In this document: one piece after another, positions 1 to 64,000 of the stretch
Layout of the letters: the number at the start of each line of letters is the position of its first letter
How positions within the stretch are numbered: position 1 is the first letter of the stretch
Source of the DNA: Heterostelium pallidum
Taxonomy: Eukaryota
Reading direction: 5' to 3'
Length of the DNA stretch: 64,000 nt
NCBI RefSeq assembly: GCF_000004825.1
Contig: NW_008805086.1
Span: 901,410-965,409 of the forward strand
Position numbers and translations under genes: made by a program
The notes under the pieces: generated by a model
The model's input: the letters and a program-made list of their open reading frames with translations, nothing else
What the model was told of the DNA's origin: nothing
The model's database searches: none

Positions 1-738
1 TCATTATTGCTTAAATAATTAACTTGAATACAACAACAAAAAAATCTAATAAAAACAAAAAAAAAAAAACTTAAAACAAAATCAGAAACTTAACAAAACG
101 CTATAGATATATTTGCTATTGGTATATGTATGTGTGTGTATATATATTTATATTGTGTGTTTGTTTGTCCTTCTTTTTTTTTTTATATATATTATGAAAA
201 ACAAACTATTACTTTATTATTTTTTACTATTATTATTACTTTTATATACTACTTTTATTATTTATTTATTTATCGATTAGTTGGTTGGTTGGTTGATGTA
301 TACAATGAATTAATGAATGAATTTAGAGGAAGAACAAACAAACACAATGAGTCTCTCTTGAATGATGATGAATTTACTACTATTACTATGAAAACGTATA
401 TACTACAATTGATTGATTTAAAGCTTATGATTACAATTTATCGACGACTTGCACAACAACCTTTACTTTATTTTTTTGTAAAAGCAAAGATAGAAACAAA
501 CAATCGCTTTTGTGCTTTTGTTTGTTTTGTTAAAGATGAATGTTGTTGTTGTTGTTGTTGTTGTTTTTTTTCGAAATAAGTAAATTTAATTTTGAACAAA
601 CATCATGCTCTCTTTTTACAACAAAACTACAAAGAAAAAACTTATTATTAATTATTCTTATTATTATTATTATTCTTTAATTATCTAATTTAAAATATTT
701 ACAAAAAAAAAAAAAAAAAACTTACTTTCTTCTCTCTC

Positions 739-769
<31 letters not shown>

Positions 770-984
770 AAGCTATTAGGTTTCGAAAAAAATAAAAATG
801 AAAATAAAAATAAAAAACTTTAAAGATTTTTTTTTTGGCAACTTAAAATGTGGTAATAATTGTTAGAAATTATCAAAATAATCATGGTTTATTTTGTCAA
901 TAAATAATCAAATTAACTTGTTGTTGTTTTCAAAAATACAAGGTTGTTTTATTTAATTTTAGTTTTCAATGATCCTATGGCTAA

Positions 985-1842
985 TTAATCCCATTGGAAA
1001 CAAGATAGACAAAAAGATGGGTGTTTCCAATTGCTATGAATAAGAGTTGCAACACCAGTGGAGCTTTCTGAATTTTCAATACCTGCACCGGCTGCAACAA
1101 TCAGTGGGATGAAATGCTCCTCTCTTGGATGAGCCAATCGGAATTTCGGTGCTTTTTCGTATTGAAGAAGTTGTGTGGTACGTTGTTCGCGAGTCAATTG
1201 AGTGTCTGTCAATATGCTTTGAATCCAGTCTTCGAACTCCTTGATCGGTGACGACTCGTCTGCTCTAGTTCTGAAGAAAAGGCTAAGATTATGGAGAGTG
1301 CTACCACTACACACAATGAGAATGCCTTCGTCACGCAACGGTTGCAACAACTGACCCATTTGATAGTGTTGGATGCCAGAGAGGTTGGATCGCAATGAGA
1401 GTTGGACAACTGGAATATCGGCATCTGGATACATCATTTTGAGTGGAGTCCAACTACCGTGATCCAATCCACGTGTTGGTGACATTCCAAGTTTGAATTG
1501 ATGTTGCTGTTGATTGCTGCCGCTTTTACCAAACAACTCTGTTATACGATTGATCAAACTTGGTGAAGTAGCTGGATTGTAACGAAGACGGTACAGCTCA
1601 TCCTCAAATCCATAGAAATCGTGTATAGTACTAAGATTGGTTGTTGAATTGGTGATGTGAAATTCCTTTTCCTCCCAGTGAGCAGAGACGATCAAGATTG
1701 CCTCTGGCTGTGGGTGTTTAGCCCAATTTCTATAGTTGGAGAGAAACTGTGTAGTTTTGTCTTGTTTATCTAGAATTTGGTTTGGAGCACCATGATTTAC
1801 AAATAAAACAGGAAATCTAGTCATTTTCCTTATAATGTTCAT
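985..1842 (-). CDS. LigB-family extradiol ring-cleavage dioxygenase (4,5-DOPA dioxygenase / YgiD-like), single exon
   Basis: 285-aa ORF. N-terminal MTRFPVLFVNHGAPN and SAHWE motifs are typical of class III extradiol dioxygenases (DODA/YgiD). The C-terminus aligns to the plant DODA tail. Coding GC content is above the flanking DNA. Confidence 0.8.
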   Translation of the reverse strand: MNIIRKMTRFPVLFVNHGAPNQILDKQDKTTQFLSNYRNWAKHPQPEAILIVSAHWEEKEFHITNSTTNLSTIHDFYGFEDELYRLRYNPATSPSLINRITELFGKSGSNQQQHQFKLGMSPTRGLDHGSWTPLKMMYPDADIPVVQLSLRSNLSGIQHYQMGQLLQPLRDEGILIVCSGSTLHNLSLFFRTRADESSPIKEFEDWIQSILTDTQLTREQRTTQLLQYEKAPKFRLAHPREEHFIPLIVAAGAGIENSESSTGVATLIHSNWKHPSFCLSCFQWD

Positions 1843-2557
1843 ATAGGTTTATAATAGATATAATAGTAGTAAAGTAGTTTGCAGCTATTATTAAACATAA
1901 CTAGAAAAGAAACAGAATGATAAAATTAATTTAATTTATAGAAAAGGTTAGATTCAAGATTTCAAAAATTCAAAAATTTGAAAAAAAAAAAAACTTCAGG
2001 AAGATTCTGAACGGAATGTCAAGTCATTCCCGGAATGTTTTCATCATCATGATAGTTTAATATCTCTATTCTATTTTAATCTACAACTTTTTTTATTATA
2101 ATCATCACACCATATTAATAAAAATATTTATTAACTGATATATTTGCATCGAATTAGTTATTTTTAGACTTTATTGTCTTTTATCAGGAAGATGTTTGTA
2201 GATTTAATGAGTAGATCTAAACAAAGATAAAGAATAGATAAAGTAATGTTTGATTTTTTTTTATATCGATTGTATTTTATTTGTTGAACTTTCAATTCAA
2301 AAAAAAAAAAAAGCTACATAGAATTTGATAGTCCATTATTATTATTATTATTATTTTTAATCACTGTACATCTTTGTTTGTATGATTATTCTATAGCAAT
2401 TTGTTATTCGCTTTTTTTGTATGTATCTATACATTGGTATTATTATTATTTTAGTATTGGTATTGGGTTGTTGATATTTCAAGAATTCATTTTGTTTGAT
2501 CTTTCCTTTCTTATCTTCTTGTTTGTTGTTTGTTTTTGCTTTGTTTTGTTTTGTTGT

Positions 2558-3685
2558 TTAATGTATAATTTCAATTTGTGTATATTTGTTTAATGCACTG
2601 ACCAAGAGGAATAGATCATCTTCGATTTCCATGTCATCCCAGACCTTGGAGAAGAACTCGGTCGATCCGATGAAAGCGAAAGTGGTTCTCATCTTCTGAA
2701 TGTTGTGTGGACGCAAATAGGGTGAGAAGAGGAGCACCGACTCGTTCTCGGCGTCCTTGAGAGCCTGTGAAACCTTTTCAAAGATTGGCATCAAGTCGGT
2801 CGATTTCTTGACACCATAGAAGCGGAATGCACGATCCAAGTTGTTGAATGCCTCGCGCAGTGCTTTGTCGACCTTGGCCAAGTCCTGGAGTTCGATGGTC
2901 TTTGAATCGATCTGGAAGAACACCTTGACCAGAATCTTGATGATGTTCTTCTCGATTTCATTGGCCTTGTCCTCGCTGGAGACACGACGAATGATCTTCT
3001 TCACCGAGGAAATCAACTCACGACCTTCCTCGGGAATCAACTTTTTCAGACCGCTCTTTCCGACGCCGGACGAAGCGATCTTTCCAGAGATATTCTTCTT
3101 TGCTCTAAACAAAACGTCGGTTCTGCCCTCACGCTTGACAGCACCATCATTACTGATCATTGGTACACCAACATTCTTTTTACCAGTACATGTCTTTACA
3201 TGTTCAGTCCAACTTTCAAATTCTAAATAATAGAATAGAAATGGTTAATAATCATGAAAATAAAAGTTGTAAAATTGTTGTTTGATTTCTTACCTTGTTG
3301 AGAATTGGCGGAAAAATAAGTTACTTTGTTTGATGAATTTCTAACTGAAAAAGTATGTGGTCTGGTGTTGTTGGCCGGTGTAATATCCAACATTGCAAAT
3401 TCTATATCTACACATTTAAAATCATCATCCTAAAATGAAAAAAATAAAAATAAAAAAAAAAGTGTGAGTTGTTAGTATGAAAATGATTATATACATCGAT
3501 CAATGTAGACCAATGAAATTTAATTCGACTAGATGTCTTTGATTAATTACCTGTTCAGTACGATATACATATAATCCACCTGGTACAAGTCTAACATAAG
3601 AATTCTTATACTTTAAGCTGTGAAGTGATGATTTCTTGGCAACATCCAAGATACCCTCGTATGTGACTGTTGTATGTGGTTCCAT
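2558..3685 (-). CDS. PH-domain protein with C-terminal TNFAIP8/TIPE-like (DUF758) domain; 3 exons about 3685-3551, 3429-3294, 3222-2558
   Basis: Exons 1-2 encode YEGILDVAKKSSLHSLKYKNSYVRL...KVTYFSANSQQEFESWTEHVK, a PH-like fold with the terminal W. Exon 3 aligns along the whole human TNFAIP8/TIPE (KKxxGKxxSK...EAEKIIKNLIK...SDCEFLAALY pattern). Introns are GTAATT..TTTTAG and GTAAGA..TATTTAG, and the phases match (0 and 1). Confidence 0.7.
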
Positions 3686-6600
3686 TTTATCTGTTTTTGG
3701 AGATGTCGATGATGAAGTTGTAGTTGTGGAAGTCGTTTTTGATTGATTGTTCTAATATACTGATGATATATTAGGAATAAGATTGCTAAAAAGTTATGAT
3801 TTAATTTAGATTTTAAAAAAAAAATCAATTATTATTTCTTTGACAATACTATTAGTTTTTTTTTTGTTTTTACTTTTGTTTAATTTATAGTACACTAAAT
3901 TGGCTGATTGTTTGATTGATTGTGAAAAGGATGTTTGATTGATTGATTGATGTTTGATTCTAAACTTTAACTATAATTAAAATTAAATAATATATTAATA
4001 TTAATGTAATAATTTAATAAAACAATTATTATTGAAGGGATAATATAACAGGTAGATAGATAGATAATTTTGGTGTCAATCTTGTGATAAACTTGAATAC
4101 AAAAAAACAAAAACAAAAATATAACAAAATTTTAACAAAACAAAATTGAATTCTCAATTAATATCAAATCATAATGTGTGTGTGAATGAGTTGATTGTTA
4201 CCATTTGCGTGTGTTGTTGTTGTTATTGTGTTTGATTTGATTGATAATTACTAATTGTGGTTATGCTAATCATATTATATATAATAATAAACAGATTATT
4301 ATTATTATTAGATTAGAATATGAAGATTAATGATAAAAGTTAAAAGATAGAAAAACAAGACTAAAAAAAGACAAATTGACCAAAATCTGTTAAGTTGTGA
4401 TCCGAATCTTACATACATACAAGCTATCTATCTATCTATAAAACAAAGACAATTAAATATTTATGTTTATTTATATAATACAAATTTTAAGCACTTTTAT
4501 TTTGTGCTGCCTTGGAAGATTTAATATTATAAGAATAATAATACTGTTGTAGTAATAATAGAAAATAAATAAATAATAAATAAATAAAGAAAATAAAAAT
4601 AAAAAAATGATAATATCAAAAAAAAAAAATGATAATATCAAAAAAAAAAAAACAATAGAAAAGTTGTGATGACCAATCAAATAAACAGCTAACAACGTAA
4701 CTATCTTTTTCTTATTCCATTTTCATTTTAGGGGTATTTTTTTAGATAAATTTAGGATTGATTTAAAATGTTGGTGCACACCAAAGAAAAAAAAAACCAA
4801 CAAAAAAAATTCGATAAAAATAAAACTTGATGTCCTAAAGAGGGAATAAGGCATCATTAAAATGCAAGTTTTGTTTCTGATATTTTGTATCTATTTTTTG
4901 AGTGAGCGATGGTGTGGTTTGGCAAATGAGATTTCGATTTAATGTTTATGACTGTTTTCAGTGTTGATCCCTTTTTTTGCAAAGAAATCTATATAAAAAT
5001 ATGTAAACAGTTGGAGACCAATTTATTGGCTATATGATGCAAATATGTCATATTCCTACTCTTCTACTCTTGAATTACTCTGAGATATATATATATATTA
5101 TATTTCTATTTATATCTATATTAAAAAAGATATTATAGATAAATAACTTACATCTAAGAATTGTGTGTGATTATGAAAATAAGTAACAGTAGTAATAAAT
5201 AATAATGATTAAAAAATAAAAAGGAATTTCTTTAACATAATCAATGTTTTGAGTTTTGTTTTTACTATTGTCAATTATGGCAAAGAAAGAAATAATGAAG
5301 GGGAGATTCAAAGTAAATATAAATTGAATCTTTTTTGTTGTTCAAAACGTGTAGTTAATTAATGATTGATTATCAAGAAATTCTATTTTTAAAACAATAT
5401 TATTTAAATTCTATTATCGATTGACAATAACAATAATAATTAGATATAGAATATGATGGTTGTTATTGCCACTTAGTAATATATTATTAGTTAACTAAAT
5501 TAATCCAAAATTTGTAAAATGTGGTAATTGTGTTACTGTTGTTGTTTTAATGTGGGTTGATGTTGCTGTGTGTTATGTTTTTAAATGAGACTATTGCTGT
5601 TTTGTTTTGTTGTTGTTGTTTACACCAATCAACTAACTAACCAACTCATTTTAATCAACACATTATAAACTCTCAACACTTAACACTCTACGAATATCAC
5701 ACACCTGTGGGCTTGTTACAGTTATAAACTAAAACGATGTGCTATTGGAGATATTATTATTACTATTATTATAATTCAGTATATGTTATTCAAAGTTACT
5801 TATTTGTAATTGTTGAACTGATTTGGTGTTTTTAATTTGATTTAGATATAATATAAAACCCATGTTACATGGTATTGAAAGTTCAATAACTCTTAAGTAT
5901 ATAGTACTTATATTACAAATTTTAATGAAAACAAATAATATAACTATTATAACTTTTTTTTTTTTATCCGTAGACTGATAATATAATCTTTTTGAAAAGC
6001 ACCTACACTTAAATCGTTTTATATTGTTCGTATCAAAAGTTAGCTTATTGATTGATACAGTGAAAAGATATATCTGAATAATAAATTAAAAATATGTGTA
6101 TTTATATATATATATATAGACTCTAAATGTGAAATTTTAAAAACTAAATGGTTATATTTCGTTGTTAGGTGGTGATTGTAAATGATGGTAATGTCGTTAC
6201 TATATCATGAATCAAAATTAAGCAGTGCTATCATAATGTTCCTCTCTAAAGGTGGAATGGTTGGGTATTTTAATAAAAACAAAAAAAATTAAAAGCAACA
6301 ACAAAATGAGCAAAATCAAAAAAGAAAAAAAAAAAAAAAACAGTACCTAAAAATAGATTCCAGCAAAAAACACCCTGGAATTTACCAACAACAAGACAAA
6401 TCATTGATATCACCACCACACCCCATATATAAATTAAACGAATTGTGAATTGAATCAATCGAAAATCGCTTAATTTAAAAAATTCCAAAAAAAAAATTCA
6501 AAAAAAAAAAAACTAAACCTCGATTTATATATCTGGGAGCATTGAGTTCATTCAAAAAGAAAACGAATCCTCATGAAACTGACAAGTGACGACCAGCCAA

Positions 6601-6994
6601 CAACTCCACAAGATCAAACCAAACAATTTCCTTTCTCTCAAGCCTAATATGAGAAACCTATTTAAAGCTATTTAGCAAATGTATTCACTATAAATGAGAG
6701 AGTGGCCACCATCACAAATCCTCATAGACACGAATACTTTTGATTTCATTTGGTCTAATTATAAAACAACAAACAACTTTGAAATAGAAAAAAAAAAATC
6801 TTGACCTTGAACGAATAAAAAATAATAATATTTTTAAAGAAATAATTATTTATTTATATTAGTTTATAAATGAGTATGAAATGAATGAATAAGTAACTAT
6901 CTAATTAACTTATTTTCTAATTGAATAAGTAAAATGTTTGTAAATATATATTGTTTTATTTAGTTGTGATATTTATTAATTTTGACATTAATGA

Positions 6995-9340
6995 TTAATA
7001 ATGTTGAGACTTTAATTTACTTTTGAGATCGGATAGCATTTCGTTGAGAGCATTATCATGACTATCAATATCGAATGATGTGAATTCAGTTTCATCATCT
7101 GTTTTAGTCGATGAAATTCCAGACGGAATTGATGGAATTAATGGACTTGATTTGTGTAGATCGAATTGATGATTGTTGTTGTTGTTATTGTGAGTATTCA
7201 TTTGGTTTGCATTTCTTGATTTTTCAGAGGGTTTGGTTTCCTCTAGGTCTAAAGATGATCGAGTTTTTTCACTTGGTTTTGTTTCACTGCTGCCTTCCGG
7301 TTTGTCAGTTTCAGTTGGCTTGTCTTTTGGTTTATCAGTTTCAGTTGGCTTATCGGTTTCAGTTGGCTTGTCTGCGGGTTTATCAGTTTCTGTTGGCTTG
7401 TCTGCGGGTTTATCGGTTTCAGTTGGCTTGTCTTTTGGTTTATCAGTTTCAGTAGGTTTATCAGTTGGCTTGTCTTTTGGTTTATCAGTTTCTGTTGGCT
7501 TATCAGTATCAGTTGGCTTGTCTGCGGGTTTATCAGTTTCTGTTGGCTTGTCTTTTGGTTTATCAGTTTCAGTTGGTTTGTCTTTTGGCTTATCAGTTTC
7601 TGTTGGCTTATCGGTTTCAGTTGGCTTGTCTTTTGGTTTATCAGTTTCAGTTGGCTTATCAGTATCAGTTGGCTTGTCTGCGGGTTTATCGGTTTCAGTT
7701 GGCTTGTCTTTTGGCTTATCAGTATCAGTGGGCTTGTCTTTTGGTTTATCAGTATCTGTTGGCTTGTCTTTTGGTTTATCAGTTTCAGTGGGCTTGTCTT
7801 TTGGTTTATCAGTTTCGAGTTGGCTTATCAGTTTCTGTTGGCTTATCAGTATCAGTTGGCTTGTCTTTTGGTTTATCAGTATCAGTGGGCTTATCAGTTT
7901 CTGTTGGTTGGTCTTTTGGTTTATCAGTTTCTGTTGGTTTGTCTTTTGGCTTATCAGTATCAGTTGGCTTGTCTTTTGGTTTATCAGTTTCTGTTGGCTT
8001 ATCAGTTTCTTTTGGTTTATCAGTTTCTGTTGGCTTGTCTTTTGGTTTATCAGTATCAGTTGGCTTCTCTTTTGGCTTATCTGTTTCGGTTGGTTTGTCT
8101 TTTGGTTTATCAGTATCTGTTGGCTTGTCTTTTGGCTTATCGGTTTCAGTTGGCTTGTCTTTTGGTTTATCAGTTTCTGTTGGCTTATCAGTATCAGTTG
8201 GCTTGTCTGCCGGTTTATCGGTTGGTTTGTCTTCTGGCTTACCAGTTGGCTTATCAGTTGGTTTATCAGTTGGTTTATCAGTTGATGGAGTTTGCGATGG
8301 AGTTTGCGAAGGAGTATGGGATGGAGTTTGCGAAGGAGTATGGGATGGAGTTTGGGATGGAGTTTGGGATGGAGTTTGGGATGGAGTTTGGGATGGAGTT
8401 TGGGATGGAGTTTGCGAAGGAGTTTGGGATGGAGTATGGGATGGAGTTTGCGAAGGAGTTTGGGATGGAGTTTTAGATGGAGTTTGAGATGGGGTTTGGG
8501 ATGGAGTCTGAGATGGAGTTTGAGATGGAGTTTGCGATGGAGTTTGCGAAGGAGTTTGAGATGGAGTTTGAGATGGAGTTTGAGATGGAGTTTGCGAAGG
8601 AGTTTGTGTTGGCGGCTCTGTAGGCAAACGTGATGGAGTATGAGTAGGTTTCTCTGTTGGTTTATCAGTAGGTTTTTCTGTTGGTTTGTGTGTTGGCTTA
8701 TGTGATGGTTTTTCTGTTGGTTTTGTGGTCGGATTATGTGGTTTATCTGTAGGTGGATTTATATCTGAGATAAATAGTATTAATAATCTAAAAATAGAGC
8801 CAAGTATTTCCATTTGTATATTTCACTTACCCACACATCTTGGTACATTAGGACAACACGATGTACCATGACAATTTCCAGGTGATGGTCCCCATTGACA
8901 AACCATTCCTTTCGCCTCACATTGGAGTGTACCACAGGTATCTCTTGGTGGTTCGAAATAGGTAAAGTTTCTCGAGGGTTTGCAAACACTCCAGAATTCG
9001 ATTACTTCGCCAGTGACTTCATTTCTACCACAAGAGTTTATATTTTCACAATTTCCAATGTTTCTGTTGACACAAAAATGAACTGTATTACCACAACAGC
9101 TTATAAATGGCATATATTGACATTTCGGATATAGTTTTGTACAAGTTTGTTCATCATTAATATTTTCACAATTACCTCCTGGAAATAATTTGAAAAAAAA
9201 ATAATGATTAGTAAAATGTTACATGGATACCTTTTAAATATTTTAAACATAAAATACAAACCATATTTTCTTAATCTAAAAGAGCTTACAAAATGAATAT
9301 AGATTATTAAAATTAATATAATATAGTTTATTAATTTCAT
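6995..9340 (-). CDS. secreted Cys-rich N-terminal domain + Thr/Pro/Lys-rich mucin-like tandem-repeat protein (5' exon tentative; internal frameshift near 7817)
   Basis: Candidate signal-peptide exon MKLINYIILILIIYIHF (9340-about 9290). Cys-rich exon 8831-about 9183 (18 Cys, ...CQWGPSPGNCHGTSCCPNVPRCV) ends at a GTAAGT donor, followed by a 66-nt intron 8765-8830. The last exon 6995-8764 encodes TDKPKDKPTE and PSQT repeats and a C-terminal tail ending at the stop codon (6995-6997). The minus-strand ORF is split by a +1 shift at a tcagtttcGagttgg unit. Confidence 0.55.
7230..8640 (-). repeat. coding tandem repeats: about 30-nt TDKPKDKPTE units (7230-8280) and 12-nt PSQT units (8290-8600)
   Basis: Periodic ttatcagtttcagttggcttgtcttttgg units and ggagtttgggatgg units are visible directly. 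All six frames stay open across them, which explains the long mirror-frame ORFs on the plus strand. Confidence 0.85.
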
Positions 9341-10226
9341 TTTAGAAAATATTTTATTAAAATTGAAGATAGATATATATATTTTTTCTTTCTATCAATT
9401 GTTTTTGTTTTTGTTTTTCTATTTATATACTGTCTTCAAAATGTAAATAGAAAATCAAACTTGCAAATAAGATGAATTCGAACAGTTATCTTCTGTTGGA
9501 AAGTGGGGGTGAATATGACTGATTGGGGTGAGTGTGAAATTATTCATCATTGATCAAAATGGGTATGAATAATTGTACACACAGCTGGTTTTTTTGTGTA
9601 CTGACACTGTGTTGAAAATGATCATTTTCAAACACCATTAAAAATGAATACAATATCTATATCTACAATGATAAATAAAATATAAAACATATAGGTTTCA
9701 ATGTGTTGTTTGTAGGTGATATTTAAAACTACAAGATAAAATAATTTAGTTGTTGATAATAATTGTTTCAAATAAATCTGAATCATTGGGTTTGAATAAC
9801 AATGTTAAATTGTAAAAGGTCAATATTTAGTTGAAAAAGAGAATCATTCGAGATTTAGTTTTATAATATTACCACTATGTTTTCTTTTCCAAAAAATGAA
9901 CAATAAGTTAATAGCATAGAATATATAGTATAGAATGATCACTTTAGCAAAGAATCTATTTTGTTTTAGTTGACAATATATTTTTTAATCCTTGTTACTC
10001 ATAAGTAAAATATCTGACAAAAAAATTGTAAATTATAAATAAAAAAATCAACAACTTCTTTTCTAATATTTATGACGAACATCAGATATTAAGTTCAAGA
10101 AAGAATGAATATGTTAAAATATATTATTTTTTTGTTTTTGTTTTGTTCTTTAAAGTCTATATAATTTAATAAATCAACAAAACAGACTGATATTAATTTG
10201 TTTTGCAATGATCATGTACAAACAAG

Positions 10227-10680
10227 TTGTGCATCGGTAACGTTATTAAATTCAACAGTATCGGTGTCCCTAGATCAACCAATTTATTGGGATGTAGCCG
10301 TTCCAACTACAGATGTTATTTGCCTACTGAGCTGTCCGATCTTGGACTTAATGGAAAGATAACCAGTATTGACAATCGTGTTTTTCAAGATGCTGATGAA
10401 GCTAGTGCTGGTAATATTACTCAAGATGACTCATCGCAGTATAGAAAGATAAGAGTTACCATACCAAAATATGACTATACAGTCCTATAGGATCCTGACT
10501 TTTCCAATATTCTCTGTAGATGATAAAGACTCAGATCAACTATGTAGATCTGACAATAATAAGTTAAGTAAAGGTGCCATCATTGGAATTGTTGTGTGGT
10601 ACTATTGCATTTTCTGCTTTGGTTGGTCTTGGAATTTTCTTGTTTAGGAAATATAAATACAATGAAAAATCTATCAATTA
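10227..10680 (+). pseudogene. possible gene relic: LRR-like segment plus a C-terminal TM helix, spread over three frames
   Basis: Frame 1 encodes RCYLPTELSDLGLNGKITSIDNRVFQD (LRR-like), ending at 10490. A second frame from ATG 10470 runs to 10646. A third frame gives the TM helix LLCGTIAFSALVGLGIFLFRKYKYNEKSIN ending at 10680. GC content is raised. No clean GT-AG introns join the frames. Confidence 0.25.
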
Positions 10681-11054
10681 AGTTGAAATTATTTAAAAAA
10701 AAGAATAATAAAAATAAAAAATTGTTTAATTTTAAAGTAGTATATTAGTTTTTTGATATTGATTTAATCATTTAATTTGGTTCAAATATTTTTCTTAATA
10801 TATGTTTATAAAGGAATTGAATAGTTTGTATTAATAAAAATTCAAATTTTGAAAAAACCCTCGTAAATTTGTCGGTTACAACAAAAATTTGAATTTTTAA
10901 AAATCTAAATTTTTATATTATTTTTTTTGGATTTATTAAATTAATATTTTTTTTCAAAAACAAACAACTAACACTAATCATTTTTGTATATCTATCTGTT
11001 TTTTTTTTGTTTTTAATTAATTAAATTAAATTTAGTTAAATAAACTCAAGAGAG

Positions 11055-13179
11055 ATGGAACAAATAGATTTAGCAAATCACCTTTTACTTTTCAATAGTG
11101 AGTTGGAGACTTTGGTTAAACTAAATGATAGTTACTCTCAAGATCTGAAATCAAGTGAACAATCACTACAAATCACAAAGGAGTTACTTGATAAAGAGAT
11201 TGATAAGAACAACAAACTAATCAATCAACTTGAACACTACAAACAACAATTGGATAATGGAAACAGCAACAATATTAGTAATAGTAATAATAATATTTCC
11301 AATTATTCACATGATCAAGTGGAACAAGCAAATCACTCAATAAATACAAACAACTTTCAAAACATTGAAATTAATCAACAACAACAACCAGCTAGCAATA
11401 ATAACAATAGCTATAATTATAAAGAAGAGAGCGGAGAAGAAGTTGAAATACTAAAAGATCGTTATAATAATGTTTATTCAGAGTTGACAAATTCATTGCT
11501 AAAGATAGAGTCGTTGGAGATTGCCTATAGTGACTTGGATAAATCGTTGAATGAACGATCCGAAGGTTCGAAACAAACGATTGCCAGATTGGAGAGCGAG
11601 TTGAGTGTGGCGCTGGCGCAGTTGGCGGTTAAGGACAACGAGTTGAGCGAGATGCATAGAATGCATGCACAAGAGAGTTCCGCACAGTCACGTGACCTCA
11701 TAGAGAGTTACCACAAGATGAAGGAGGAATACGAGAGTATGATTGAACAGATCAACAGTGAGCACAACACCGCTTTGGAACGAATGAACGCACAGAGCAC
11801 CGAGAAATCCAGTCAGGTGACCGATCAGCTGAGTCGGGTGCAGTCGGACAACAGCGAGTTGCAGAAACGAATCGATCAGCTGCAACAGGATCTCGAGAAG
11901 TTCAAGGATGACTGTGAATTCCTGACGATTGAGAATCAGCAGAACACCAGGGATTTGGAGCAGTCGAAGGAGGTGAACAGACAGTGGAAGGAGAAATTCG
12001 ATAAGGTTGGCGATGAACGCGCGGAAATCGAGAGATTGGCGAATGACAATTTGGAGGAGGTGAAGCGTTCGGCCGCCAAAGAGAAGTTGGCAGCGGATGA
12101 GCAGTGTCAAAAGTTGAGAGAACAGTTGGAGCTGGCCGGTCAACTTAGAGAAGACGAGATTACAAAGCGATTGGCTGATTCACTGGATAAGTTGGAACAG
12201 CAAAAGAATAAGGAGATCGAGGTGTACAAGGGTGGTGCTGTCGAGATAGTAAGACTGACGGAACAACTCGAACAATCACAGAAACAACTACAACAAACCA
12301 ATCAACAATATCAACAGCTACAAAACAATTTCAAACAAATGGAGAACAACGCACAACTACGAATCGAAGCATTACAAACTGATAAGGATTCACTTGAAAA
12401 TCAATTGGATCAACTTGGAAATCGAATTAAAATAATGGATCAACAAATTATATTATTAGAAAATAATAGAAATAACAAAAATGATAATAATAATAATAAT
12501 AATGATAAAGAAGAAAGCAGTAGTAATAATAGTAATGATAATAATATAGATAATAATGAAATGACAATTAAATATAATGAATTATTTGGTGAATTTAAAA
12601 AGTTAAAAGATAGTTTGGTGGAAAAAGATAAGGATATTAATGTTTTAGAGGATAACTATAAAGATAGAATAGAGTATCTGGAACAATCGATAAGAGAAAA
12701 AGATAGACAACTACAGCTGGGAGTACACAATAATCAAAACCAACGAGAAACAATTAAATTGGACGAGCGTGTAAAGTCATTGGTTCAGAGAACACTCAAA
12801 TCCAATCGTAGAAAGTATAATGAATCACAATCGATTTACAAACTATCGGATCAACGTTACATTGTAAATTCAACACCAGTAGAAATAACCATAGATGAAA
12901 ATGATAAACTTTTAGGTATGTACAAAGATAAATATATTGTAAACAATTGATCAACTGAACATAATCACCTAACTAACTAACTAACTATTTTTAATATTAT
13001 TATAATCAAACAAAGCGAAACAAAGCGGAGCATTAGTTTCAGTACCTTTGGAATCATATTTTGTAAAACAAGAACCATTTGTAACCTGGGAGAGAGTTTT
13101 GGCCATTCTATTAGGATTTTTCTTTGCATTCTACCTTTTTGTGAAAGTTTATCCCTTCCAAATTAGGTATTTTAATTAA
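11055..13179 (+). CDS. long coiled-coil protein with predicted C-terminal tail-anchor exon; exons 11055-12915 and 13016-13179
   Basis: Exon 1 ORF of 631 aa is a heptad-rich, Q/E/K/L coiled coil with N-rich tracts. A GTATGT donor at 12916 lies 30 nt before the ORF stop. A phase-1 acceptor at aaacaaag|CG (13015) opens an exon encoding ...VTWERVLAILLGFFFAFYLFVKVYPFQIRYFN*, a TM helix followed by a short tail. The intron is 100 nt and AT-rich. Confidence 0.55.
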
Positions 13180-13359
13180 ACATTCATTATTACAATTAAA
13201 ATATTGAAAATTACAAGTAAATATAAATTTAGTGTAACAGAGCAGTAGTTATTATTTTAATATTATTAATTAGTAAAGATAATTAACTTTGGTAGTAGTA
13301 TAGTTATTGATTGTTTTAAAAAAAAAAGAGGTTATTATTATTATTTTAATTTTGTTTTA

Positions 13360-14252
13360 CTAATTTACATTGACTGAGGCATGATTGTGTTCTGGCAAAC
13401 CATATTCATCCACTGCCGAAGGCTCTGTAGTCGGTGCAGATGGTATCAAATAGGATGGTGTATCTTCAAGTTCCAATTCATCATCCATTGACATTAATTC
13501 TAGAGTGGAGAATATGATAAATGTTAATTAACGTTAGATTGTTTATATTAAATTAGGTAAAAGCAAAACAACTTACCGGCTTCTAATTCAGATTCGTCTA
13601 AACTGTCTGGTGTTGTATATGCTCTGCTCATAGATTGTTGAAGGTCGTTGTTGAAATCTAGAAGATCTTGCATCTCGTCTTGCAAGCTATCGACATCGTC
13701 TACATTGATATGTTTGAATTGCTGTTTCATCTCTTTGGCACCCTGTTTCATTGCAGAGACCATCGTAACTGTATCTTGCATCGATTGTGTTGCAAATTTA
13801 GTTTGTTCCATATTGAATGATTGCTGTGATAATTGATCTCTTTGTGCCTCATACCTATAATCATCATTATCCATGTGTGTTGTGTGTTAGAGTTTGTTAA
13901 TTATTCAATATCTGTGTGTAGCAGCAGTACTCTTTCTTACATTTTCTTTTGTTTCATTACTCTCATAGCCTTTGCTTTTATACCGTTTTGGGCGGGACCT
14001 GGTCTTGTATTCTTTATCTGTTGTCTATAGACAGCCAACTCTTGATCTAACTTTCTAATCTTATCATCTAAACCACCTATATTCATATCCAACTATAATA
14101 TAGTTTGAACAGATAAATATGTTGTCAGTCAAAGGAAATTATCATACAAATTGAATTGAACGTAATCTAATCAAAATCACACTTACACGCTTGGTTGCTT
14201 CATCAAGAGTTGGAGCAGGTGCTGTTTTTGACATACCAAAGAATCTCTTCAT
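13360..14252 (-). CDS. vps60: ESCRT-III subunit Vps60/CHMP5; 4 exons about 14252-14187, 14092-13940, 13854-13577, 13499-13360; apparent 1-nt frameshift in exon 2
   Basis: Exon 1 MKRFFGMSKTAPAPTLDEATKR, exon 3 YEAQRDQLSQQSFNMEQ...DESELEA and exon 4 ELMSMDDELELEDTPSYLIPSAPTTEPSAVDEYGLPEHNHASVNVN* align to human CHMP5 over nearly its full length. Donors are GTAAGT/GTAAGA and acceptors are ..TATAG/..CTAG. In exon 2 the reading switches frame at ggtcccgcccaaaacgg, about 13993-14000. Confidence 0.85.
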
Positions 14253-14685
14253 TTTCAATCTTATCTGTGTTTATCTTTAAAATTGTACAAAATATGTAAT
14301 GTAATATGTAATCTAATCTATCTAAAATCTTATTAATTATTTTTAAATAATAATAAAAATGAATAAACAACACCTATAATAATAAATATAATATAAATAT
14401 ATATATATAACTCTTAAATTAAATGAATATAAAAAAAAACTTAATAAAACTGGTTAATATTAGAGGTAATTACAAAAAAAAATATAAAATTAAAAAAAAA
14501 AAACAAAATAATCTTTCAAATTTGAAAATTGGGGGTAAACCTCCTGCATTATTAAGAATGACCAACAAACAAAGATATATTTCATCAACTGATTTAACTT
14601 TTACTTATTCTTTTCCATTATAATTATAATCTGCTACTATTTGATCAAAAATATTAAATATATTTATTTTTGAATGAAAACTTAC

Positions 14686-14716
<31 letters not shown>

Positions 14717-14929
14717 CTTGAAAAATATTATTTTTTTTCATTTTATAACTACAATATAAATAAAGTAGCAATAAATAACTTATCTAATATTATTTTATTA
14801 TAAATCTCTATCTTCTTAATAAAATCACATTTTTTTTGGTTGATAAACGAAAAAAAAAAAGAAGTTCGTTGCATTTTTAAAAAAACAATTAAAATTAATG
14901 AAAATTTTGAAAATTCCAATGGTGTGTGC

Positions 14930-15030
14930 GTGTGTGGGTCGTGATCGCTGGCATCGCTCCATAGTATAGACTTTGTGTTAAAGAGATAACCCTTTCGAGA
15001 CGTTTACTTGTATCTGATACCGTTAGGCAC
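14930..15030 (+). promoter_or_regulatory. GC-rich island immediately upstream of the rplp1 start codon (candidate core promoter / 5' UTR)
   Basis: gtgtgtgcgtgtgtgggtcgtgatcgctggcatcgctccatagtatagac sits within otherwise more than 85 percent AT intergenic DNA. A similar island containing gtgtgtgc lies upstream of rpl36a at 49640-49740. Confidence 0.25.
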
Positions 15031-15031
15031 C

Positions 15032-15535
15032 ATGAATTCAGCATTAGCCATCAATTACGCTACCCTCATCTTGCAAGACGAGAAGGTATGATAACATTTC
15101 TACACACAATACACACACCACACATCAGCTAAGCAGAGAGTCGAGAAGAGAAATGAAATTAGAATAGTTTTGTTAATGTAGTGAATCTCTTCATCTAATA
15201 TAGGCACCAATCACTGTCGAAAGCATCGTTGCTATCGCCAAGGCTGCCGGTATCACCGTCCCAGCCTACATGGCCCAATTGTACATCAACACCTTCGCCA
15301 AGAAGTCTGTTGAGTCCATCTTGGACAGCGTCTCCGCTGTTGCTGTAGCTGCCCCAGCCGCCGCTGCTGCCCCAGCTGCTGCCGCCGCCGCCAAGAAGGA
15401 GGAGCCAAAGAAGGAAGAGAAGAAGGAAGAGTCTGACGACGATATGGTAAGTTTATTTATTTAGTTTATTCTTATTGAGTTATCACTAATCACACTTTTT
15501 CACCAATTCTATAGGGTATGGGACTTTTCGATTAA
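15032..15535 (+). CDS. rplp1: 60S acidic ribosomal protein P1; exons 15032-15085, 15204-15446, 15515-15535
   Basis: MNSALAINYATLILQDEK | APITVESIVAIAKAAGITVP...AAAAAKKEEPKKEEKKEESDDDM | GMGLFD*. Ala-rich hinge and the canonical SDDDMGFGLFD-type C-terminus. Introns are GTATGA..ATATAG and GTAAGT..CTATAG. Strong non-AT codon bias. Confidence 0.9.
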
Positions 15536-15742
15536 AAAACCTTACTTAATAAAAAATCAGATAATTTTAGGTTATAAAATTTAATTGTATCACATGATTT
15601 ATTGCTGAATAAGTTGTCAATCAATAGAATATAAAAAAAAATTTTTTAATGAAACATTTATAATTTGTAAAAAACTAAAGAAAAGGAATCTAAAGAGTCT
15701 ATTTTATTGAAAGGATTGACTAATGATTGGTTGATAATTATA

Positions 15743-16530
15743 TTATTTCTTGATTAGTTCAAATGGTCCAGAAGGAGAATAACCATCTACTGAGGACAAC
15801 AAAATAGATTTATCTAACATAATCTTGTATTGTTGATTTCCTGTAGTTATTCTCAGATCATATTCATTGGGATCTAACATAAAAATACGGCACATCCTCT
15901 TTTTTTTTTTTTTAAGTTTAATTTCAATAAAATATTATTAACTATTATACTTACAGATATCACTGATTCCACTTTGGTTTGGACACTGATATAGGTAGAA
16001 ATTGTTGTAAATTTTCAGCTGACATAGAATCTAATCAACTTTCCATTTTTGAAATCAATCTTTGGAAGTCCATCTGATTTTTTAACAGATCTTTTAAAAA
16101 GGAGTTGGACACCCAAATAATTTTGAAAAATATGTGCACAATTTTTCTGGGATAATCTACTTTTAAGTGTACTTCAAGAAAATCAGTTCCTTTTTAAAGA
16201 AAAAAAAAAAGAAAGTTAGTTTCAAATTAATGATATTGAATAGAAAAAAAAAATACCTGGGATCAATATTAATTCATTAATAGTAGGACCAGCTCCTTTT
16301 ATTGAAGTTTGATTCAATTTCCAATAATTAAACCATTCTAATGGTACTATATAAATAGATTGTCTTTTTGAGATTTTTTGAATAATTCCAAATATTTTAT
16401 TGCTTTTTGCATACTTTCATTATAGTATTTTTCATTGTTCTTAAGAGTTTAGAGTGAGTTATTTATTTCCTCCAGTGTGTTATAGCAATCAATTTCACAA
16501 ATTTCAGTTTCCTTCTCCATTTGAATAAAA
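15743..16530 (-). CDS. multi-exon gene or gene relic of unknown function (structure unresolved)
   Basis: Exon-like segments: IYIVPLEWFNYWKLNQTSIKGAGPTINELILIPG (about 16340-16262, GTATTT donor), then GTDFLEVHLKVDYPRKIVHIFFKIIWVSNSFLKDLLKNQMDFQRLISKMES (about 16191-16040), then a 3' ORF MCRIFMLDPNEYDLRITTGNQQYKIMLDKSILLSSVDGYSPSGPFELIKK* (stop 15743). A short 5' ORF MEKETEICEIDCYNTLEEINNSL runs to about 16530. The upstream exons are not cleanly joined. Confidence 0.3.
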
Positions 16531-17071
16531 ATATTTATTTGTAAACAAATAAAAAATAAATTGTTAATGAAACAAATTTCTAAAGTATCAATTTAAATAT
16601 ATTAATCCAAATTATGATATACTTATTTGGTACCAAGATAATACAATGATGTGTATATAGTGTAGATCTTTTTTTTTTCTATTCAATATATTCTAGTTTT
16701 CTATCGTTTGTTGCAGTAGCTTTGTTATTTACTTCACATTGTATTCGATTTATTGATTAGTTTTACTTATTATTAGATTAGATTCCATTGAAACAATTTT
16801 TAAATTTAATAATCATGAATGTGATCAAAAAGGAACTTAAATCAAACATGAAAAGCAACTTGAAGACTGTAGTATTTTCATTTATTAATTTTGTTTGTGT
16901 ATCGGGAATATTGATGTCCAAGTACACTTCGACGGGGCAAGCACGAATCCTCAGCTCAACAACAATAAGACAAACAAATATAAAAGCAAAACAATTTAAG
17001 ATAAAATCAAAGCTAAATATATTATTTAATAAAATTTAAATATTTGATTTTATAATTAGTTGTTGTATACA

Positions 17072-17250
17072 CGGGAGGCAACCAGCATAGGGACGAGAGG
17101 AGACCAGCATAACTACGAGAGATAACTGGCATAACGACGAGAGGAAACCAGCATAATAACGAGAAGAGTCTGGATTAACGACGAGAGGAAACCGGCATAA
17201 TAACGAGTGGAGTCTGGCATAACGACGAGAGTAGACCGGCATAGTAATTG
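17072..17250 (+). repeat. tandem array of about 22-bp repeats (family A: ggcataacgacgagaggaaacc)
   Basis: About 8 direct copies with variants (ataactacgagag, ataataacgagaag). Confidence 0.85.
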
Positions 17251-17639
17251 AAGATACAAATCATATATGTAAAAAATGATTATTTTGAATTAAATATATA
17301 TTTTTTTATTAAAAACCAAAAAAAATAAAAAAATTAATAAATGTAATTATAATTGATCAAATCAATTTTTTTTAAAGTAAGTTAGAATACTACCACACAC
17401 ATATCAATAATATATGCTATGTTAAGAGAAGTGAGGTGATTTACAATAGATCAAGATTGCAAGAAGATTATAAAGAATTAAGAGAAACTAATTAAAAAAT
17501 AAATTTAAATCTTTTTATAGGTTGAATGGTTTCACTTCACTGTTATAATTAAATTAAATCAGTTGTTTCCGAATTAAGTTCTTAATTACTCAGACATCAA
17601 AAAAAATTATTAAAGATTTTATATAAACATTTAGACAAT

Positions 17640-18120
17640 AAAATACAGCTACCAACAGAACCACAACTGACAACAACCACAACATCAAATAATTCATCAA
17701 CACCTCCAAACTCACTCATTTCCAGAAATATTTCATAAAGTTGAGGTTGATGATGTTGTTGGATAAGCGATAGTGGAATGACATTTGCTACTTCTGCTCC
17801 TGGTCAAGTAATTCAACATTTATAAGTATTTGGATTCAACAAAATTACTATTTCAATAAAAATTTAAACTACCCTTATAATTATCTATTAATTTTATTTT
17901 ATCGATTTGTGAAACTGAAGGAGTAGTTGAGCAGATGGAAATTGAGAGTGGCGTGTTCATCGGTAACCTAGTTATGGAGTTGATGGTAATTGAGTTGTAG
18001 AGTTGATCGAAACTAAGATATGTAGTTGAGGTAAGTATCTACAGTATCTGAGTTGTGGAGTTGACGGAAACTCTGGCTTCGGGCAACTAAGTATGGCAAT
18101 TGAGTCATCAACTCAGTCCA
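17640..18120. repeat. left inverted-repeat core (reverse complement of 24123-24515)
   Basis: For example 17725-17840 (ttcataaagttgaggttgatgatgttgttggataagcgatagtggaatgacatttgctacttctgctcctggtcaagtaattcaacattta) matches the reverse complement of 24365-24480. The left arm also contains an extra internal tandem copy. Confidence 0.8.
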
Positions 18121-18475
18121 GTTACTCAGTTCGGTAACTAAGTCAGTCCGGTAACTAACTCAATCTGGTAACTCAGTCCGGTAACTCAGTCCGGTAACTA
18201 ACTCAATCAGGTAACTCAGTCAGGTAACTCAGTCCGGTAACTCAATCCGGTAACTCAGTCCGGTAACTGAGTCCGGTAACTGAGTCAGGTAACTGAGTCC
18301 GGTAACTAACTCAATCTGGTAACTCAGTCCGGCAACTCAGTCCGGTAACTAACTCAATCTGGTAACTGAGTCGGGTAACTAACTCAATCTGGTAACTCAA
18401 TCTGGTAACTGAGTCCGGTAACTAACTCAATCTGGTAACTCAGTCAGGTAACTCAGTCCAGCAACTAAGTGGAAT
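18121..18475 (+). repeat. tandem array of 13-17-bp repeats (family B: ggtaactcagtcc / ggtaactaactcaatct)
   Basis: More than 20 direct units are visible directly. Confidence 0.85.
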
Positions 18476-18719
18476 CAACTCTGTTAATAAAAGAAATAAT
18501 TAAAAAGAATTTGAAAGATATCAACTTTTTATTTAAAATTTGATTGATTGATATTGTTGTTTTAAGTTTTAATTTATGAGTGTGGGGTGTGTATTATGTT
18601 ATCAGCAAGGAAATAAGTAGTATTATTATTAATAAAAGTAGAAGTAGGTGAAGAAAACAATGTTGGTATTATTATTATTAGCTACATGTTTGTTATATAT
18701 TGGTTGATTGATTGACAAT

Positions 18720-19700
18720 GTTAACTAATTTTATGTTAATCTTCTCATTTATTTCTTTGGAGCGGTTGCAGCAGCTTCCTTCTCTTCATCCTTCTCCTTT
18801 TCGACTTCATCTACCAACTATTCGACTTCGGATTCCTTGAACAATTTAATTGGTTCATTTCATTTATTGATAGCAATTTCAATATTCTTATTTCCTGATT
18901 CTACAACCTATTTATTTGTTAATATTACAATAGTATTAATAATAATAGTTAGTCATAGTTGTTTACTATATTTATAGTAATAAATGAATAATATATTATT
19001 ACCTCAAGAAATGATCTAACAGACAATTTAATTGAAGCAGTATCACTCTCATCTGTAAAGTTCTTCTCTAAAAATTCACTGACAGTCTTTGAGTTACGTC
19101 CGATGGCGGCTGCCTGTTCCTTCAATGAACCGGGTGGATCTGTTTGAAAAAGTTTTGGTGTACCGTCTGAATCGAAACCGACAATCAATGTAGAAATACC
19201 GAATGTCTAACACCACCACTTTGTGTATCTCTATAACAATTGTTTAAAATTCATTAAATTAGTATCAATATTTGACTCGATCGCTATAATCTTTTTGTTT
19301 TGTTCAAAGTATATTTACTTGTTGAATTCCAGCGATATATTTAGAGATATTCTACAGATGGTACATCATCCAATGATAATCTATATGATTGACACTCAAC
19401 AAGAGCATATAATAAAATCATAAATAGATAATAAATATATAAAAATGTATAAATGTGTTAATGTTAATTAATAAGTTACTAATAAAGCTATAAATAATGA
19501 TGATAATGATGATTATAATTATTATGTTTCATAAATGATATTAAACTTACCTTATTATATCTATAAATATGAATAAATAGATCGATTGTTGCTTGAATTA
19601 CTTTAATTAAATAATCAATTATGTGTGGTTATCCCAGACCCTGGAAAGAAAAAAAAAAGGACGAACCCATTGAAATGGATCACTTGGAATAGCTTGATTG
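18720..19700 (-). pseudogene. proteasome subunit alpha type-7 (PSMA7/alpha4) pseudogene
   Basis: The 3' half still reads [63 protein letters not shown] | VESGNKNIEIAINK*NEPIKLFKESEVE*LVDEVEKEKDEEKEAAATAPKK. This is collinear with human PSMA7 but has an in-frame TGA and a TAG where Tyr is expected. Upstream there is an in-frame TAG plus a local frame slip (RYTKWWC*TFGIS versus RYTQSGGVRPFGIS), a 2-nt deletion in ...VEY(I)SKYIAGIQQ, and a heavily decayed 5' half (YNQAIPSDPFQWVR versus [20 protein letters not shown]). Intron positions with GTAATA/GTAAAT donors are still recognisable. Confidence 0.75.
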
Positions 19701-19869
19701 TAATATTGGAAAATAGAATAAAAAAACAATGTTGTCAGTTGTTAGTATTAATTAATGATAGAAACAAATAAATAAAGAACGAATACAAGAATAATTAAAA
19801 TTGTATTCGTTTATAAATTATTTAATAGACCTACAAAAAAAACCTAGAACTTCGTTAACCTGAATTTCA

Positions 19870-20330
19870 CTTTACATATAGTATACAAATATGATATTAA
19901 TAAATAAACAACATTGAAAATAAATAAATAATAAAAAATAAATTAATAATAATATATTACCTTTTCAACGATCCTTCGGCCGTGCCCACCCTGCCGCCCA
20001 TGCAACGACCAGTACCACCACCATATAGCCAAGACCATGACCAAAGAAACCAGACTCTTTTAAGATTGATCTACTATTTTATATATAATATACAAATATG
20101 ATATTAATATATAAAGAAAATTGTAAATAAAAAAAAATAATAAAAAAATAAATAATATATTACCTGTACAACGATCCTTCGATCGTTCCCACCCAGCCAC
20201 CCATGCATCGACCAGTACCAGCACCAGAACCACCAAACCCAGAACCTAGAATCCAGACATCTCTACCATTGATTACCTTGCCGACCCATCCTCCCAAAGT
20301 TCAAGAGACATCTAGCAATTACAATTCCAA
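19870..20330 (-). repeat. tandem duplication (about 190-bp unit, 2-3 copies) of a Gly-rich exon plus its flanking intron-like sequence
   Basis: Units: ...YGGGTGRCMGGRVGTAEGSLKR|gtaata and ...GSGFGGSGAGTGRCMGGWVGTIEGSLYR|gtaata. Between the copies, 3 of 6 substitutions are synonymous in the Gly frame, and all 6 are non-synonymous in the alternative Trp-rich frame. There is no start codon and no complete gene model. Confidence 0.3.
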
Positions 20331-20571
20331 TAACAGAGACCACCACTCCATCCTGTTATTATTATTATTTACTTTTTATTGCTTGGTATTCTAAATTGAT
20401 AGGTATTATTATTTGGTTTTGTTTTGTTTTTGATATTGTTAATAATGTTTAAAATGTAATTGGCAGTGTTGTCAATGTTAGTGTTGATTTTGATGATTTT
20501 GTCGTTTTTCTCTTTCCAACCAGTTGGTCTTCTAAATTGGAAGGTGTTGTGGTTTGGTTTTGATTTATTAT

Positions 20572-21345
20572 TTATTTTTTTATATAGTTGTGAATATAGT
20601 ATTTGATGTTATTAATGTAATCAATGTTAGCAATTACATTGTTGTTATTATTATTGTATTCTATTTTAATTTGATTTGTTGGAATTCTAAATTGATAAGT
20701 TGATTGATTTCCTGTTGATTTAGGGTTATTATTGATTTTGTTTCTCGAATTAAAATTGTCATTTTCGTTCTGATTGTTGTTGTTGTTGTTGTTGTTGTTT
20801 TTATTATCTTTTTTATTTTTAATTGTGGGTTGTTTAAATTGATATGTGTTTTTGTTGCCCTCTTTTTGACTAACTGTTTTTTGTTGCTGTTGCTGTTGTT
20901 GTTGTTGCTGTTGTTGCTGTTGTTGCTGTTGCTGTTGCTGTTGTTGCTTTTGTTCTCTTCTTATTCTTGATCTTTCTTTGGAAAAGTACAAAAGGAACAG
21001 ATTTCGATCTGACTCATCTTTAATCTGCAGTTTCTTTTGGTTGTAAACTGTTACCAAATCCAGTGATAAACTTGTGACTGGAAAGCTTTGGATAACTTCC
21101 TCCAGCGACTTATAATTAACTATATTATTATCTTGTTGTTGTTGTTGTTGTTTGGGTTGCTGTTTATCTTCGAATTCCTTCATTACTCGTACGAATTCAT
21201 GGATAAAGTAATATGAGAAACTCATTCGATCTTCTTCAACTTCGAGCTCAGCTTTCTTTTCGAAATAAATACAAACTAATTCCCACGAATAGCTGGTAAT
21301 TGGAAAATTATCTATTTGATATTTAAGTTGTTGTGACATATGCAT
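20572..21345 (-). CDS. Q/N-rich hypothetical protein with a repeated xTYQF(K/R)xPT motif; probably frame-disrupted at its 3' end
   Basis: 257-aa ORF from a real ATG. It has an internal 40-aa duplication (DNFPITSYSWELVCIYFEKKAELEVEEDR / QSFPVTSLSLDLVTVYNQKKLQIKDESDR), a poly-Q tract, and the motifs KNTYQFKQPT and STYQFRIPTN. Two further motif copies (NTFQFRRPTGW, NNNTYQFRIPSNKK*) continue downstream to about 20400, but in a different frame after an A-rich tract at about 20572. Confidence 0.4.
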   Translation of the reverse strand: MHMSQQLKYQIDNFPITSYSWELVCIYFEKKAELEVEEDRMSFSYYFIHEFVRVMKEFEDKQQPKQQQQQQDNNIVNYKSLEEVIQSFPVTSLSLDLVTVYNQKKLQIKDESDRNLFLLYFSKERSRIRREQKQQQQQQQQQQQQQQQQQQQQQQKTVSQKEGNKNTYQFKQPTIKNKKDNKNNNNNNNNNQNENDNFNSRNKINNNPKSTGNQSTYQFRIPTNQIKIEYNNNNNNVIANIDYINNIKYYIHNYIKK

Positions 21346-23484
21346 GATTTATTTAATATATAAAAGTAATGAAATATATTTAAGAGTTTGTATGTTAAGT
21401 ATGATTTAAAAACGATCCAAAGGCTAAAATCTAAATTTATAATATCTATTTATGTATATATGTAATTTAATAATACTAATTTATTTTGAAATTTTTCACT
21501 CATTATATTTTTTAATTTTTTTTTTCTCAATACAATATTGTTTTTGATTGTATAGGGACATAGATAGGATTCTGATATTATTTCTTTTGTTTATTCAAAA
21601 GGCTTCACTAATCACTAGTAGTGATTGAACACTTTCAATTGCGTAAGTGGCAAAACAACAATTTTATGACAATAATTGAAAACTATCAAAAATAAAATGA
21701 AAAAGTAATAAAAATAAAGATAATTTCTTTAAATAAAATTAAAATTAATTTATTTCTTATTTTTAAAAGAAGAGAGTAAATGAGAAATCAACTATCTCTT
21801 TATTATTATTATCGATCACTATCTAAAACTATATTTGATAGAAATTTGAAAGATATATGTTAGTTTTGATCAATATTTTTCTTGAAAATATTGAGATATT
21901 AATAAAACTTACTTAGAAATAACAAATTAATATGAATATTACTTATATTGAAAAGAAAAATTTCGATATTAATAGTATTTACTAGTCTATAAATATTTAA
22001 AATAGATTTAAAAACAATCAATAATAATAAGAAACCGCCAAATTTTGAAAATAATTAACGTCATTTTATCCGATACTCTCAATTAAATAGAATAATATTT
22101 AAATATATAGATGTCTTAATTTAAAAGTTTGGTTGATGTTTTTTGATTGGCAAAAATATAAAAATAAAAAAACACACAATAAGAATAACCCACCCACACT
22201 TGACATTGTCATTCAATACCAATAAATCGTGAATCAAATCAATTAAATTGTGTTTCACTTTTAAATAAACAAACAAATATAATTTATTTAGATTTTATTT
22301 TGGTAATATATTTATCTCAACATAAAAGAAAGATTATTATATTAATTAAATATTTTATTCAATGAATACAACAAGTTGATATTTAAAATTAAAACAAAGT
22401 AATTTTTACTTAAAACTTTCAATTTTTTATTTATAATCAATTTATTTGTTAAAAGTATAAAAGATAATTTATTTAATTCTTAGTTTAAAAATATTAAATA
22501 AAAAAAACTAGAAAATAAAAGTGTACATTCCTTTGTTTTTCATTAAAGTTATTTAATGTTTCACCTTAACTCAACTTCAAAAAATAACAAACTAATAGTA
22601 ATCTTTAGATGAGTGTGATAATAGAAATATCTTGATATCATATATCATAATAATAATGTAATACAGATAAGATAAGAAAAAAGTTAAATCATTTAACTTG
22701 GTTTTATTCAATTGAAGAGTACAATCAACACTTACAATCTTGGGAAGTACGAATTATCAATATGACTATGAAAGAGATGTTTAGGAATGATGAATAAGTT
22801 GAACACTTTAATCTAACTATAGAATTCAATTTGAAATTTTCATTTTATAGTAAATCACTTCTATTCTAGTATAATTGTAATTATTGTTTTAGGACAGATT
22901 TCACGAATCAATCTATTACTATTACACAATATAATCATCTTACAATTTAAATAAATAATTATAGTTTTCAATTACAATAATAATATTCTTCAATTATTTT
23001 ATTTAACAAAAAACAACAATATTATTTTATTTTTGCAACATAAAAAAAAAAAAGATGAACTTGTCAAATAAAAATGGGGTGTTGCAAATTCAATAAATTA
23101 ATAAAATTTAAAATTAAGCTTGTTGTTTCTTCATTGGTAATGATCGCCTGTTTTTTTTATTTTTGAATATTATATTATAATAAAATGAATTATTTAATTA
23201 ATTTTAATATTTATATTTCAAATTTGAATATTAATTCAAACTTTTAATTGGCGCTTAACGGTTGCCGCCATTTTTGAGTTCAAACTGTAAGTTAACGAAT
23301 CAAATTTAAAACTATATAAACCTATAATTTCTTTCACAATGTCATTTTTCATTATTTTTCAAATACAAATAATTTTGTAAGTAATAACTAATAGTTATAA
23401 CTTTAACTTATTTATATCTTTGTTTTACTAACTCTTTGTTTTATCTCTTTTTATCTCTTTCTTCTTTTCCAAGTCCTCTTTACC

Positions 23485-24122
23485 ATGCCAGTTGCCTCCT
23501 TACTATGAGTGATGCCTCGTTGCTATGATGGTTACCTCTCATTACCATGCCAGTTGCCTCTCGTCGTTATGCCAGTCTCCTCTCGTAGTTATGCCGGTTT
23601 CCTCTTGTAGTTATGCCAGCTTCCTCTCGTCGTTATGCCCGTCTCTTCTCGTTTCCTCTCGTTACTGTGCCCGTTTCCTCTCGTAGTTATGCCGGTTACC
23701 TCTCGTAGTTATGCCGGTTACCTCGTTACTATGCCGGTTACCTCTCGTTACTATGCCGGTTTCCTCTCGTCATTATGCCTGTTTCCTCTCGTCATTATGC
23801 CTGTCTCCTCTCGTAGTTATACCGGTTACCTCTCATTACCATGCCAGTTTCCTCTCGTAGTTATGCCTGTCTCCTCTAGTCGATATGCCAGTTGCCTCTC
23901 GTAGTTATGCCGGTTTCTTCTCGTTACTATGCCGGTTTCCTCTCGTAGTTATGCCTGTCTCCTCTCGTAGTTATGCTGGTTTCCTCTCGTAGTTATACCG
24001 GTTTCCTCTCGTAGTTATGCCGGTTTCCTCTCTTTGTTATGCCGGTTGTCTCTCGTAGTTATGCCAGTCTCCTCTCGTCACTCTGCGGGTTGCCTCTCGT
24101 CACTATGCCGGTTTCCTCTCTT
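23485..24122 (+). repeat. tandem array (about 29 copies) of the 22-bp family-A repeat in inverted orientation (atgccggtttcctctcgtagtt)
   Basis: Visible directly. It is the reverse complement of the 17072-17250 unit. Confidence 0.9.
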
Positions 24123-24592
24123 TAGTTGACTCAGTTAACTCAATTGCCGTACTTAGTTGCCAGAATCCAGAGTTTCAATCAACTCCACAACTCGGATGCT
24201 GTTGATAGATACCTCGACTCCATAACTCAGTTACCAATGAACACGTCACTCTCAATTTCGATCTGCTCGACTACTCCTTTACCATCAGTTTCACATTTTG
24301 ATAAAATAAAATCAAAAGATATAATTAAAAAGGTAGTTTAAATTTTTATTGAAATAGTAATTTTGTTGAATCCAAACACTCATAAATGTTGAATTACTTG
24401 ACCAGGAGCAAAAGTAGCAAATGTCATTCTACTACCACTAATCCAACAACATCATCAACCTCAACTTTATGAAACATTTGGGGAAATGAGTGGGTTTGGA
24501 GGTGTTGATGAATTATTAGTTTCTCGTTACTATGCCGGTTGACTCTCGTAGTTATGTCGGTGTTATGCCGGTTTCCTCTAGTGGTTATGCCA
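24123..24592. repeat. right inverted-repeat core (24123-24515) plus a short family-A array (24520-24592)
   Basis: See the left core. The terminal segment is tttctcgttactatgccggttgactctcgtagttatgtcggtgttatgccggtttcctctagtggttatgcc. Confidence 0.8.
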
Positions 24593-24721
24593 AAAATTAA
24601 GTTTGTGTGAAGTTCACACAATCAAAAAAGGGGATTTAAAATTTTATATTATTTTAACATAATAAAAAAAATCATTTAATTTACTTTATTAATTAAAATC
24701 AATAATTACAATTATATAAAT

Positions 24722-25401
24722 ATGATTCTTCTTTATTCATATGCTGTTATTTTAATATTAGTAAGTTACAGTTTAAGTTATAGTTTAGCTTTGATTAGAT
24801 TTAAATAAGGATTGGATTAGAGGACCTTTAATTCAAAACATTTTGTTGTTTGTATATTTGTATCTGTCTTTTTGTTTTTTTTTTTTTTTTTGTTTATAGA
24901 AGTGTAATACACTTATAATCACTTATAAGAAACATGTTAAACTTTTAGCTAACAGCAATATTTATCAATAGGGAGGTGCCATTGGATATCTCAAGTCTGC
25001 CTCTACACCATCTTTGGTGATGGGACTTCTCTCTGGTTTGCTTGTTGCCTACGGTGCATCTTTAACCGTAAGTTATCATTAAATTTAAATAAATGATAAA
25101 AGCAATATCAACTCTATTGTATTAACTTTTGCAAAATGAATAAACAAATAAATACAGAGTACAAATAAGAGACAAGGAAATCAATTGATTATGCGTAAGT
25201 ATAGGTTATTAATTATTAATAGATGATTCAATTTTCAGTCAATCATATACTAACTCTTCTCTGTACTATTATATAGTTGTATCACTTGGTCTATTGATCT
25301 TTATGGGAATGAGATTCTACAACTCACAAAAGTTCATGCCAGCAGGTCTTGTATCCCTGTTTTCATTGATTGTTTTCGCAAAGACTTATTTTGAATATTA
25401 A
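24722..25401 (+). CDS. TMEM14-family small membrane protein; exons 24722-24760, 24972-25067, 25158-25194, 25277-25401
   Basis: MILLYSYAVILIL | GGAIGYLKSASTPSLVMGLLSGLLVAYGASLT | STNKRQGNQLIM | LVSLGLLIFMGMRFYNSQKFMPAGLVSLFSLIVFAKTYFEY*. It matches human TMEM14A/C blocks (GGIVGYVKTGSVPSL...GIMGMRFYHSGKFMPAGL). All donors are GTAAGT and the phases are consistent. Confidence 0.75.
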
Positions 25402-26139
25402 ACACTTAAGATATCAATAATATTAAGTTAACTTTAAATAAACAATCAGCTTTTAATTGTATATCTAACACTTACTGTGGTTTAGAACTAACAATCGCAT
25501 TCATAATAACTTCAGTTGGATATTGTCATTAATTACCTTTTGACAATTCAATTCAATTCATTTTGTGCTTTGTACTTTGAATATTGAATCTGTTGTAACC
25601 TTAACAAACAGAGTCAGTATTGCATTTGAAAACAAACTTATAGGAAAATTACTTTAAAGAACAAAGCGTATGAGGTTCCAGATTCTTGCACTTTTGATGC
25701 ACAAATAATTTAACAGATTATAAATACTAGTTAATAGACTTATTTTTTTTTAACGTTCCAATTAACTAGACCACTTGACTTTAATTCTATTCTAATGTTT
25801 AAGCTTTGGCAATGCATTAAACATTAAAAAGAAGTTAGACAACAAATTCACTATCTGTAAAGTTTATTAAAATAAAGATATATCAAAACTCGGGGATATA
25901 ATATATGTATATGAAAGAAGCAAACCTTGTCATTATTAAATTAATGTAAAATAAAAGCTTGTTAGATTTAATAATGTAGATTCATTTTTAATTTTTCTAC
26001 GAAAACAAACAGTTGACAGTCAAACAAACTTCACACTTCTATAAAAAAAGTCATTTAAAGTTAGTTATTATTTTATTTCTAATATAAACATCCAACGTCC
26101 AACAACAACATATGATCATTATATATTTATGTATAAAAT

Positions 26140-28926
<2,787 letters not shown>

Positions 28927-29047
28927 TGTTAGTAAGATTACAATTCATCAAACCAACTTATTGTTATATATTAAAATAAAACAAAAAGATTACTTTTTTT
29001 TTTTTTTTTAATACAAATCTTACTTCTATCTATTATTATAAGTATTT

Positions 29048-31301
29048 TTATTGGTTTTGTTTTTGTTGTTGTTGTTGAATTTGTTGATTTCCAACTCTTA
29101 TGTCTTTGAGTAATGCTTTTGCTTCTTCTTTCTCTGGACCGGCATAGTCGAGCAGTCGTAGACAATACTTTTCGGCTTGGTCGAATTGCCCGAGTTTCTT
29201 GTGGTGGTGCGCCAGGAAGTGAAGTGCATCGATTGTCTCTTGACCATCGATTTTCTCGTTGTCGCGATGATAGAGATTCTTCTTGTAGTAATAGGCAGCC
29301 TCTTCGTTTCTCTGCATGTCTTGGTAGAGCTTGGCAAGCTTGGAGAGTGCGACACGCTCACGATCATAGTTCTCCTCTGCTCGCTCGTAGCAACGAATGG
29401 CATCTGGTATTCTCTCGAGAATCTCATAGCAACCAGCGACCGCACACCACATTCTCGGGTCATACGGATGTATTGCCGTTGCCTTCTGGAAGTAGTAGAG
29501 CGAGTACAACGGTAGCTTAAGCAACTGATAGGTTTGTCCAAGTCCATACCACGCCCTGTAGTCTTTCGAGTTGATATCCACTGCTTTTCTATAGGCATTG
29601 ATAGCAGCCGCTACATTTTTAATCTCCAAGAATTCGTGACCAATCAATGTCCATGCTAAATGATCATTTTTAATAACAATATAGTTAATTGGCTATGATC
29701 AAATATAAACATAGTAGTTTAATATTATTTAAATGTAATATCTAATTAAACTTACCAGCTAGATATTTATCATTCAATTTCAATGCTCTTTGGAAATAGA
29801 GTATCGCTTTATCATGTTCCGATTTCAAACTGTAGTAGTTACCAATGATACAACAGGTCTCTGGAGAATACTTTTCGGTGGTCATAGCTTTGTGAGCCAA
29901 CATACTAAGATTCGCTTTATTATTATGAACGTACAAGATATTGCTGTAAACATCGATACTCTCTAATCTATGTGGTTCAATCTCTAATATCTTTTCAAAC
30001 AATTCCTCTGCAACACCATATTCTATAGATTATTATTTTAATGAAAAGTTAATAAAATAATAATAGTATTTCAAAAAGTATTATTATTTACCTCTAAGAT
30101 TATAATGTCCAATGGCATTTTGTGCAGCTATATAAGTTGAATTTGGGAATGTTTTCGAGAGGTTATTGTAGATGGAGAGTGCCTCTTTGTTTTGTTGTAG
30201 TTCGAGTGTGGTGTGCGCATAGAAGAAATCTTTCATAAAGTGATCTGGTAGTTTCAGTTGTGATATAGATTGTAGATCTTGACAGAGCGAAGCAAGATCG
30301 TGCCAAGCCGACCAATTGCAAGGATAGAGTGTCACCGACTTTACCAGTACTTGTTTGGCACTGGCGATGTTGTTGTTCTTCTTCAGTATAACCGCATAGA
30401 GGTAAAGCAAGAAAGCATCTTGACATTGCTCACCAGTATTGCGGTACCACTGTTCCATCTTATTGGAAAGTTGTAACATCTCTCTGGTTACCTCTGCATT
30501 ACCACCACCACCACCACCACCACTATTATTTGCACTACCACCTGATTTTCCACCTGCGGTATTCTTATCCATTCCACCATCTAACTGTGTATTGACGTTG
30601 CCGTCATTCGAAGGGTTGTTCCCACCGCTACCATTTCCAGATGAAGGAGAAGAAGAAGAACCACTTGTTCCACTATTGTTATTGCTACTATTGTTAGACC
30701 CTCCAGATGTAGATTCTTTACTCTCGATCGATTCCTCAAGAGAACGCTTCTCATAGGCAAGATAGAGTGAATACCACTGGAGAAAGAGTGACAGTGAACT
30801 CCTGCAGCTCTGATGCTCCAAGACATCTGCACAACGTCTGTACTCTTTCAAATCGAAATAGCTCTTTGCCAATGTGTACTTTACATGTTCTTCACTTCCA
30901 TACTTGATAGTGCTATTCGATCGTACTTCTTTTTCTCTTTCGGTTCTACTGGAGACCGAAGAATCCGACAGACCAACGAATTCATGTCGTGAATGTGAAC
31001 CGACAACCACACAACACTGACAGATCTCTGTGTTACAATCTAAACAGTAGGCAATACAATCATAGGTATTGTGTATTTTACATTTTATCTCTATATCTAT
31101 ATCTAAACAATCTTGATCTACATGATTATCACTGCTGTTGTTGTCGTTGTTGCTGCTGTTGAACACCTGTGAATCTAAACCATTAAGTTGTTCTGACGAC
31201 CATTTTGAACTTAAGTATAAACCTCTTTTCGATAGATCTTCAATCGATTTGATTAATTGATTTTTTATTTTATATATTGTTTTACTATTTGTGTTGTTCA
31301 T
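29048..31301 (-). CDS. anapc8: anaphase-promoting complex subunit 8 (Cdc23), TPR protein; exons 31301-30092, 30022-29756, 29655-29048
   Basis: The C-terminal exon reads [53 protein letters not shown]..., which aligns to human CDC23 ([53 protein letters not shown]). There are TPR repeats throughout. Introns are 69 and 100 nt (GTAAAT..CTATAG, GTAAGT..ATTTAG), both phase 1. Confidence 0.9.
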
Positions 31302-33246
31302 GGTAAATAGTTTTATTTACATTAAACTAACAAGCTTTTAATATCACAAAATTTGATTTTAAATATTTTTGATTTGGCGCTTAAATTTTCACAGAATTTT
31401 TAAATAAAAAAGACTTTAGTTAATTAACTAAAATAAATGATCATTTTGTAATCTTTAAACATAAAATCATATTCATTAATCATTGTATTATAATTATGAA
31501 ACGATTCTATAAACAACTTCCAAAAGGGTATTTACTTTTTTCAAAAAAAAAAAGTAATGTATCTAAGAGTATGTATTAAAAGTATCTAAATAAAAATTTG
31601 GAAATCATTATAAAATAAATGATATATTTTTTATAAAGTTAATATAACTTTCTATTTGGATAGAAATCAACCAGTAAGATTTGTTTTGTTATGATCCATC
31701 AACTTTAAAGGAATTCTTAAAGATTGACAAGTTTAATTATTTTTAATAAAAAAAATCGTATACCTTTTAGTATTATAGAATAAGGGTAGTAAATATCAAT
31801 TGAACAGATTTTGTTTTTCTTAAAAAAGGAGATTTTTGGTTTTGGATTTTCCCACACCAAAACCAAAACTAAAAAAATCTTTAATTGGTTCTCATAAACA
31901 TGCGAAATTCAAGTATCGCAATAATAAAAAAAGATCTATATTCAGATATCACCTAAAATCTACACCCCTCTTTTGCATTGCAACGGTATTACTTTTTTAC
32001 TGAAAAACATACCAGACAAAATCAATTACCCCATCATAAGTATAGTCGATGACATACCCATTGTTATATGTAATAGCCCTTTAATTTTAGAGTAGTTGAG
32101 AATCGAGTCTTTGTAAGAATATTAATAAAAAGAATTCTTTTGTCTCTCTCTCTTTCTCCCTCTAAGCAGCAAACAACAAACAACAAGCAACATCTATCTT
32201 TTAAGAAAAACAAAAAAAAAAGGTACTCTATTAATCATTTTCTTTAGGTTATCACAACAATAACAAATAATATTAAATAATACATAAAACTTCTATCTAT
32301 CTTATCTTCTCCAGTAACAAAAAATATTATTTATACAAATAAATATCAAATTCGTATTAAAAATAATGACTATTTAAAAAAACAAAAAACAATAAATTAA
32401 TAAAACAATACAACTAATTTGATTTATAGATAAATAATAACAATATCAAAATCTTTATATACTTATTTATAGTTTTATTATTTTCTTTAATTTTATTAAA
32501 AACCACCTATTCAAAACCAATATTAAAATAAAAAATATTATTACCATATATTCTATAGACGAAAAATAAAAACAAACCACACACCCACACCCCAGCTTAC
32601 AACATCCCTCATCTTTTATTATTGTTTGTTGTGTTTTTTTTTATATAATAAACAAAAAAGACCCACAAACCACACAGTTCAGACAAGCAGCTGGACATCG
32701 TTGGACATATTGAAAGTTTAAAGTTTTTACACCCCTCTAAACAACTATTGAACTCATTGACATCACACTTTTCTATCGATTAGATCTAATCGTTCAACTC
32801 CTAGAACACAAGTGGTTGTCGACTGGTCTACAATTTATTAGTTCAAAATTTTATTTTTTATTTTTAACAATTTTTTCTAACTACCAGGGTACTTTTATAT
32901 CGTTTTATATCCTCTGCTAGCCAAATAATTTCTTTTACCTCTTTTAAAATTCATTAGACTTTGCACACTCGTCTTTCTAAACAGTTTTTCTTTATTCTTT
33001 GTTTTGTTAATTTTCTTTTCTGCCTTTTCATTGTCAGAAATCATCAACAAACTGTTTGTTTTTATTTCAAATTTTTTGTTTTCTTTTAATATTGTATGTC
33101 ATTCATTATTCATATGTAATTTGTAATATATCAATTAATTAATTAATTATTCCAGTAGTTTACAATTTGCAGTTCAAAATTTAGTTTTTGTTTTTTTTTT
33201 TGGTCCATCCATTTTTAGTTTTATCAAATATATATAATTAAGAATA

Positions 33247-35419
33247 ATGAATGGAACAATTAATCATATTGACTCTAGTTTCATAACATCAATGAGAAAC
33301 GAGTCACCAGTATTAAGTTTCATTGAAAATGTAGATAGGTATGAGAAAATTCAATTTTACAAAAACCAAAAACAAAATTAAATAATCTAATTTATTATTC
33401 TTTATTTTTATTATTATTTTTTAAATTTATTAGAATATTAAATCTTACCAAATCTCAATACCCTCAACTCCAACATACTGGAATGTTTTCACTTAGTGAA
33501 CTTACATTTCAAAGATTCAAATACATGGTAACAGTCTTTGCTAAATTCAGATCATTCACTCCAATTCTTTCATTGTTGGCCTCTAAAGAGAAGAAAACCA
33601 GAGATATTGTTATTTCTTTATTATGGAATTTTTCAGCTGAAGGTAAAATCATTTTACAATATATATTAAAAATTTTCATTCCTACAATTGTTAACCACCA
33701 TTTCATATTCAGAGAGTTTAAAAATAAAAATGTTTGACGAAGGTATTTTTGATTATATTTTTGATAATATGGACAAGTTGGGAGAAGACCAAACTCTGGC
33801 GATATCAGCAATCATCCAAAATCTTTCAGAGTATCGATTCGAGAGAGGTATTATCAATCAAAATCAACTAAAGATCACAAAGAACAAAAGATTGATGTCA
33901 CTGTTGCTCGAGAGATCCAGAGGTAGAGACAAGAAGTTGAAGTTCCTTTCATGCCTCACCATTTGCAATCTATCGATGCACGAAGAGATCCGACTGAAAT
34001 TCATTAAGGAAGGTCATTTCCAACCGATTCTGGACTTTATCAATGAGTATCACGAAGATTACCAGTTCCCTGCGACTTTTAATTGGGTTACCCTACAACC
34101 ACACGTTCCACTCTTGGAATCTAAAGATGTAGAAGTTCAATCATTTGTATTATATTGTATTAATAGTTTTTCATCTGGATGTAAGTCTATACTATTTTTT
34201 TTGATATTATATATCTCTCTATCCAATTTCATCAGAACTAACCAACCAACCAACTATATAAATATAAATCAAAGCGAGATATGATCGATCACTTTGGAAA
34301 GGACTAATGGAAAACAAAGGAGTATTATCATTAATGAATTTAACAAAATCAAATAATCAATTCGTATCCAGTTTGGCAATGAAAATATCCAAATCACTTG
34401 GATTAGGTGGTATGTAATCTACTATTCATCTGTATTTTATCTTATAGATATTAACAAATAATATTACTATTTTTAGAATCTTCTATTTTAGTTGAAGATC
34501 CAGAAGTTGAAATGAAAGAAAATATTCAGAATTTATATATCCAATCTTTATTTACTGATGTATGTATTTCCAAAAACAATCTATTTATTAAATACTAAGA
34601 TAATTTATACTTACATGTTAAAAATGAATATAGTTTACTATTCAATGTGGATCTGAATCGTTTAAGATACATAAATCCATTTGTTTGGCAAGATGTCCTA
34701 AATTAAAGGATATACTCAAGGAGCAAGATAAGAATATAAAGATTGCTAACGATAGTGAAGGAATGGCTAGTGAGTATCTAGAGGTACAGGATTACGCACT
34801 GTTTGAGATTCTAAGAGAGATATTCAGATTCCTCTACGGTTTCAATCCAGTGATGAACGATAACACTGCCAAGGTTATCATTCGCTATGCCAGCCGTCTC
34901 GAACTGGAGGAACTCAAGCAATACTGTGAATACTACTTGTGGCACTACATCGACTGTGACAATGCTGGAGAGTATCTGGACATTGCCATAGAGAGTGGTG
35001 CACAACAACTAAAGAAAGTGGCAAGCGAATTTATCATAAGAAATATTGGTTTCATCTATAATGGCAACTTTGCTTACTATGTACCAACTAATTCTCCTCC
35101 TACCACAAGTTTAAATATTAATAACAATAATAATAATAATAGTAACAACAATAACAATAATAATAATAATAATGATATAAATAATGGAATGAACTTGGAA
35201 AATTGTAAAATAGAATCAGATGAAGAAGGTGAAGATGAACCAACAAGTAGTAATATTAACAATAACAATAATAATAGCAATAATATAAAAAAGCAAACTA
35301 AGTGGAGAGGTCATTGGAATGATACAACTAAAGTACATGTATATGAAAACTATCGAAAGTTTTTAGAGAAACAAAAGAAAGAAATATTTCAACTAAATCT
35401 TGAAGTAATGAACCAATAA
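33247..35419 (+). CDS. armadillo-repeat + BTB/POZ (+BACK-like) domain protein (ARIA/ARMC5-like); 6 exons 33247-33338, 33434-33642, 33713-34180, 34275-34409, 34477-34559, 34634-35419
   Basis: ARM-like repeats run through exons 2-5. The last exon has the BTB signature ...FKIHKSICLARCPKLKDILKEQ...EYLEVQDYALFEILREIFRFLYGFNPV...YASRLELEELKQYCEYYL followed by an N-rich tract. Donors are GTATGA, GTAAAA, GTAAGT, GTATGT and GTATGT, and all phases check. Confidence 0.8.
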
Positions 35420-35766
35420 GAGTACCTCCTCCTTTTTAAAAACAAACTTCTGTTTCTAAATATCTAAACCTTTATATATATAGTATCAATAAATAAATAA
35501 AATAAAACATATATTTCGAAAGCTTTATCTTTAACATCTTTCACCAAAATAGTTCGAAGAAAAATTATTTAATTAAATTTTGATTATTTTTTTTTTAAGT
35601 CATCACAACACCAATTTTTTTTTAAAAATATTTATTTTAGTTTTCATTCAAGTTTATTATTATCTTTTTTTAATCTACATTTCTTTCTTTTTTTTTTTTT
35701 TTTTTTTTCTATTTAAAAAATCTATATATATATATATATTTTATAACTATTTATTATCAACATATA

Positions 35767-37507
35767 ATGAATAGTGTTCAACCAAGATTTGACCCTGCAG
35801 TACTAGATAAATATAGACCAAAGATTATTGTCGATGAACGTTACAAGGCACCTGAAAAATTATTAAATAAGAAAACTGTAAAATACTCTTTGGACGAAGA
35901 TGACGATGGTAAGTTTGTGTTTGTTTATCTATTTGAATGAGAATGAGTTAAAAGGATTTGGTTATTAATCATATGAATATTGCTATTATTGTTTGTTGGG
36001 ATATTAATTAGAGAAGAAACCACCAAAGAAATCAACACCTAAAAGAGAAAGAGATAGAGATGGCAGTAGAGACGACGATAATGACAGAGAGATAAAAGAG
36101 AGAAAATCGAAAAAGACAACATCCACCTCATCACCTTCTTCATCTTCATCAAAGAAGAAATCGCCGGCGAAACAAGAGGAACCACCAAAGAAACAAGCAC
36201 CTACCATTGCAACGAAACTACTGAACGATGCTCAAAATGACTTCTTATGGGGTGTATCAATTAAGAAATCGAATGCAGGTGAACCAATACCAAATAATAT
36301 AAATAATAATAATAATAATAATAGATCTTCAACAGCATCATCTCATTCAAATGGTTCAACAAAATCATCTTCATCTTCATCACCTTATTCAAATGGATCA
36401 AAATCATCATCATCATCTTCTTCTTCTTATTACTCATCATCAAAACAATCATCATCTTCTTCAACATCATCAACATCAAATAATAGTAGTAATTCACATG
36501 TAGTAAAGAAACCAAATATTTCTACAACAACTTCAACAACATCAACATCAAAATCATCACCATCATTAAATTCAACAAGTAATACTAATAGTAATAGTAA
36601 ATCATCAAATTCTGTTAATAATAAATCATCATCATCATCAACTTCTACATCATCTTCATCGACACCATCTAAACAACTAGTAAATAGTAGTAAAATATCT
36701 ACAAACTCATCACCAATCATTAGATCACAACCAACAATCGTTAAGATGACACCTACAAATTCGCCATATACCAACACTCCTTTACATAGTACATCAGTTG
36801 GCAACAGGAGACAACCAGTAGTCATGGTATCGTCATCCCTAGCAAAACATAACATTAACTTACCCAATTCATCACCGTCCACCTCATCCAATAACAAACA
36901 AGATAGTCGCGATAACAGTAAGGATAAAAACAGCCGAGATGGTAAAGATAGCAGAGAAAGAAGAGACAGCAGAGACAACAGAGATAGTAGAACAAAGACT
37001 AGCAAAGATAGTAGAGATAGTAGCAGAGATAACGGTAGAAATGGAAATGGTAATGGAAACGGCAGTAGCAGACCGAGAACTAGTGGCAGTGGAGGTGGAA
37101 GAGATAAATCACCTCCAAGAAGACAACAGCAGCAACAGCCACAGAAACAACCTCAGAGAAGATACAACGACGACTATGACGACTCTGAGGATGACTACGA
37201 TGATGAATACGATGAATACGAGTCAGACGATGATTTTATTGATGATGGCGAGACAGACGAGGCAAGAACAGAGCTAAATAAGATATTTTCGAAAATGAGA
37301 GGTTTTAAATCACATAGAAACAGTCGATACGATGATGATGATTTTGACGATCGCTCTATGGACGCTGGTTTCCATGAGATCCAAGAAGAAGAGAGAAGAT
37401 CTTCATATTTCGCACAAAAGGAAGATAGACTTGCCTTGGAGGATGAAGAGAGACACCGAAAAGAGAAAGAAGCGAAAAAGAAGAGACTAAATTCTTCAAA
37501 GTACTGA
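35767..37507 (+). CDS. spt2: SPT2 chromatin protein homolog; exons 35767-35908, 36012-37507
   Basis: Long Ser/Thr/Asn-rich middle region and basic RD/RS region. The conserved SPT2 C-terminal block is present: YDDEYDEYESDDDFIDDGETDEARTELNKIF...[52 protein letters not shown]. One GTAAGT..TTAATTAG intron, phase 1. Confidence 0.8.
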
Positions 37508-37920
37508 CATTGACCTTTCAAATAATAATATTAGATAAACAAAAAAAAAAAAAAAGGATCATCTCATTTATACCTTATAAATATATAAATATATAAACGG
37601 AAATTTAATAAAATCAAATTTGACTAATTATTTCACTGCACCAATATCCATATTATTTGGTTGTGGAAAAAAAATAAGTTTTTTTTGTTAAGAATTCTTT
37701 TTAAATTATATACTTTGATATTATTATATATATTATTATTCATTGGTTATTTATTATAAATCTGAAAATTATATATCTTTGTTTTATTATTTTATATCTT
37801 CAAAAGTAAAAAAATTTGTTTTTAAAAGAATTATTTAATTTATTTATTTTATTTAAAAGATATTGAATATTGATATCAATTATTAAAAAGATAAATTGTA
37901 TTGTTGACAATGGATAGAGT

Positions 37921-38485
37921 TTATACAAACTTCATGTTGACTTCCCAACGGACAGCAATACCATTTGGATTCCAGGTTACTGGCTTGAGCAAAACGTTAC
38001 GGACTCTTCTGGCTCCTCCAAAGTCAATGTACTTGACAGTGTTACGATCAGTGAGACCAGAATTGTAGGTACCAATAGTGGTCCAAGCGAAACCATCAAG
38101 TGAGACTTGGATTTGGAATGAGGTGACCCATTGATCGTAATCGTAACGACCTTGAATTTGAATACCGTATACATCGAATGGAGTGATGCTGCTTGCCATG
38201 ATCCATTCACCATTGTTATTTATAACACTGGTAGCTGGGCACCAACTATAATCAAAAAAGTTTAATAGAATATTTTAATATGTTTTAAACTTATTTTTTA
38301 CTTATTCATTGAACTTACGCTCTGACTGGTCTATTTAACTTTGAGTTGAAAACTGAATGCTCAGCATTGTAGTCAGTAGTACTAGATAAAATTAAGTAAC
38401 CATTTTGGATACCTGGTAAGGTACCAGCTGGCTGGGAAATAACAGCTCCAATAAGCAAAGCAAGAATAAATATTTGTTTATACAT
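37921..38485 (-). CDS. secreted discoidin-domain (F5/8 type C) protein; exons 38485-38319, 38245-37921
   Basis: Signal peptide MYKQIFILALLIGAVISQ, then ...AEHSVFNSKLNRPVRA|AWCPATSVINNNGEWIMASSITPFDVYGIQIQGRYDYDQWVTSFQIQVSLDGFAWTTIG...VRWEVNMKFV*, which carries discoidin-fold hallmarks (AW..A......EW..V.L......V.GI..QG). One GTAAGT..TTATAG intron, phase 2. Confidence 0.8.
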
Positions 38486-39444
38486 TTTATATAAAGTTAA
38501 TTGATTGAATGATTTTCTAACTTCAACAGTTTAGGTATTTATAGTTTTCAACTTTCTAAAAAAAAAGAACATTAATTTATGTTTTTTTCGAAATATAACC
38601 CATTATACTACAGATAGCAAACCATATCAGACAGTTATTTCTATTTGATTGAATTCGAAGAATATTTCCAAAGACTCCATTATTGGGCAAAAATATTTGC
38701 AGTATCCAACATTTGTCAATATACTTTGAATTAAAAAAGTTTGGACAACAAAACTTTAGATTTATTCAAATATATTGATTGAATTTCACTTCTATTTAGA
38801 ATTTGGTGGGTAATAACATATCATTCATTCAATTTTAATTCTCAACAATAAAAAAAAAAAACTTTAAATTAAAATCGATCAATAAGTCCAGATGAAAAAA
38901 ATTTATTGGGCAACCAGATTATAGTTAAATCAAAACTCACTATTTCCACAAAGATGAAGGTGCTAAAAAAAAAACTGGTGCTGCTTCCTTAAATTAAATA
39001 TCTAATATTAAGAAACAATGTTTTTTCTTTGATTTTGATAACCATAATTTTATGATACAACCCACAACAACTAATTTGCTATATATACTCTCAGATTGTA
39101 TTTTTTGCAAGTGATATGTGATCAGCAAATGAATGCTATAAGTTGATCAACGATTTTACAGGAAACGCTTCCATCAGATTAACTTTAATGTTTCCGCTTA
39201 AAAAAAAAATAAAGGGCAATTTACAAACAATCAATTCCAAAGGGTAAACTCTTTGACTTGATTTTTGTTGATTGAAAAGTAAAATACAATATTAAGTATT
39301 TAATTACTTGAACTCAATCTATCAATCAATCTTTCTTTCGGTTTGATGCAAACATTCAATATTTTGAATAACGATATTTATTTCAAACATCTCTCCTCCC
39401 TCGTTTTTTATTTATTTTATTTTGTTATACTTTGAGTAGTGTAG

Positions 39445-41637
39445 TTAAATTGATTTGCTTGTTGTTGGTGATGTTTGCGATGTTGGTGATGTTATGTTAC
39501 TTTTTACCATCATACTTTGAATTGCAGCTAAAATTTTCTTACGATCACCAATCTTAATGTTCATTTCTCTGAGGTCTTGATCTGTAAGGCTGCCAAGAGT
39601 TTCTGTGGTTATACATTGATTTTCAAAGTCACTAACAATATGAGGTAGTTGGATACTCTTCAACATCAATCTAACACCTTCACAGCGATACTTCTCCATT
39701 CGCAGAGCATTCAGAATTTCAAGCGACTTATCTGCAGCACCACTACAGAATCGCTCGAGAAGCGCATCATCGAAAGTCATGATATCGCATCCCTGAATGT
39801 TGAACCGGTCAAACTCTGCAACAATAGCAGGGGGTGCATTCATTTTCAACAGTAGCCAACTGTAGACATGACGATCGTTCCAATCTTTGATGTAGTTTGG
39901 AATCTGTGAGCACTCGGTCAGCGAATTGGGTGGGAATACCAAGGTAGGGTCTCTGAACACCACATTGATAGGGACGTGTAGATACAGATCTACACAGTTT
40001 GGAATATCAAGTTGCACCCACAATTCATACTCCAATCTTAACATACCCTTACTAAAAGTAGAGGGTATCAAATTGTTTGGTAGCTCAAAAGCCATCGGTT
40101 GACTAATAGTTCCACCAGCACTTTAATATTGATTGGTTCAATAAAATAGAAATTTTGTTAGTTCAGAGAATTTGATTATTATAAGTAACTAGCTATAGCT
40201 TTTCTACTTACTAAACCTTTGAAATGAACTGTTTGGTGGCCGAAGCTATTTTTAAGGGAACAGTTTTCACATCGTTGTGCTCCTCACGTTTTCTCAATGA
40301 AAAATCAACTCTTTTGATTGTCTTTTTACTCTTATTGACAACCCTTACATCCAATTCGATATCTTCACCTGGTGAATAACAGTTCTTTGGTGCTGAAACA
40401 CTTAGCTCTATCGTTCCTCCAGTTAATGGTGATTTTGATGTCTGAAAAAAAAAAAATAATATTATTAAAATTATTTAAAAAAATTATAATAAAGTAGTTA
40501 GATAGTGTCTTACATTTAAACTTATAGGTAATGCCGTTGATTTATAGTTTGTATCTTCGATGTTGACAACTCTGATTGGTTTTACTTTACATTCATCGGG
40601 AAGGTTGACAGTGTCAGCGTAGAAAGTGATACTATACTCGACTTTGTATTCACCGGCTTGAATCGATGACCTACACTCCTTGGGAATATAAAATTGGAAA
40701 GGGAAGAGATGCTTTCCAGTATCGAGTTTAACCTTCTTAAAGTGATTGGCACCACCGTCGAAACTGTGCAGTAGATCACGTGTATCCGATACCATTGTCT
40801 TTACTTTTCTAGCGCCATTCGTTATCTTTCCTTTGAATGTAACAAACAGTGCCCTCACCCACACGGGATTGAGAACGGTGTAGACTACCGACGACTGTAT
40901 TTCCGAGCCGGTCAAGTAGATCTTCTCACTGTAGATCTCGCCCGGCGTAGAGAACTCGACGGTCGTTGCCAAGGGGATGGTGGCGATGTAGCTCGGCTGG
41001 AAGTGCACGGGTGGTGGCATCGTGTCGTAACCGGTACTCACTAGATTGGTCGGAACTGTCGGTACCAAGACCTCCGTGCCATCCAACGATTTCTGTACGA
41101 CGAGCAGTGGTGGAGTGAAGTCAAAGGTAATTCTCAAGAATCCTTTCTTCACTAACGGTAACCAACGATCTCTTTCCGAATTCAAAACGTGTTGTTTAAG
41201 AGTCGCCACTGTCACACTGACCTTTCCAATCGATTTATTCGATCCTATTCTCTCCCAATCAAAAACTTCGAAATCAAGATTATCATTATCTTCAACATTT
41301 TGTCTATTAGATTATTATCAAAATTTATTAGTAACGCAAATCTAAACTCTATCCATGGCAGCAGGTTTGTTCTACTTACAAATCGACAATATAATTCCAA
41401 AGGGGTGTAAGAGTATTCTTTATTACATCTGTTTTATAAGTTGTACTTTTAAATTTCAATACGGTGAACTAAAAGTACAAAGTACATTAAATAAAATCAC
41501 TTTTAGTTTCATCCACAACCATCAACATTGTTTATCTATCTTACCGGATCGGAAGCACCTGCCAGAGTGTTGTTTGCTTTGAGCTCTTTTGCTTCTGCAA
41601 TGACTATTCTTAAATTTCTTGGTTTATTGTTAGCCAT
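39445..41637 (-). CDS. arrestin-domain protein with N-terminal C2 and C-terminal SAM domains (AdcB/AdcC-type); 5 exons 41637-41545, 41468-41380, 41303-40514, 40441-40212, 40120-39445
   Basis: C2 domain: MANNKPRNLRIVIAEAKELKANNTLAGASDP|FTVLKFKSTTYKTDVIKNTLTPLWNYIVDL|QNVEDNDNLDFEVFDWERIGSNKSIGKVSV. Arrestin N/C lobes follow (ORFs 40484-41215 and 40212-40441). SAM domain: SDFENQCITTETLGSLTDQDLREMNIKIGDRKKILAAIQ. Donors are GTAAGA/GTAAGT and phases are consistent. Confidence 0.85.
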
Positions 41638-42019
41638 TATAATTGTAATTGTGATATATTGTTAACAAATAACTAATAACTAATAATTGATATAAAGTGA
41701 TATTAAATCATTCCTATTTAATAAAAAAAGATTCATCTTTTGCAACACTCCGTTTTGAGAACAAGTCACGAAATGGCTGATACCAAACACAAAAAAATTC
41801 CATTTTTATCCACCAGGGATCAATCAAATCAATCCCTAGTCAAACACCGATCTTGATGATTATTAAGATAATCAAAAAATTGATAAAAAAAAAAACAAAT
41901 AAATAAATATAGCAAAAAATAACTATTTATAAAGATTTTTTTTTAATATATATTTATTTTTTAATTTTTAATTTTATTTTATTTGTTGGGAAAAAAAAAA
42001 CTTTACTGTGGATTGATGT

Positions 42020-43057
42020 TTACTTTGAGTCTTTTGGTGCTTGTCTGTAAACTCCAACTACAAGTGCGTGATGACGTTCATATGGATCGAGATTTTTCAA
42101 GAGTTGTTGTGGTTTGAGTTTTTCGGCTTTTAATTTTTCGACTTCTTTGGCTACTACAACATCGGTTGGTGCAGTGGAATCAATACAGTTGGCTTTAATT
42201 GAAATGATAAAGTGACCATCGTTCTTGAGGAAATATGCAGCGTTTTGTGATACAATTTGGGCTTGATTTGGTTGGGCAACATCGGCAAACAATACATCGA
42301 CCATACCGATCAACATTCTATATTTATGTGGGTGACGAGCGTCTTCAATGATTGGGATGACGTTTGTACGCTTCTTGGCCATACCGATTAAGTCACGACC
42401 GGAACGGGCAGACAATTCAACTCCATATACAACACCCTCTGGTCCGACGACGTCAGAGACGTGAGAAACAGTGGTACCTGAAGCAGCACCCAAATATAAT
42501 ACCTTGCAACCTGGACGAATGTAAATATTCTCGATACCACGATGCAAAGCGGCGGCAATCTTGGAACGGAATGGATTCCAGATTCTGTATTCCTTCTTTT
42601 CAGTTCCGACTTCGACAGAGACACGCTTCTCACCGTAGACAGACTCTCCAATGGTTGAGTTGAGAGTGGCGAATGATTCTTCCTTTCCTTGAACCAAGAA
42701 GACACCTTCGTATCTTGGATGCTTCTCGACGACGACCTTGGCTCCTCCACGACCACCGGCGGCTCCTCCACGACCACCACGGGCACCGAGACCTGGACCT
42801 CCACGACCACCACGACCACCGGCACCACCACGACCACGGTCTCCACCGAAACCACCACGACCTCCACGTCCACCACGGTCTCCACCGAAACCTCCACGAC
42901 CTCCACGTCCACCACGGTCTCCACCACCGCCACGACCTCCACCGAAACCACCACGGCCACCACGGTCGCTACCACCACCACGGCCACCACCGAAACCACC
43001 ACGACCACCACCGAAACCTCCACGGCCTCCACCTCTAGATCCACCTCTTCCTTCCAT
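42020..43057 (-). CDS. fibrillarin (rRNA 2'-O-methyltransferase), single exon
   Basis: N-terminal GAR domain (GGRGGFGG repeats), then ...[41 protein letters not shown]...[15 protein letters not shown]...[82 protein letters not shown]. This is near-identical in pattern to human FBL. Confidence 0.95.
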
Positions 43058-44668
43058 TATATTTCTATATTCTTATATTTATATAACTTTTTTAGATTTT
43101 CGATTCTTTTTTTTATATTTGTTTCTGGTTGATTTAAATCTCTTTTTTTTTTTTTTTTTGTGTTTAAAAACGAAAGTAAAAAAAAGAGAGTGATACTATT
43201 GATTAATGATTTTAACTGAAAAAACTGATAAAATGATTGAATCAATATATTATTTTGCTAATGCTACTAGTATAATAAATACACACAAAAACAAAAAAAA
43301 GTAATAAATATAAAGAAATAAAAAGTTGAGAGTCTTATGAAAAAAATAAAACTTTTTTTAAAATTTTTATCAAAACTCGTTCGTTAGTTAATTTTTTGAT
43401 TTTTTCATTATTTTTTTTTCATTTTTCGAAATCATCAAAACAAAAAAACTAATCTGTAACGTTATTCAAATTTACATCTATTTTTATTCGGCGGACCATA
43501 TTTTTATCAACTGATTTCAGTAGTTCTATTTCTAAATTGAAATATAATTATAATCACTTCTTATATCTTTTTATTTTTATTTGTTTTTTTTCTTTATTTA
43601 ATCAAAAAGAAATATATTTTTGATTATGATTATATCATTTATTAATTAATGATTAAAAAAAAACAATAAACAAATAAATCGATATAAATAAATAAGGAAT
43701 TCGAGTTAATTGTACAATGCAAATATATATTTAATGCTAATTTTATTAAAAATAAATTAATTTAATAAAATATTTTTGGATCGGTCATAATAAAAATGGT
43801 CATTGCAAAAAAAACCACACAAATTGGATAATTGTGTGTGTTTGTGTGTGTGGATGGAAAACAACAAAGGAAAATGAATAAAATTAAAGTCAGACAATAT
43901 AATTGTTAATCTTGTTGTGAAATTTATACAGACATAATTATCTAATAAAGTAAACTAATATTGTTGGGTATTTGTATATAATTAAAAAAATTATATTAAA
44001 GAAAAAAAAATATTTGTGTTTGTAGGTATCAAGATGAAATTTAATATTAAACAACAATGACACCACGTCATGGCATGTTGATAGGTAGTAAGATGTTTTG
44101 TGTATTCCTCAAATTAAATAATCGGAGTTATTTTTTTTTTTGATTATCTTCTTTTTTTGATTTTTTTTTCTTTCAAAGTTGTTTAAAATAAATATTTCCA
44201 AATTAATTAATTAAAAATAATAGTCTATCAGTCATAATAAAATATCCAAATTTCCAAATTTAATTTGTGATATCAATCTTATTGTTATCTATCTTATTGT
44301 TTTTCACTTTAATTATTTTAGTTTAAAACTTTACTCTCTTAAGTCATCATTTTGTTGTTGTTTTTTAAAATATATATCATCTTGGAGTTTAATTTAAACC
44401 AAATAGTTATAATAAAAACAAAAAATCATTAAATTTGAGATAATTAAGGAAACAAACTTAATTCATTGGATATCAAATTATCGAATCATTATTCATCAAA
44501 AGTAGTAATTATGATAATTATAAAACTTAAATAATACTATTTATTTCATTCCATTCAACTCTATTTCAAATTTCAACTTTTTTAATTAATTATCTATTAT
44601 TTTTATATTAATTTTATTATTTCATTATTATATTACTATATTAAAATTAATCATAGAAATTTTTAGGT

Positions 44669-46893
44669 TTGATGGAAACATCTGAAGAAACATATTGTCA
44701 TGATATATTACCTTGTTCTGGAACTATAACTGGTGACCTATTTTTACAAGTGGTCTATGCATTTTTATTGGGTGTTGGTTCAAGGTTAATTTCGCTAGGA
44801 AGTGAGTTTTTGTTGGAAGTAGGTTTTGCAATTTGTTTTCATTTTCATTTTGTTTTTGTATTTATTTATTAATGATGATAACAATGAATGTAATTATTAT
44901 TTGTATAATCTAGATTATAGCACCAGGTATCATTGGAGGATTGGTATTACCATTGTTGGGAACATTACCGGATGCAGCAATTATATTTGTCAGTTGTTTG
45001 GGAGGTACACCTGCGGAGATACAACACAAGGTAACTGTTGGTGTCGGTAGTTTGACGGGTGGCAATACATTTTTGATTACCATTCCCTGGGCAATCGCTG
45101 TGTTTAGAGGTCGTTGCGATATCTCACAGGTCACCGGGTTGGCAAAGAATAAGATCTACACCGGGTGGTCTTGGAAGAACAGCGGTGTCTCTGTGATGTC
45201 CTACACACCGGTACTATGTCGTATTATGATCGGTACACTCTTTCCTTACCTAATGATCACCATTGCCTTTATTATCTCTGAGGCACAGGGTTCACAACTC
45301 GAAGAGAAAGAGAAATACTGGGCATTGGCAACCAGTATCCTATGTCTAGTTGGCTTCGTTGCCTACAGTATCTATCAAATGTATGACGTTAGATATCAAG
45401 AGAGAAAGTTAACATTAATTAGAAAGAGATTCCTATGGGATCAAGTAAGTTATAAATAACTATTCTTTTGTTTTTATAGAGTTAACAGAGAGAGAGAGAG
45501 ATACTAATCATTATTTTGTTTTTATCTAGTTTTTGAAACATGTATCTACACAAGTAAAGAACAGTTTGAAAAAGAGAACTTTTGAAAGAAGTTTGAGTGT
45601 TCCATCGGTAAAGAAACATAGATTTGAACATGAAGTGGTTTTAGATAAAACAAAGAGACCTCTTAAAGAGGAGGAGAAATTGGAATTACCACCACCACCA
45701 CCACCAGCACAGAGAAAGGAATTGGATACGAGTAAGATTCTCTCTTCATCCACAACGTCAACCACTACCACCACTACCTCTACTACAGAGACAGCTGCCA
45801 CCAACATTCAATGTATACTTGATAGTAATAACAATAACAATAATATTACTGATCAACAACAGAGACAACAACAACATCAACCACTTGTACAGCAGCAGCA
45901 GCAACCAAAAGACAGCAGATTGCAACAGTTGATCAATGAGAAACCAGGTGAGAAACGAAACATCAACTTTTCATTCCCAAGAAGAATTAAAGACTATTCT
46001 CATCATGTAATTCCACCAACACCAACCTATATACATTTATATCAACATCATCAACAACAGCAACAAACAACTCAGCAACAAACAAATCAACAACAACAGC
46101 AACCATCATCAAAACTCTCACAATCATCAAATATCAACAATGAACAATCAAATAATCTTGGAAAGGTGTTCCAAGGACTACAGAGTAAGATCAACGATCT
46201 CGATGAAGACGACCTTCTGAGACACGTCGATACCTCTCACCAGCAGCAACACCAAGTGGTCGATCTATCAATAGATCCCTACGAGGATGAACCCAAAGAC
46301 AAGATCAACAAACGAAAACTCATATTGAAAGCAGTGTCATCGTTGCTCTTTGGAACTGCTCTCATCTTTTTGTTTGCCGATGCATTCGTCGAAACGATCA
46401 CCCGATTCTCTGGTCGTATAGGAATACAGCCATTCTACATCTCCTTTGTAGTGGCACCGTTCGCACTAAATGCAAGTGAGCTTGTTTCCAGTTGGATTTT
46501 AAGTGGTCACAAAAAGAGAAAACATATCTCTTTAATGTAAGCTATCGCTTTATTCATTCTCATTTAAATGTTGTCTACACACCTCTCAAGATATTCTAAC
46601 GCAAAGTAATTATTTGATCTTCAAATTTTAGTCACTCATCACTTTATGGTGCGGTTGCAATGAATAATCTTGTATCACTCGGTATTTTGTTGTTTATGAT
46701 TTACTATAGAGGTCTGATATGGAACTTCTCTGCAGAAACACTGATCATATTTATAGTGACCATGTTTGTTGGTATACTCGGTGGATTTAGAATTACATTC
46801 AATATGATACATGCTGCCATCGTATTCTCATTGTTCCCACTATCGATCATTTTAATTGCCGTTTTAGAAAGTAGTGAGATTGGATGGAGTTAA
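44669..46893 (+). CDS. polytopic membrane transporter, CaCA (cation/Ca2+ exchanger)-like; exons about 44669-44816, 44914-45444, 45530-46536, 46632-46893
   Basis: Multiple TM helices. Alpha-repeat-like motifs LLGTLPDAAIIFVSCLGG (TM2-3 region) and VAPFALNASELVSSWIL (C-terminal half). Large hydrophilic Q/N-rich central loop. Introns are GTAGGT (or GTGAGT) to ..CTAG, GTAAGT..TCTAG and GTAAGC..TTTTAG. The first junction is ambiguous by 17 nt. Confidence 0.55.
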
Positions 46894-46991
46894 CCATTTA
46901 ATATCAAAAATATATAAATAAATAAATATCATATAAATCATTAATTAACTTATTATACTATTTCTATTTGACTTTAACATATTATGTGTAC

Positions 46992-47031
<40 letters not shown>

Positions 47032-47260
47032 TAAACTCGAGAATGTCTCTTATATTATTCTATTTTTATTTCTTTTTTTTTGTTGAATATTATTAGGGTA
47101 ACCTTACTTATTGATTTATTTATTTTTTTAATGATTATACAAATTATTGTTAAAATATCAACTATTATGTGTTATTTTATATGATTACTATTATTATTAT
47201 TATTATTATATCACAATTATCAAATGAATGGATGGAACTATCTATGTATCTCTCTCTCTC

Positions 47261-48256
47261 TTAATTATCCATCTCTTCGACGTAGTTCGCAGGAAATAGA
47301 CCGGTTCTACCATTTGATGTACCCATCCACCAACCAGATTCGTCATCTTTGGTGATGACAGAGATGATATCACCGACGTAAAACTCGAGATCACCTTCTT
47401 GCTCGGGTATGCAATCCCAGACCGCTCTCACCAGTTTCTTGTTTGGCGGAGGTGGTGGAATTCTCCTTGAGAGTGGTCGCTTGATAAAGTTATTCGATGG
47501 ATGTTCGTCTGTGAATCCAAGCTGTGGTGACATATTGTCTGGCGATGTCAAAGATGCTGTCACTGGTGAAATGGTGCGAATATTGGTTGGTGCTGAGGTG
47601 GTGGGTGTGTTTGGTTTGTTGTTGGGTGGAGGTGGCGGTTGTCTTGATGTATTGTTGCTGCTAATGTTCATAACGGTGGGTGGTGAATGTGCTACGGGCA
47701 CACTCATTCTATTTGGTACAGGTGGAAGAGGATGTGATGGTGGTGTCGGTGTAGACTGAAGTCGTGGTCGAGAACCGCTGCCCGCATTGATAGGCGGACT
47801 GACCGTACTTGACAATCCACTCAGTAGATTGCTACTACTGTTACCACCGCTATTGATGCTATTGTTACGATCTAAACTATTTACTAAACTATGTGTGTTG
47901 CTGTTGTTGCCGCTGCCATGATTGTTGTTGGGTGGCGACGACGATGATATCAATATATTATTACTATTTAAACTACTGTTACTCTGATTGGATGCGCTGT
48001 TTTTGAATACCGGTAACGATACATTTCTTTGGAGTGGTGGTTTGTCTACGCCGGAGCCAGCTAGCGGTGTTGTGTTTGTTCTATTTCCAATACCGCCAGG
48101 ATTACTGGCGGTAGTTCCGCTACTGCCACCTCTTGGTTTCAGATACTTTTTGATATTGTCTGGTATATCATCTGTGAATGGTATTCTACATTTAAAGCAA
48201 TACTTTGCTTCCTTTTCATATTCCGTACTACACTCTGGACAAGTAATCATTCCCAT
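47261..48256 (-). CDS. SH3-domain protein with N-terminal zinc-ribbon-like CxxC...CxxC motif and Pro/Ser-rich middle; single exon
   Basis: C-terminal VRAVWDCIPEQEGDLEFYVGDIISVITKDDESGWWMGTSNGRTGLFPANYVEEM is a canonical SH3 (ALYDY..GDL.F..GD.I....W..G...G..G.FP.NYV). N-terminal CPECSTEYEKEAKYCFKC. PPPPP motifs. Confidence 0.8.
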   Translation of the reverse strand: MGMITCPECSTEYEKEAKYCFKCRIPFTDDIPDNIKKYLKPRGGSSGTTASNPGGIGNRTNTTPLAGSGVDKPPLQRNVSLPVFKNSASNQSNSSLNSNNILISSSSPPNNNHGSGNNSNTHSLVNSLDRNNSINSGGNSSSNLLSGLSSTVSPPINAGSGSRPRLQSTPTPPSHPLPPVPNRMSVPVAHSPPTVMNISSNNTSRQPPPPPNNKPNTPTTSAPTNIRTISPVTASLTSPDNMSPQLGFTDEHPSNNFIKRPLSRRIPPPPPNKKLVRAVWDCIPEQEGDLEFYVGDIISVITKDDESGWWMGTSNGRTGLFPANYVEEMDN

Positions 48257-49032
48257 GATGATCTACCTTCTATCTATATATAAATCTATATTGATGTAAA
48301 AAATACAAATAAAACTAATCTAATAACTAATAATTATATATTTAAATGATTAAAGTATTGCTTTTTCTTTTTTTTTGTTTGTCAAGTACTTTATTATTAT
48401 TATTATTATTAATTATGATTTATATGATTTGTCGATTGAAAAAATAAACAAAATAATCAATTATCTTGAATAAATTAAACAAATTATGTGGGTAATAAAA
48501 TATTTTAATATTTAATTTTTAATTTTTTTTTTTTTCTTAATTCAGTGTGAACAATGTTTGATTTATTTCTTATATTAAGACACTATTTATACTATATGCC
48601 TTTGTTTTCAAGTTATTGTGCATTTTCAGACATTATTTAATTACAAACAAATCTTCAATAGTTAACCATTGACAATGAAAATAATATTATCATCAACTTT
48701 CAAACAAGTTGTGTTATTGTTTTTTTTTTAAATCTTACTCTTCTCAAATATAGATAGATTCAATAAACGATAGATAATAAACAAAACATATAATAAAAAG
48801 AGGACAATCATAAAAGACAATATATATTAAACTCAGGTGATTATCATGAAATCGAAGTGTTGTTTTTTTTTGATTGAAAAATGTGTAACTGTTTCCTGTA
48901 AACTATACTGATTTTAAACCAACTAAACTAAAGTAAATAATGATGATATTGAACGGAATAAGAGGATGATAGAGATTTTTTAAAAGGTCCCCTTTATTAT
49001 GCAACATAAGAGTATTAAAAAAGTTAGAGAGT

Positions 49033-49596
49033 TTATATCTTCATAGCTTCTCCCTTCTTCTTCTTCTCTCCACCGAGCTCGAAACGCTTGCAACGCTTGA
49101 TGACTTGTTGCTTCTTGGCACCGCATGAACACTCCATTCTGAGTACGATCTTCTTGGTGGTCTTAGCCTATATTATCATATCGATAGTGAAACATAACAA
49201 ATGTAAATATGATAGGTTCTGGGCGTGATGTGTAGTAGTAATGTAATGAATCATACCTTCTTGTGGAAAACTGGCTTGGTTTGACCTCCGAAACCTCTTT
49301 GTTTTCTGTCGTAACGTCTCTTACCTTGGGCGAAAAGACTTGGCTTACCAGCCTTGTATTGAGTTACCTTGTGTGGGGTGTGCTTGTTGCACTTGACACA
49401 GAGGGTCTTACGAGCTTTGGGGATATTGACCTATAAGTTGATTGTTCCTGTTAGATTCTGTATTTCATTCATTCAATCTCATCTATTCTATTCTAAATCC
49501 TATTTCTTTCTATCATTCATCCTCTCTCTCTGTTCAGCATTAATAGGTATAGATAGTATTGTAGTATAGTGCTAGATAGATAGTGATAGACAGATA
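49033..49596 (-). CDS. rpl36a: 60S ribosomal protein L36a/L44e (eL42); exons 49596-49594 (ATG only), 49430-49257, 49167-49033
   Basis: M|[58 protein letters not shown]|[44 protein letters not shown] aligns to human RPL36A over its full length. The first exon is the start codon alone (donor GTTGGT, 163-nt intron). The second donor is GTATGA. Confidence 0.85.
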
Positions 49597-50254
49597 CCAA
49601 CCATTTTGAAAGGGGTTCTCGTGATAAAGGTAAAAAGCGATTGAAAGTCACTTATGATAATATGACAAGCATGCTAGCACCTCCACAGAATCCACTCTGG
49701 CAGAGCACACACTATCCTCGCTCGCAGTGGAGAATTTTTTTGCAAAAAAAAAAATAAAAATTAAAAAAATGAAAATTTCAAATCGAAAAAGAAGTTCGAA
49801 CCATCTCCTAAAATTAATAAAGAGAAGATGAGACAGGTCTGATTGAATATGTATTATCAATAAGAATGATTATAATAAATAATAAATCAATTCAATCAAT
49901 TCAAATAATTAAAAATAAATAGAAAGTTAAAGGGAGTTGTTTGAAATTGTATTTTATTTGTTTGCAAAAACAAAAAATAATATTCTTTATGTTGTTTTGT
50001 ATGTCGATATTTGATATCATTTATAAACTAATAAATGTATCATCGGCTCGACTTGACTAGAGTATTTAATGATCATATTTTGATAGATTAAGCTAATTAC
50101 TTCTTTACTTTTTACTTGATGAGTAATTTGTTGTTGGTACTAAAAATCTGTGATCGATATCCAATAATAATTATTATTATTAATCTCTACCACTACTAAT
50201 TATTCCTTTTACTATTCATTTCAATTTCAATTGAAATAGGGTTATTGAATTCGT

Positions 50255-50617
50255 TCAATATCTTCTAATGTTATTTTGATTCAATCTTTGATCTATATAT
50301 AACTGACGATTACCATTGTTATTATTATTACTGTTACTATGAGTGTTGTTGTTGTTATTGTTTTGATAGTGTGTGAATGTTTGATGTTGTTTCTTTTCGA
50401 ATATCCATGCGTCGTTATCCAACTCTCTGACCTTCTTCTTTAGATTTTTAACTATTTCATCATCAAGTTCATCGGTCAGCTGTTGAATGGCACTATCTAG
50501 AACCAACAATTCTTTCTGTCTACATAATCGTTCAAATTGAAGATCTAACAAATATATAAATTAGTAACAAAAAAAAAACGACATCTTTCTTTTTTACATA
50601 CCATCTTGTTCTGACAT
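50255..50617 (-). CDS. small (about 101 aa) coiled-coil protein of unknown function; exons 50617-50602, 50544-50255
   Basis: MSEQD|DLQFERLCRQKELLVLDSAIQQLTDELDDEIVKNLKKKVRELDNDAWIFEKK... followed by an N-rich tail. GTATGT..TTGTTAG intron, phase 1. Confidence 0.45.
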
Positions 50618-52229
50618 ATTTAGTTTGCTTGAATATGTATATACTAATGTTATATTATTATTAATTAACGACTTTTTTATTTTAAAATAAATTTTTTTGG
50701 ATTGTGATTTATTTATTTCCCTCCAAATTTTGAACTTTTTTTAAATCAGTTAATTAATTTTACAACCAAAAAAGTATAAATAATCTTAGTTTATAAATAA
50801 ATAAAGTCGGTTTATCTATTATTATTATTCTTATTGTATGGATGTGGGAATAAAGTCAATAAATTAGATTCTGATGATTCAAATTTGTCGAATGATCATT
50901 TGTGGATTTGAGAAGGACCAACAAAAACACTAGGCTCTTCTATCATTGATATAGATATAAAGTAAAAGATAATCTACACAATCAAACTTTCACCACCTCA
51001 GACTTTACATAGGTCACAATCAAAGGTTCCATGAAAATAATACACATAAATATATGATGATTGGTTTTTTTTTTTTAGTTTTAACAAGTTAGTTTTTTTT
51101 TTTTTTGTTGGGGGTTCCACCATAACCAGTGTGTTTGAAAAAAAGCTATGTGGTTGGGTGATTGTTTTTTTAGGGATTTTTGAATTATTGGCCTACGATA
51201 ATATGATTCTGGCACACATTTTAGAGTGATCGAGCTTCGTTAATTATTATTTTATTTATTTTTTTTTAATTCCATTATAATAAATTTTCACTTTTTTTTT
51301 TAATAACGGCATTTTTTCAAAATTGTTCCCCATATTTCACTCATTTACACTCCGCTTCTTTATTATTTAATATATATTTTTAATTATATATATATTTATA
51401 TTTATTTATTTTCATATTTATTTATTTAAATTTAAAGGTAACATATCATATTAATAATTTAATTTTACACTTTTTCAAAAAACAAAGAACAACAACAACA
51501 ACTTTGATCAGAAATAGCTTTTAAAGAATTCAAATATAATTATGAGCACTCATATAAAAAAAAAACAAAAAATAATAACACACACACACACACCACTATT
51601 TATCAATATATAATAACTCAATCACGACTGTTGTTTGGTGTGAATATATATTTCTTTTTTTATTCTTCACAGCATCTTCATTCATTCAATATATTACTAT
51701 TGGTGTGATGAATTTAAAATGATTACAGTTTAGTTCATTTTCATACTACTACTATTACTATTGTTATTATTATTATTATTCACTTTCACACCATCTAAAA
51801 TCATTATTGGATTTACAACATAACCAGCTCAGTATTAATAATATTATTTATTGGTGTTAATCTCTGGTGCTCTTGAAAATTAGTGTTGTGCTATTGTTTT
51901 TTTTAATTTTTGTCGAAACAAAATTAATTTTAATTTTTTTTTGTTTTTTGTTTTTAATCTCTTCATAATAAATGAATGAACCTTGATGTAACCTTCTCTT
52001 CAAATCACTTAATTTGCACATTTATTGCTTGTTATATTAATTTTTATTCATACACATTAAAAATAAAATAACAAACCAGCATCAATATTAAAATTTAATA
52101 TATATTTATTAATCAATCTTTTAAAATTCATTCAATATAAATTATAGTTATAATCTAATTTAAAATTTAATTTATAGTAGTATTAGTATATCAATTAGCA
52201 TCTTATAAAATAAAAACTAAACAAAAAAA

Positions 52230-53018
52230 ATGGTAGATACATCAGATCTCCTTCCAAAGACCCCAAGATACTTGAAGGTCCCCTTAATTATTTTAAATGC
52301 CATCCTCTGGGTATGTAATAATATAATATTAACAAATAAACATTAGCAAATCTGGCTAAAAATAAAAAAACAACAACAAATTACTAATTATTTTTTGAAA
52401 TTATTTTTTAATTAATCTTTATAGATTTTAGGTATTGTTTTGATTGCATGTGGTGGTTTTGCACTCTCTAAATTGTCACATTTGGACGATATTATTAATG
52501 TTTCATTGCCAGCCGGTATCATTGTTATTGGTGTCTTCTTTTTGGTGTTGACATTCATCGGATGTTATGTCGCCTACAAGGAGAAGTTGGTCGGTCTCGT
52601 TTTCTACACTGTCTTTATGTTGGTTCTTTTGGTTTGTTTGATCGGTGTCGGTGGTGGTGCATTCACCTACCGTAACAACGTCGAGAAGCCAGTCGGTATC
52701 GCCTGGTACAAGGCCACCGCAGACGAGCACAAGATCGCCGAAGATTACTTTGAATGCTGTTGTTGGGATCTCACCAAGCCAATCAATGAGTCGTGTGGTA
52801 CATCGTGTTATACTATCGATCCAATCAACAACCAAACTATTCGTGTTGACGGTAAGCCATACTGCAACCAAACCATCACTGAATACATTCAAAAGAATCT
52901 CTATGTTGCCGGTGCTGCTGGTGTAACCATCGGTGTCATTGAGTTTGTCTCTATGTTGTTCGCTCTCTTCTTGATCGTCCGTATCTGCAAGAACCCAAGA
53001 TCAAAATCATACGATTAA
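52230..53018 (+). CDS. tetraspanin; exons 52230-52310, 52425-53018
   Basis: Four TM helices. The large extracellular loop has CCC...C...C cysteines (ECCCWDLTKPINESCGTSCYTIDP...KPYCNQTI) and two N-glycosylation motifs. The short cytoplasmic tail is CKNPRSKSYD. GTATGT..TTTATAG intron. Confidence 0.8.
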
Positions 53019-54416
53019 TATTTTTAATACATCCCCAAAAAAATTATAAATAATAATAACAAAACACATACACAATCACTTTCAAAAAAAAAAAATAATA
53101 ATAAAACTTTTTTAACAAAAAAAAAAACAAAAGTAAATAAATTTAAAAATTCCTAATATCAATTAAATAATTATTTATTTTTAGAAAATATGATATTAAT
53201 AAATAAATATAAAAATAAATAATGGGTCATTTAAGATTTTATTTATAATCTTTTAAGTTTTTAATTAATTTAGAAATTTGATGGATAAGATCATGATTAT
53301 GACTAGTCAACACCAAAATTCATTGAAAAAATAATAACATCATGATGTTTGACAGTGATAACATAATCTTACTTTTTTTTTTCATACGTAGTAATTCAGT
53401 TTATTGTATGAGTCAAAAGAATATTCTTTATATTACCAAAAAAATAATTCACTCGTCATAACGGGATTTTTGCAAAAACCTATTTTTAATTAATTATCAT
53501 TAATTTTTTTAAATCTGCATGCAAATTTGGAAATTTTTGTTTATAAAAGTATTTTTTTCGCATATTTTTCAAACTTTGTATTGTTATTATTTCATTTATT
53601 TCTTATACATATCTATTTTTTATGTTTTTTTTTTTTTTTTTTTTTGAGATCTTAATATCATATCATATTTTTAAAAAATTAAGGACCCACACAATATTTC
53701 TCAACATATCTTTAAATCTTACTATAGTTTCCAATTAAAGTAATACGACGACTTTTCACAAAACGGAACAGTGACACCAATCAACAAAAGAAGGCCCTAA
53801 ACTCACCAAAACTCCGAGTGATCCGATCCAATTAAAGTCAAAAGTAAGTCTAAATTCTCTCTCTTTTTCAAAGCAATTTTGAAAAAAAAAATACCCTTTC
53901 CTATTTAAACAGTCTTTCTCTTTTCAAATTAATATTTTATTTATATCTATCTATATCCCTATTCAATCCTTATATTTATCTTTTTTTTTTAAATAATTAT
54001 TTATTTCATATTTTTTATTAATTATTAATTATTAATTTATTATTAACGAAATTAAATAATAATCTTTAAATTTACTACCAGTTAATTAATTCAAAAACAT
54101 AAATTTCTTCAAAAAAGTGATTAGCAAACTTAATATAATAAAGCCAACAGCCAACATCAATATCAACACTGTTTATTGTTGTCAAAGATATTTCGGCAAT
54201 ACATCAAAAAAGAATAATAATAATAAATCACAGAGAGAACTACAAACTTATTCACTTTTAGATAGAATTAGAATAAGTAATACTAGTGGTAGTGGACATA
54301 GTAATCATAGTAAAAATCAAAAGTTTAAGATATTACATAACAATAACAATAATAGTAAATCAACAGTAGAGGCGTCAGCAAAGAGTTATTCAGATTACCA
54401 AAAGCTATTAGAAGAG

Positions 54417-55536
54417 ATGTCATCGTTCAACATTCAAAATATTAGAAATTTCAGATGGGTCAAGTCGTCACCCGACGAATTAGAGTCGGCAGAGAAGAAG
54501 ATGCTCGAGGGAATCACTACTCCCTACGAACAATCGTTGGTAAAGGTTGGTGATGAATATGTAAATACAATCAAAGCTGGTTCTGGTGACCCATTGGTAT
54601 TGATTCATGGTTATGGTGCCGGTGTTGGTTTTTGGTGTGCCAACATCGATGAGTTGGCTCAACATTATACTGTTGTATGTATCAGTCAATTGCTGATTGT
54701 TATGTTATTACTCTAAATATTAATATGATTTATTTTTAAAGTATGCAATTGATTTAGTTGGTTTTGGTAGATCATCAAGACCGGATGTTTCATATTTGAA
54801 GACACCAGACGAAGCAGAGGAATTCTGGACCAAATCGATTTTAGATTGGTCAGAACAAATGGGTCTAGAGAATTTCAATCTTCTCGGACATTCACTAGGC
54901 GGTTACCTATCCGCTAGCTTTTCATTAAAGTACCCAGAGAAAGTAAAAAAGTTGGTGTTGGCCGACGCCTGGGGAATCCCACACAGACCAACCGATTTCG
55001 AAGACAAGATCCCATTGCCATTGAAGCTGCTGGGCAAGGTGATCACACCCGATGTACCATTGGCACTGTTGAGAGCATGCGGTCCACTCGGACCCGATTT
55101 AATCTACAGATTCCGTCAGGATCTACTCATGAAGTTCTCTGGACTCTATCCAAACGACGACCTGAAATTCAATCCTCTCAATCCTAATCGTGTTGCACAA
55201 TATATCTATCACACCAATGCACAGTCACCGGCAACCGGTGAGTATCTCTTCAAGTTGCTATCGCTTCCTTTCGGTTGGGCGGTGAATCCACTCATCGACA
55301 GAGTCAAAGCAATGCATCCCGGAATCGATGTTACCCTTCTCTATGGATCAAACAGCTGGATCGACCACAGCTCCGGTCATAAACTCAAAGAGGAAATGAA
55401 AAACATCAAAGATATCGTTATCATCGAACAAAGTGGACATCACATCTATATAGATAATCAAAATCACTTCCATCAATCAATAGTCAACGCTATCCCAAAG
55501 AAAAGAAGAGATGAATTATTTGATACGACATTGTAA
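54417..55536 (+). CDS. alpha/beta-hydrolase ABHD4/ABHD5 (CGI-58)-like protein; exons 54417-54674, 54742-55536
   Basis: ...WVKSSPDELESAEKKMLEGI...PLVLIHGYGAGVGFWCANIDELAQHYTV | YAIDLVGFGRSSRPDV...LLGHSLGGYLSASFSLKYPEKVKKLVLADAWG...GHHIYIDNQ aligns block for block with human ABHD5, including the nucleophile elbow (here GHSLGG) and the C-terminal HxxxxD motif. Coordinates start at the first ATG. The alternative-start ORF 54117-54416 is in frame and N/K-rich, so it could be a 5' extension if an upstream exon supplies a start. Confidence 0.8.
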
Positions 55537-55802
55537 ATATTTAATGTAATATAAATAAAAATAAAACATATATATATTTAAACATATTATAATAATAATA
55601 ATCATGAGGTAATGATTTATGCATTCTTTCTTTTTTTTTTTTTTTTTTCTAAATGATTGCCGATAAGAAATAATTAATAATCAGTTTTTCAAATTAAACT
55701 GTCAGTAAAATATAATTATGTAATTACACCTAGGTGATTATTAGACTATAGAGTAGTTGTTCTAATTATCTTGTGTACAACATTTACTTATTTCTATTAT
55801 AT

Positions 55803-57827
55803 ATGTCAAATAGTATAGCAGATCTACCAAATCATTTATTAAAGAAAATAGTTTTAAATGGTCTTTCAAATTTAGATTGTGTATGTCCAAATTTAGTATG
55901 TAAGAAGTTGTTTGAGAATAGAGAGAAGTATCTTTATTTGACTTATCTCTTTCAAGTGTCATTAAGAAATGTGAAACACAGATATGTCTAAAGTCTTATG
56001 CCAATATTTTACAGAAAGGTGTAGAGTTGAAATCATTCAACAATGAGTGCATAATGAAGTTGTTCAGTACACCACCAGATAAAGTGAGTGGATTTGAACA
56101 AACCTATGATTATATAGATTCATTTGGTAATAATATTATTATTATTATACCATATCAAAACATATATATACTAACAAGTTTTAATAATTTTTTTTTATTT
56201 CTAATAAATAAATAATTATAAAGATAATCCAAATATGAAGATACCTAGTGGTGTAAAGAATTTGACTATTGCTGGAGATGGATTCGGTCAGTTACCTGAT
56301 CTCTCGATGTGTAATGCTAGATCGATCGTTCTCTTTACTGGTGGCGTTTTGGAGATCAAGAAAGATACTCTACCAAAGATGCTGAAATCTTTATATCTCT
56401 CATCTACGCTGCAAGACAACTTAGAGCCCGGGATATTCCCTGATGGCATTGAAGAGATTAGCTTTGCAGAGAGCAATAGCCAGTTCTACCAAGCAAACCT
56501 CTTCCCTATCGGTTTGAAAAGACTGTGTCTGCATTCAAACAATATCGAACCATTCACTGATGGATCACTGCCATCTACTCTGGAGAGTCTCGCCATTGAT
56601 TTAAATTGTTTTCTCTCAAATACCAAGTATCTTAAACACCTTGGTTCTTTAAGTAGCTTAACCTTTTCCTATAATACCGGTGCACCTTCGGATCCAACTA
56701 AACTAAGAGGCGCACTCAGCTGCTTTGCAAATCTATCATCAGTATCATCTATTCCCTACAAGTATCTTTGTTATTTACCAAAGACACTAAAACGGCTCAC
56801 TCTCTGTGAGGATGAACTCGATGGAATAACCATTAAAAGTGATACATTCCCACCTTCACTTACTGAGCTCGATATGTTAGAGGTAATGGATTTCAAAATA
56901 GAGATTGGTAGCATACCTGCATCTGTTCAAAGATTATCAATACGAGTGGATCACCAGCTCAAACCTGGAATGTTACCGGCGTCACTTATCGATTTGGTGA
57001 CAAAGGCATCCAAAGAAGGTGAAGCCTCATCCTTCTTTCTCTTGGCTGCTGGTTTGGGTGCGATTGGTTTCGGTTCAACAGCAGCGGCTGCCTTCTTGGT
57101 GGTTGCCTTCTTTGGCATCGCAGGCTCATAGTCATCATCATCATCGGAATCCAAAGTCTTCTTCTTGGGAGCAGCTTTAGCTTTTCTGGTTCTTGGTAAA
57201 GCTGTCTTTCCTTTGACAGACTTCTTGTATTTGTCTCCTTTATCTTTAAGTCTTTGATCCTCTGCGTCTTGTTTCTTAATCACTGCCATGACGAATGTAG
57301 ATACATTCGTAGTAGGATCATTGCCTAATACTCTAAAGAGTCTGGTGTATCATCCCTCCATTACAGTACCATCATTGAAACCATTGGTATTGCCTAACTC
57401 TCTCGAGGAACTCACACTCGGATACCTCTGTAAATCTAATCTCAAGCCGAATGTGTTGCCACCTAATCTTAAGAAGCTCTCATTGTTATGTAAATATAAA
57501 GTTAAATTACCAGACCCTGCTGTATACCCTTTATCGCTAACAGAATTGGATTTGAAATCTTCAATATTGGTTAGAGACGATCAACACCAATCCACACTAA
57601 AGCCAACTGATTATCCGGGATTGAGTGTTCGACTTGATCCAAATTACTTTATCAAAAACACACTGGAGAGCATACCACTTCAAATCACGACAATAGATCT
57701 TACCAGTATAAAGCTAAGAAGAATCAAAGACAATTTATTCATATGTATATCAGGTGGATTCATCAACAATACAAAGCAACTTAGAAATCATTTGTCATTA
57801 TTAACTAAAAATAAAATAGTAATATGA
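55803..57827 (+). CDS. FNIP-repeat protein (Dictyostelium-type LRR-like repeats) with F-box-like N-terminus; interrupted by a 285-bp duplicated top2 segment (56993-57276)
   Basis: N-terminal MSNSIADLPNHLLKKIVLNGLSNLDCV. FNIP-type units recur: IPSGVKNLTIAGDGFGQLP, LPSTLESLAIDLNCF, GMLPASLIDL, GSLPNTLKSLVYH, LPNSLEELTLGY, LPPNLKKLSLLCKY. As sequenced the ORFs are 55803-55991, 56027-about 56131, 56235-57131 and 57288-57827. The 5' intron positions are tentative. Confidence 0.5.
56993..57276 (-). repeat. about 99 percent identical duplicate of the first 285 nt of the top2 terminal exon (copy 1; partner at 62329-62613)
   Basis: On the minus strand it encodes KQDAEDQRLKDKGDKYKKSVKGKTALPRTRKAKAAPKKKTLDSDDDDDYEPAMPKKATTKKAAAAVEPKPIAPKPAAKRKKDEASPSLDAFVTK, and ORF 56951-57289 starts from its own ATG at the junction. 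It differs from the top2 copy by one C-run length and by cttcttctt versus ctttttctt. Confidence 0.85.
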
Positions 57828-57971
57828 ATTTACTCTATTTGTTTTTATTTATTTAGAATCTCTCCTGATTTATCTTTTGATATTTGGCGAGTGGGAAATG
57901 TGGGTGATCAGATGGTAGAAAAAAAAAAAAAAAAAAAAATATTTACAATTTTTTCTAAAAATTAAAATCAC

Positions 57972-58658
57972 ATGTTTAGAATGATAAGTAGTATTGGCAA
58001 ATTATCACATGTTAGAGGAATTATATTTGATCTAGATGGCACCCTTACAAAGCCGATAATGGACTTCAAAAAGTTAAGGAGTGATCTCGGTATTACTACT
58101 CCAGGCGTCGATATTCTAGAGGTTATCAAGACGTGGAGTCACGAGAAACAAGTGGAAGGACACAAAATCATCTATGATTTCGAAAGAGAAGCGTCTTTGC
58201 GTTTAGAGTTTCAACCGGGCGCATCGGCTTTGATGGATACTCTCGAGCGACTAAACATAAAGAAAGCGATTCACTCACGTAACTCAATAGAGAACATCGA
58301 GTACTTTCAAGAGAGGTTTGGATATACATTCTCACCGATAGTCGGTCGTGAGATTGAACCAAAGCCAAGTCCAGCAGGTAGTCATCACATTGCCAAGCAC
58401 TGGCAGATGCAACCCTCTGAGATACTGTTCGTTGGAGATTCTCAAGATGATATGCGATGCAGCCGAGCATTCGGCTCACTAAGTATTCTTTTGTTGAATT
58501 CATCCAATAAGCATTATACAGAGCTAAGCGACATCGCCATCGAAAGTCTATCAGAGTTATCGGAGGCATTGGAGCAATCTTTTAAAAACAAACAAATAAG
58601 TAATAGTACATCAACAGAAAATAGTAACTTGTCAAATAGTAATATATCAGTAAACTAA
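57972..58658 (+). CDS. HAD-superfamily hydrolase (phosphatase-like), single exon
   Basis: Motif I IIFDLDGTL, a cap region, motif III K, and motif IV GDSQDDMRCSRAFG. Confidence 0.8.
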   Translation: MFRMISSIGKLSHVRGIIFDLDGTLTKPIMDFKKLRSDLGITTPGVDILEVIKTWSHEKQVEGHKIIYDFEREASLRLEFQPGASALMDTLERLNIKKAIHSRNSIENIEYFQERFGYTFSPIVGREIEPKPSPAGSHHIAKHWQMQPSEILFVGDSQDDMRCSRAFGSLSILLLNSSNKHYTELSDIAIESLSELSEALEQSFKNKQISNSTSTENSNLSNSNISVN

Positions 58659-59903
58659 TAAACATAGTATTAGTAATTTATAACACAAAACAAAGTTAAA
58701 CATTGATTTAAAATTTTAGAAATCAATCGTCTTTAAGATCAAATATAAATCCAATATTGATAATAAGTTTAACTTGTAAACAACACACAATCTATTAGAT
58801 GGCGGATGAGCATCTAAACTAAAAGAGATTATAGAGATAATTATTTTTACTGCTCAAAAGTGGTCTCAAAATAACATTTGATTATGATAATGCTTTCTGG
58901 ATGTGTTTATTGTATGATAGATGTACATAATATCTCATATTATATTCCAAAAAATACACTTTTGTTCATTAGAGATAGAGTTTCGGACCTAGTTCGTTTC
59001 CTCTTGATTGTAGATTTGCAGCAAAGATCTTATTAATAGTTATTAAGTTTTCATTTAGTTAGTATTTATTTGAACTGGTGAGTTACAATTTTAGAGGATA
59101 TTGATGATTAAGAAAATGAGTTGTGTTTTGTGTTAATAAAACCTTCCACATTTTGAGATATCAAATGATGTAACTGATTGTTTTAGCCCATCAATTTGTT
59201 TGATTCAGTGAATGAAAACGATTGGTTGATATTTTCAGCAATGTTATAATTAATCAAAAAAAATAAATATGAATGCAAAGTATGTAGGAGACATAATATA
59301 GTTAATTCTTTGAATTCAAGTTGCAACCCATCGACAACCCATTTTTGTATATTATTGTTTTTTGAATAATTCCCCAAAACATTACCTCATATCAAGTGAT
59401 AAAATATCTAAAAAAAAGTTATAAATAATTTTGGTGATGAGCCGATAATTAGAACCATCACCTTTTTTTTCACTAAAAAAGATATTGGATAAAACCAAAA
59501 TTAAAAAAAAAAACAAATTGGTTTATTTAATGCAATTTACATCTATACCCTGCAAGATGGGGTATCAGTAAGTATCGATTCAATTCCTAAACAATCAACT
59601 TTGGAATGATTTCAGAAGATAGAATCATTGCCATCATAATTGATCAGTGTACTTTTGTGGTGTAATGATTGAACGATATGACGTCGAAGATTAAATAAAC
59701 ATAGCAATAACAAACTAAATGAGATTATAAAAAAACCTTCTTAAAGAACTGGACACCAACAAAGAAAATGGGGAATACTGAAGATAGATATTTTTAGGTT
59801 AGGAAGGTTTTTTCTGTTTTGAAGAGTTGTTTGATTGGATTATAAATAGAACCATTCTTTCCTCATTCAATTCTTTCATTAATTCATTTATATATATATA
59901 AAA

Positions 59904-60834
59904 ATGATGTTCAAAAAAACAATTATTTGTCTTGTTTTTACTATTGTTTTATGTTTGTCTTGGTTGAGTGCAGCCAATGCTTTGACTCAAACAGCCAAGC
60001 AAGTCGCAATTTCACCAGGTTCCTATATGTGGTATTTGGAGTATCTTCCACCAACTTACTCTGCGACAGGACCAAATAAATCTCCAGTCCTTATTTTCTT
60101 ACATGGTGTTGGGCAAAATGGAGACGGATCACAAGGTGCCCTTCAAATGCTTAAGGATGCTGCAGGTTCTCCTCCATACATGATCGACAAGAATACATGG
60201 CCAACTACTTTCTCTTTCATTGTAATATCACCACAAACCTGGGGTTGGTGGGATTCACCAAAAGTAAGTTAATAGCTGTTAGGTTTATCATTATAGAAAT
60301 GTATTAATTTTAATTTATATTCTAGACTGTTCCATTAATTAATCAAATTGGAGCTTTATATCCAGGTGCCGATATTACAAGAGTCTACTTAACTGGTCTT
60401 TCCATGGGTGGAGCAGGAGTTTATGATACCATGCGTCAAAGTAAAGCTGTTTGTGATAAGTTGGCTGCGGTTATTCCCATTTGTGGTGCTCAAGGTTTTG
60501 GTGCCAACGATTGGATTGGTCCAGTTACATCAGTAAGTTAAATAAGAATAGATTAAAATTATTACTTTTAAATAAAAACTAATTGAAATCTTTCTTATTA
60601 TAGGGATTGCCAGTGTGGGCTTTCCATAACTCTAATGACCCGACGGTCTCTGTTTGGAATTCTAGAAACTGGGTAAATGGTTTGAATGCTCAAAATATTT
60701 GTCCAGTTGCTAAATATACAGAATATGTTGCTTCTTCTCATGATGCTTGGACTAAAACTTATGATGTTTCACCAACTAATCCAAACAATATCTACTCTTG
60801 GATGCTTTCATACACTACCAACAGAGTATCATAG
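59904..60834 (+). CDS. secreted alpha/beta-hydrolase esterase (PHB-depolymerase / carboxylesterase-like); exons 59904-60263, 60322-60532, 60604-60834
   Basis: Signal peptide MMFKKTIICLVFTIVLCLSWLSAANA. Oxyanion region PVLIFLHGVGQNG. Nucleophile elbow LTGLSMGGAG. Acid/His region VWAFHNSNDP...YVASSHDAW. Two GTAAGT introns, phase 0. Confidence 0.8.
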
Positions 60835-61807
60835 TGGTGGAACTACTTCTACCACAGGAACACCATCAACCACTGCACCATCAACTACAACCACAACCAC
60901 AGGAACACCATCAACCACTACACCATCAACTACAACCACAACCACAGGAACACCATCTACCACTACACCATCGACTACAACCACAACCACAGGAACACCA
61001 TCAACCACTACACCATCTACTACAACCACAACCACAGGAACACCATCTACTACTGCACCATCTACCACTGGAACTCAAACACCAACCCCAACATCAACTC
61101 CAGCTCCAGGAGTTTTCCAAAGAAAGTGGACTACTCCAGCCTCTCCATTTGGTTTCTGGGAGTACAGACCATCAACCACTCCAACACCAGGTATTGGATA
61201 TCCATTAATTATCCATCTTCATGGAGCTGACGGTGAGGGTACTGGTAGTTCCACTGATTTGAACAAAGCAGTTCAGACTTCATTACCAAAGTACATTAGA
61301 ACTGGTGAATGGCCAACTACCTATCCTTTCTTGGTACTTTGTCCACAAAACAATGGTATTTGGGATGCCGGAGTAAGCAATGTAATCAACACCTTGCTTG
61401 ATCTCTACTCGCCAGAGGTTGACCCAACTAGAATTTATTTGGTAGGTCAAGGTCGTGGTGCTCTTGGTGTAGTTCAATATTTGAAGAGCAATGCTACTCG
61501 TATCGATAGAACTGCAGCAATCTTCAATGTTAGAGTTTACACTGATGCTCATAACGCTACCATTGATCTCATGGTCAATGATCACCTTCCAACATGGTGG
61601 TTAACCAACAACGATGATCCAAACTCTGATCCAATCATGACAAAGAACTGGGCTAACTTCTTAAATGCACGTGGTGCCAACCCAGCTGCAAGACTAACTA
61701 TTAACCCATCTGGTGGTGCTGACTCATACACACCAGCATTCAACCCTGCCAACGCTGACCCAAACAATGTTTACAATTGGCTTCTATCAAAGACCAATGT
61801 TAGATAA
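60686..61807 (+). CDS. paralogous esterase-like protein: Thr/Pro-rich linker + hydrolase-fold domain lacking the catalytic Ser (GQGRGALG); start inferred from an ATG overprinted on the 3' end of the upstream gene
   Basis: The 373-aa ORF starts at a real ATG at 60686, in the +1 frame of the upstream gene's last exon. Its N-terminus MLKIFVQLLNIQNMLLLLMMLGLKLMMF is hydrophobic. A (GTPSTTTPSTTTTTT)n linker follows. The domain PLIIHLHGADGEGTGSS...VGQGRGALG...NVYNWLLSKTNVR* is collinear with the domain of gene 59904-60834. Confidence 0.45.
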   Translation: MLKIFVQLLNIQNMLLLLMMLGLKLMMFHQLIQTISTLGCFHTLPTEYHSGGTTSTTGTPSTTAPSTTTTTTGTPSTTTPSTTTTTTGTPSTTTPSTTTTTTGTPSTTTPSTTTTTTGTPSTTAPSTTGTQTPTPTSTPAPGVFQRKWTTPASPFGFWEYRPSTTPTPGIGYPLIIHLHGADGEGTGSSTDLNKAVQTSLPKYIRTGEWPTTYPFLVLCPQNNGIWDAGVSNVINTLLDLYSPEVDPTRIYLVGQGRGALGVVQYLKSNATRIDRTAAIFNVRVYTDAHNATIDLMVNDHLPTWWLTNNDDPNSDPIMTKNWANFLNARGANPAARLTINPSGGADSYTPAFNPANADPNNVYNWLLSKTNVR

Positions 61808-61950
61808 ACCAAATAATTTTTTAATAAATAAAATGTTATTATTTAAACAATTTCAATTTCCTGGAACGCGGACACTAAAATAATGATTAAATGTGGAATG
61901 GTTGTTTCGAGTTTGATTTTATTTAATATTTAATCTAATGGTTGATGTGT

Positions 61951-64000
61951 TTAATCATCACTGTCATCACCGATGGCATCGTCACTATCATCAGAGGTAA
62001 AGAAGTTCAACTTTGGAAGTGTATTTCTAGTTCTAGTTGGTCTTGGTTTTGGTGGTGGTGTTTCTGCATCAGAGGCCTCCGATTCCTGATCACTGATAAA
62101 ATCAGATTCTGATTCTGATTCTACCTTTTTCTTTTTGGCAGCGGCCTTCTTCTTTGCGGGAGCTGGTTTTGGTGGAGCTGGTTTGCTAGTTTCTTTGACC
62201 TTCTTTGTTGGTGGTACAAAGTCGTCATCGTCATCATCAACGATAAATGAATCTTGATCTACATCCATACTATCATCATCTAAATTAACAGTTGCAACCT
62301 TCTTTGCTGCGGCAGCTGGTTTACTGACTTTGGTGACAAAGGCATCCCAAAGAAGGTGAAGCCTCATCCTTCTTTCTCTTGGCTGCTGGTTTGGGTGCGA
62401 TTGGTTTCGGTTCAACAGCAGCGGCTGCCTTCTTGGTGGTTGCCTTCTTTGGCATCGCAGGCTCATAGTCATCATCATCATCGGAATCCAAAGTCTTTTT
62501 CTTGGGAGCAGCTTTAGCTTTTCTGGTTCTTGGTAAAGCTGTCTTTCCTTTGACAGACTTCTTGTATTTGTCTCCTTTATCTTTAAGTCTTTGATCCTCT
62601 GCGTCTTGTTTCTAAGTAAATTAAAATAAATGTTAATAAGTTGTTGATATAGTAATGATAGATATTGATAGGATTGATAGTTACATCAAGAGATTCCGAG
62701 AATTTATCTAAATCTAAAAGATACATTGTTGTGATGGCAGTTCCTCTAAGTTTATCGAGTTCAACCTTCTTCTTTTCTCTTTCCTCTTGGATCTTCTTGA
62801 CACGCTCCAATGTCAAACTCCACAATGGTAGAGAGAGCAGGTAGTCGTATCCTCTGCAGTCGTCATCCATTTCCATTTCATCGTCGGATCCTTCTTCTTC
62901 TTGGTCAGAATTAACAGCGAGTTCCTCTTCTACCTTGTCGACCTTTGATTTCTTGACTTGCTCTTCAGCCTTCTTACCGACCTTCTTTGAGAACTGATCA
63001 AACTTCATCTCTTTCAATTTCTTTACCAAGTCGAGTCGCTTTACATTGGCAATCACAAGTTCCTTATTGACCACAGCAAGGATAAATCTAGCTTTGTTTG
63101 AAAGTCTTCTGTGTTCCTCTTCAAGTTTATCACATAAATAATCCTATTTCATGAAAATAAAATTAATAAATAAATATTGAATCGTTAAATTAAAAATAAA
63201 TATATTAATTATATATACCTTTCTCTTTTGATAGTATTCCAATCTAATCTTGAAGAAATATTTGATGATATCGGTTGTTGTTTCGAATTGTTTGATTCTA
63301 CCTTCTTCATCAAATACAGTCATATTGGTTTCTGCCAATTTCTTTTCCAATTTAAAGGTCTTGTTAACATCGATTTCATCGACTGGCTTCAATGTTTCAA
63401 TAATGAAATGAATAGAACCAACTGTACCTTGATTGGACATTGACTAAATAATAATAATAACAGCAATAATTAATAAACTTGATTCGAAGACGTTTGAAAG
63501 ACTTTTTTTTTTTTTTTTACTTACTTTGACAATTGGATCAGCAATAACAACTTCATCATCATCTTCATCCTTCTTCTTTCTCTTTACAACCTTGGTTGAT
63601 GTAGCTTTACCTTTCTTGACTTGTTTAATCTTTTCTTTGGCTTCCTTTCTCTTTTGTTTGCCTTGTGGATCAATGAGATTCTGTACGAGATCCTTAAAGT
63701 CATTTGTCCAAGACTCGATGGGGAGTTCGGTAATCTCCAAACGATATTCGTCCAACTTTCTCCAGACACCCTTGGCAACGAAATTCGATGTCTTTCCAGT
63801 TTGAAGCTCGATGGTGCCTTTGAATCCTCTGTACCATGGCACGATTGGCTTCAATTCTTTGCCTTCGATGAGCAACTTCATGTTCTCAATCAAGTCACGT
63901 GGGTTGTAGTTGGGAATGGTCGATGACCAACCAGTACCGATACCCTTGGATCCATTGACCAAGATCATAGGGATCACTGGAATGTACCATTTCGGTTGGA
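61951..64000 (-). CDS. top2: DNA topoisomerase II, 3' portion (continues beyond the window end); exons 64000-63525, 63443-63219, 63143-62685, 62611-61951; apparent 1-nt frameshift at about 62346
   Basis: MIPMILVNGSKGIGTGWSSTIPNYNPRDLIENMKLLIEGKEL..., IIKYFFKIRLEYYQKRK|DYLCDKLEEEHRRLSNKARFILAVVNKELV..., and YDYLLSLPLWSLTLERVKKIQEE all align to human TOP2A. The acidic/Lys-rich tail ends ...PRPTRTRNTLPKLNFFTSDDSDDAIGDDSDD*. Donors are GTAAGT, GTATAT and GTAACT. The terminal exon reads in two frames joined at ggcatCCCaaag. Confidence 0.85.
62329..62613 (-). repeat. top2 terminal-exon segment that is duplicated at 56993-57276 (copy 2, in situ)
   Basis: See copy 1. The boundary at 62613 lies 2 nt into the top2 intron (the acceptor AG). 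The other boundary at 62329 lies inside the exon. Confidence 0.85.

Follow-up and report, generated by a model that had tools for sequence, protein, structure and literature searches.

A 7.5-kb inverted-repeat segment (positions 17067-24592) lies in the 64-kb window analysed here, the whole stretch of 64,000 nucleotides from Heterostelium pallidum. Two diverged, inverted arms, each laid out as array, core and array, surround a middle of about 5 kb that carries broken pieces of genes. The segment stands between a weakly DUSP-like gene on its left and a TMEM14 gene on its right, both of which are intact. We tentatively interpret it as the old remnant of a non-autonomous class II (DNA) element of the foldback type that carries transduplicated cargo and can no longer move, a reading that we favour at somewhat less than even confidence.

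Arms of tandem arrays and inverted cores

From the outside inwards, both arms follow the same order of a 22-bp A array, a core and one or more 13/17-bp B units. The parts of the two arms are as follows.

17067-17242, minus strand: outer-left A array, eight 22-bp units with consensus ATGCCGGTTTCCTCTCGTAGTT (minus-strand reading) and a 44-bp two-unit period; best inverted match 84%, to 23924-24100
17243-17685, no strand: left-arm spacer, AT-rich, without an ORF and without significant similarity to the A unit
17686-18108, plus strand: left core, with a unique part (17686-17930) and, at 17931-18108, units of about 23 bp (GGTAACTNAGTTRTGGAGTTGAT) related to the B unit
18110-18470, plus strand: inner-left B array, some 26 units, either 13 bp (AACTCAGTCCGGT) or 17 bp long, with a 43-bp higher-order period
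23485-24126, plus strand: inner-right A array, about 28-29 22-bp units decaying inwards, the last in phase with a truncated B-like unit (~24127-24137)
24123-24517, minus strand: right core, the left core in reverse complement, with 90.6% identity at aligned positions and two 23-bp units fewer
24518-24592, plus strand: outer-right A array, two full and two partial units (about three in all) directly against the core

The cores, about 420 bp each, are reverse complements of each other, as the first-pass annotation had estimated at about 85-90 percent identity. BLASTN matched 17688-18105 with 24517-24138 in inverted orientation (E = 1.8e-113), the best block being 202 nt at 93%, and global alignment of the two found 345 of 381 aligned positions identical (90.6%). 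Identity was 91.8% in the unique part (17686-17930) and 88.2% in the repeat-like part (17931-18112), and the differences comprised 20 transitions, 16 transversions and several indels. The left core had previously been drawn from 17640, which is too far out; homology with the right core begins only at about 17686. An assembly artefact was rejected as the source of the arms, given a 9% difference and several indels between the two; and since they are 9-10% diverged, recent activity cannot be claimed.

The right core is shorter by a 46-nt gap that amounts to precisely two 23-bp units from the mini-array within the core (three units on the left, one on the right). This two-unit (2 x 23 bp) difference is a direct sign of unit-number change, of the kind proposed below for the arrays. 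The ~23-bp core units share GGTAACTNAGT with the B unit, at a score reached in 0 of 1000 shuffles. For the A and B units, relatedness was suggestive only (p ~0.08).

At up to 3 mismatches, the A unit had 23 matches in the window, all of them within the segment, where 0 were expected. Parsing bore out the arrays described in the first-pass annotation: family A at both outer ends in opposite orientation, the 13-17-bp family B at the inner left, and about 29 further A copies at the inner right. A coding role for arrays and cores was rejected because none of the unit lengths (13, 22 and 23 bp) is divisible by three, stops interrupt the core frames, and arm-to-arm differences are mostly non-synonymous.

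The shared three-part order in inverted orientation, with the core match given above, supports the foldback interpretation, as does the make-up of the arms, which consist largely of short tandem units in unequal copy number, so that array lengths differ between left and right (for B, about 26 units against one). Against it, the arms are not mirror images. A 440-bp AT-rich spacer between A array and core is found on the left and is absent on the right; we considered whether it consists of decayed A units, and similarity was not significant. The right arm has, in addition, the inner A array with its roughly 29 units, oriented like the outer A units of that arm, with the single truncated B-like unit between it and the core. 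Furthermore, the left A array is closer to this inner-right array (84%) than to the outer-right one (~75%).

These asymmetries bear on a different history, in which one small repeat with arrays (about 0.6-1.4 kb) inserted twice, or inserted and then re-inserted locally, in opposite orientations, between genes where pseudogene fragments had accumulated independently. The 7.5 kb would then not be one unit but at most a composite, comparable to host DNA enclosed by a pair of foldback elements. In core orientation, the right arm runs A x3, core, B x1, A x29, with A units in the same direction on both sides, and thus has its core inside or beside an A array instead of forming a clean terminal repeat; the inner edges of the two arms, moreover, share no homology. 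However, two landings within 5 kb with no other copy in 64 kb would be unlikely unless transposition were local, and no convincing duplication surrounds either arm alone, the best being a 7-8 bp AT-rich sequence within background. We consider this history improbable.

The geometry of the arms, inverted, some 400 bp long and 90% complementary, also fits a functional hairpin locus, in which read-through of the arms, or an antisense psmA7 fragment, would yield double-stranded RNA and small RNAs, the structure being kept for regulation. The right end of the segment also lies just upstream of the expressed-looking TMEM14 gene, at a distance of 131 bp. The arms, however, have diverged freely, as the substitutions and indels counted above attest, and no Rfam family was matched. 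Regulation of this sort strikes us as very improbable. As to an RNA gene anywhere in the segment, the Rfam search returned nothing meaningful.

Gene relics and AT-rich DNA in the interior

Between the arms, the following features were recognized.

18749-19430, minus strand: psmA7 (proteasome alpha-7) pseudogene fragment, residues ~82-245, with two intron-like interruptions, at least two frameshift corrections and two in-frame stops in the last exon
19871-20226, minus strand: tandem duplicate of a Gly-rich exon (..GTGRCMGGWVGT.EGSL..) that ends at an AG|GTAATA donor site followed by AT-rich intron-like DNA
20380-21345, minus strand: Q/N-rich orphan ORF region, with a 257-aa ORF at 20572-21345 whose (S/N)TYQF(K/R)xP module runs on to ~20380 in another frame
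21346-23474, no strand: AT-rich stretch of 19-23% GC, without an ORF above 51 aa and without a Pfam match in stop-free stretches of at least 30 aa

The first of these matched PDB PSMA7 (E = 7e-47, covering residues 87-241) and, with its frameshifts and stops, is the decayed pseudogene that the first-pass annotation had taken it for. The N-terminal third of psmA7 was sought across the 64-kb window and not found. Being partial and intron-retaining, the fragment is a DNA-level copy; the retained introns rule out a retrocopy. The exon-plus-intron duplicates (19871-20023 and 20078-20226) were likewise confirmed, the copies being 85% identical and the donor site recognizable; the exon had no Pfam match. 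About 2 kb of AT-rich DNA without an ORF had also been reported correctly. It is unexceptional, because other AT-rich stretches of 2-3 kb occur in the window.

The first-pass annotation described a frame-disrupted Q-rich ORF in an interior free of intact genes. We regard the frame as disrupted because the repeat module extends beyond the stop codon in a different frame, yet the 257-aa ORF on the minus strand is technically intact. A homologue search with it gave low-complexity matches only. All three relics are unrelated to one another and lie on the minus strand.

Enzymes of mobile elements were absent. A six-frame Pfam scan of stop-free stretches of at least 30 aa in the interior contained no transposase, reverse transcriptase, RNase H, methyltransferase or tyrosine recombinase, the proteasome fragment being the sole match, and none of the larger window ORFs that were scanned was transposase-like. 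The gene pieces may have been captured; they could equally be resident duplicates in decay.

Residence is what would be expected of a non-mobile local rearrangement, in which a complex minisatellite at a single locus (A array, core, B array) gave rise to an inverted second copy, through staggered breaks in a small inversion or through palindrome formation, around resident DNA with decaying segmental duplicates, and never transposed. An interior without enzyme remnants, in a window without transposase-like ORFs among those scanned, agrees with this account, as do AT-rich DNA of a kind found elsewhere in the window and arm asymmetry, which is expected after independent array turnover. On the other hand, it leaves unexplained why three unrelated gene fragments lie exactly between the arms, and why GC-rich arrays of three related unit sizes stand beside the core, a design typical of the terminal repeats of DNA transposons (PMC4079207). 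It also requires that two genes otherwise close together be separated by 5.7 kb without a gene. We judge such a rearrangement less likely than not but still a serious competitor of the foldback interpretation; the absence of a target-site duplication and of any other copy within 64 kb, described below, also speaks for it.

Mobility and genomic setting

A target-site duplication just outside the segment, suggested in the first-pass annotation as a feature to look for, did not materialize: the best candidate was 5 bp (AATTA), and random position pairs reach at least 5 bp in most trials. Local alignment of the outer flanks was not significant. No further copies of the core, the A array or the B array were found in the 64-kb window, the remainder of which contains ordinary genes without further repeats of these kinds. 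Peptides from the A array and from both core ORFs had no match among 5.8 billion proteins. Scans of metagenome, viral and prokaryotic genome collections with the A-unit pattern and with 29- to 44-mers from the core gave only isolated single-site chance matches without arrays. The lack of a duplication above chance between dissimilar flanks, of a second copy in the window and of peptide matches counts against the foldback interpretation, and nothing here demonstrates that the segment moved at any time. Thus, of the earlier proposal of a non-autonomous DNA transposon or composite palindromic repeat with captured host fragments, the inverted array-core arms, the degenerate intron-bearing fragments and the absence of enzymes stand; target-site duplication and additional copies in the window are missing.

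The TMEM14 start codon (24723) follows the right end of the segment (24592) directly, at the distance noted above. Between the start of the DUSP-like gene (~16500) and this codon, about 700 bp of spacer remain once the whole segment is subtracted, which is a normal divergent intergenic length. This spacer, the ordinary gene content of the remaining window, the enzyme-free interior, the DNA-level psmA7 fragment and the common strand of the three relics all count in favour of the foldback interpretation.

The host is a Heterostelium distinct from H. album PN500, the APC8 gene of the window being 81% identical to that of H. album. The D. discoideum families against which the first-pass annotation had weighed the segment (DIRS-1, Tdd, DDT, thug, skipper and TRE) are therefore the wrong comparison set, and no nucleotide similarity to catalogued D. 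discoideum transposons such as Tdd-4/5, DDT or thug is to be expected. The APC8 loci of A. subglobosum, P. violaceum, T. lacteum and C. fasciculata had no DUSP-like gene, TMEM14 or arm-like DNA, and a query that joined the flanking genes end to end had no match. Repeat annotation in the H. pallidum genome paper is generic, by RepeatModeler only (PMC13003018).

A possible foldback-type element and comparable systems

Under the foldback interpretation, each arm would be one copy of a composite terminal repeat (22-bp A array, ~420-bp core, 13/17-bp B units), and the two copies would face each other across an enzyme-free middle of about 5 kb carrying intron-bearing, now decayed copies of host genes. 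A transposase supplied in trans may have bound the reiterated short units of the arms and moved the whole segment by cut-and-paste. Array lengths would then have drifted through slippage or unequal exchange, while substitutions accrued, leaving the arms about 9% diverged and obliterating any target-site duplication.

Foldback elements are defined by long inverted terminal repeats that contain variable tandem repeats and by a non-coding middle domain, and those of Drosophila (FB, Galileo and Tetris) have 8-10 bp target-site duplications and several copies (PMC4079207). Like them, the segment has long inverted arms with internal tandem repeats that differ in number between arms, and a variable middle without transposase, as in a non-autonomous element. 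Unlike them, it has no detectable duplication and a single copy in the 64-kb window, its arrays run to the very ends and have no unique domain flanking them, a spacer is found only in the left arm and a further inner array only in the right, and the host is an amoebozoan.

Several other systems offer partial parallels. Pack-MULEs and other transduplicating DNA transposons carry, between their terminal inverted repeats, intron-bearing pieces of host genes unrelated to one another, and they lack a transposase. The segment shares these properties, but it has no 9-10 bp duplication; a Pack-MULE-like element would, in addition, have ends related to an autonomous Mutator-like element. Sea-urchin TU elements have inverted terminal repeats with outer short tandem repeats (~15 bp), an inner non-repetitive domain and a variable middle; the likeness is one of layout, and no sequence relationship is expected. 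DIRS-1-type tyrosine-recombinase retroelements resemble the segment in their dictyostelid hosts and in inverted terminal repeats that measure a few hundred bp. They differ in that the segment lacks remnants of all four of their enzymes (reverse transcriptase, RNase H, methyltransferase and tyrosine recombinase; six-frame Pfam scan), its arms are array-rich and its interior is host-gene debris. Finally, staggered-break inversions leave inverted duplicates of one local sequence flanking a segment at a single locus, without target-site duplication. Two bracketing inverted copies and a missing duplication are found here as well, but that mechanism predicts neither array-rich arms nor a cargo of unrelated gene fragments.

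The A-core-B arms might, though we think it unlikely, define an undescribed foldback-like, gene-fragment-carrying family of DNA transposons in Heterostelium, the first of this architecture to be reported in Dictyostelia, with the CCGG-containing 13-, 22- and 23-bp units as transposase binding sites. If the arms are confined to a single locus, the segment would be simply an old local rearrangement of limited interest. If they belong to a dispersed family, it would add a foldback or transduplicating type to the sparse list of dictyostelid DNA transposons and illustrate how gene fragments are shuffled in a compact amoebozoan genome. Because the insertion sits 131 bp upstream of TMEM14, it may have rewired the promoter of that gene.

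Composition of the two arms

The segment at 17067-24592 had been described as bounded by inverted-repeat cores and short tandem arrays, and both the description and its coordinates proved essentially right. The cores matched each other in opposite orientation (17688-18105 versus 24517-24138, E = 1.8e-113), with 93% identity over 202 nt in the best block and 90.6% (345/381 aligned positions) upon global alignment. Unit parsing likewise recovered the 22-bp A arrays and the 13-17-bp B array.

Features of the segment
17067-17242, minus strand: A array, 8 units
17686-18108: left core
18110-18470: B array, 13- and 17-bp units, 43-bp period, ~26 units
18749-19430, minus strand: proteasome alpha-7 (psmA7) fragment
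19871-20226, minus strand: tandem duplicate of a Gly-rich exon, 85% identical copies
20572-21345, minus strand: Q/N-rich ORF, 257 aa, open
21346-23474: AT-rich stretch, 19-23% GC, without an ORF
23485-24126, plus strand: A array, about 28-29 units
24123-24517: right core, reverse complement of the left
24518-24592, plus strand: A array, 2 full units plus partials

From the outside inward, both arms have the same order of A units, core and B unit(s). The left arm comprises eight A units, a 440-bp AT-rich spacer, the core and 26 B units; the right arm comprises two full A units with partials, the core, one truncated B-like unit and 29 A units oriented as the outer ones. At ≤3 mismatches the A unit gave 23 matches, all inside the segment (0 expected), and no further core, A or B sequence was present elsewhere in the 64-kb window.

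Within the core, the 3' third (17931-18108) in turn consists of ~23-bp units, which have GGTAACTNAGT in common with the B unit (score reached by 0/1000 shuffles). The cores differ substantially at just one point, the right one lacking exactly two of these units: the 46-nt gap (17961-18018 versus 24123-24517) equals two units of the in-core mini-array and shows a change in unit number within the arms, by slippage or unequal exchange. As these units are related and the cores differ by two of them, the arms are mostly related short-unit families, differently expanded, around a ~245-bp unique piece. The A and B units both start with AACT, both contain CCGG, and meet at an in-phase junction on the right arm; their sequences are suggestive of relatedness (p about 0.08). 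The left A array is closer to the inner-right array (84%) than to the outer-right one (about 75%).

Neither cores nor arrays looked coding or matched an Rfam family, and a protein search found no homologues of their peptides. When metagenome, viral and prokaryotic collections were scanned with their DNA patterns, the matches were isolated chance sites. That the inverted arms form a functional hairpin locus is, in our estimate, highly improbable.

Gene relics in the interior

The first-pass annotation had placed a decayed proteasome alpha-7 pseudogene in the interior, and this was borne out. The stitched translation aligned with residues 87-241 of PDB PSMA7 (E = 7e-47), and tblastn with a human PSMA7 query covered residues 82-220 only, the N-terminal part being absent throughout the window. 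Two GT..AG intron-like interruptions survive in the fragment, its frame has to be corrected for two or more frameshifts, among them the loss of 1 nt from a Pro codon, and its last exon is broken by two in-frame stops. Introns, frameshifts, stops and the missing N-terminus together mark it as a truncated DNA-level pseudogene.

The expected exon-plus-intron duplicate was also found: the Gly-rich exon ends at an AG|GTAATA donor, and AT-rich DNA is included in the duplicate. The Q-rich ORF had been called frame-disrupted, which holds in part; its TYQF(K/R)xP module runs on past the stop codon in another frame, but the ORF itself is open. Exhaustive HMMER against 1.84 billion representatives gave it only three low-complexity matches (E ≥ 1e-4). 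All three relics lie on the minus strand, and the ~2 kb of ORF-less AT-rich DNA was present as described. Six-frame stop-free stretches of at least 30 aa from the interior and left flank gave nothing in Pfam at E ≤ 0.1. A short GC-richer patch (19620-19700, minus strand; ..AIPSDPFQWVRPFFF..), located between the psmA7 and Gly-rich relics, has no Pfam match and may be a fourth relic.

The surrounding gene region

Outside the segment the window is ordinary, gene-dense DNA. Its genes include LigB, TNFAIP8-like, CHMP5-like, ribosomal P protein, TMEM14, a chromodomain protein, APC8, SPT2, arrestin/SAM, fibrillarin, tetraspanin and several hydrolases; FNIP repeats also occur. GC per kb is about 20-42%; the chromosome-level H. 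pallidum assembly has 28.1% GC, and its paper annotates repeats generically. The host is a dictyostelid, a species of Heterostelium rather than Dictyostelium. For the APC8/Cdc23 ORF (30084-31301, minus strand), the best hit was H. album PN500 at 81% identity, followed by Acytostelium (48%) and P. violaceum (46%). No transposase, reverse transcriptase or integrase match was found among the larger window ORFs scanned.

Linkage of CHMP5/Vps60 and APC8 within about 9-15 kb (window 13548-14092 and 29048-31301) is common to Acytostelium subglobosum (locus L006, 829-1257 and 10001-11996), with different intervening genes, and a chromodomain gene beside APC8 is common to Tieghemostelium lacteum (locus L017, about 15002-15127). 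These were the only neighbours in common when the surroundings of APC8 were compared in four other dictyostelids, and none of the four loci contained arm-like DNA.

Several other repeats were observed. Long tandem arrays at 7299-8606 (periods 30, 48, 60 and 78 bp, then a 12-bp unit, GATGGAGTTTGG, x27) overlap long ORFs on both strands, one matching the PT disordered repeat, and are probably a repetitive coding region. A 638-aa ORF (27010-28926) combines a CAACAA (poly-Q) run of 22 copies, a long AAAGAG-type (ER/EK-rich) array and a C-terminal chromodomain (E = 5e-13); a retroelement integrase was rejected in favour of a host chromatin protein. A very regular 45-bp repeat (60851-61062, 4.7 copies, 95% matches) encodes a Thr/Pro-rich segment within an ORF (60686-61807) without a Pfam match. 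Finally, a perfect 19-nt palindrome, TTGTGTGAA-g-TTCACACAA (24603-24621), lies 11 bp outside the segment's right end and ~100 bp before the TMEM14 start codon at 24723; it may be a promoter/operator-like site, or unrelated.

Borders and origin of the segment

On the left, ~570 bp separate the border from the start of a gene on the minus strand (15743 to about 16500, weak DUSP-domain match); the right border lies 131 bp upstream of the ATG of the four-exon TMEM14 gene (Pfam E = 3.8e-25). Excision in silico would leave a ~700-bp spacer, normal for divergent genes. Two separate copies of one small repeat would instead need a 5.7-kb gene-free interval to insert into; the spacer mildly favours one whole-unit insertion, and we consider two insertions unlikely.

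No target-site duplication was detectable. The longest direct repeat flanking the segment was 5 bp (AATTA), and random position pairs give at least 5 bp in most trials; the flanks had no significant direct or inverted similarity, and neither single arm was convincingly bracketed by a duplication.

In foldback-type non-autonomous DNA transposons, long inverted arms with variable-number tandem repeats enclose a transposase-free middle domain whose content varies (PMC4079207). The segment's anatomy, with inverted array-bearing arms and an enzyme-less middle, fits this description. Its cargo is reminiscent of Pack-MULEs and like elements, which carry gene fragments. The proposal of a non-autonomous transposon or palindromic repeat is upheld in its inverted composite arms and lack of transposase, but a target-site duplication, one of the defining features, was looked for and not found, and the arms are asymmetric; both points count against the label. 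A non-mobile local inverted duplication, for example at the ends of a small inversion, would explain the single-locus evidence equally well, but leaves the array-rich arm design and the gathering of unrelated gene relics unexplained, and we rate it somewhat less likely than a transposon origin. We tentatively read the segment as a foldback-type relic with cargo. It resembles a dead foldback-type or transduplicating element but, lacking a detectable target-site duplication, is a candidate member of that class. The segment is old, bounded by inverted repeats and full of gene debris, within an otherwise ordinary gene region.

What the first reader, a model, noticed from the sequence alone, without database searches (positions are those of the whole stretch)
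18720..19700. Processed-looking decay of a proteasome alpha-7 gene copy inside the repeat-bounded segment
The 3' half is still about 60 percent identical at protein level to PSMA7 and intron positions are retained, so this is a DNA-level duplicate and not a retrocopy. It carries at least three in-frame stops (two TAG, one TGA), a 2-nt deletion and a local frame slip. Its 5' half has drifted towards AT-rich sequence that no longer encodes recognisable protein.

An intact psmA7 must exist elsewhere, because the protein is essential. The gradient of decay (3' conserved, 5' destroyed) is unusual.
Basis: partly seen in the sequence, partly recalled or inferred. Interest (0 to 1): 0.55.

Follow-up and report, generated by a model that had tools for sequence, protein, structure and literature searches.

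The report
Truncated dead copy of psmA7
This is an ordinary dead partial copy (exons 2-4 only) of the proteasome alpha-7 gene in the social amoeba Heterostelium album; its "destroyed" front half was never recognisably there, because the similarity stops exactly at an exon boundary.

Summary
The window is Heterostelium album (Polysphondylium pallidum) PN500. On the minus strand, 19406-18749, lies a real psmA7 pseudogene. It holds exon 2 (19406-19319), an 88-nt GT..AG intron, exon 3 (19230-19003), a 95-nt GT..AG intron and exon 4 with the natural TAA stop (18907-18749).

After repairing the indels it is 89% identical to the annotated PN500 psmA7 (EFA77609.1), which sits on another contig, and it shares species-specific residues with it.

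Lesions:
- two 2-nt deletions and one 1-nt deletion;
- one complex indel (net -3 nt);
- a TGA and a TAG by substitution;
- a TAA and a TAG exposed by the frame slips.

All three junctions coincide with intron positions in orthologous dictyostelid psmA7 genes, so it is a DNA-level copy, not a retrocopy.

Homology starts exactly at the exon-2 boundary (K89|A90). Exon 1 is undetectable anywhere in the 64 kb, and GC of the retained exons is normal. The copy is 5'-truncated in or near intron 1.

It lies inside a 7.5-kb segment with foldback-like inverted arms, but I found no target-site duplication, transposase, second copy or other captured fragment. Parental DNA was unreachable, so the duplication could not be dated from synonymous sites. 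Ordinary; low interest.

The parts
19319..19406 (-). Exon 2 remnant of psmA7 (A90..Q119). It is 88 nt instead of 90: a 2-nt deletion between 19347 and 19346 (codon I110) exposes a TAA at 19343-19341.
   Evidence: Orthologue exon DNA hits 19400-19319 at E = 1e-20.
19231..19318 (-). Retained intron of 88 nt (GTAAAT..TATAG, 22% GC) at Q119|R120.
   Evidence: The same position holds an intron in Acytostelium subglobosum (91 nt) and Polysphondylium violaceum (99 nt) psmA7.
19003..19230 (-). Exon 3 remnant (R120..E197). Lesions: a 2-nt deletion near 19223/19222; a 1-nt deletion near 19205/19204 (codon P129), with a TAG at 19209-19207 in the slipped frame between them; a complex indel at 19125-19114 (SFSSWK to SLKEQ, net -3 nt).
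18908..19002 (-). Retained intron of 95 nt (GTAATA..AATAG, 14% GC) at E197|V198.
   Evidence: The same position holds an 84-nt intron in Cavenderia fasciculata psmA7.
18749..18907 (-). Exon 4 remnant (V198 to the natural stop TAA at 18751-18749). It carries a TGA at 18862-18860 (R213) and a TAG at 18820-18818 (a Q/K codon). The acidic tail EVEKEKDEEKE..APKK is kept in the ancestral frame.
19407..19556 (-). AT-rich sequence (13% GC) abutting exon 2, with no AG acceptor (TAT|GCT). It is either the remains of intron 1 or unrelated DNA. The 5' breakpoint of the duplication lies somewhere here.
   Evidence: Inference: it cannot be resolved without the parental DNA.
17070..18470 (.). Context, left foldback-like arm: 22-mer array (17070-17247), a 440-nt spacer, unique arm U (17688-18105), then a 13-mer array (18110-18470) that ends 280 nt from the relic's stop codon.
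23516..24594 (.). Context, right foldback-like arm: 22-mer array (23516-24120), inverted copy U' (24138-24517; 79% over 426 nt, best 202 nt at 93%), then three more 22-mers (24521-24594).

Best explanation
A non-functional, unprocessed, 5'-truncated pseudogene of the proteasome alpha-7 gene (psmA7).

Inferred history:
1. A DNA-level ectopic duplication within the Heterostelium lineage copied about 0.7-1 kb of the parental gene, from within or next to intron 1 through the stop codon.
2. The copy landed in a gene-poor, repeat-rich stretch of another chromosome region.
3. It lacked the promoter, the start codon and exon 1 (residues 1-89, including the alpha-subunit N-terminal signature), so it was dead on arrival.
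4. It has since accumulated neutral lesions. From 8-12 amino-acid-changing substitutions in about 140 codons I estimate roughly 2.5-4% point divergence on its own branch, plus four small indels.

Shown: identity of the sequence, anatomy, lesions, retained introns at orthologous positions, absence of exon 1, and a parent on another contig. Inferred: that it was truncated at birth rather than by a later deletion, the duplication mechanism, and the age.
For: - Organism: two window proteins match Heterostelium album PN500 exactly, on a 1,029,409-bp contig.
- Parent: EFA77609.1 lies on a 1,641,145-bp contig.
- Similarity: the relic is 89% identical to it over 131 residues and shares PN500-specific residues. 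Eight of the 11 substitutions, and two of the three indel-disrupted codons, fall at sites invariant in eight dictyostelids.
- Pfam PF00227 matches only profile positions 66-188 of 189, and PF10584 is absent.
- Exon and intron coordinates, with canonical GT..AG ends.
- Orthologue introns lie at K89|A90 (Cavenderia, Tieghemostelium, Acytostelium), Q119|R120 (Acytostelium, P. violaceum) and E197|V198 (Cavenderia). The orthologue exon coordinates were validated by exact translation.
- Exon 1 is undetectable: local alignment equals shuffled noise (25 against 23.4 +/- 2.8), while the exon 2-4 control scores 284. No whole-window hit is significant, while exons 2-4 of four orthologues hit at E = 1e-12 to 1e-61.
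- Exon GC is 0.37, against 0.34-0.35 in the AT-rich orthologues.
- No gene model or called ORF corresponds to the relic.
Against: - The parental genomic DNA could not be retrieved, because the PN500 assembly is absent from the gene-position index. As a result the exact breakpoint, the presence of the same introns in the PN500 parent itself, and synonymous divergence are all untested.
- A remnant of exon 1 shorter than about 30 nt, or a later deletion of exon 1 from an originally complete copy, cannot be excluded.
- Transcription was not tested.
Confidence: 0.85

Rival explanations
1. One reading: a full-length DNA duplicate whose 5' half decayed much faster and drifted to AT-rich sequence, giving a gradient of decay.
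For: The sequence upstream of 19406 is very AT-rich, at 13% GC. A short peptide at about 19700-19650 (YYNQAIPSDPFQWV) loosely recalls [19 protein letters not shown].
Against: - The transition is a step, not a gradient: about 89% identity up to residue 90, then nothing.
- The step falls exactly on a conserved intron site.
- Orthologue exon-1 DNA and protein give only noise-level matches upstream and window-wide.
- The retained exons show no AT drift.
- The loose peptide was not reported by tblastn even at E = 1000, and it is not collinear with the only other weak hit (20291-20244, E = 0.5).
Confidence: 0.05
2. Same pseudogene, but delivered by a mobile element. The 7.5-kb segment 17070-24594 would be a non-autonomous foldback-like or Pack-type DNA transposon that captured exons 2-4 of psmA7 (transduplication).
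For: - Long inverted arms are built largely of short tandem repeats, with unequal arm lengths: U and U' are 79% identical over 426 nt, and 22-mer arrays lie on both sides.
- The relic lies only 280 nt from the inner end of the left arm.
- The interior has no annotated or conserved gene.
Against: - Flank similarity is no better than 38% of random AT-rich flank pairs, so there is no target-site duplication.
- No transposase, RT or integrase domain was found in the ten least trivial stop-free stretches of at least 45 aa.
- There is no second copy of the arms in the 64 kb.
- No other identifiable captured host fragment was found.
- Genome-wide copy number could not be tested.
Confidence: 0.12
3. 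The relic is functional: an exon donor in a chimeric transcript with the upstream exon-like blocks, or a source of antisense or small RNA regulating psmA7.
For: Exon-like blocks with donor sites lie upstream on the same strand (20300-20165, 20040-19960), and there is a polypyrimidine-CAG acceptor at 19641. The relic is 89% identical to its parent at protein level, so it may be similar enough at nucleotide level for RNA-RNA pairing.
Against: - No open frame is longer than 85 codons.
- Substitutions hit invariant residues.
- The exon-2 acceptor AG is missing.
- No protein in 5.8 billion sequences matches the neighbouring exons.
- There is no Rfam hit in the window.
- No expression data were available.
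Confidence: 0.03
4. Sequencing or assembly artefact: a low-quality read of the true psmA7 gene collapsed into the wrong place.
For: The annotated parent itself seems to carry a 1-nt frameshift, so the assembly is not error-free.
Against: - There are eight or more independent point differences, four indels and a missing exon.
- The flanks are unique and sit inside a 1-Mb contig.
- Neighbouring genes translate exactly to the database proteins.
Confidence: 0.02

Closest known systems
Unprocessed (duplicated) pseudogenes, specifically truncated partial-gene duplicates
   Same: A DNA-level copy of a single-copy essential gene. Introns are retained. The promoter and first exon are missing. It has frameshifts and premature stops, substitutions at otherwise invariant residues, and a functional parent elsewhere in the same genome.
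   Different: Nothing substantive. The only particular feature is the placement inside a foldback-like repeat-bounded segment.
Proteasome subunit alpha type-7 (PSMA7 / alpha4; Dictyostelium psmA7; PN500 EFA77609.1)
   Same: 89% amino-acid identity to the PN500 protein over residues 90-221. It has the same C-terminal acidic tail as the Cavenderia and Acytostelium orthologues, and the same intron positions as the orthologues.
   Different: It lacks residues 1-89, including the PF10584 alpha-subunit N-terminal signature. It is not translatable, so it is not a member of the functional family.
Processed pseudogenes (retrocopies)
   Same: A dispersed, promoter-less, dead copy on another contig.
   Different: Two spliceosomal introns are retained and there is no poly(A) tract after the stop, so this class is excluded.
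Foldback elements and Pack-MULE/CACTA-type gene-fragment capture (comparison from general knowledge, not tested for membership)
   Same: The host-gene fragment lies between long inverted arms made largely of short tandem repeats of unequal length.
   Different: No target-site duplication, no transposase, no evidence of multiple copies, and only one identifiable host fragment.

Membership tests
Proteasome alpha subunit 7 (functional gene family) | Proteasome domain PF00227 | tested here: met
   E = 1.5e-24, but only profile positions 66-188 of 189 are matched.
Proteasome alpha subunit 7 (functional gene family) | Alpha-subunit N-terminal signature PF10584, carried on exon 1 | tested here: not met
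   Absent from the repaired translation. Exon 1 is undetectable in the window.
Proteasome alpha subunit 7 (functional gene family) | Uninterrupted reading frame after splicing | tested here: not met
   Exon lengths sum to 475 nt, which is not a multiple of 3. There are two substitution stops and three frameshifting deletions.
Proteasome alpha subunit 7 (functional gene family) | Closest to alpha-7 rather than other alpha subunits | tested here: met
   All named hits among the 120 listed are named alpha type 7, PSMA7, 20S alpha 4 or 'hypothetical protein'. The best is PN500 psmA7.
Unprocessed (duplicated) pseudogene | A parent gene elsewhere in the same genome | tested here: met
   EFA77609.1 is on a 1,641,145-bp contig and the window is on a 1,029,409-bp contig.
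Unprocessed (duplicated) pseudogene | Introns retained at the gene's own positions | tested here: met
   Both retained introns and the 5' boundary coincide with introns in orthologous genes. The PN500 parent's own introns could not be read.
Unprocessed (duplicated) pseudogene | Disabling lesions and relaxed constraint | tested here: met
   See the lesion table. Eight of the 11 substitutions fall at sites invariant in eight dictyostelids.
Processed pseudogene (retrocopy) | Intronless, with a poly(A) remnant | tested here: not met
   Two GT..AG introns are present and there is no A-tract after the TAA.
DNA transposon with captured gene fragment (Pack-type or foldback-like) | Terminal inverted repeats | tested here: inconclusive
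   Long inverted arms exist, but their ends are fuzzy tandem arrays.
DNA transposon with captured gene fragment (Pack-type or foldback-like) | Target-site duplication | tested here: not met
   The flank alignment score of 7 is reached by 38% of random AT-rich 30-mer pairs.
DNA transposon with captured gene fragment (Pack-type or foldback-like) | Multiple copies in the genome, or insertion polymorphism | not testable with these tools
   There is no other copy within the 64 kb, and the PN500 genome is not searchable here.
DNA transposon with captured gene fragment (Pack-type or foldback-like) | A transposase, or relation to an autonomous element | tested here: not met
   No Pfam transposase, RT or integrase in the stop-free stretches scanned.
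RIP-type repeat-induced mutation | Excess of C-to-T / G-to-A transitions and AT enrichment of the copy | tested here: not met
   Most inferred changes are transversions (G>T, A>T, T>A, G>C), and exon GC is unchanged.

The most novel reading that the evidence does not exclude
The 7.5-kb segment 17070-24594 is a previously undescribed non-autonomous foldback-like DNA element of Heterostelium that acquired exons 2-4 of an essential housekeeping gene. To my knowledge that would be the first case of transposon-mediated gene-fragment capture reported in Dictyostelia.
Probability: 0.1. Interest if true: 0.4.

Novelty: new member of a known kind. Interest (0 to 1): 0.12.

Why it matters
Its value is mostly for annotation. 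It is an apparently unannotated pseudogene that could attract mis-mapped psmA7 reads or produce a spurious gene model.

It has two small side uses:
- The relic preserves the ancestral C-terminal reading frame, which exposes a probable 1-nt error or real truncation in the annotated PN500 psmA7 (EFA77609.1).
- Together with the orthologues, it indicates that the ancestral dictyostelid psmA7 had three introns that were lost differentially between lineages.

It opens no new biological question.

Tried and rejected
1. Alternative genetic code. Rejected: the natural stop is TAA, the internal stops are TGA and TAG, frameshifts are present, and neighbouring genes translate exactly with the standard code.

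2. Retrieving the parental locus DNA. Exact-protein lookups for P0003 and for two window proteins all failed, because the PN500 assembly is not in the gene-position index. Dating from synonymous sites was therefore impossible.

3. Remnants of exon 1. I tried tblastn with word size 2 up to E = 1000, Smith-Waterman alignment with orthologue exon-1 DNA against shuffles, and a whole-window blastn and tblastn. All gave noise only. The weak hit GWVGKVINGRDVWILG (20291-20244, E = 0.5) and my by-eye match YYNQAIPSDPFQWV (about 19700) are not collinear and not significant.

4. The segment as a mosaic of captured gene fragments. The neighbouring ORF and the Gly-rich and TYQF exon-like blocks have no homologue among 5.8 billion proteins and no Pfam family.

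5. Transposon hallmarks. No target-site duplication, no transposase, and no tRNA gene as a target.

6. RIP-like mutation. Rejected by the substitution spectrum and the GC content.

7. Six-frame Pfam scan by DNA reference.

8. Literature. I found nothing specific to this locus.

Full report
**Source of the window.** Two ORFs of the window are exact, full-length matches to Heterostelium album (formerly Polysphondylium pallidum) PN500 proteins. They are fibrillarin EFA82831.1 and PPL_04528 (EFA82833.1), both on a contig of 1,029,409 bp. Base composition, poly-Q/poly-N tracts and short AT-rich introns fit a dictyostelid.

**The observation.**
- Translating the minus strand of 18650-19800 shows long PSMA7-like peptides.
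- A database search with the conceptual translation returns proteasome alpha-7 proteins only. The best identity by far, 90%, is to the annotated PN500 psmA7 (P0003). Other dictyostelids score 70-81%.
- P0003 is EFA77609.1 / XP_020429737.1 and lies on a different contig of 1,641,145 bp. The predicted second locus therefore exists.
- Pfam confirms the proteasome domain (PF00227, E = 1.5e-24). Only profile positions 66-188 of 189 are matched, and the alpha-subunit N-terminal signature PF10584 is absent.

**Anatomy, minus strand.**
- Exon 2: 19406-19319 (A90..Q119).
- Intron: 19318-19231 (88 nt, GTAAAT..TATAG, 22% GC).
- Exon 3: 19230-19003 (R120..E197).
- Intron: 19002-18908 (95 nt, GTAATA..AATAG, 14% GC).
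- Exon 4: 18907-18752, followed by the natural TAA at 18751-18749.

**Lesions.**
- A 2-nt deletion between 19347 and 19346 (codon I110) exposes a TAA at 19343-19341.
- A second 2-nt deletion near 19223 and a 1-nt deletion near 19205 (codon P129) bracket a slipped frame that reads KWWC* (TAG at 19209-19207).
- A complex indel at 19125-19114 changes SFSSWK to SLKEQ. Compared with orthologue DNA, the simplest reading is a 9-nt deletion plus a 6-nt insertion (inference).
- TGA at 18862-18860 replaces R213 (AGA in Cavenderia and P. violaceum, AGG in Acytostelium).
- TAG at 18820-18818 replaces a codon that P0003's shifted frame implies is CAG.
- The three exons sum to 475 nt, so no single frame is open.

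**Relationship to the parent.**
- After repairing the three deletions, the relic is 117/131 (89%) identical to P0003.
- It shares PN500-specific residues ([33 protein letters not shown]). The copy therefore arose within the Heterostelium lineage from that species' own gene.
- Eight of its 11 amino-acid substitutions, and two of the three indel-disrupted codons, hit positions invariant in eight dictyostelid orthologues, which indicates relaxed constraint.
- The inferred nucleotide changes are mostly transversions, and exon GC (0.37) equals that of the AT-rich orthologues (0.34-0.35). There is no RIP-like or AT-drift signature in the retained part.
- From 8-12 amino-acid-changing substitutions in about 140 codons I estimate very roughly 2.5-4% neutral divergence on the relic's branch. 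This is an inference and assumes the parent protein is unchanged.

**Introns.**
- The PN500 assembly is not in the gene-position index, so the parental DNA could not be read. I retrieved four orthologous psmA7 loci instead: Tieghemostelium lacteum (L001), Cavenderia fasciculata (L003), Acytostelium subglobosum (L004) and Polysphondylium violaceum (L005).
- I mapped their exons, and each spliced CDS translates exactly to the database protein.
- Introns occur at K89|A90 (Cavenderia, Tieghemostelium, Acytostelium), Q119|R120 (Acytostelium, P. violaceum) and E197|V198 (Cavenderia).
- The relic's two introns sit at exactly the last two positions and have similar lengths. The claim "DNA-level duplicate, not a retrocopy" is therefore supported. 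There is also no poly(A) tract after the stop.

**The "destroyed 5' half".**
- The relic's recognisable homology begins at A90, which is exactly the first of those conserved intron sites.
- In all four orthologues residues 1-89 lie upstream of that site; in the three with the K89|A90 intron they form one exon of 264-267 nt.
- Searching 1 kb upstream with orthologue exon-1 DNA gives local scores of 20-25, against 23-24 +/- 3 for shuffles. The exon 2-4 control scores 284.
- tblastn with P0003 at word size 2 and E up to 1000 finds nothing collinear.
- Searching the whole window on both strands with exon-1 protein and four exon-1 DNAs gives only chance-level hits, whereas exons 2-4 of all four orthologues hit the relic at E = 1e-12 to 1e-61.
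- A copy that is 89% identical over 160 codons cannot have lost all trace of the adjacent 89 codons by the same slow drift. The step at an exon boundary instead indicates a 5'-truncated partial duplication, with its breakpoint in or next to intron 1 (somewhere in 19407-19556), or less likely a later deletion.
- The AT-rich DNA upstream is intron or spacer-like (13% GC) and lacks the AG acceptor (TAT|GCT).
- The "unusual gradient" is therefore not real.

**Context.**
- The relic lies inside a 7.5-kb segment with foldback-like arms.
  - Left arm: 22-mer array 17070-17247, a 440-nt spacer, unique arm U at 17688-18105, then a 13-mer array at 18110-18470.
  - Right arm: 22-mer array 23516-24120, U' at 24138-24517, then three 22-mers at 24521-24594.
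  - U and U' are 79% identical over 426 nt, with a best stretch of 202 nt at 93%.
- I tested the idea that this is a transposon that captured the fragment.
  - Target-site duplication: none above chance, since 38% of random flank pairs score as well.
  - Transposase, RT or integrase: no Pfam hit in the ten least trivial stop-free stretches of at least 45 aa.
  - Second copy of the arms: none in the window.
  - tRNA or Rfam hits: none.
  - Other exon-like pieces upstream of the relic: no homologue among 5.8 billion proteins, so there is no mosaic of captured genes. These pieces are the ORF at 21345-20572, the TYQF repeats and the duplicated Gly-rich mini-exons.
- Capture remains possible but unsupported. 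Genome-wide copy number could not be tested.

**A side observation.** The annotated parent (230 aa) ends KLLKGIRSRTVGR*. That is the +1-frame reading of the sequence the relic still carries in the ancestral frame (KLFKESEVE*LVDEVEKEKDEEKEAAATAPKK), and the ancestral frame matches Cavenderia and Acytostelium. This implies one extra G (AAGGGAATCC against AAGGAATCC) in the parent as assembled. It is either an assembly error or a real truncation of the acidic tail.

**Verdict.** This is a genuine but ordinary truncated, unprocessed pseudogene. I found no literature specific to this locus. Interest is low.

Noticed in passing
window 18845-18810 (minus strand), compared with P0003 (EFA77609.1): The annotated 'intact' PN500 psmA7 is 230 aa and ends in a +1-frame read-through (KLLKGIRSRTVGR*). 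The relic and the orthologues keep the ancestral acidic tail in frame. This implies one extra G in the parent as assembled, which is either an assembly error or a real C-terminal truncation.
   Followed up: partly
window 17070-18470 and 23516-24594: Foldback-like inverted arms made of a 22-mer array, a unique arm of about 420 nt (79-93% identical between sides) and inner arrays (a 13-mer on the left, a 22-mer on the right). They bound about 5 kb that holds no conserved gene. There is no target-site duplication, no transposase and no other copy in the window.
   Followed up: partly
window 19871-20070 and 20078-20273 (minus strand): A tandem duplication of a unit of about 205 bp (85% identical over 153 nt). 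Each unit has a Gly-rich exon-like block (..GTGRCMGG[WR]VGT.EGSL..) ending in an AG|GTAATA donor. A polypyrimidine-CAG acceptor at 19641 could close a short terminal exon (..VWDNHT*). No homologue was found.
   Followed up: partly
window 20372-21345 (minus strand): An orphan ORF of 257 aa with an internal duplication (FP[IV]TS.S..LV.[IV]Y..K), a poly-Q tract and four N.T[YF]QF[KR].P[TS] motifs. It has no Pfam family, and no homologue or gene model among 5.8 billion proteins.
   Followed up: yes
loci L001, L003, L004, L005 (orthologous psmA7 genes): The three psmA7 intron positions (K89|A90, Q119|R120, E197|V198) are distributed patchily among dictyostelid genera. Each species keeps one or two of them, which implies a three-intron ancestor and lineage-specific intron losses.
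   Followed up: partly
window 7233-8813: A very long coding tandem-repeat region (periods of 12, 30, 48 and 60 nt). On the minus strand it encodes a PSQT / TDKPKDKPTE repeat protein of at least 334 aa.
   Followed up: no
window 27010-28926: An ORF of 638 aa with a poly-Q tract of about 45 residues, a long (ER/EK)n tract encoded by an AAAGAG-type array (28321-28701), and a chromodomain-like C-terminus.
   Followed up: no

Follow-up and report, generated by a model that had tools for sequence, protein, structure and literature searches.

How did a piece of the DNA topoisomerase II gene (top2) of the social amoeba Heterostelium album (Polysphondylium pallidum) PN500 come to lie inside the coding region of an FNIP-repeat gene 5.3 kb away, and what has become of the gene that received it? 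A preliminary description of this locus proposed that the fragment may be a nascent intron, spliced out of the FNIP transcript through cryptic sites. Analysis of the whole stretch of DNA around the locus (64 kb, referred to below as the window) does not support that proposal. The insert probably arose recently, in the course of break repair or template switching, and has broken the FNIP gene instead of acting as an intron.

A recent copy of part of top2

The blocks at 56993–57276 (284 nt) and 62329–62613 (285 nt) are direct copies on the same strand, as the preliminary description had reported, and are 99.6% identical. They differ by one synonymous substitution (C at 57161, T at 62498) and one homopolymer base, CC at 57010–57011 in the FNIP copy against CCC at 62346–62348 in top2. 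Each of two 40-mers sampled from the block has exactly two occurrences in the window, where shuffled sequence gives an expectation of 0.00, and a repeat search of the entire 64 kb found no third copy. Metagenome scans for the duplicated block and for the FNIP left flank gave no match.

The inserted copy corresponds to the start of the top2 terminal exon, and its top2 sense strand is the minus strand, so that it lies antisense to the host FNIP gene. A 1-nt ambiguity at either junction sets the true length of the insert at 282–284 nt. Since just one synonymous substitution and one homopolymer base separate the copies over 284 nt, the copying of this 282–284-nt piece of top2 into the FNIP gene is, judged by the divergence of the copies, very recent.

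The donor exon and its reading frame

The donor gene was identified as top2 by a match of its upstream exons to Pfam DNA_topoisoIV (PF00521, 136.7 bits). The protein is 57% identical to Top2 of Acytostelium, and the alignment of the tail alone has an E value of 3e-41. The first top2 homologue search missed even this 57% identical protein, and the lack of a self-hit to a PPL top2 protein is uninformative about annotation.

The terminal exon (61951–62611, minus strand) encodes a Lys/Asp/Glu-rich C-terminal tail which is colinear with Acytostelium Top2 to the C-terminus. It is preceded by the last top2 intron (62612–62684, minus strand; 73 nt, GTAACT...TTAG), and the exon junction LD/KQD is conserved in the Acytostelium orthologue. 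The donor segment comprises the initial 283 nt of this exon (from 62611 to 62329) and the AG of the preceding intron (62612–62613). The earlier observation that one end of the block falls at the top2 acceptor was thus borne out, with the intron running from 62684 to 62612, the exon starting at 62611 and the block reaching 62613. The donor is still in place, as 62329–62613 is intact inside top2 and colinear with the orthologue.

Base composition changes sharply along this part of the gene. Purines make up 62% of the donor's sense strand. The GC content rises between the intron (0.21) and the exon (0.45); it is 0.42 up to the distal stop of the terminal exon and 0.23 past that stop. A purely DNA-level model explains the coincidence of the block end with the exon boundary only through the sharp change of composition there.

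As assembled, the terminal exon is spread over two reading frames when translated in three frames. An additional base in the CCC run at 62346–62348 shifts the frame of the tail, and the in-frame sequence SPSLDAFVTKV, which is supported by the Acytostelium orthologue, is retained only in the FNIP-gene copy. Read against the inserted copy and the orthologue, which together reveal the correct frame, the assembled locus of this essential gene evidently carries a 1-nt frameshift.

The target gene

The insert lies in a large coding exon of an FNIP-repeat gene (56235–57827, plus strand), where ORF1 (56235–57131) and ORF2 (57288–57827) share a common frame and are split by the insert. Both flanks match Pfam FNIP (PF05725) above the cut-off of 21 bits, with 74.4 bits on the 5' side and 33.9 bits on the 3' side, and the rejoined sequence scores about 95 bits. 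These matches confirm the FNIP coding region as the target, and the antisense orientation is as had been claimed. The insert was, however, said to separate two FNIP units, whereas it is found in the middle of one 22-residue unit. Removal of 282 nt joins LPASLID directly to LITAMTNVDTFVVGS with normal unit spacing, the units then starting at 227, 247, 269, 292 and 314 (spacing 20, 22, 23 and 22). Because this removal restores the unit, the simplest reading of the target is that of a clean insertion, with nothing lost.

The FNIP reading frame reaches a stop 45 codons into the insert (TAG at 57129–57131, plus strand), and a second insert-borne stop in the same frame (TGA) is found at 57255–57257. 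A truncated product would have a hydrophobic C-terminal tail, SSFFLLAAGLGAIGFGSTAAAAFLVVAFFGIAGS, with a Kyte-Doolittle 19-mer mean of up to 2.04. Given the early in-frame stop, translation of the locus indicates that the FNIP gene is most likely a nascent pseudogene, or else encodes a truncated protein.

No protein model for the gene at 56235–57827 was found in the public collection, by self-hit or exact match; in this reference genome the gene is interrupted. A homologue search returned paralogue-level matches only (23–37% identity), and these allow no cross-species comparison with an empty site. The idea that an upstream ORF (55773–55991) is F-box-like was dropped, as this ORF has no Pfam match.

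Junctions and a probable repair origin of the insert

The microhomology at the junctions is 1–3 nt (T/TTT only), and the flanks are otherwise unrelated. We found no target-site duplication, terminal repeats or poly(A) at the insert junctions.

The transfer went from top2 to the FNIP gene: in top2 the segment aligns colinearly with the tail of Acytostelium Top2, whereas in the FNIP gene it interrupts a repeat unit. Transfer in the reverse direction was ruled out by the colinearity of the segment with orthologous Top2 tails. A transposon or tRNA-targeted element was likewise rejected, since the insert has neither terminal repeats nor duplications nor poly(A), and the window contains no tRNA genes. 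A processed retrocopy was discarded since the segment has no poly(A) and no target-site duplication, and is confined to one exon, perhaps with the AG of the intron.

Reading the repair pathway solely from the anatomy of the junctions, we propose the following course of events. A chromosome break or a stalled fork in the FNIP exon would have been repaired with nearby sequence. The copied stretch, whose start coincides with that of the last top2 exon to within 2 nt, came to lie 5.3 kb upstream, keeping its chromosomal orientation and landing in the middle of a unit of the unannotated FNIP-repeat gene. The template may have been copied by microhomology-primed template switching, or by break-induced synthesis followed by end joining; alternatively, a released fragment may have been captured by end joining.

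The right junction could be more complex than the simplest reading implies, because a perfect 9-bp palindrome, ACGAATGTA-ga-TACATTCGT (57291–57310), starts 15 nt from it and the 11-mer ATCACTGCCAT (57279) recurs at 56564, in the same FNIP gene but in another frame. Inverted repeats of this kind number 15 in the window, three of them with at least three G/C in the stem. About 1% of 24-nt windows in the FNIP gene have a match like that of ATCACTGCCAT. The palindrome could be either a structure-prone site beside the break or a scar that foldback left during repair, and about 24 nt of the target at the right junction may have been replaced by foldback synthesis together with a second templated patch.

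Alternative explanations

One alternative is that the fragment has an RNA-linked origin, with either a top2 transcript or an R-loop on the terminal exon as its source. In the R-loop version, displaced or hybrid-primed DNA would start at the border between the AU-rich intron and the purine-rich exon, which would explain why one end of the fragment lies at the exon start. The end is within 0–2 nt of that position, for which we estimate from the intron density a chance of about 1–3% for either end, and the purine content and GC step of the donor described above fit the same idea. Furthermore, transcribed donors and DNA/RNA hybrids drive templated insertions in human cells (bioRxiv 10.1101/2022.09.30.509517). 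However, the fragment crosses no exon-exon junction, as a piece of spliced mRNA would; the shared block may hold one or two intron bases (AG) and has no poly(A), and the coincidence with the exon boundary was spotted only after the fact. We consider an RNA-linked origin unlikely.

The top2 fragment might instead be absent from the FNIP gene of the organism, and be an artefact of assembly or cloning. In support of this, the duplicated sequence contains at least one probable consensus error (CCC against CC). Yet a mis-join or chimeric read makes one junction, whereas two are found here, and their outer flanks abut exactly and in frame, so that a complete FNIP unit is re-formed. The copies are also told apart by a substitution. 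An artefact is thus improbable.

The nascent-intron proposal holds that a cryptic GT...AG pair allows the insert to be spliced out, or else a 282-nt span offset from it by 26 nt, and that the FNIP protein is still made. The insert would then be an intron gain caught at birth, with a known source in an antisense exon fragment acquired during break repair, and already at least partly removed from FNIP transcripts. Several observations are consistent with it. Excising 282 nt leaves both the frame and the 22-residue spacing intact, there is a GTGAAG donor with a TAG acceptor at the right distance, and insertion during break repair is an accepted model of intron gain in which latent sites in or beside the insert can be used (PMC3443670; PMC4202315). 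Both sites exist, although not quite as first placed: the donor starts at 57019, 26 nt into the block and not 22, and the acceptor (57298–57300) lies in FNIP sequence 22–24 nt past the block, not at its edge. That their use would keep the frame is true but not special, as any 282-nt (3 × 94) excision restores it. The preserved frame is a property of the insert length alone, with a one-in-three chance of being a multiple of three. Nor does Pfam FNIP discriminate, giving 95.1 bits for the spliced product as first proposed and 94.9 bits for simple excision.

We scored the hypothetical intron (57019–57300, plus strand; GTGAAG...TGTAG) with splice-site matrices built from the 15 inferred native introns of the window. 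These introns measure 62–121 nt with 9–24% GC, and their donors score 6.3–11.0 bits and their acceptors 1.9–13.0 bits. The hypothetical intron measures 282 nt with 45% GC, and its donor (1.7 bits) and acceptor (−2.8 bits) are below those of all 15. Among all 37 GT...AG pairs that would restore the frame, the best total is 4.0 bits, and no pair comes up to the native range. With splice scores, size and GC all outside the native range, the intron proposal is not supported, and we regard it as very improbable, although weak cryptic splicing of the insert may occur. If the proposal were true, both the exact genomic source of a new spliceosomal intron and the mechanism of its insertion would be visible, which is rare, and the insert would become a documented source of a new intron; on present evidence this is unlikely.

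The antisense ORF

The strand opposite to the FNIP gene contains a chimeric ORF of 112 aa (56951–57289, minus strand), in which about 95 residues of Top2 tail are flanked by FNIP antisense sequence, with 4 residues before them and 13 after. It had been described as created by the insertion, with its ATG exactly at the junction. The insertion did create the ORF, which is publicly annotated, but the ATG (57289–57287) lies 11–13 nt outside the block. The ORF is identical in sequence to the hypothetical protein PPL_04532 (EFA82837.1/XP_020434954.1; UniRef100_D3B7U4), which forms a one-member cluster.

PPL_04532, as it stands in public protein sets, is most likely a by-product of the insertion that was recorded by automatic annotation, and no real gene. 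That it is a genuine new protein-coding gene, born from a captured fragment of the Top2 tail, is hardly credible: the ORF is intact, has an ATG and is entered in NCBI and UniProt, but about 95 of its 112 residues simply reproduce the frame of the Top2 tail, in a copy too young for decay to have set in, and it lies inside the coding exon of another gene, lacks an AT-rich promoter-like region upstream, belongs to no Pfam family and is alone in its cluster. Locus tags PPL_04530–36 turned up neither in the searchable literature nor in the searched supplementary files of PMC5282741 and PMC4931340. In the contig collection, no exact match was obtained for ORF1, ORF2, the 112-aa ORF, the HAD ORF or PPL_04533.

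Comparison with known systems

The insertion event belongs to an already known kind. Comparable insertions are known from yeast, which captures mitochondrial or Ty cDNA fragments and, when deficient in Dna2, acquires large insertions, and from plants as 'filler DNA'. As in processed (retroposed) gene fragments, a piece of one gene has been moved into another, with one end at an exon boundary. Unlike them, it lacks poly(A), a target-site duplication, an exon-exon junction and the 3' end of the mRNA.

The FNIP insert also resembles described cases of neo-introns (PMC3443670, PMC4202315), as foreign DNA lies in a coding exon and its removal restores the frame; in those cases latent sites in or beside the insert were usable. 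The neo-introns of Daphnia are AT-rich compared to their exons and their splicing was shown by cDNA. The FNIP insert is exon-like in composition (45% GC), more than twice as long as the longest inferred native intron and without native-like splice sites.

The likeness to FoSTeS/MMBIR (PMC8421209) lies in a short insert templated by a site close by, which keeps the direct orientation and has microhomology at the switch points; small extra templated patches or foldback at the right junction, as considered above, would be in line with this. Insertions scored in genomes as MMBIR are usually tens of nucleotides long, whereas here there is one clear template with minimal microhomology.

Templated insertions at breaks have donors enriched within 100 kb and at transcribed loci, 2–3 nt microhomologies and DNA/RNA hybrids (bioRxiv 10.1101/2022.09.30.509517). 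The insertion into the FNIP gene resembles the class 2 insertions found by Indel-Seq in human cells (Min et al., bioRxiv 10.1101/2022.09.30.509517) in that an insert of a few hundred nucleotides comes from a transcribed donor on the same chromosome, well within 100 kb, while the donor is unchanged, the microhomology is 1–3 nt and target-site duplication and poly(A) are lacking. It differs from them in being natural and apparently fixed, in a dictyostelid, with, on the simplest reading, no detectable loss of target sequence and with one end at an exon boundary. As a natural case of templated insertion in a dictyostelid, the locus is clean, with a donor-target distance of 5.3 kb and junctions that can be read base by base.

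An antisense top2 segment within an FNIP-repeat gene

The C-terminal part of DNA topoisomerase II is encoded on the minus strand, from the end of the window down to 61951. Its product matches Pfam PF00521 at 136.7 bits and is 57% identical to Top2 of Acytostelium subglobosum (GAM24783.1). The last top2 intron (62684-62612, minus; 73 nt, GC 0.21, GTAACT...TTAG) precedes a terminal exon starting at 62611, and the exon junction, ...SESLD joined to KQDAED, corresponds to ...EELD KQDHED in the Acytostelium orthologue. The preliminary description had reported a block shared between this exon (donor segment, 62329-62613, 285 nt) and an FNIP-repeat gene (copy, 56993-57276, 284 nt). Both positions proved correct, the two being direct copies on the same strand. 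The block reaches 62613, and therefore comprises the first 283 nt of the top2 exon plus the acceptor AG. The copies are 99.6% identical: a single substitution sets C at 57161 against T at 62498, a synonymous change (AAG/AAA) when read as top2, and one homopolymer base differs (CC at 57010-11, CCC at 62346-48). Two 40-mers from the block each occur exactly twice in the window (0.00 expected from shuffles), and a whole-window repeat search revealed neither a third copy nor any other dispersed repeat of this kind.

Elsewhere in the window, 22-nt tandem-repeat arrays together with a 202-nt segment (93% complementary) are found at 17070-17890 and 23430-24520, inverted with respect to each other and separated by about 6.4 kb. 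They contain no long ORF, and their arrangement is not that of a simple mirror-image inverted repeat.

The insert lies antisense to the FNIP gene and separates two open frames on the plus strand, both encoding FNIP repeats: ORF1 (56235-57131, 74.4 bits) and ORF2 (57288-57827, 33.9 bits). These belong to one frame, and score about 95 bits when rejoined. From codon GAT at 56991 to codon TTA at 57276 there are 285 nt; deletion of 282 nt (56994-57275 or 56993-57274) links ...LPASLID to LITAMTNVDTFVVGSLPNTLKSL..., after which FNIP units begin at residues 227, 247, 269, 292 and 314, with spacings of 20, 22, 23 and 22. The simplest reading would be a clean insertion within one FNIP unit without loss of target sequence, in which case positions 57277-57300, the 24 nt that follow the block on its right side, would be original FNIP sequence outside the insert. 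Neither a homology search nor exact look-ups with four plausible products yielded a protein that contains the FNIP ORFs. Possible upstream exons (55773-56215) gave no Pfam match.

Translated in the FNIP frame, the insert gives VTKASKEGEASSFFLLAAGLGAIGFGSTAAAAFLVVAFFGIAGS and then a stop at 57129; a further stop is found at 57255. The truncated product gains a strongly hydrophobic tail (Kyte-Doolittle 19-mer mean up to 2.04), since this is the antisense image of the Lys/Glu/Ala-rich Top2 tail. A 35-residue segment within 57000-57128 (plus), at the C-terminus of this product, is rich in Phe, Leu, Ala and Gly and resembles a transmembrane helix.

A frameshift in the assembled top2

At the top2 locus as assembled, the CCC run (62346-62348), with its extra C/G, divides the terminal exon into two frames, one reading KQDAED...KRKKDEASPSLGCLCHQSQ to a stop, the other continuing ...DAFVTKVSKPAAAAKK... 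to DDSDD and a stop at 61951. The copy in the FNIP gene, with CC, reads ...DEASPSLDAFVTK uninterrupted. Acytostelium Top2 is colinear through the site of the CCC run (KRKKDD...KKIDSYFTKV) and as far as LPQLKYFASDDSGD at the C-terminus (E = 3e-41), and GC of the top2 tail is 0.42 as far as the distal stop and 0.23 beyond it. Judged from the sequence, the copy retains the ancestral, correct top2 frame and the assembled top2 carries a +1 frameshift, because the copy is continuous, Acytostelium is colinear and GC drops only past the distal stop. A homopolymer sequencing error would account for this frameshift; the alternative is a genuine mutation of very recent date in an essential gene. Homopolymer errors are common in 454 chemistry, with which this genome was presumably sequenced in part.

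Another AG lies 7 nt into the terminal exon (intron 62684-62605, minus), and its use would join the upstream exon to a 732-nt open frame reaching the distal stop. By choosing this AG a gene predictor could mask the frameshift, at the price of about 88 wrong residues; the Acytostelium orthologue favours the canonical acceptor.

The insert as a proposed intron

The insert had also been proposed to be a newly acquired intron (57019-57300, plus), spliced out of FNIP transcripts by a GTGAAG donor and a TAG acceptor. The predicted product, LIDLVTKASKE-D-TFVVGS, does keep the 22-residue FNIP spacing, but this is not special to the proposed splice pair, as any 282-nt excision does likewise; the Pfam scores of the spliced and simple-excision products (95.1 vs 94.9 bits) are not distinguishable. 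We compared the candidate with 15 introns in the window, inferred from ORF continuity and composition and not RNA-verified, which also served to build the splice-site matrix. Whereas these are 62-121 nt long with 9-24% GC, GTAAGT-like donors of 6.3-11.0 bits and acceptors of 1.9-13.0 bits, the candidate is 282 nt long with 45% GC, a donor of 1.7 bits and an acceptor of -2.8 bits. Among the 37 frame-keeping GT...AG pairs that remove both stops, the best total was 4.0 bits. Splicing of the insert is thus unsupported and unlikely, its length, GC and site scores being outside the native range and the spacing non-discriminating.

PPL_04532 and neighbouring annotation

The free-standing minus-strand ORF noted at 56951-57289 exists, and public proteome data include it. 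With the top2 tail as query, an exhaustive profile search recovered a 112-residue protein of identical sequence, the hypothetical protein PPL_04532 (EFA82837.1, XP_020434954.1, UniRef100_D3B7U4), carried in NCBI, UniProt and EukProt and the sole member of its cluster. It is probably not a genuine gene: Top2 tail makes up about 95 of the 112 residues, in a copy too recent for decay, the ORF sits within the coding exon of another gene, and it has no relatives. PPL_04532 is probably an annotation artefact, its chimeric ORF having been created by the insertion.

The adjoining HAD-hydrolase ORF (57972-58658), which has a single exon, matches PPL_04533 (EFA82838.1) with 100% identity; this is a protein of Heterostelium album PN500, a species previously called Polysphondylium pallidum. 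Between the HAD ORF and top2 lies a gene with two esterase-like halves (59904-61807, plus), connected by a Thr/Pro/Ser-rich linker that is encoded by 45-nt tandem repeats (60797-61147); its first ORF gave one weak, sub-threshold Abhydrolase_2 match.

Origin of the insertion

The sequences flanking the block in the FNIP gene and in top2 are not related to each other, apart from a T shared at each junction, or the TTT of CGATTTAATC, the target as reconstructed. The junctions have no A-tail and no terminal repeat, and the target site is not duplicated. The insert would thus belong to the templated or captured insertions that arise when a double-strand break is repaired or replication switches template, because the donor is intact, a few hundred nt were copied, microhomology is minimal, hallmarks of transposition or retroposition are lacking, and the donor lies 5.3 kb away on the same chromosome. 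This proximity favours copying or capture in cis over a random whole-genome fragment.

One end of the block falls at the first base of the top2 exon. The chance of either end falling within 2 nt of a splice site is about 1-3%, by our own estimate from intron density for a coincidence seen post hoc. A link to an R-loop or another composition-dependent boundary is speculative; GC changes from 0.21 to 0.45 at the donor boundary and the top2 sense strand of the donor segment is 62% purine. Spliced top2 mRNA was rejected as the source, as no exon junction is crossed, there is no poly(A), and the AG is possibly included. An assembly artefact is unlikely, since a chimera makes one junction whereas here there are two, with the outer flanks exactly adjacent and in frame, and a substitution distinguishes the two copies.

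A perfect 9-bp palindrome, ACGAATGTA-ga-TACATTCGT (57291-57310), begins 15 nt from the right junction; the window holds 15 inverted repeats of this kind, three with at least 3 G/C in the stem. Furthermore, the 11-mer ATCACTGCCAT at 57279-57289 is repeated at 56564-56574, within the FNIP gene but in another frame, and about 1.2% of that gene's 24-nt windows have a comparable match. On one view the palindrome marks sequence next to the break that is prone to form structure; on the other, a second templated patch together with a foldback copy took the place of about 24 nt of target. Palindrome and 11-mer may be traces of foldback synthesis and a second template switch, or chance. Both the simple and the complex reading of the right junction are forms of break repair.

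The value of the case lies mainly in its being a well-resolved natural example and in the correction of the reference annotation: PPL_04532 is probably spurious, searches yielded no protein model for the FNIP gene, and top2 is frameshifted as assembled. The insertion is a further example of an already known kind of mutation. Among the donors of templated insertions in human cells, sites within 100 kb of the break are overrepresented; the donors are transcribed loci, microhomologies measure 2-3 nt, and the process requires DNA/RNA hybrids and end joining (bioRxiv 10.1101/2022.09.30.509517). Foldback copies of similar size are described at yeast breaks (PMC11724301). The break-repair model of intron gain (PMC3443670, PMC4202315) involves the same manner of DNA arrival, whereas the insert fails the intron features tested here.

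Follow-up and report, generated by a model that had tools for sequence, protein, structure and literature searches.

The locus at positions 59904-61807 of the window, the 64,000-nucleotide stretch of Heterostelium pallidum DNA analysed here, is very probably one ancestral two-domain gene whose reading frame is broken by a single nucleotide, and not a case of an overprinted start. The locus is PPL_04534 of H. album PN500. As a single gene it would encode a secreted protein made of a signal peptide, an active esterase domain (D1), a Thr/Pro linker and a catalytically dead second domain (D2), and one extra base in GTATCATAG, exactly at the D1/linker boundary, would break its frame. Here, we demonstrate how the locus is built and that its architecture is conserved, where the break lies, and that signals of a gene boundary are absent.

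Results

Gene model and the active domain D1

The following features make up the frame-0 gene (gene 1) and its upstream flank.

59841-59848: TATAAATA box before exon 1 of the esterase gene
59904-60263, plus strand: exon 1 of the esterase gene, containing the start ATG (A-rich surroundings) and the coding sequence for the signal-like peptide MMFKKTIICLVFTIVLCLSWLSAANA and for the N-terminal half of D1
60264-60325, plus strand: intron 1, 62 nt, GTAAGT...TAG, GC 0.19
60326-60532, plus strand: exon 2, with the nucleophile elbow GLSMG (Ser146 codon at 60401-60403)
60533-60603, plus strand: intron 2, 71 nt, GTAAGT...TAG, GC 0.14
60604-60834, plus strand: exon 3 in frame 0, with Asp201, His235 (60739-41), the conserved C-terminal helix NIYSWMLSY and the end RVS-TAG (60832-34)

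Splicing of intron 1 restores the collinearity of the gene with its homologues, and the three exons together specify a product of 265 aa that begins with a signal-like peptide and ends ...NIYSWMLSYTTNRVS-TAG. The Ser-Asp-His catalytic triad is present in D1, where Ser146, Asp201 and His235 align with the bacterial GLSMGG, DP and GHDAW motifs. An alignment of residues 41-259 to the structure 4Q82 (E 1.7e-30), which in exon 3 extends through ...IYSWMLSY, assigns D1 to the alpha/beta-hydrolase fold. The match of D1 to PF02230 (Abhydrolase_2) reaches 23.4 bits against a gathering cut-off of 23 and covers residues 59-83 only; homologues are already annotated with this family. The sequence facts given by the first-pass annotation, which had described gene 1 as a complete secreted esterase, were reproduced.

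Linker and dead domain D2

Downstream of gene 1 the locus continues as follows.

60836-61096, plus strand: Thr/Pro-rich linker in the +1 frame, with a tandem repeat of 45 nt x 4.7 inside
61097-61807, plus strand: D2, a catalytically dead alpha/beta-hydrolase domain, intronless, with its stop TAA at 61805-07
61823-61828, plus strand: AATAAA, in AT-rich sequence 3' of the gene and the one hexamer of the locus that resembles a poly(A) signal

The tandem repeat spans 60851-61062 with 95% matches, and the linker is probably O-glycosylated. D2 and gene 1 align collinearly with 32% identity (E 9e-33), which bears out the tandem paralogy of the two domains recognised at first reading. The loss of the nucleophile Ser and of the His noted at that time was likewise found: GQGRG (61445-59) replaces GLSMG, substituting Gly for Ser, and GGADSY (61712-29) replaces SSHDAW, substituting Ala for His. 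The catalytic Asp is kept in NNDDP (61607-21). With Gly, Asp and Ala at the triad columns the catalytic triad fails, and D2 is a pseudo-enzyme. A Pfam profile search returned no PF02230 match in D2. As modelled by AlphaFold (pLDDT 90.8; best PDB match the esterase 4Q82, TM 0.81), the fold of the domain is nonetheless intact. The D2 reading frame is open for 323 codons, a length equalled in 0 of 20000 shuffles, and all 46 columns that are invariant among D2-type domains are kept in it.

The two domains are fused in the relatives

A word-indexed homology search gave no match for D2 and, with D1 as query, missed the protein of the locus itself despite its presence in the collection, so that an index-free search was needed. 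Among the 1.84e9 representative proteins searched in this way, the close relatives of D2 are P0121 (PPL_04534), P0122, P0123 and P0124 only, each of which carries a D1-type domain upstream in the same protein; no stand-alone D2 was found among the 1.84 billion representative proteins, and the GQGRG D2-type domain is confined there to dictyostelid and EukProt proteins. The T. lacteum proteins DLAC_03291 and DLAC_04935 (820 and 822 aa) and DLAC_06820 (423 aa), as well as EukProt P0123, share with the window the order of a D1-type domain, a Ser/Thr/Pro linker and a dead D2-type domain. Their D2 domains are 38-46% identical to that of the window, and the GQGRG elbow and the lost His are identical in all of them. 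In these relatives the domains lie on one polypeptide, whereas in the window the frame is broken by 1 nt where D1 meets the linker. The genomic DNA of DLAC_03291 encodes D1-linker-D2-linker-D3 as an uninterrupted ORF (...NIYSWMLQFTNVRSSSTTSA...), save for one N-terminal intron; the third, active domain of DLAC_03291 is an addition relative to the window gene. In DLAC_09628, the closest homologue of D1, ...TNVR runs straight into a T/P linker. Every D2-type domain found, those of orthologous and paralogous proteins in other dictyostelids included, lies in frame behind a D1-type domain, and none is an independent gene.

Position of the frame break

The break, and two further features that have been or could be taken to explain it, map as follows.

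60826-60834, plus strand: zone of the 1-nt frame break, GTATCATAG
60686-60834, plus strand: +1-frame open stretch with an ATG at 60686, judged to be an untranslated chance open frame
60766-60826, plus strand: bridging 'intron' of the GenBank PPL_04534 model, 61 nt, judged to be an annotation artefact

The frame of D2 is +1 relative to gene 1. The break must lie between the last conserved residue of frame 0, an Arg (60823-25), and the first linker codon, GGT (60836). Removal of one base within 60826-60834 yields a single ORF of 589 aa, which reads ...TTNRVSSGGTTS... across the junction; deletion of T60832, for example, gives ...TTNRVSSGGTTSTTGTPS.... The insertion of a T or an A alone would generate the TAG. 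The first-pass annotation had offered, as a fallback, a homopolymer indel that would make the region one two-domain protein. The evidence favours the single protein, but not the homopolymer, as there is none at the junction (...AGAGTATCATAGTGGTGG...). Stop-codon usage in the long open segments (TAA 25, TGA 12, TAG 4) mixes true stops with intron stops and was set aside as evidence.

The D1/linker junction shows no AT-rich spacer, no poly(A) signal and no gap resembling a promoter. Exon-level GC (0.33-0.49) continues unbroken from 60600 to 61800, and no AATAAA occurs between 60835 and 61800.

The ATG at 60686 and the two-gene reading

The ORF geometry that had suggested an overprinted gene was reproduced. 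The D2 frame lacks a start between the gene 1 stop and the domain, the next ATG being at 61571, and it is open back to the ATG at 60686, with further ATGs at 60725, 60740, 60743, 60761 and 60764. Linker and D2 could accordingly be read as a second gene that starts at the overprinted ATG and uses MLKIFVQLLN... as a signal sequence. The ORF 60686-61807 is real, specifies 373 aa and has no other upstream ATG; its +1 peptide is hydrophobic, and the AT-rich intron 2, 83 nt upstream, could in principle be a promoter. We nevertheless consider an independent downstream gene, as proposed by the first-pass annotation, highly improbable. D2 is fused in frame behind D1 in every relative found. Open runs of this length are common in the +1 frame: 6% of the +1 stop-to-stop gaps in the long ORFs of the window reach at least 50 codons, the position-weighted probability that the preceding +1 stop is 50 or more codons away is 0.20, and the 50-codon run of the overlap is within chance expectation. 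The coding signal in the overlap is confined to frame 0, which scores +5.7, +9.8 and +6.4 in windows from 60694, 60724 and 60754, against +2.1, -1.2 and -4.1 for frame +1. The context of the ATG at 60686 is poor, with T at -3 where the true start is A-rich, and two short upstream ORFs begin in the same frame at 60635 and 60677. Gene 1, for its part, would have to end without a spacer or a poly(A) signal. Under the single-gene reading, the ATG at 60686 and its 'leader' would be no start site but part of the stretch over which the D2 frame happens to stay open upstream, back to the first chance stop.

Splicing and recoding at the junction

Splicing could in principle join the two frames. The cryptic splice from 60673 to 60834 suggested at first reading cannot do so: it removes 162 nt, a multiple of 3, and leaves frame 0 out of the Thr/Pro frame. 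An enumeration of cryptic splices in exon 3 found 20 GT...AG pairs that produce the required frame change, all of which delete conserved D1 sequence; with so many pairs available, a predictor can always find a bridge. The GenBank model uses one of them, a 61-nt intron (60766-60826, GTTTCA...AG) that, if genuine, joins ...WTKTYD to YHSGGTT... and leaves the mature protein without VSPTNPNNIYSWMLSYTTNR. This intron has GT-AG borders, a typical length and the remainder that the frame change requires (61 mod 3 = 1), and it is part of the deposited annotation (P0121 = EFA82839.1). Its GC of 0.377, however, is like that of an exon (the real introns have 0.19 and 0.14), and its donor is GTTTCA rather than GTAAGT. 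The frame-0 coding score is positive over its 5' part, the TAG falling in the later windows. Its removal would also cost D1 the conserved terminal helix, which is present in every homologue, bacterial ones included, in 4Q82 and in the model of D2 (H225-230). The same model, which was predicted ab initio, mis-starts at an 11-nt first exon at 59269 and leaves out the signal peptide. The GenBank model is thus poor, being wrong at both ends of D1, and we regard its bridging intron as very unlikely to be genuine.

Alternatively, antizyme-type programmed +1 frameshifting might operate at UCA-UAG-U (60829-60835), with D1 by itself released on termination and the D1-linker-D2 fusion made when ribosomes shift by +1 past the U of UAG. 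The shift site of antizyme is UCC-UGA-U, and the frame-0 stop of the window lies in a similar context, NNN-UAG-U, exactly at the sole place where a shift is possible. D2 is preserved intact, and a 9-bp hairpin (60834-60855) begins at the G of UAG. The hairpin region, however, is no more stable than shuffled sequence (100-nt fold, z = -0.84; 38 of 200 shuffles fold equally well), and the arrangement is unconserved: the relatives are in frame, and the T. lacteum locus DLAC_03291 remains so through the junction. The single inserted T or A considered above is expected to yield the same stop, and apparent frameshifts caused by error or mutation vastly outnumber true +1 frameshift genes. We therefore hold frameshifting at this site to be extremely improbable. 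Scarcely any likelihood attaches, likewise, to the full proposal that the extra base is genuine and that UCA-UAG-U is a lineage-specific programmed +1 frameshift giving free esterase and fusion from one mRNA. We know of no +1 recoding site described in dictyostelids outside antizyme-type genes, and this one, if true, would to our knowledge be the first.

Reference error or real lesion

The single ancestral gene may have been broken in the reference or in the organism. The cause that we infer and favour, at about even odds, is a wrong base call or a misassembly in the 454-plus-Sanger reference; the 589-aa fusion would then be the product of the cell. The P. pallidum genome was sequenced by dideoxy and Roche 454 methods (PMC5282741). 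Single-base reference errors masked by fake introns are on record for D. discoideum, not for P. pallidum, the introns concerned being shorter than 5 bp and exposed as errors by RNA-seq (Singh et al. 2017, PMC5282741). In the window, the tail of Top2, 1.5 kb away, contains a second coding frameshift, at the CCC run 62346-48; this frameshift is visible in the coding-potential profile and in a 99.3%-identical paralogous copy, which has CC instead of CCC. Homopolymers are where 454 errors concentrate, and since the break in the esterase gene lies outside one, a genuine mutation is nearly as likely as an error. A crude search of the whole window for frame switches was noisy: it overlooked the esterase junction and returned Top2 as its sole convincing case, so that no error rate per kb can be quoted from it.

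If instead strain PN500, or the species as a whole, truly carries the 1-nt insertion, the gene has been truncated to a secreted D1-only esterase ending ...NRVS, and the linker and D2 persist untranslated in the 3' UTR as a relic of very recent origin; the locus would then represent a gene truncated not long ago and no case of overprinting. We regard a real insertion as a serious possibility, though a doubtful one. The junction without a homopolymer makes a sequencing error less expected, and a single inserted T or A accounts for the TAG. Frame 0 of D1 is complete through the terminal helix; its product, closed by a stop, is in itself a whole esterase domain, and D1 would therefore be viable as a separate protein. 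The D2 ORF would also remain free of stops by chance with a probability of 0.7 at 1% neutral divergence and of 0.17 at 5%. Against a real lesion stands the absence of any decay in D2, whose 323 codons are open and whose family-invariant residues are all present, so that a lesion, if real, must be very recent. The Top2 frameshift nearby also makes local sequence quality a more economical explanation than two real mutations. Exact-sequence look-ups returned no records for the 265-aa gene 1 product, the 373-aa ORF or the 75-aa exon-3 ORF, nor for the repaired products (589 aa with RVSS and RVHS junctions; 399 aa). A junction-spanning DNA pattern had 0 matches in metagenomes, where a profile-based search for the locus recovered just distant, apparently bacterial relatives of at most 39% identity. 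PPL_04534 has no entry in the supplements of PMC5282741 and PMC4931340 or in a full-text search.

Discussion

The main value of this analysis is a correction. PPL_04534 is already deposited as one gene, and it is the model that is faulty: a false 11-nt first exon loses the signal peptide, and a false 61-nt intron loses the terminal helix. The apparent overprinted start illustrates that a multi-domain gene broken by 1 nt can pass for a pair of overlapping genes. The biology is of modest interest, in that several dictyostelids keep, behind an active esterase domain, a dead one that has a fixed GQGRG elbow and may act as a substrate-binding or scaffolding module. The bacterial (Bacteroidota) look of the family suggests an old horizontal acquisition. 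Neither a conserved dead domain nor a bacterial-looking family is surprising in the secreted hydrolases of bacterivorous soil amoebae.

The locus resembles the dictyostelid reference errors with artificial introns (PMC5282741) in that a conserved domain is out of frame and an implausible intron restores the frame. The D. discoideum cases differ in having introns shorter than 5 bp and RNA-seq proof (PMC5282741), whereas the bridging intron of PPL_04534 is 61 nt long.

D1 is 35-42% identical to secreted esterases of the PF02230 type from Bacteroidota (Chitinophagaceae), which often carry a T9SS sorting domain. These esterases and 4Q82, from Haliangium ochraceum, have the GLSMGG, DP and GHDAW motifs and the C-terminal helix in common with D1, and tandem live and dead domains also occur in some bacterial members (P0128, P0129). 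The window gene differs from the Bacteroidota esterases in being eukaryotic, in having introns, and in having a Thr/Pro linker where they have PKD or T9SS modules. Extracellular PHA/PHB depolymerases, too, are secreted alpha/beta-hydrolases in which a Thr-rich linker leads to a C-terminal module that is not catalytic, as in the window gene. Membership in that family was rejected, the similarity being weak and the scores far below the curated cut-offs: D1 scores 35.3 against a cut-off of 150 for the PHB depolymerase model NF050058 and 15.2 against 107.85 for TIGR01840, and D2 scores 12.3. The C-terminal module of PHB depolymerases is a substrate-binding domain, whereas that of the window gene is a dead copy of the catalytic domain and not PHB-binding.

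Results

The feature is a two-domain esterase gene in which a one-base change breaks the reading frame. Gene 1 encodes the active esterase domain (D1), and a Thr/Pro-rich linker in the +1 frame starts directly after its stop codon and leads into a second, esterase-like domain (D2).

Features of the esterase locus (window coordinates)
59269-59279: first exon of the deposited model PPL_04534, 11 nt (ATGAATGCAAA), ~690 nt upstream of the true start
59904-60263, + strand: gene 1, exon 1
60326-60532, + strand: gene 1, exon 2
60604-60834, + strand: gene 1, exon 3
60851-61062: tandem repeat in the Thr/Pro linker, 45-nt unit, 4.7 copies
61097-61804, + strand: D2 after the linker, 236 aa, stop TAA

The two gene 1 introns (62 and 71 nt, GC 0.19 and 0.14) both read GTAAGT...TAG. 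The 265-aa product carries an N-terminal signal-like peptide and the triad residues Ser146 (in GLSMG), Asp201 and His235, and ends in ...NIYSWMLSYTTNRVS before the TAG at 60832-34. D1 matches 4Q82, the crystal structure of a Haliangium ochraceum esterase, with an E-value of 1.7e-30, and its Pfam Abhydrolase_2 score sits at threshold; by sequence, D1 is assigned within the alpha/beta-hydrolases to the phospholipase/carboxylesterase branch, and curated models did not place it among the PHA depolymerases. Its 776 homologues (E <= 0.001), often with a T9SS sorting domain, are apparently overwhelmingly from Bacteroidota and, where the organism is named, mostly from Chitinophagaceae. Since the named relatives outside dictyostelids (among P0002-P0120, the D1 relatives) are essentially all secreted esterases of Bacteroidota (Chitinophagaceae), an old gene transfer from bacterium to amoeba is suggested for D1, which has since gained two introns; none is found in D2 or in T. 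lacteum DLAC_09628. The latter is the closest D1 homologue (53% identity), and its ...TNVR leads directly into a Thr/Pro linker. Instead of a second domain, DLAC_09628 (10001-10984 of its genomic stretch, L001) ends after this linker in a hydrophobic tail, SSAITLSSSISAILLLISLVIIF, which looks like a GPI-anchor signal.

D2 aligns with gene 1 along its whole length (32% identity, E 9e-33), and its predicted fold is that of D1 (pLDDT 90.8; TM 0.81 to 4Q82). As the first-pass annotation had recognized, it has lost the nucleophile Ser and the His, with GQGRG at the nucleophile elbow and Ala at the His position. D2 is otherwise undecayed, having 323 open codons (0/20000 shuffles) and all residues that are invariant among D2-type domains. 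Tandem esterase domains also occur in two Bacteroidota proteins, P0128 and P0129, where one copy is without Ser and His (e.g. GIAVGG / SLADSW); live domains have thus been paired with dead ones independently on more than one occasion.

The first-pass annotation described the sequence accurately, in that gene 1 is complete, D2 is collinear in the +1 frame, and this frame, which lacks an ATG between those at 60764 and 61571, is open upstream as far as ATG 60686. Its principal proposal, that a separate downstream gene starts at this ATG, overprinted on exon 3, is extremely unlikely. Runs of at least 50 codons in the +1 frame are common in the window's long ORFs (6% of stop-to-stop gaps; position-weighted probability 0.20). 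Across 60694-60783 the frame-specific codon score is positive in frame 0 (+5.7, +9.8, +6.4) and near zero or negative in the +1 frame (+2.1, -1.2, -4.1). Position -3 of ATG 60686 is T; the true start, in contrast, lies within an A-run. From 60600 to 61800, GC holds at exon level (0.33-0.49) with no dip, while both introns and both flanks drop to 0.19-0.25, and the only AATAAA (61823) is downstream of D2. Thus, nothing in the GC profile, AATAAA, ATG context or +1 codon score points to a gene boundary at 60834 or to a second start. Comparison with T. lacteum, which carries D1, linker and D2 in frame, also speaks against an overprinted start. The cryptic splice that the annotation offered as an alternative, from 60673 to 60834, would remove 162 nt and leave the frame unchanged.

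When 1.84 billion representative proteins were searched with D2 by an index-free method, a protein of 551 aa (P0121) came up that is identical to the window. Exact look-up showed it to be PPL_04534 (EFA82839.1 / XP_020434956.1), a hypothetical protein of Heterostelium album (Polysphondylium pallidum) PN500. This esterase gene is thus already annotated, though badly modelled. The deposited model treats the whole region as a single gene, and splices its 11-nt first exon to the true ORF within codon 23. Because its start is placed at 59269, it lacks both the signal peptide and ATG 59904, which has A-rich surroundings and, at 59841-48, a TATAAATA box. The two frames are joined by a 61-nt "intron" (60766-60826) that removes VSPTNPNNIYSWMLSYTTNR. 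This segment has GT-AG borders and falls in the right length class, yet its GC is 0.377, its donor is GTTTCA, and it encodes a C-terminal helix conserved across all homologues, also those of bacteria. This helix is ordered in 4Q82 and corresponds to H225-230 in the confident D2 model. Twenty GT...AG pairs in exon 3 give the identical frame change, so a predictor could always find a bridge. We regard the intron as a compensating artefact, of a kind documented for D. discoideum models (Singh et al., PMC5282741), and consider it very improbable that it is genuine.

The minus strand shows a second apparent +1 coding frameshift at a distance of 1.5 kb, in the C-terminal tail of the neighbouring Top2 gene (61954-62611). 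Coding potential changes there to the next frame at ~62345-62375 without an intron, coinciding with a CCC run (62346-48) that is CC in a paralogous copy; removal of one base at 62346-62348 yields a continuous ...DEASPSLDAFVTKVSKPAAAAKK.... The two copies form a 285-nt direct repeat (56993-57276 and 62329-62613; 99.3% identical, one 1-nt gap), ~5.3 kb apart with the esterase locus between them, which may reflect either a genuine duplication of recent date or a fault of assembly. Copy 2 belongs to the last Top2 exon, and its end falls exactly on the 5' border of that exon. Two ORFs overlap with copy 1: an FNIP-repeat ORF on the plus strand (56235-57131), at its 3' end, and a minus-strand ORF of 112 aa (56951-57289). 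Elsewhere in the window, 7290-8640 holds a large imperfect tandem array (75-83% identical, open in several frames), and imperfect arrays at 17070-18470 and 23480-24520, inverted and ~5 kb apart, flank unannotated ORFs.

Discussion

A single secreted two-domain protein is, as judged from homologous sequences, the ancestral and conserved state, since relatives fuse D1, linker and D2 and no stand-alone D2 protein occurs among 1.84 billion representative proteins. The window departs from this state by a one-base frame change between the Arg codon at 60823-25 and the first linker codon at 60836; deletion of T60832, for example, restores a clean 589-aa ORF (...TTNRVSSGGTTSTTGTPS...). The idea in the first-pass annotation that a homopolymer indel had split one two-domain protein is therefore favored as regards the protein, on the strength of the relatives and this deletion, and fails for the homopolymer, as the break lies outside any.

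We see about an even chance that the break is an error in the reference, which was produced by dideoxy and Roche 454 sequencing (PMC5282741). The sequencing chemistry, the intact D2 and the second frameshift in Top2 all count for error. A very recent real frameshift is the less probable reading but one to be taken seriously, as the position outside a homopolymer favors it, and D1 by itself would be a complete enzyme. Programmed +1 frameshifting at UCA-UAG-U is scarcely credible: the frameshift is unconserved, T. lacteum being in frame, and one inserted T or A suffices to create the TAG. Additionally, the 9-bp hairpin after the stop (60834-60855, GUGGUGGAA/UUCUACCAC), whose first base is the last of TAG, is ordinary, with a stability no greater than that of shuffled controls (z = -0.84). 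Programmed frameshifting, the deposited intron and the overprinted start share the remaining probability with other explanations.

D1 of the secreted protein may hydrolyse ester bonds of a bacterial or plant polymer, and D2, tethered through a Thr/Pro linker that would be O-glycosylated, could have a binding or spacing role without catalysis. In the 1.84 billion-protein library, the only other close D2 relatives are T. lacteum DLAC_03291 (cluster-mate DLAC_04935, 822 aa), DLAC_06820 and one EukProt protein. Like the window, all three have a D1-type esterase, a Ser/Thr/Pro linker and then a D2-type domain, which shares with the window D2 both GQGRG and the lost His. Unlike the window, T. lacteum genomic DNA encodes D1-linker-D2-linker-D3 as a single uninterrupted ORF, with the junction ...NIYSWMLQFTNVRSSSTTSAAS....
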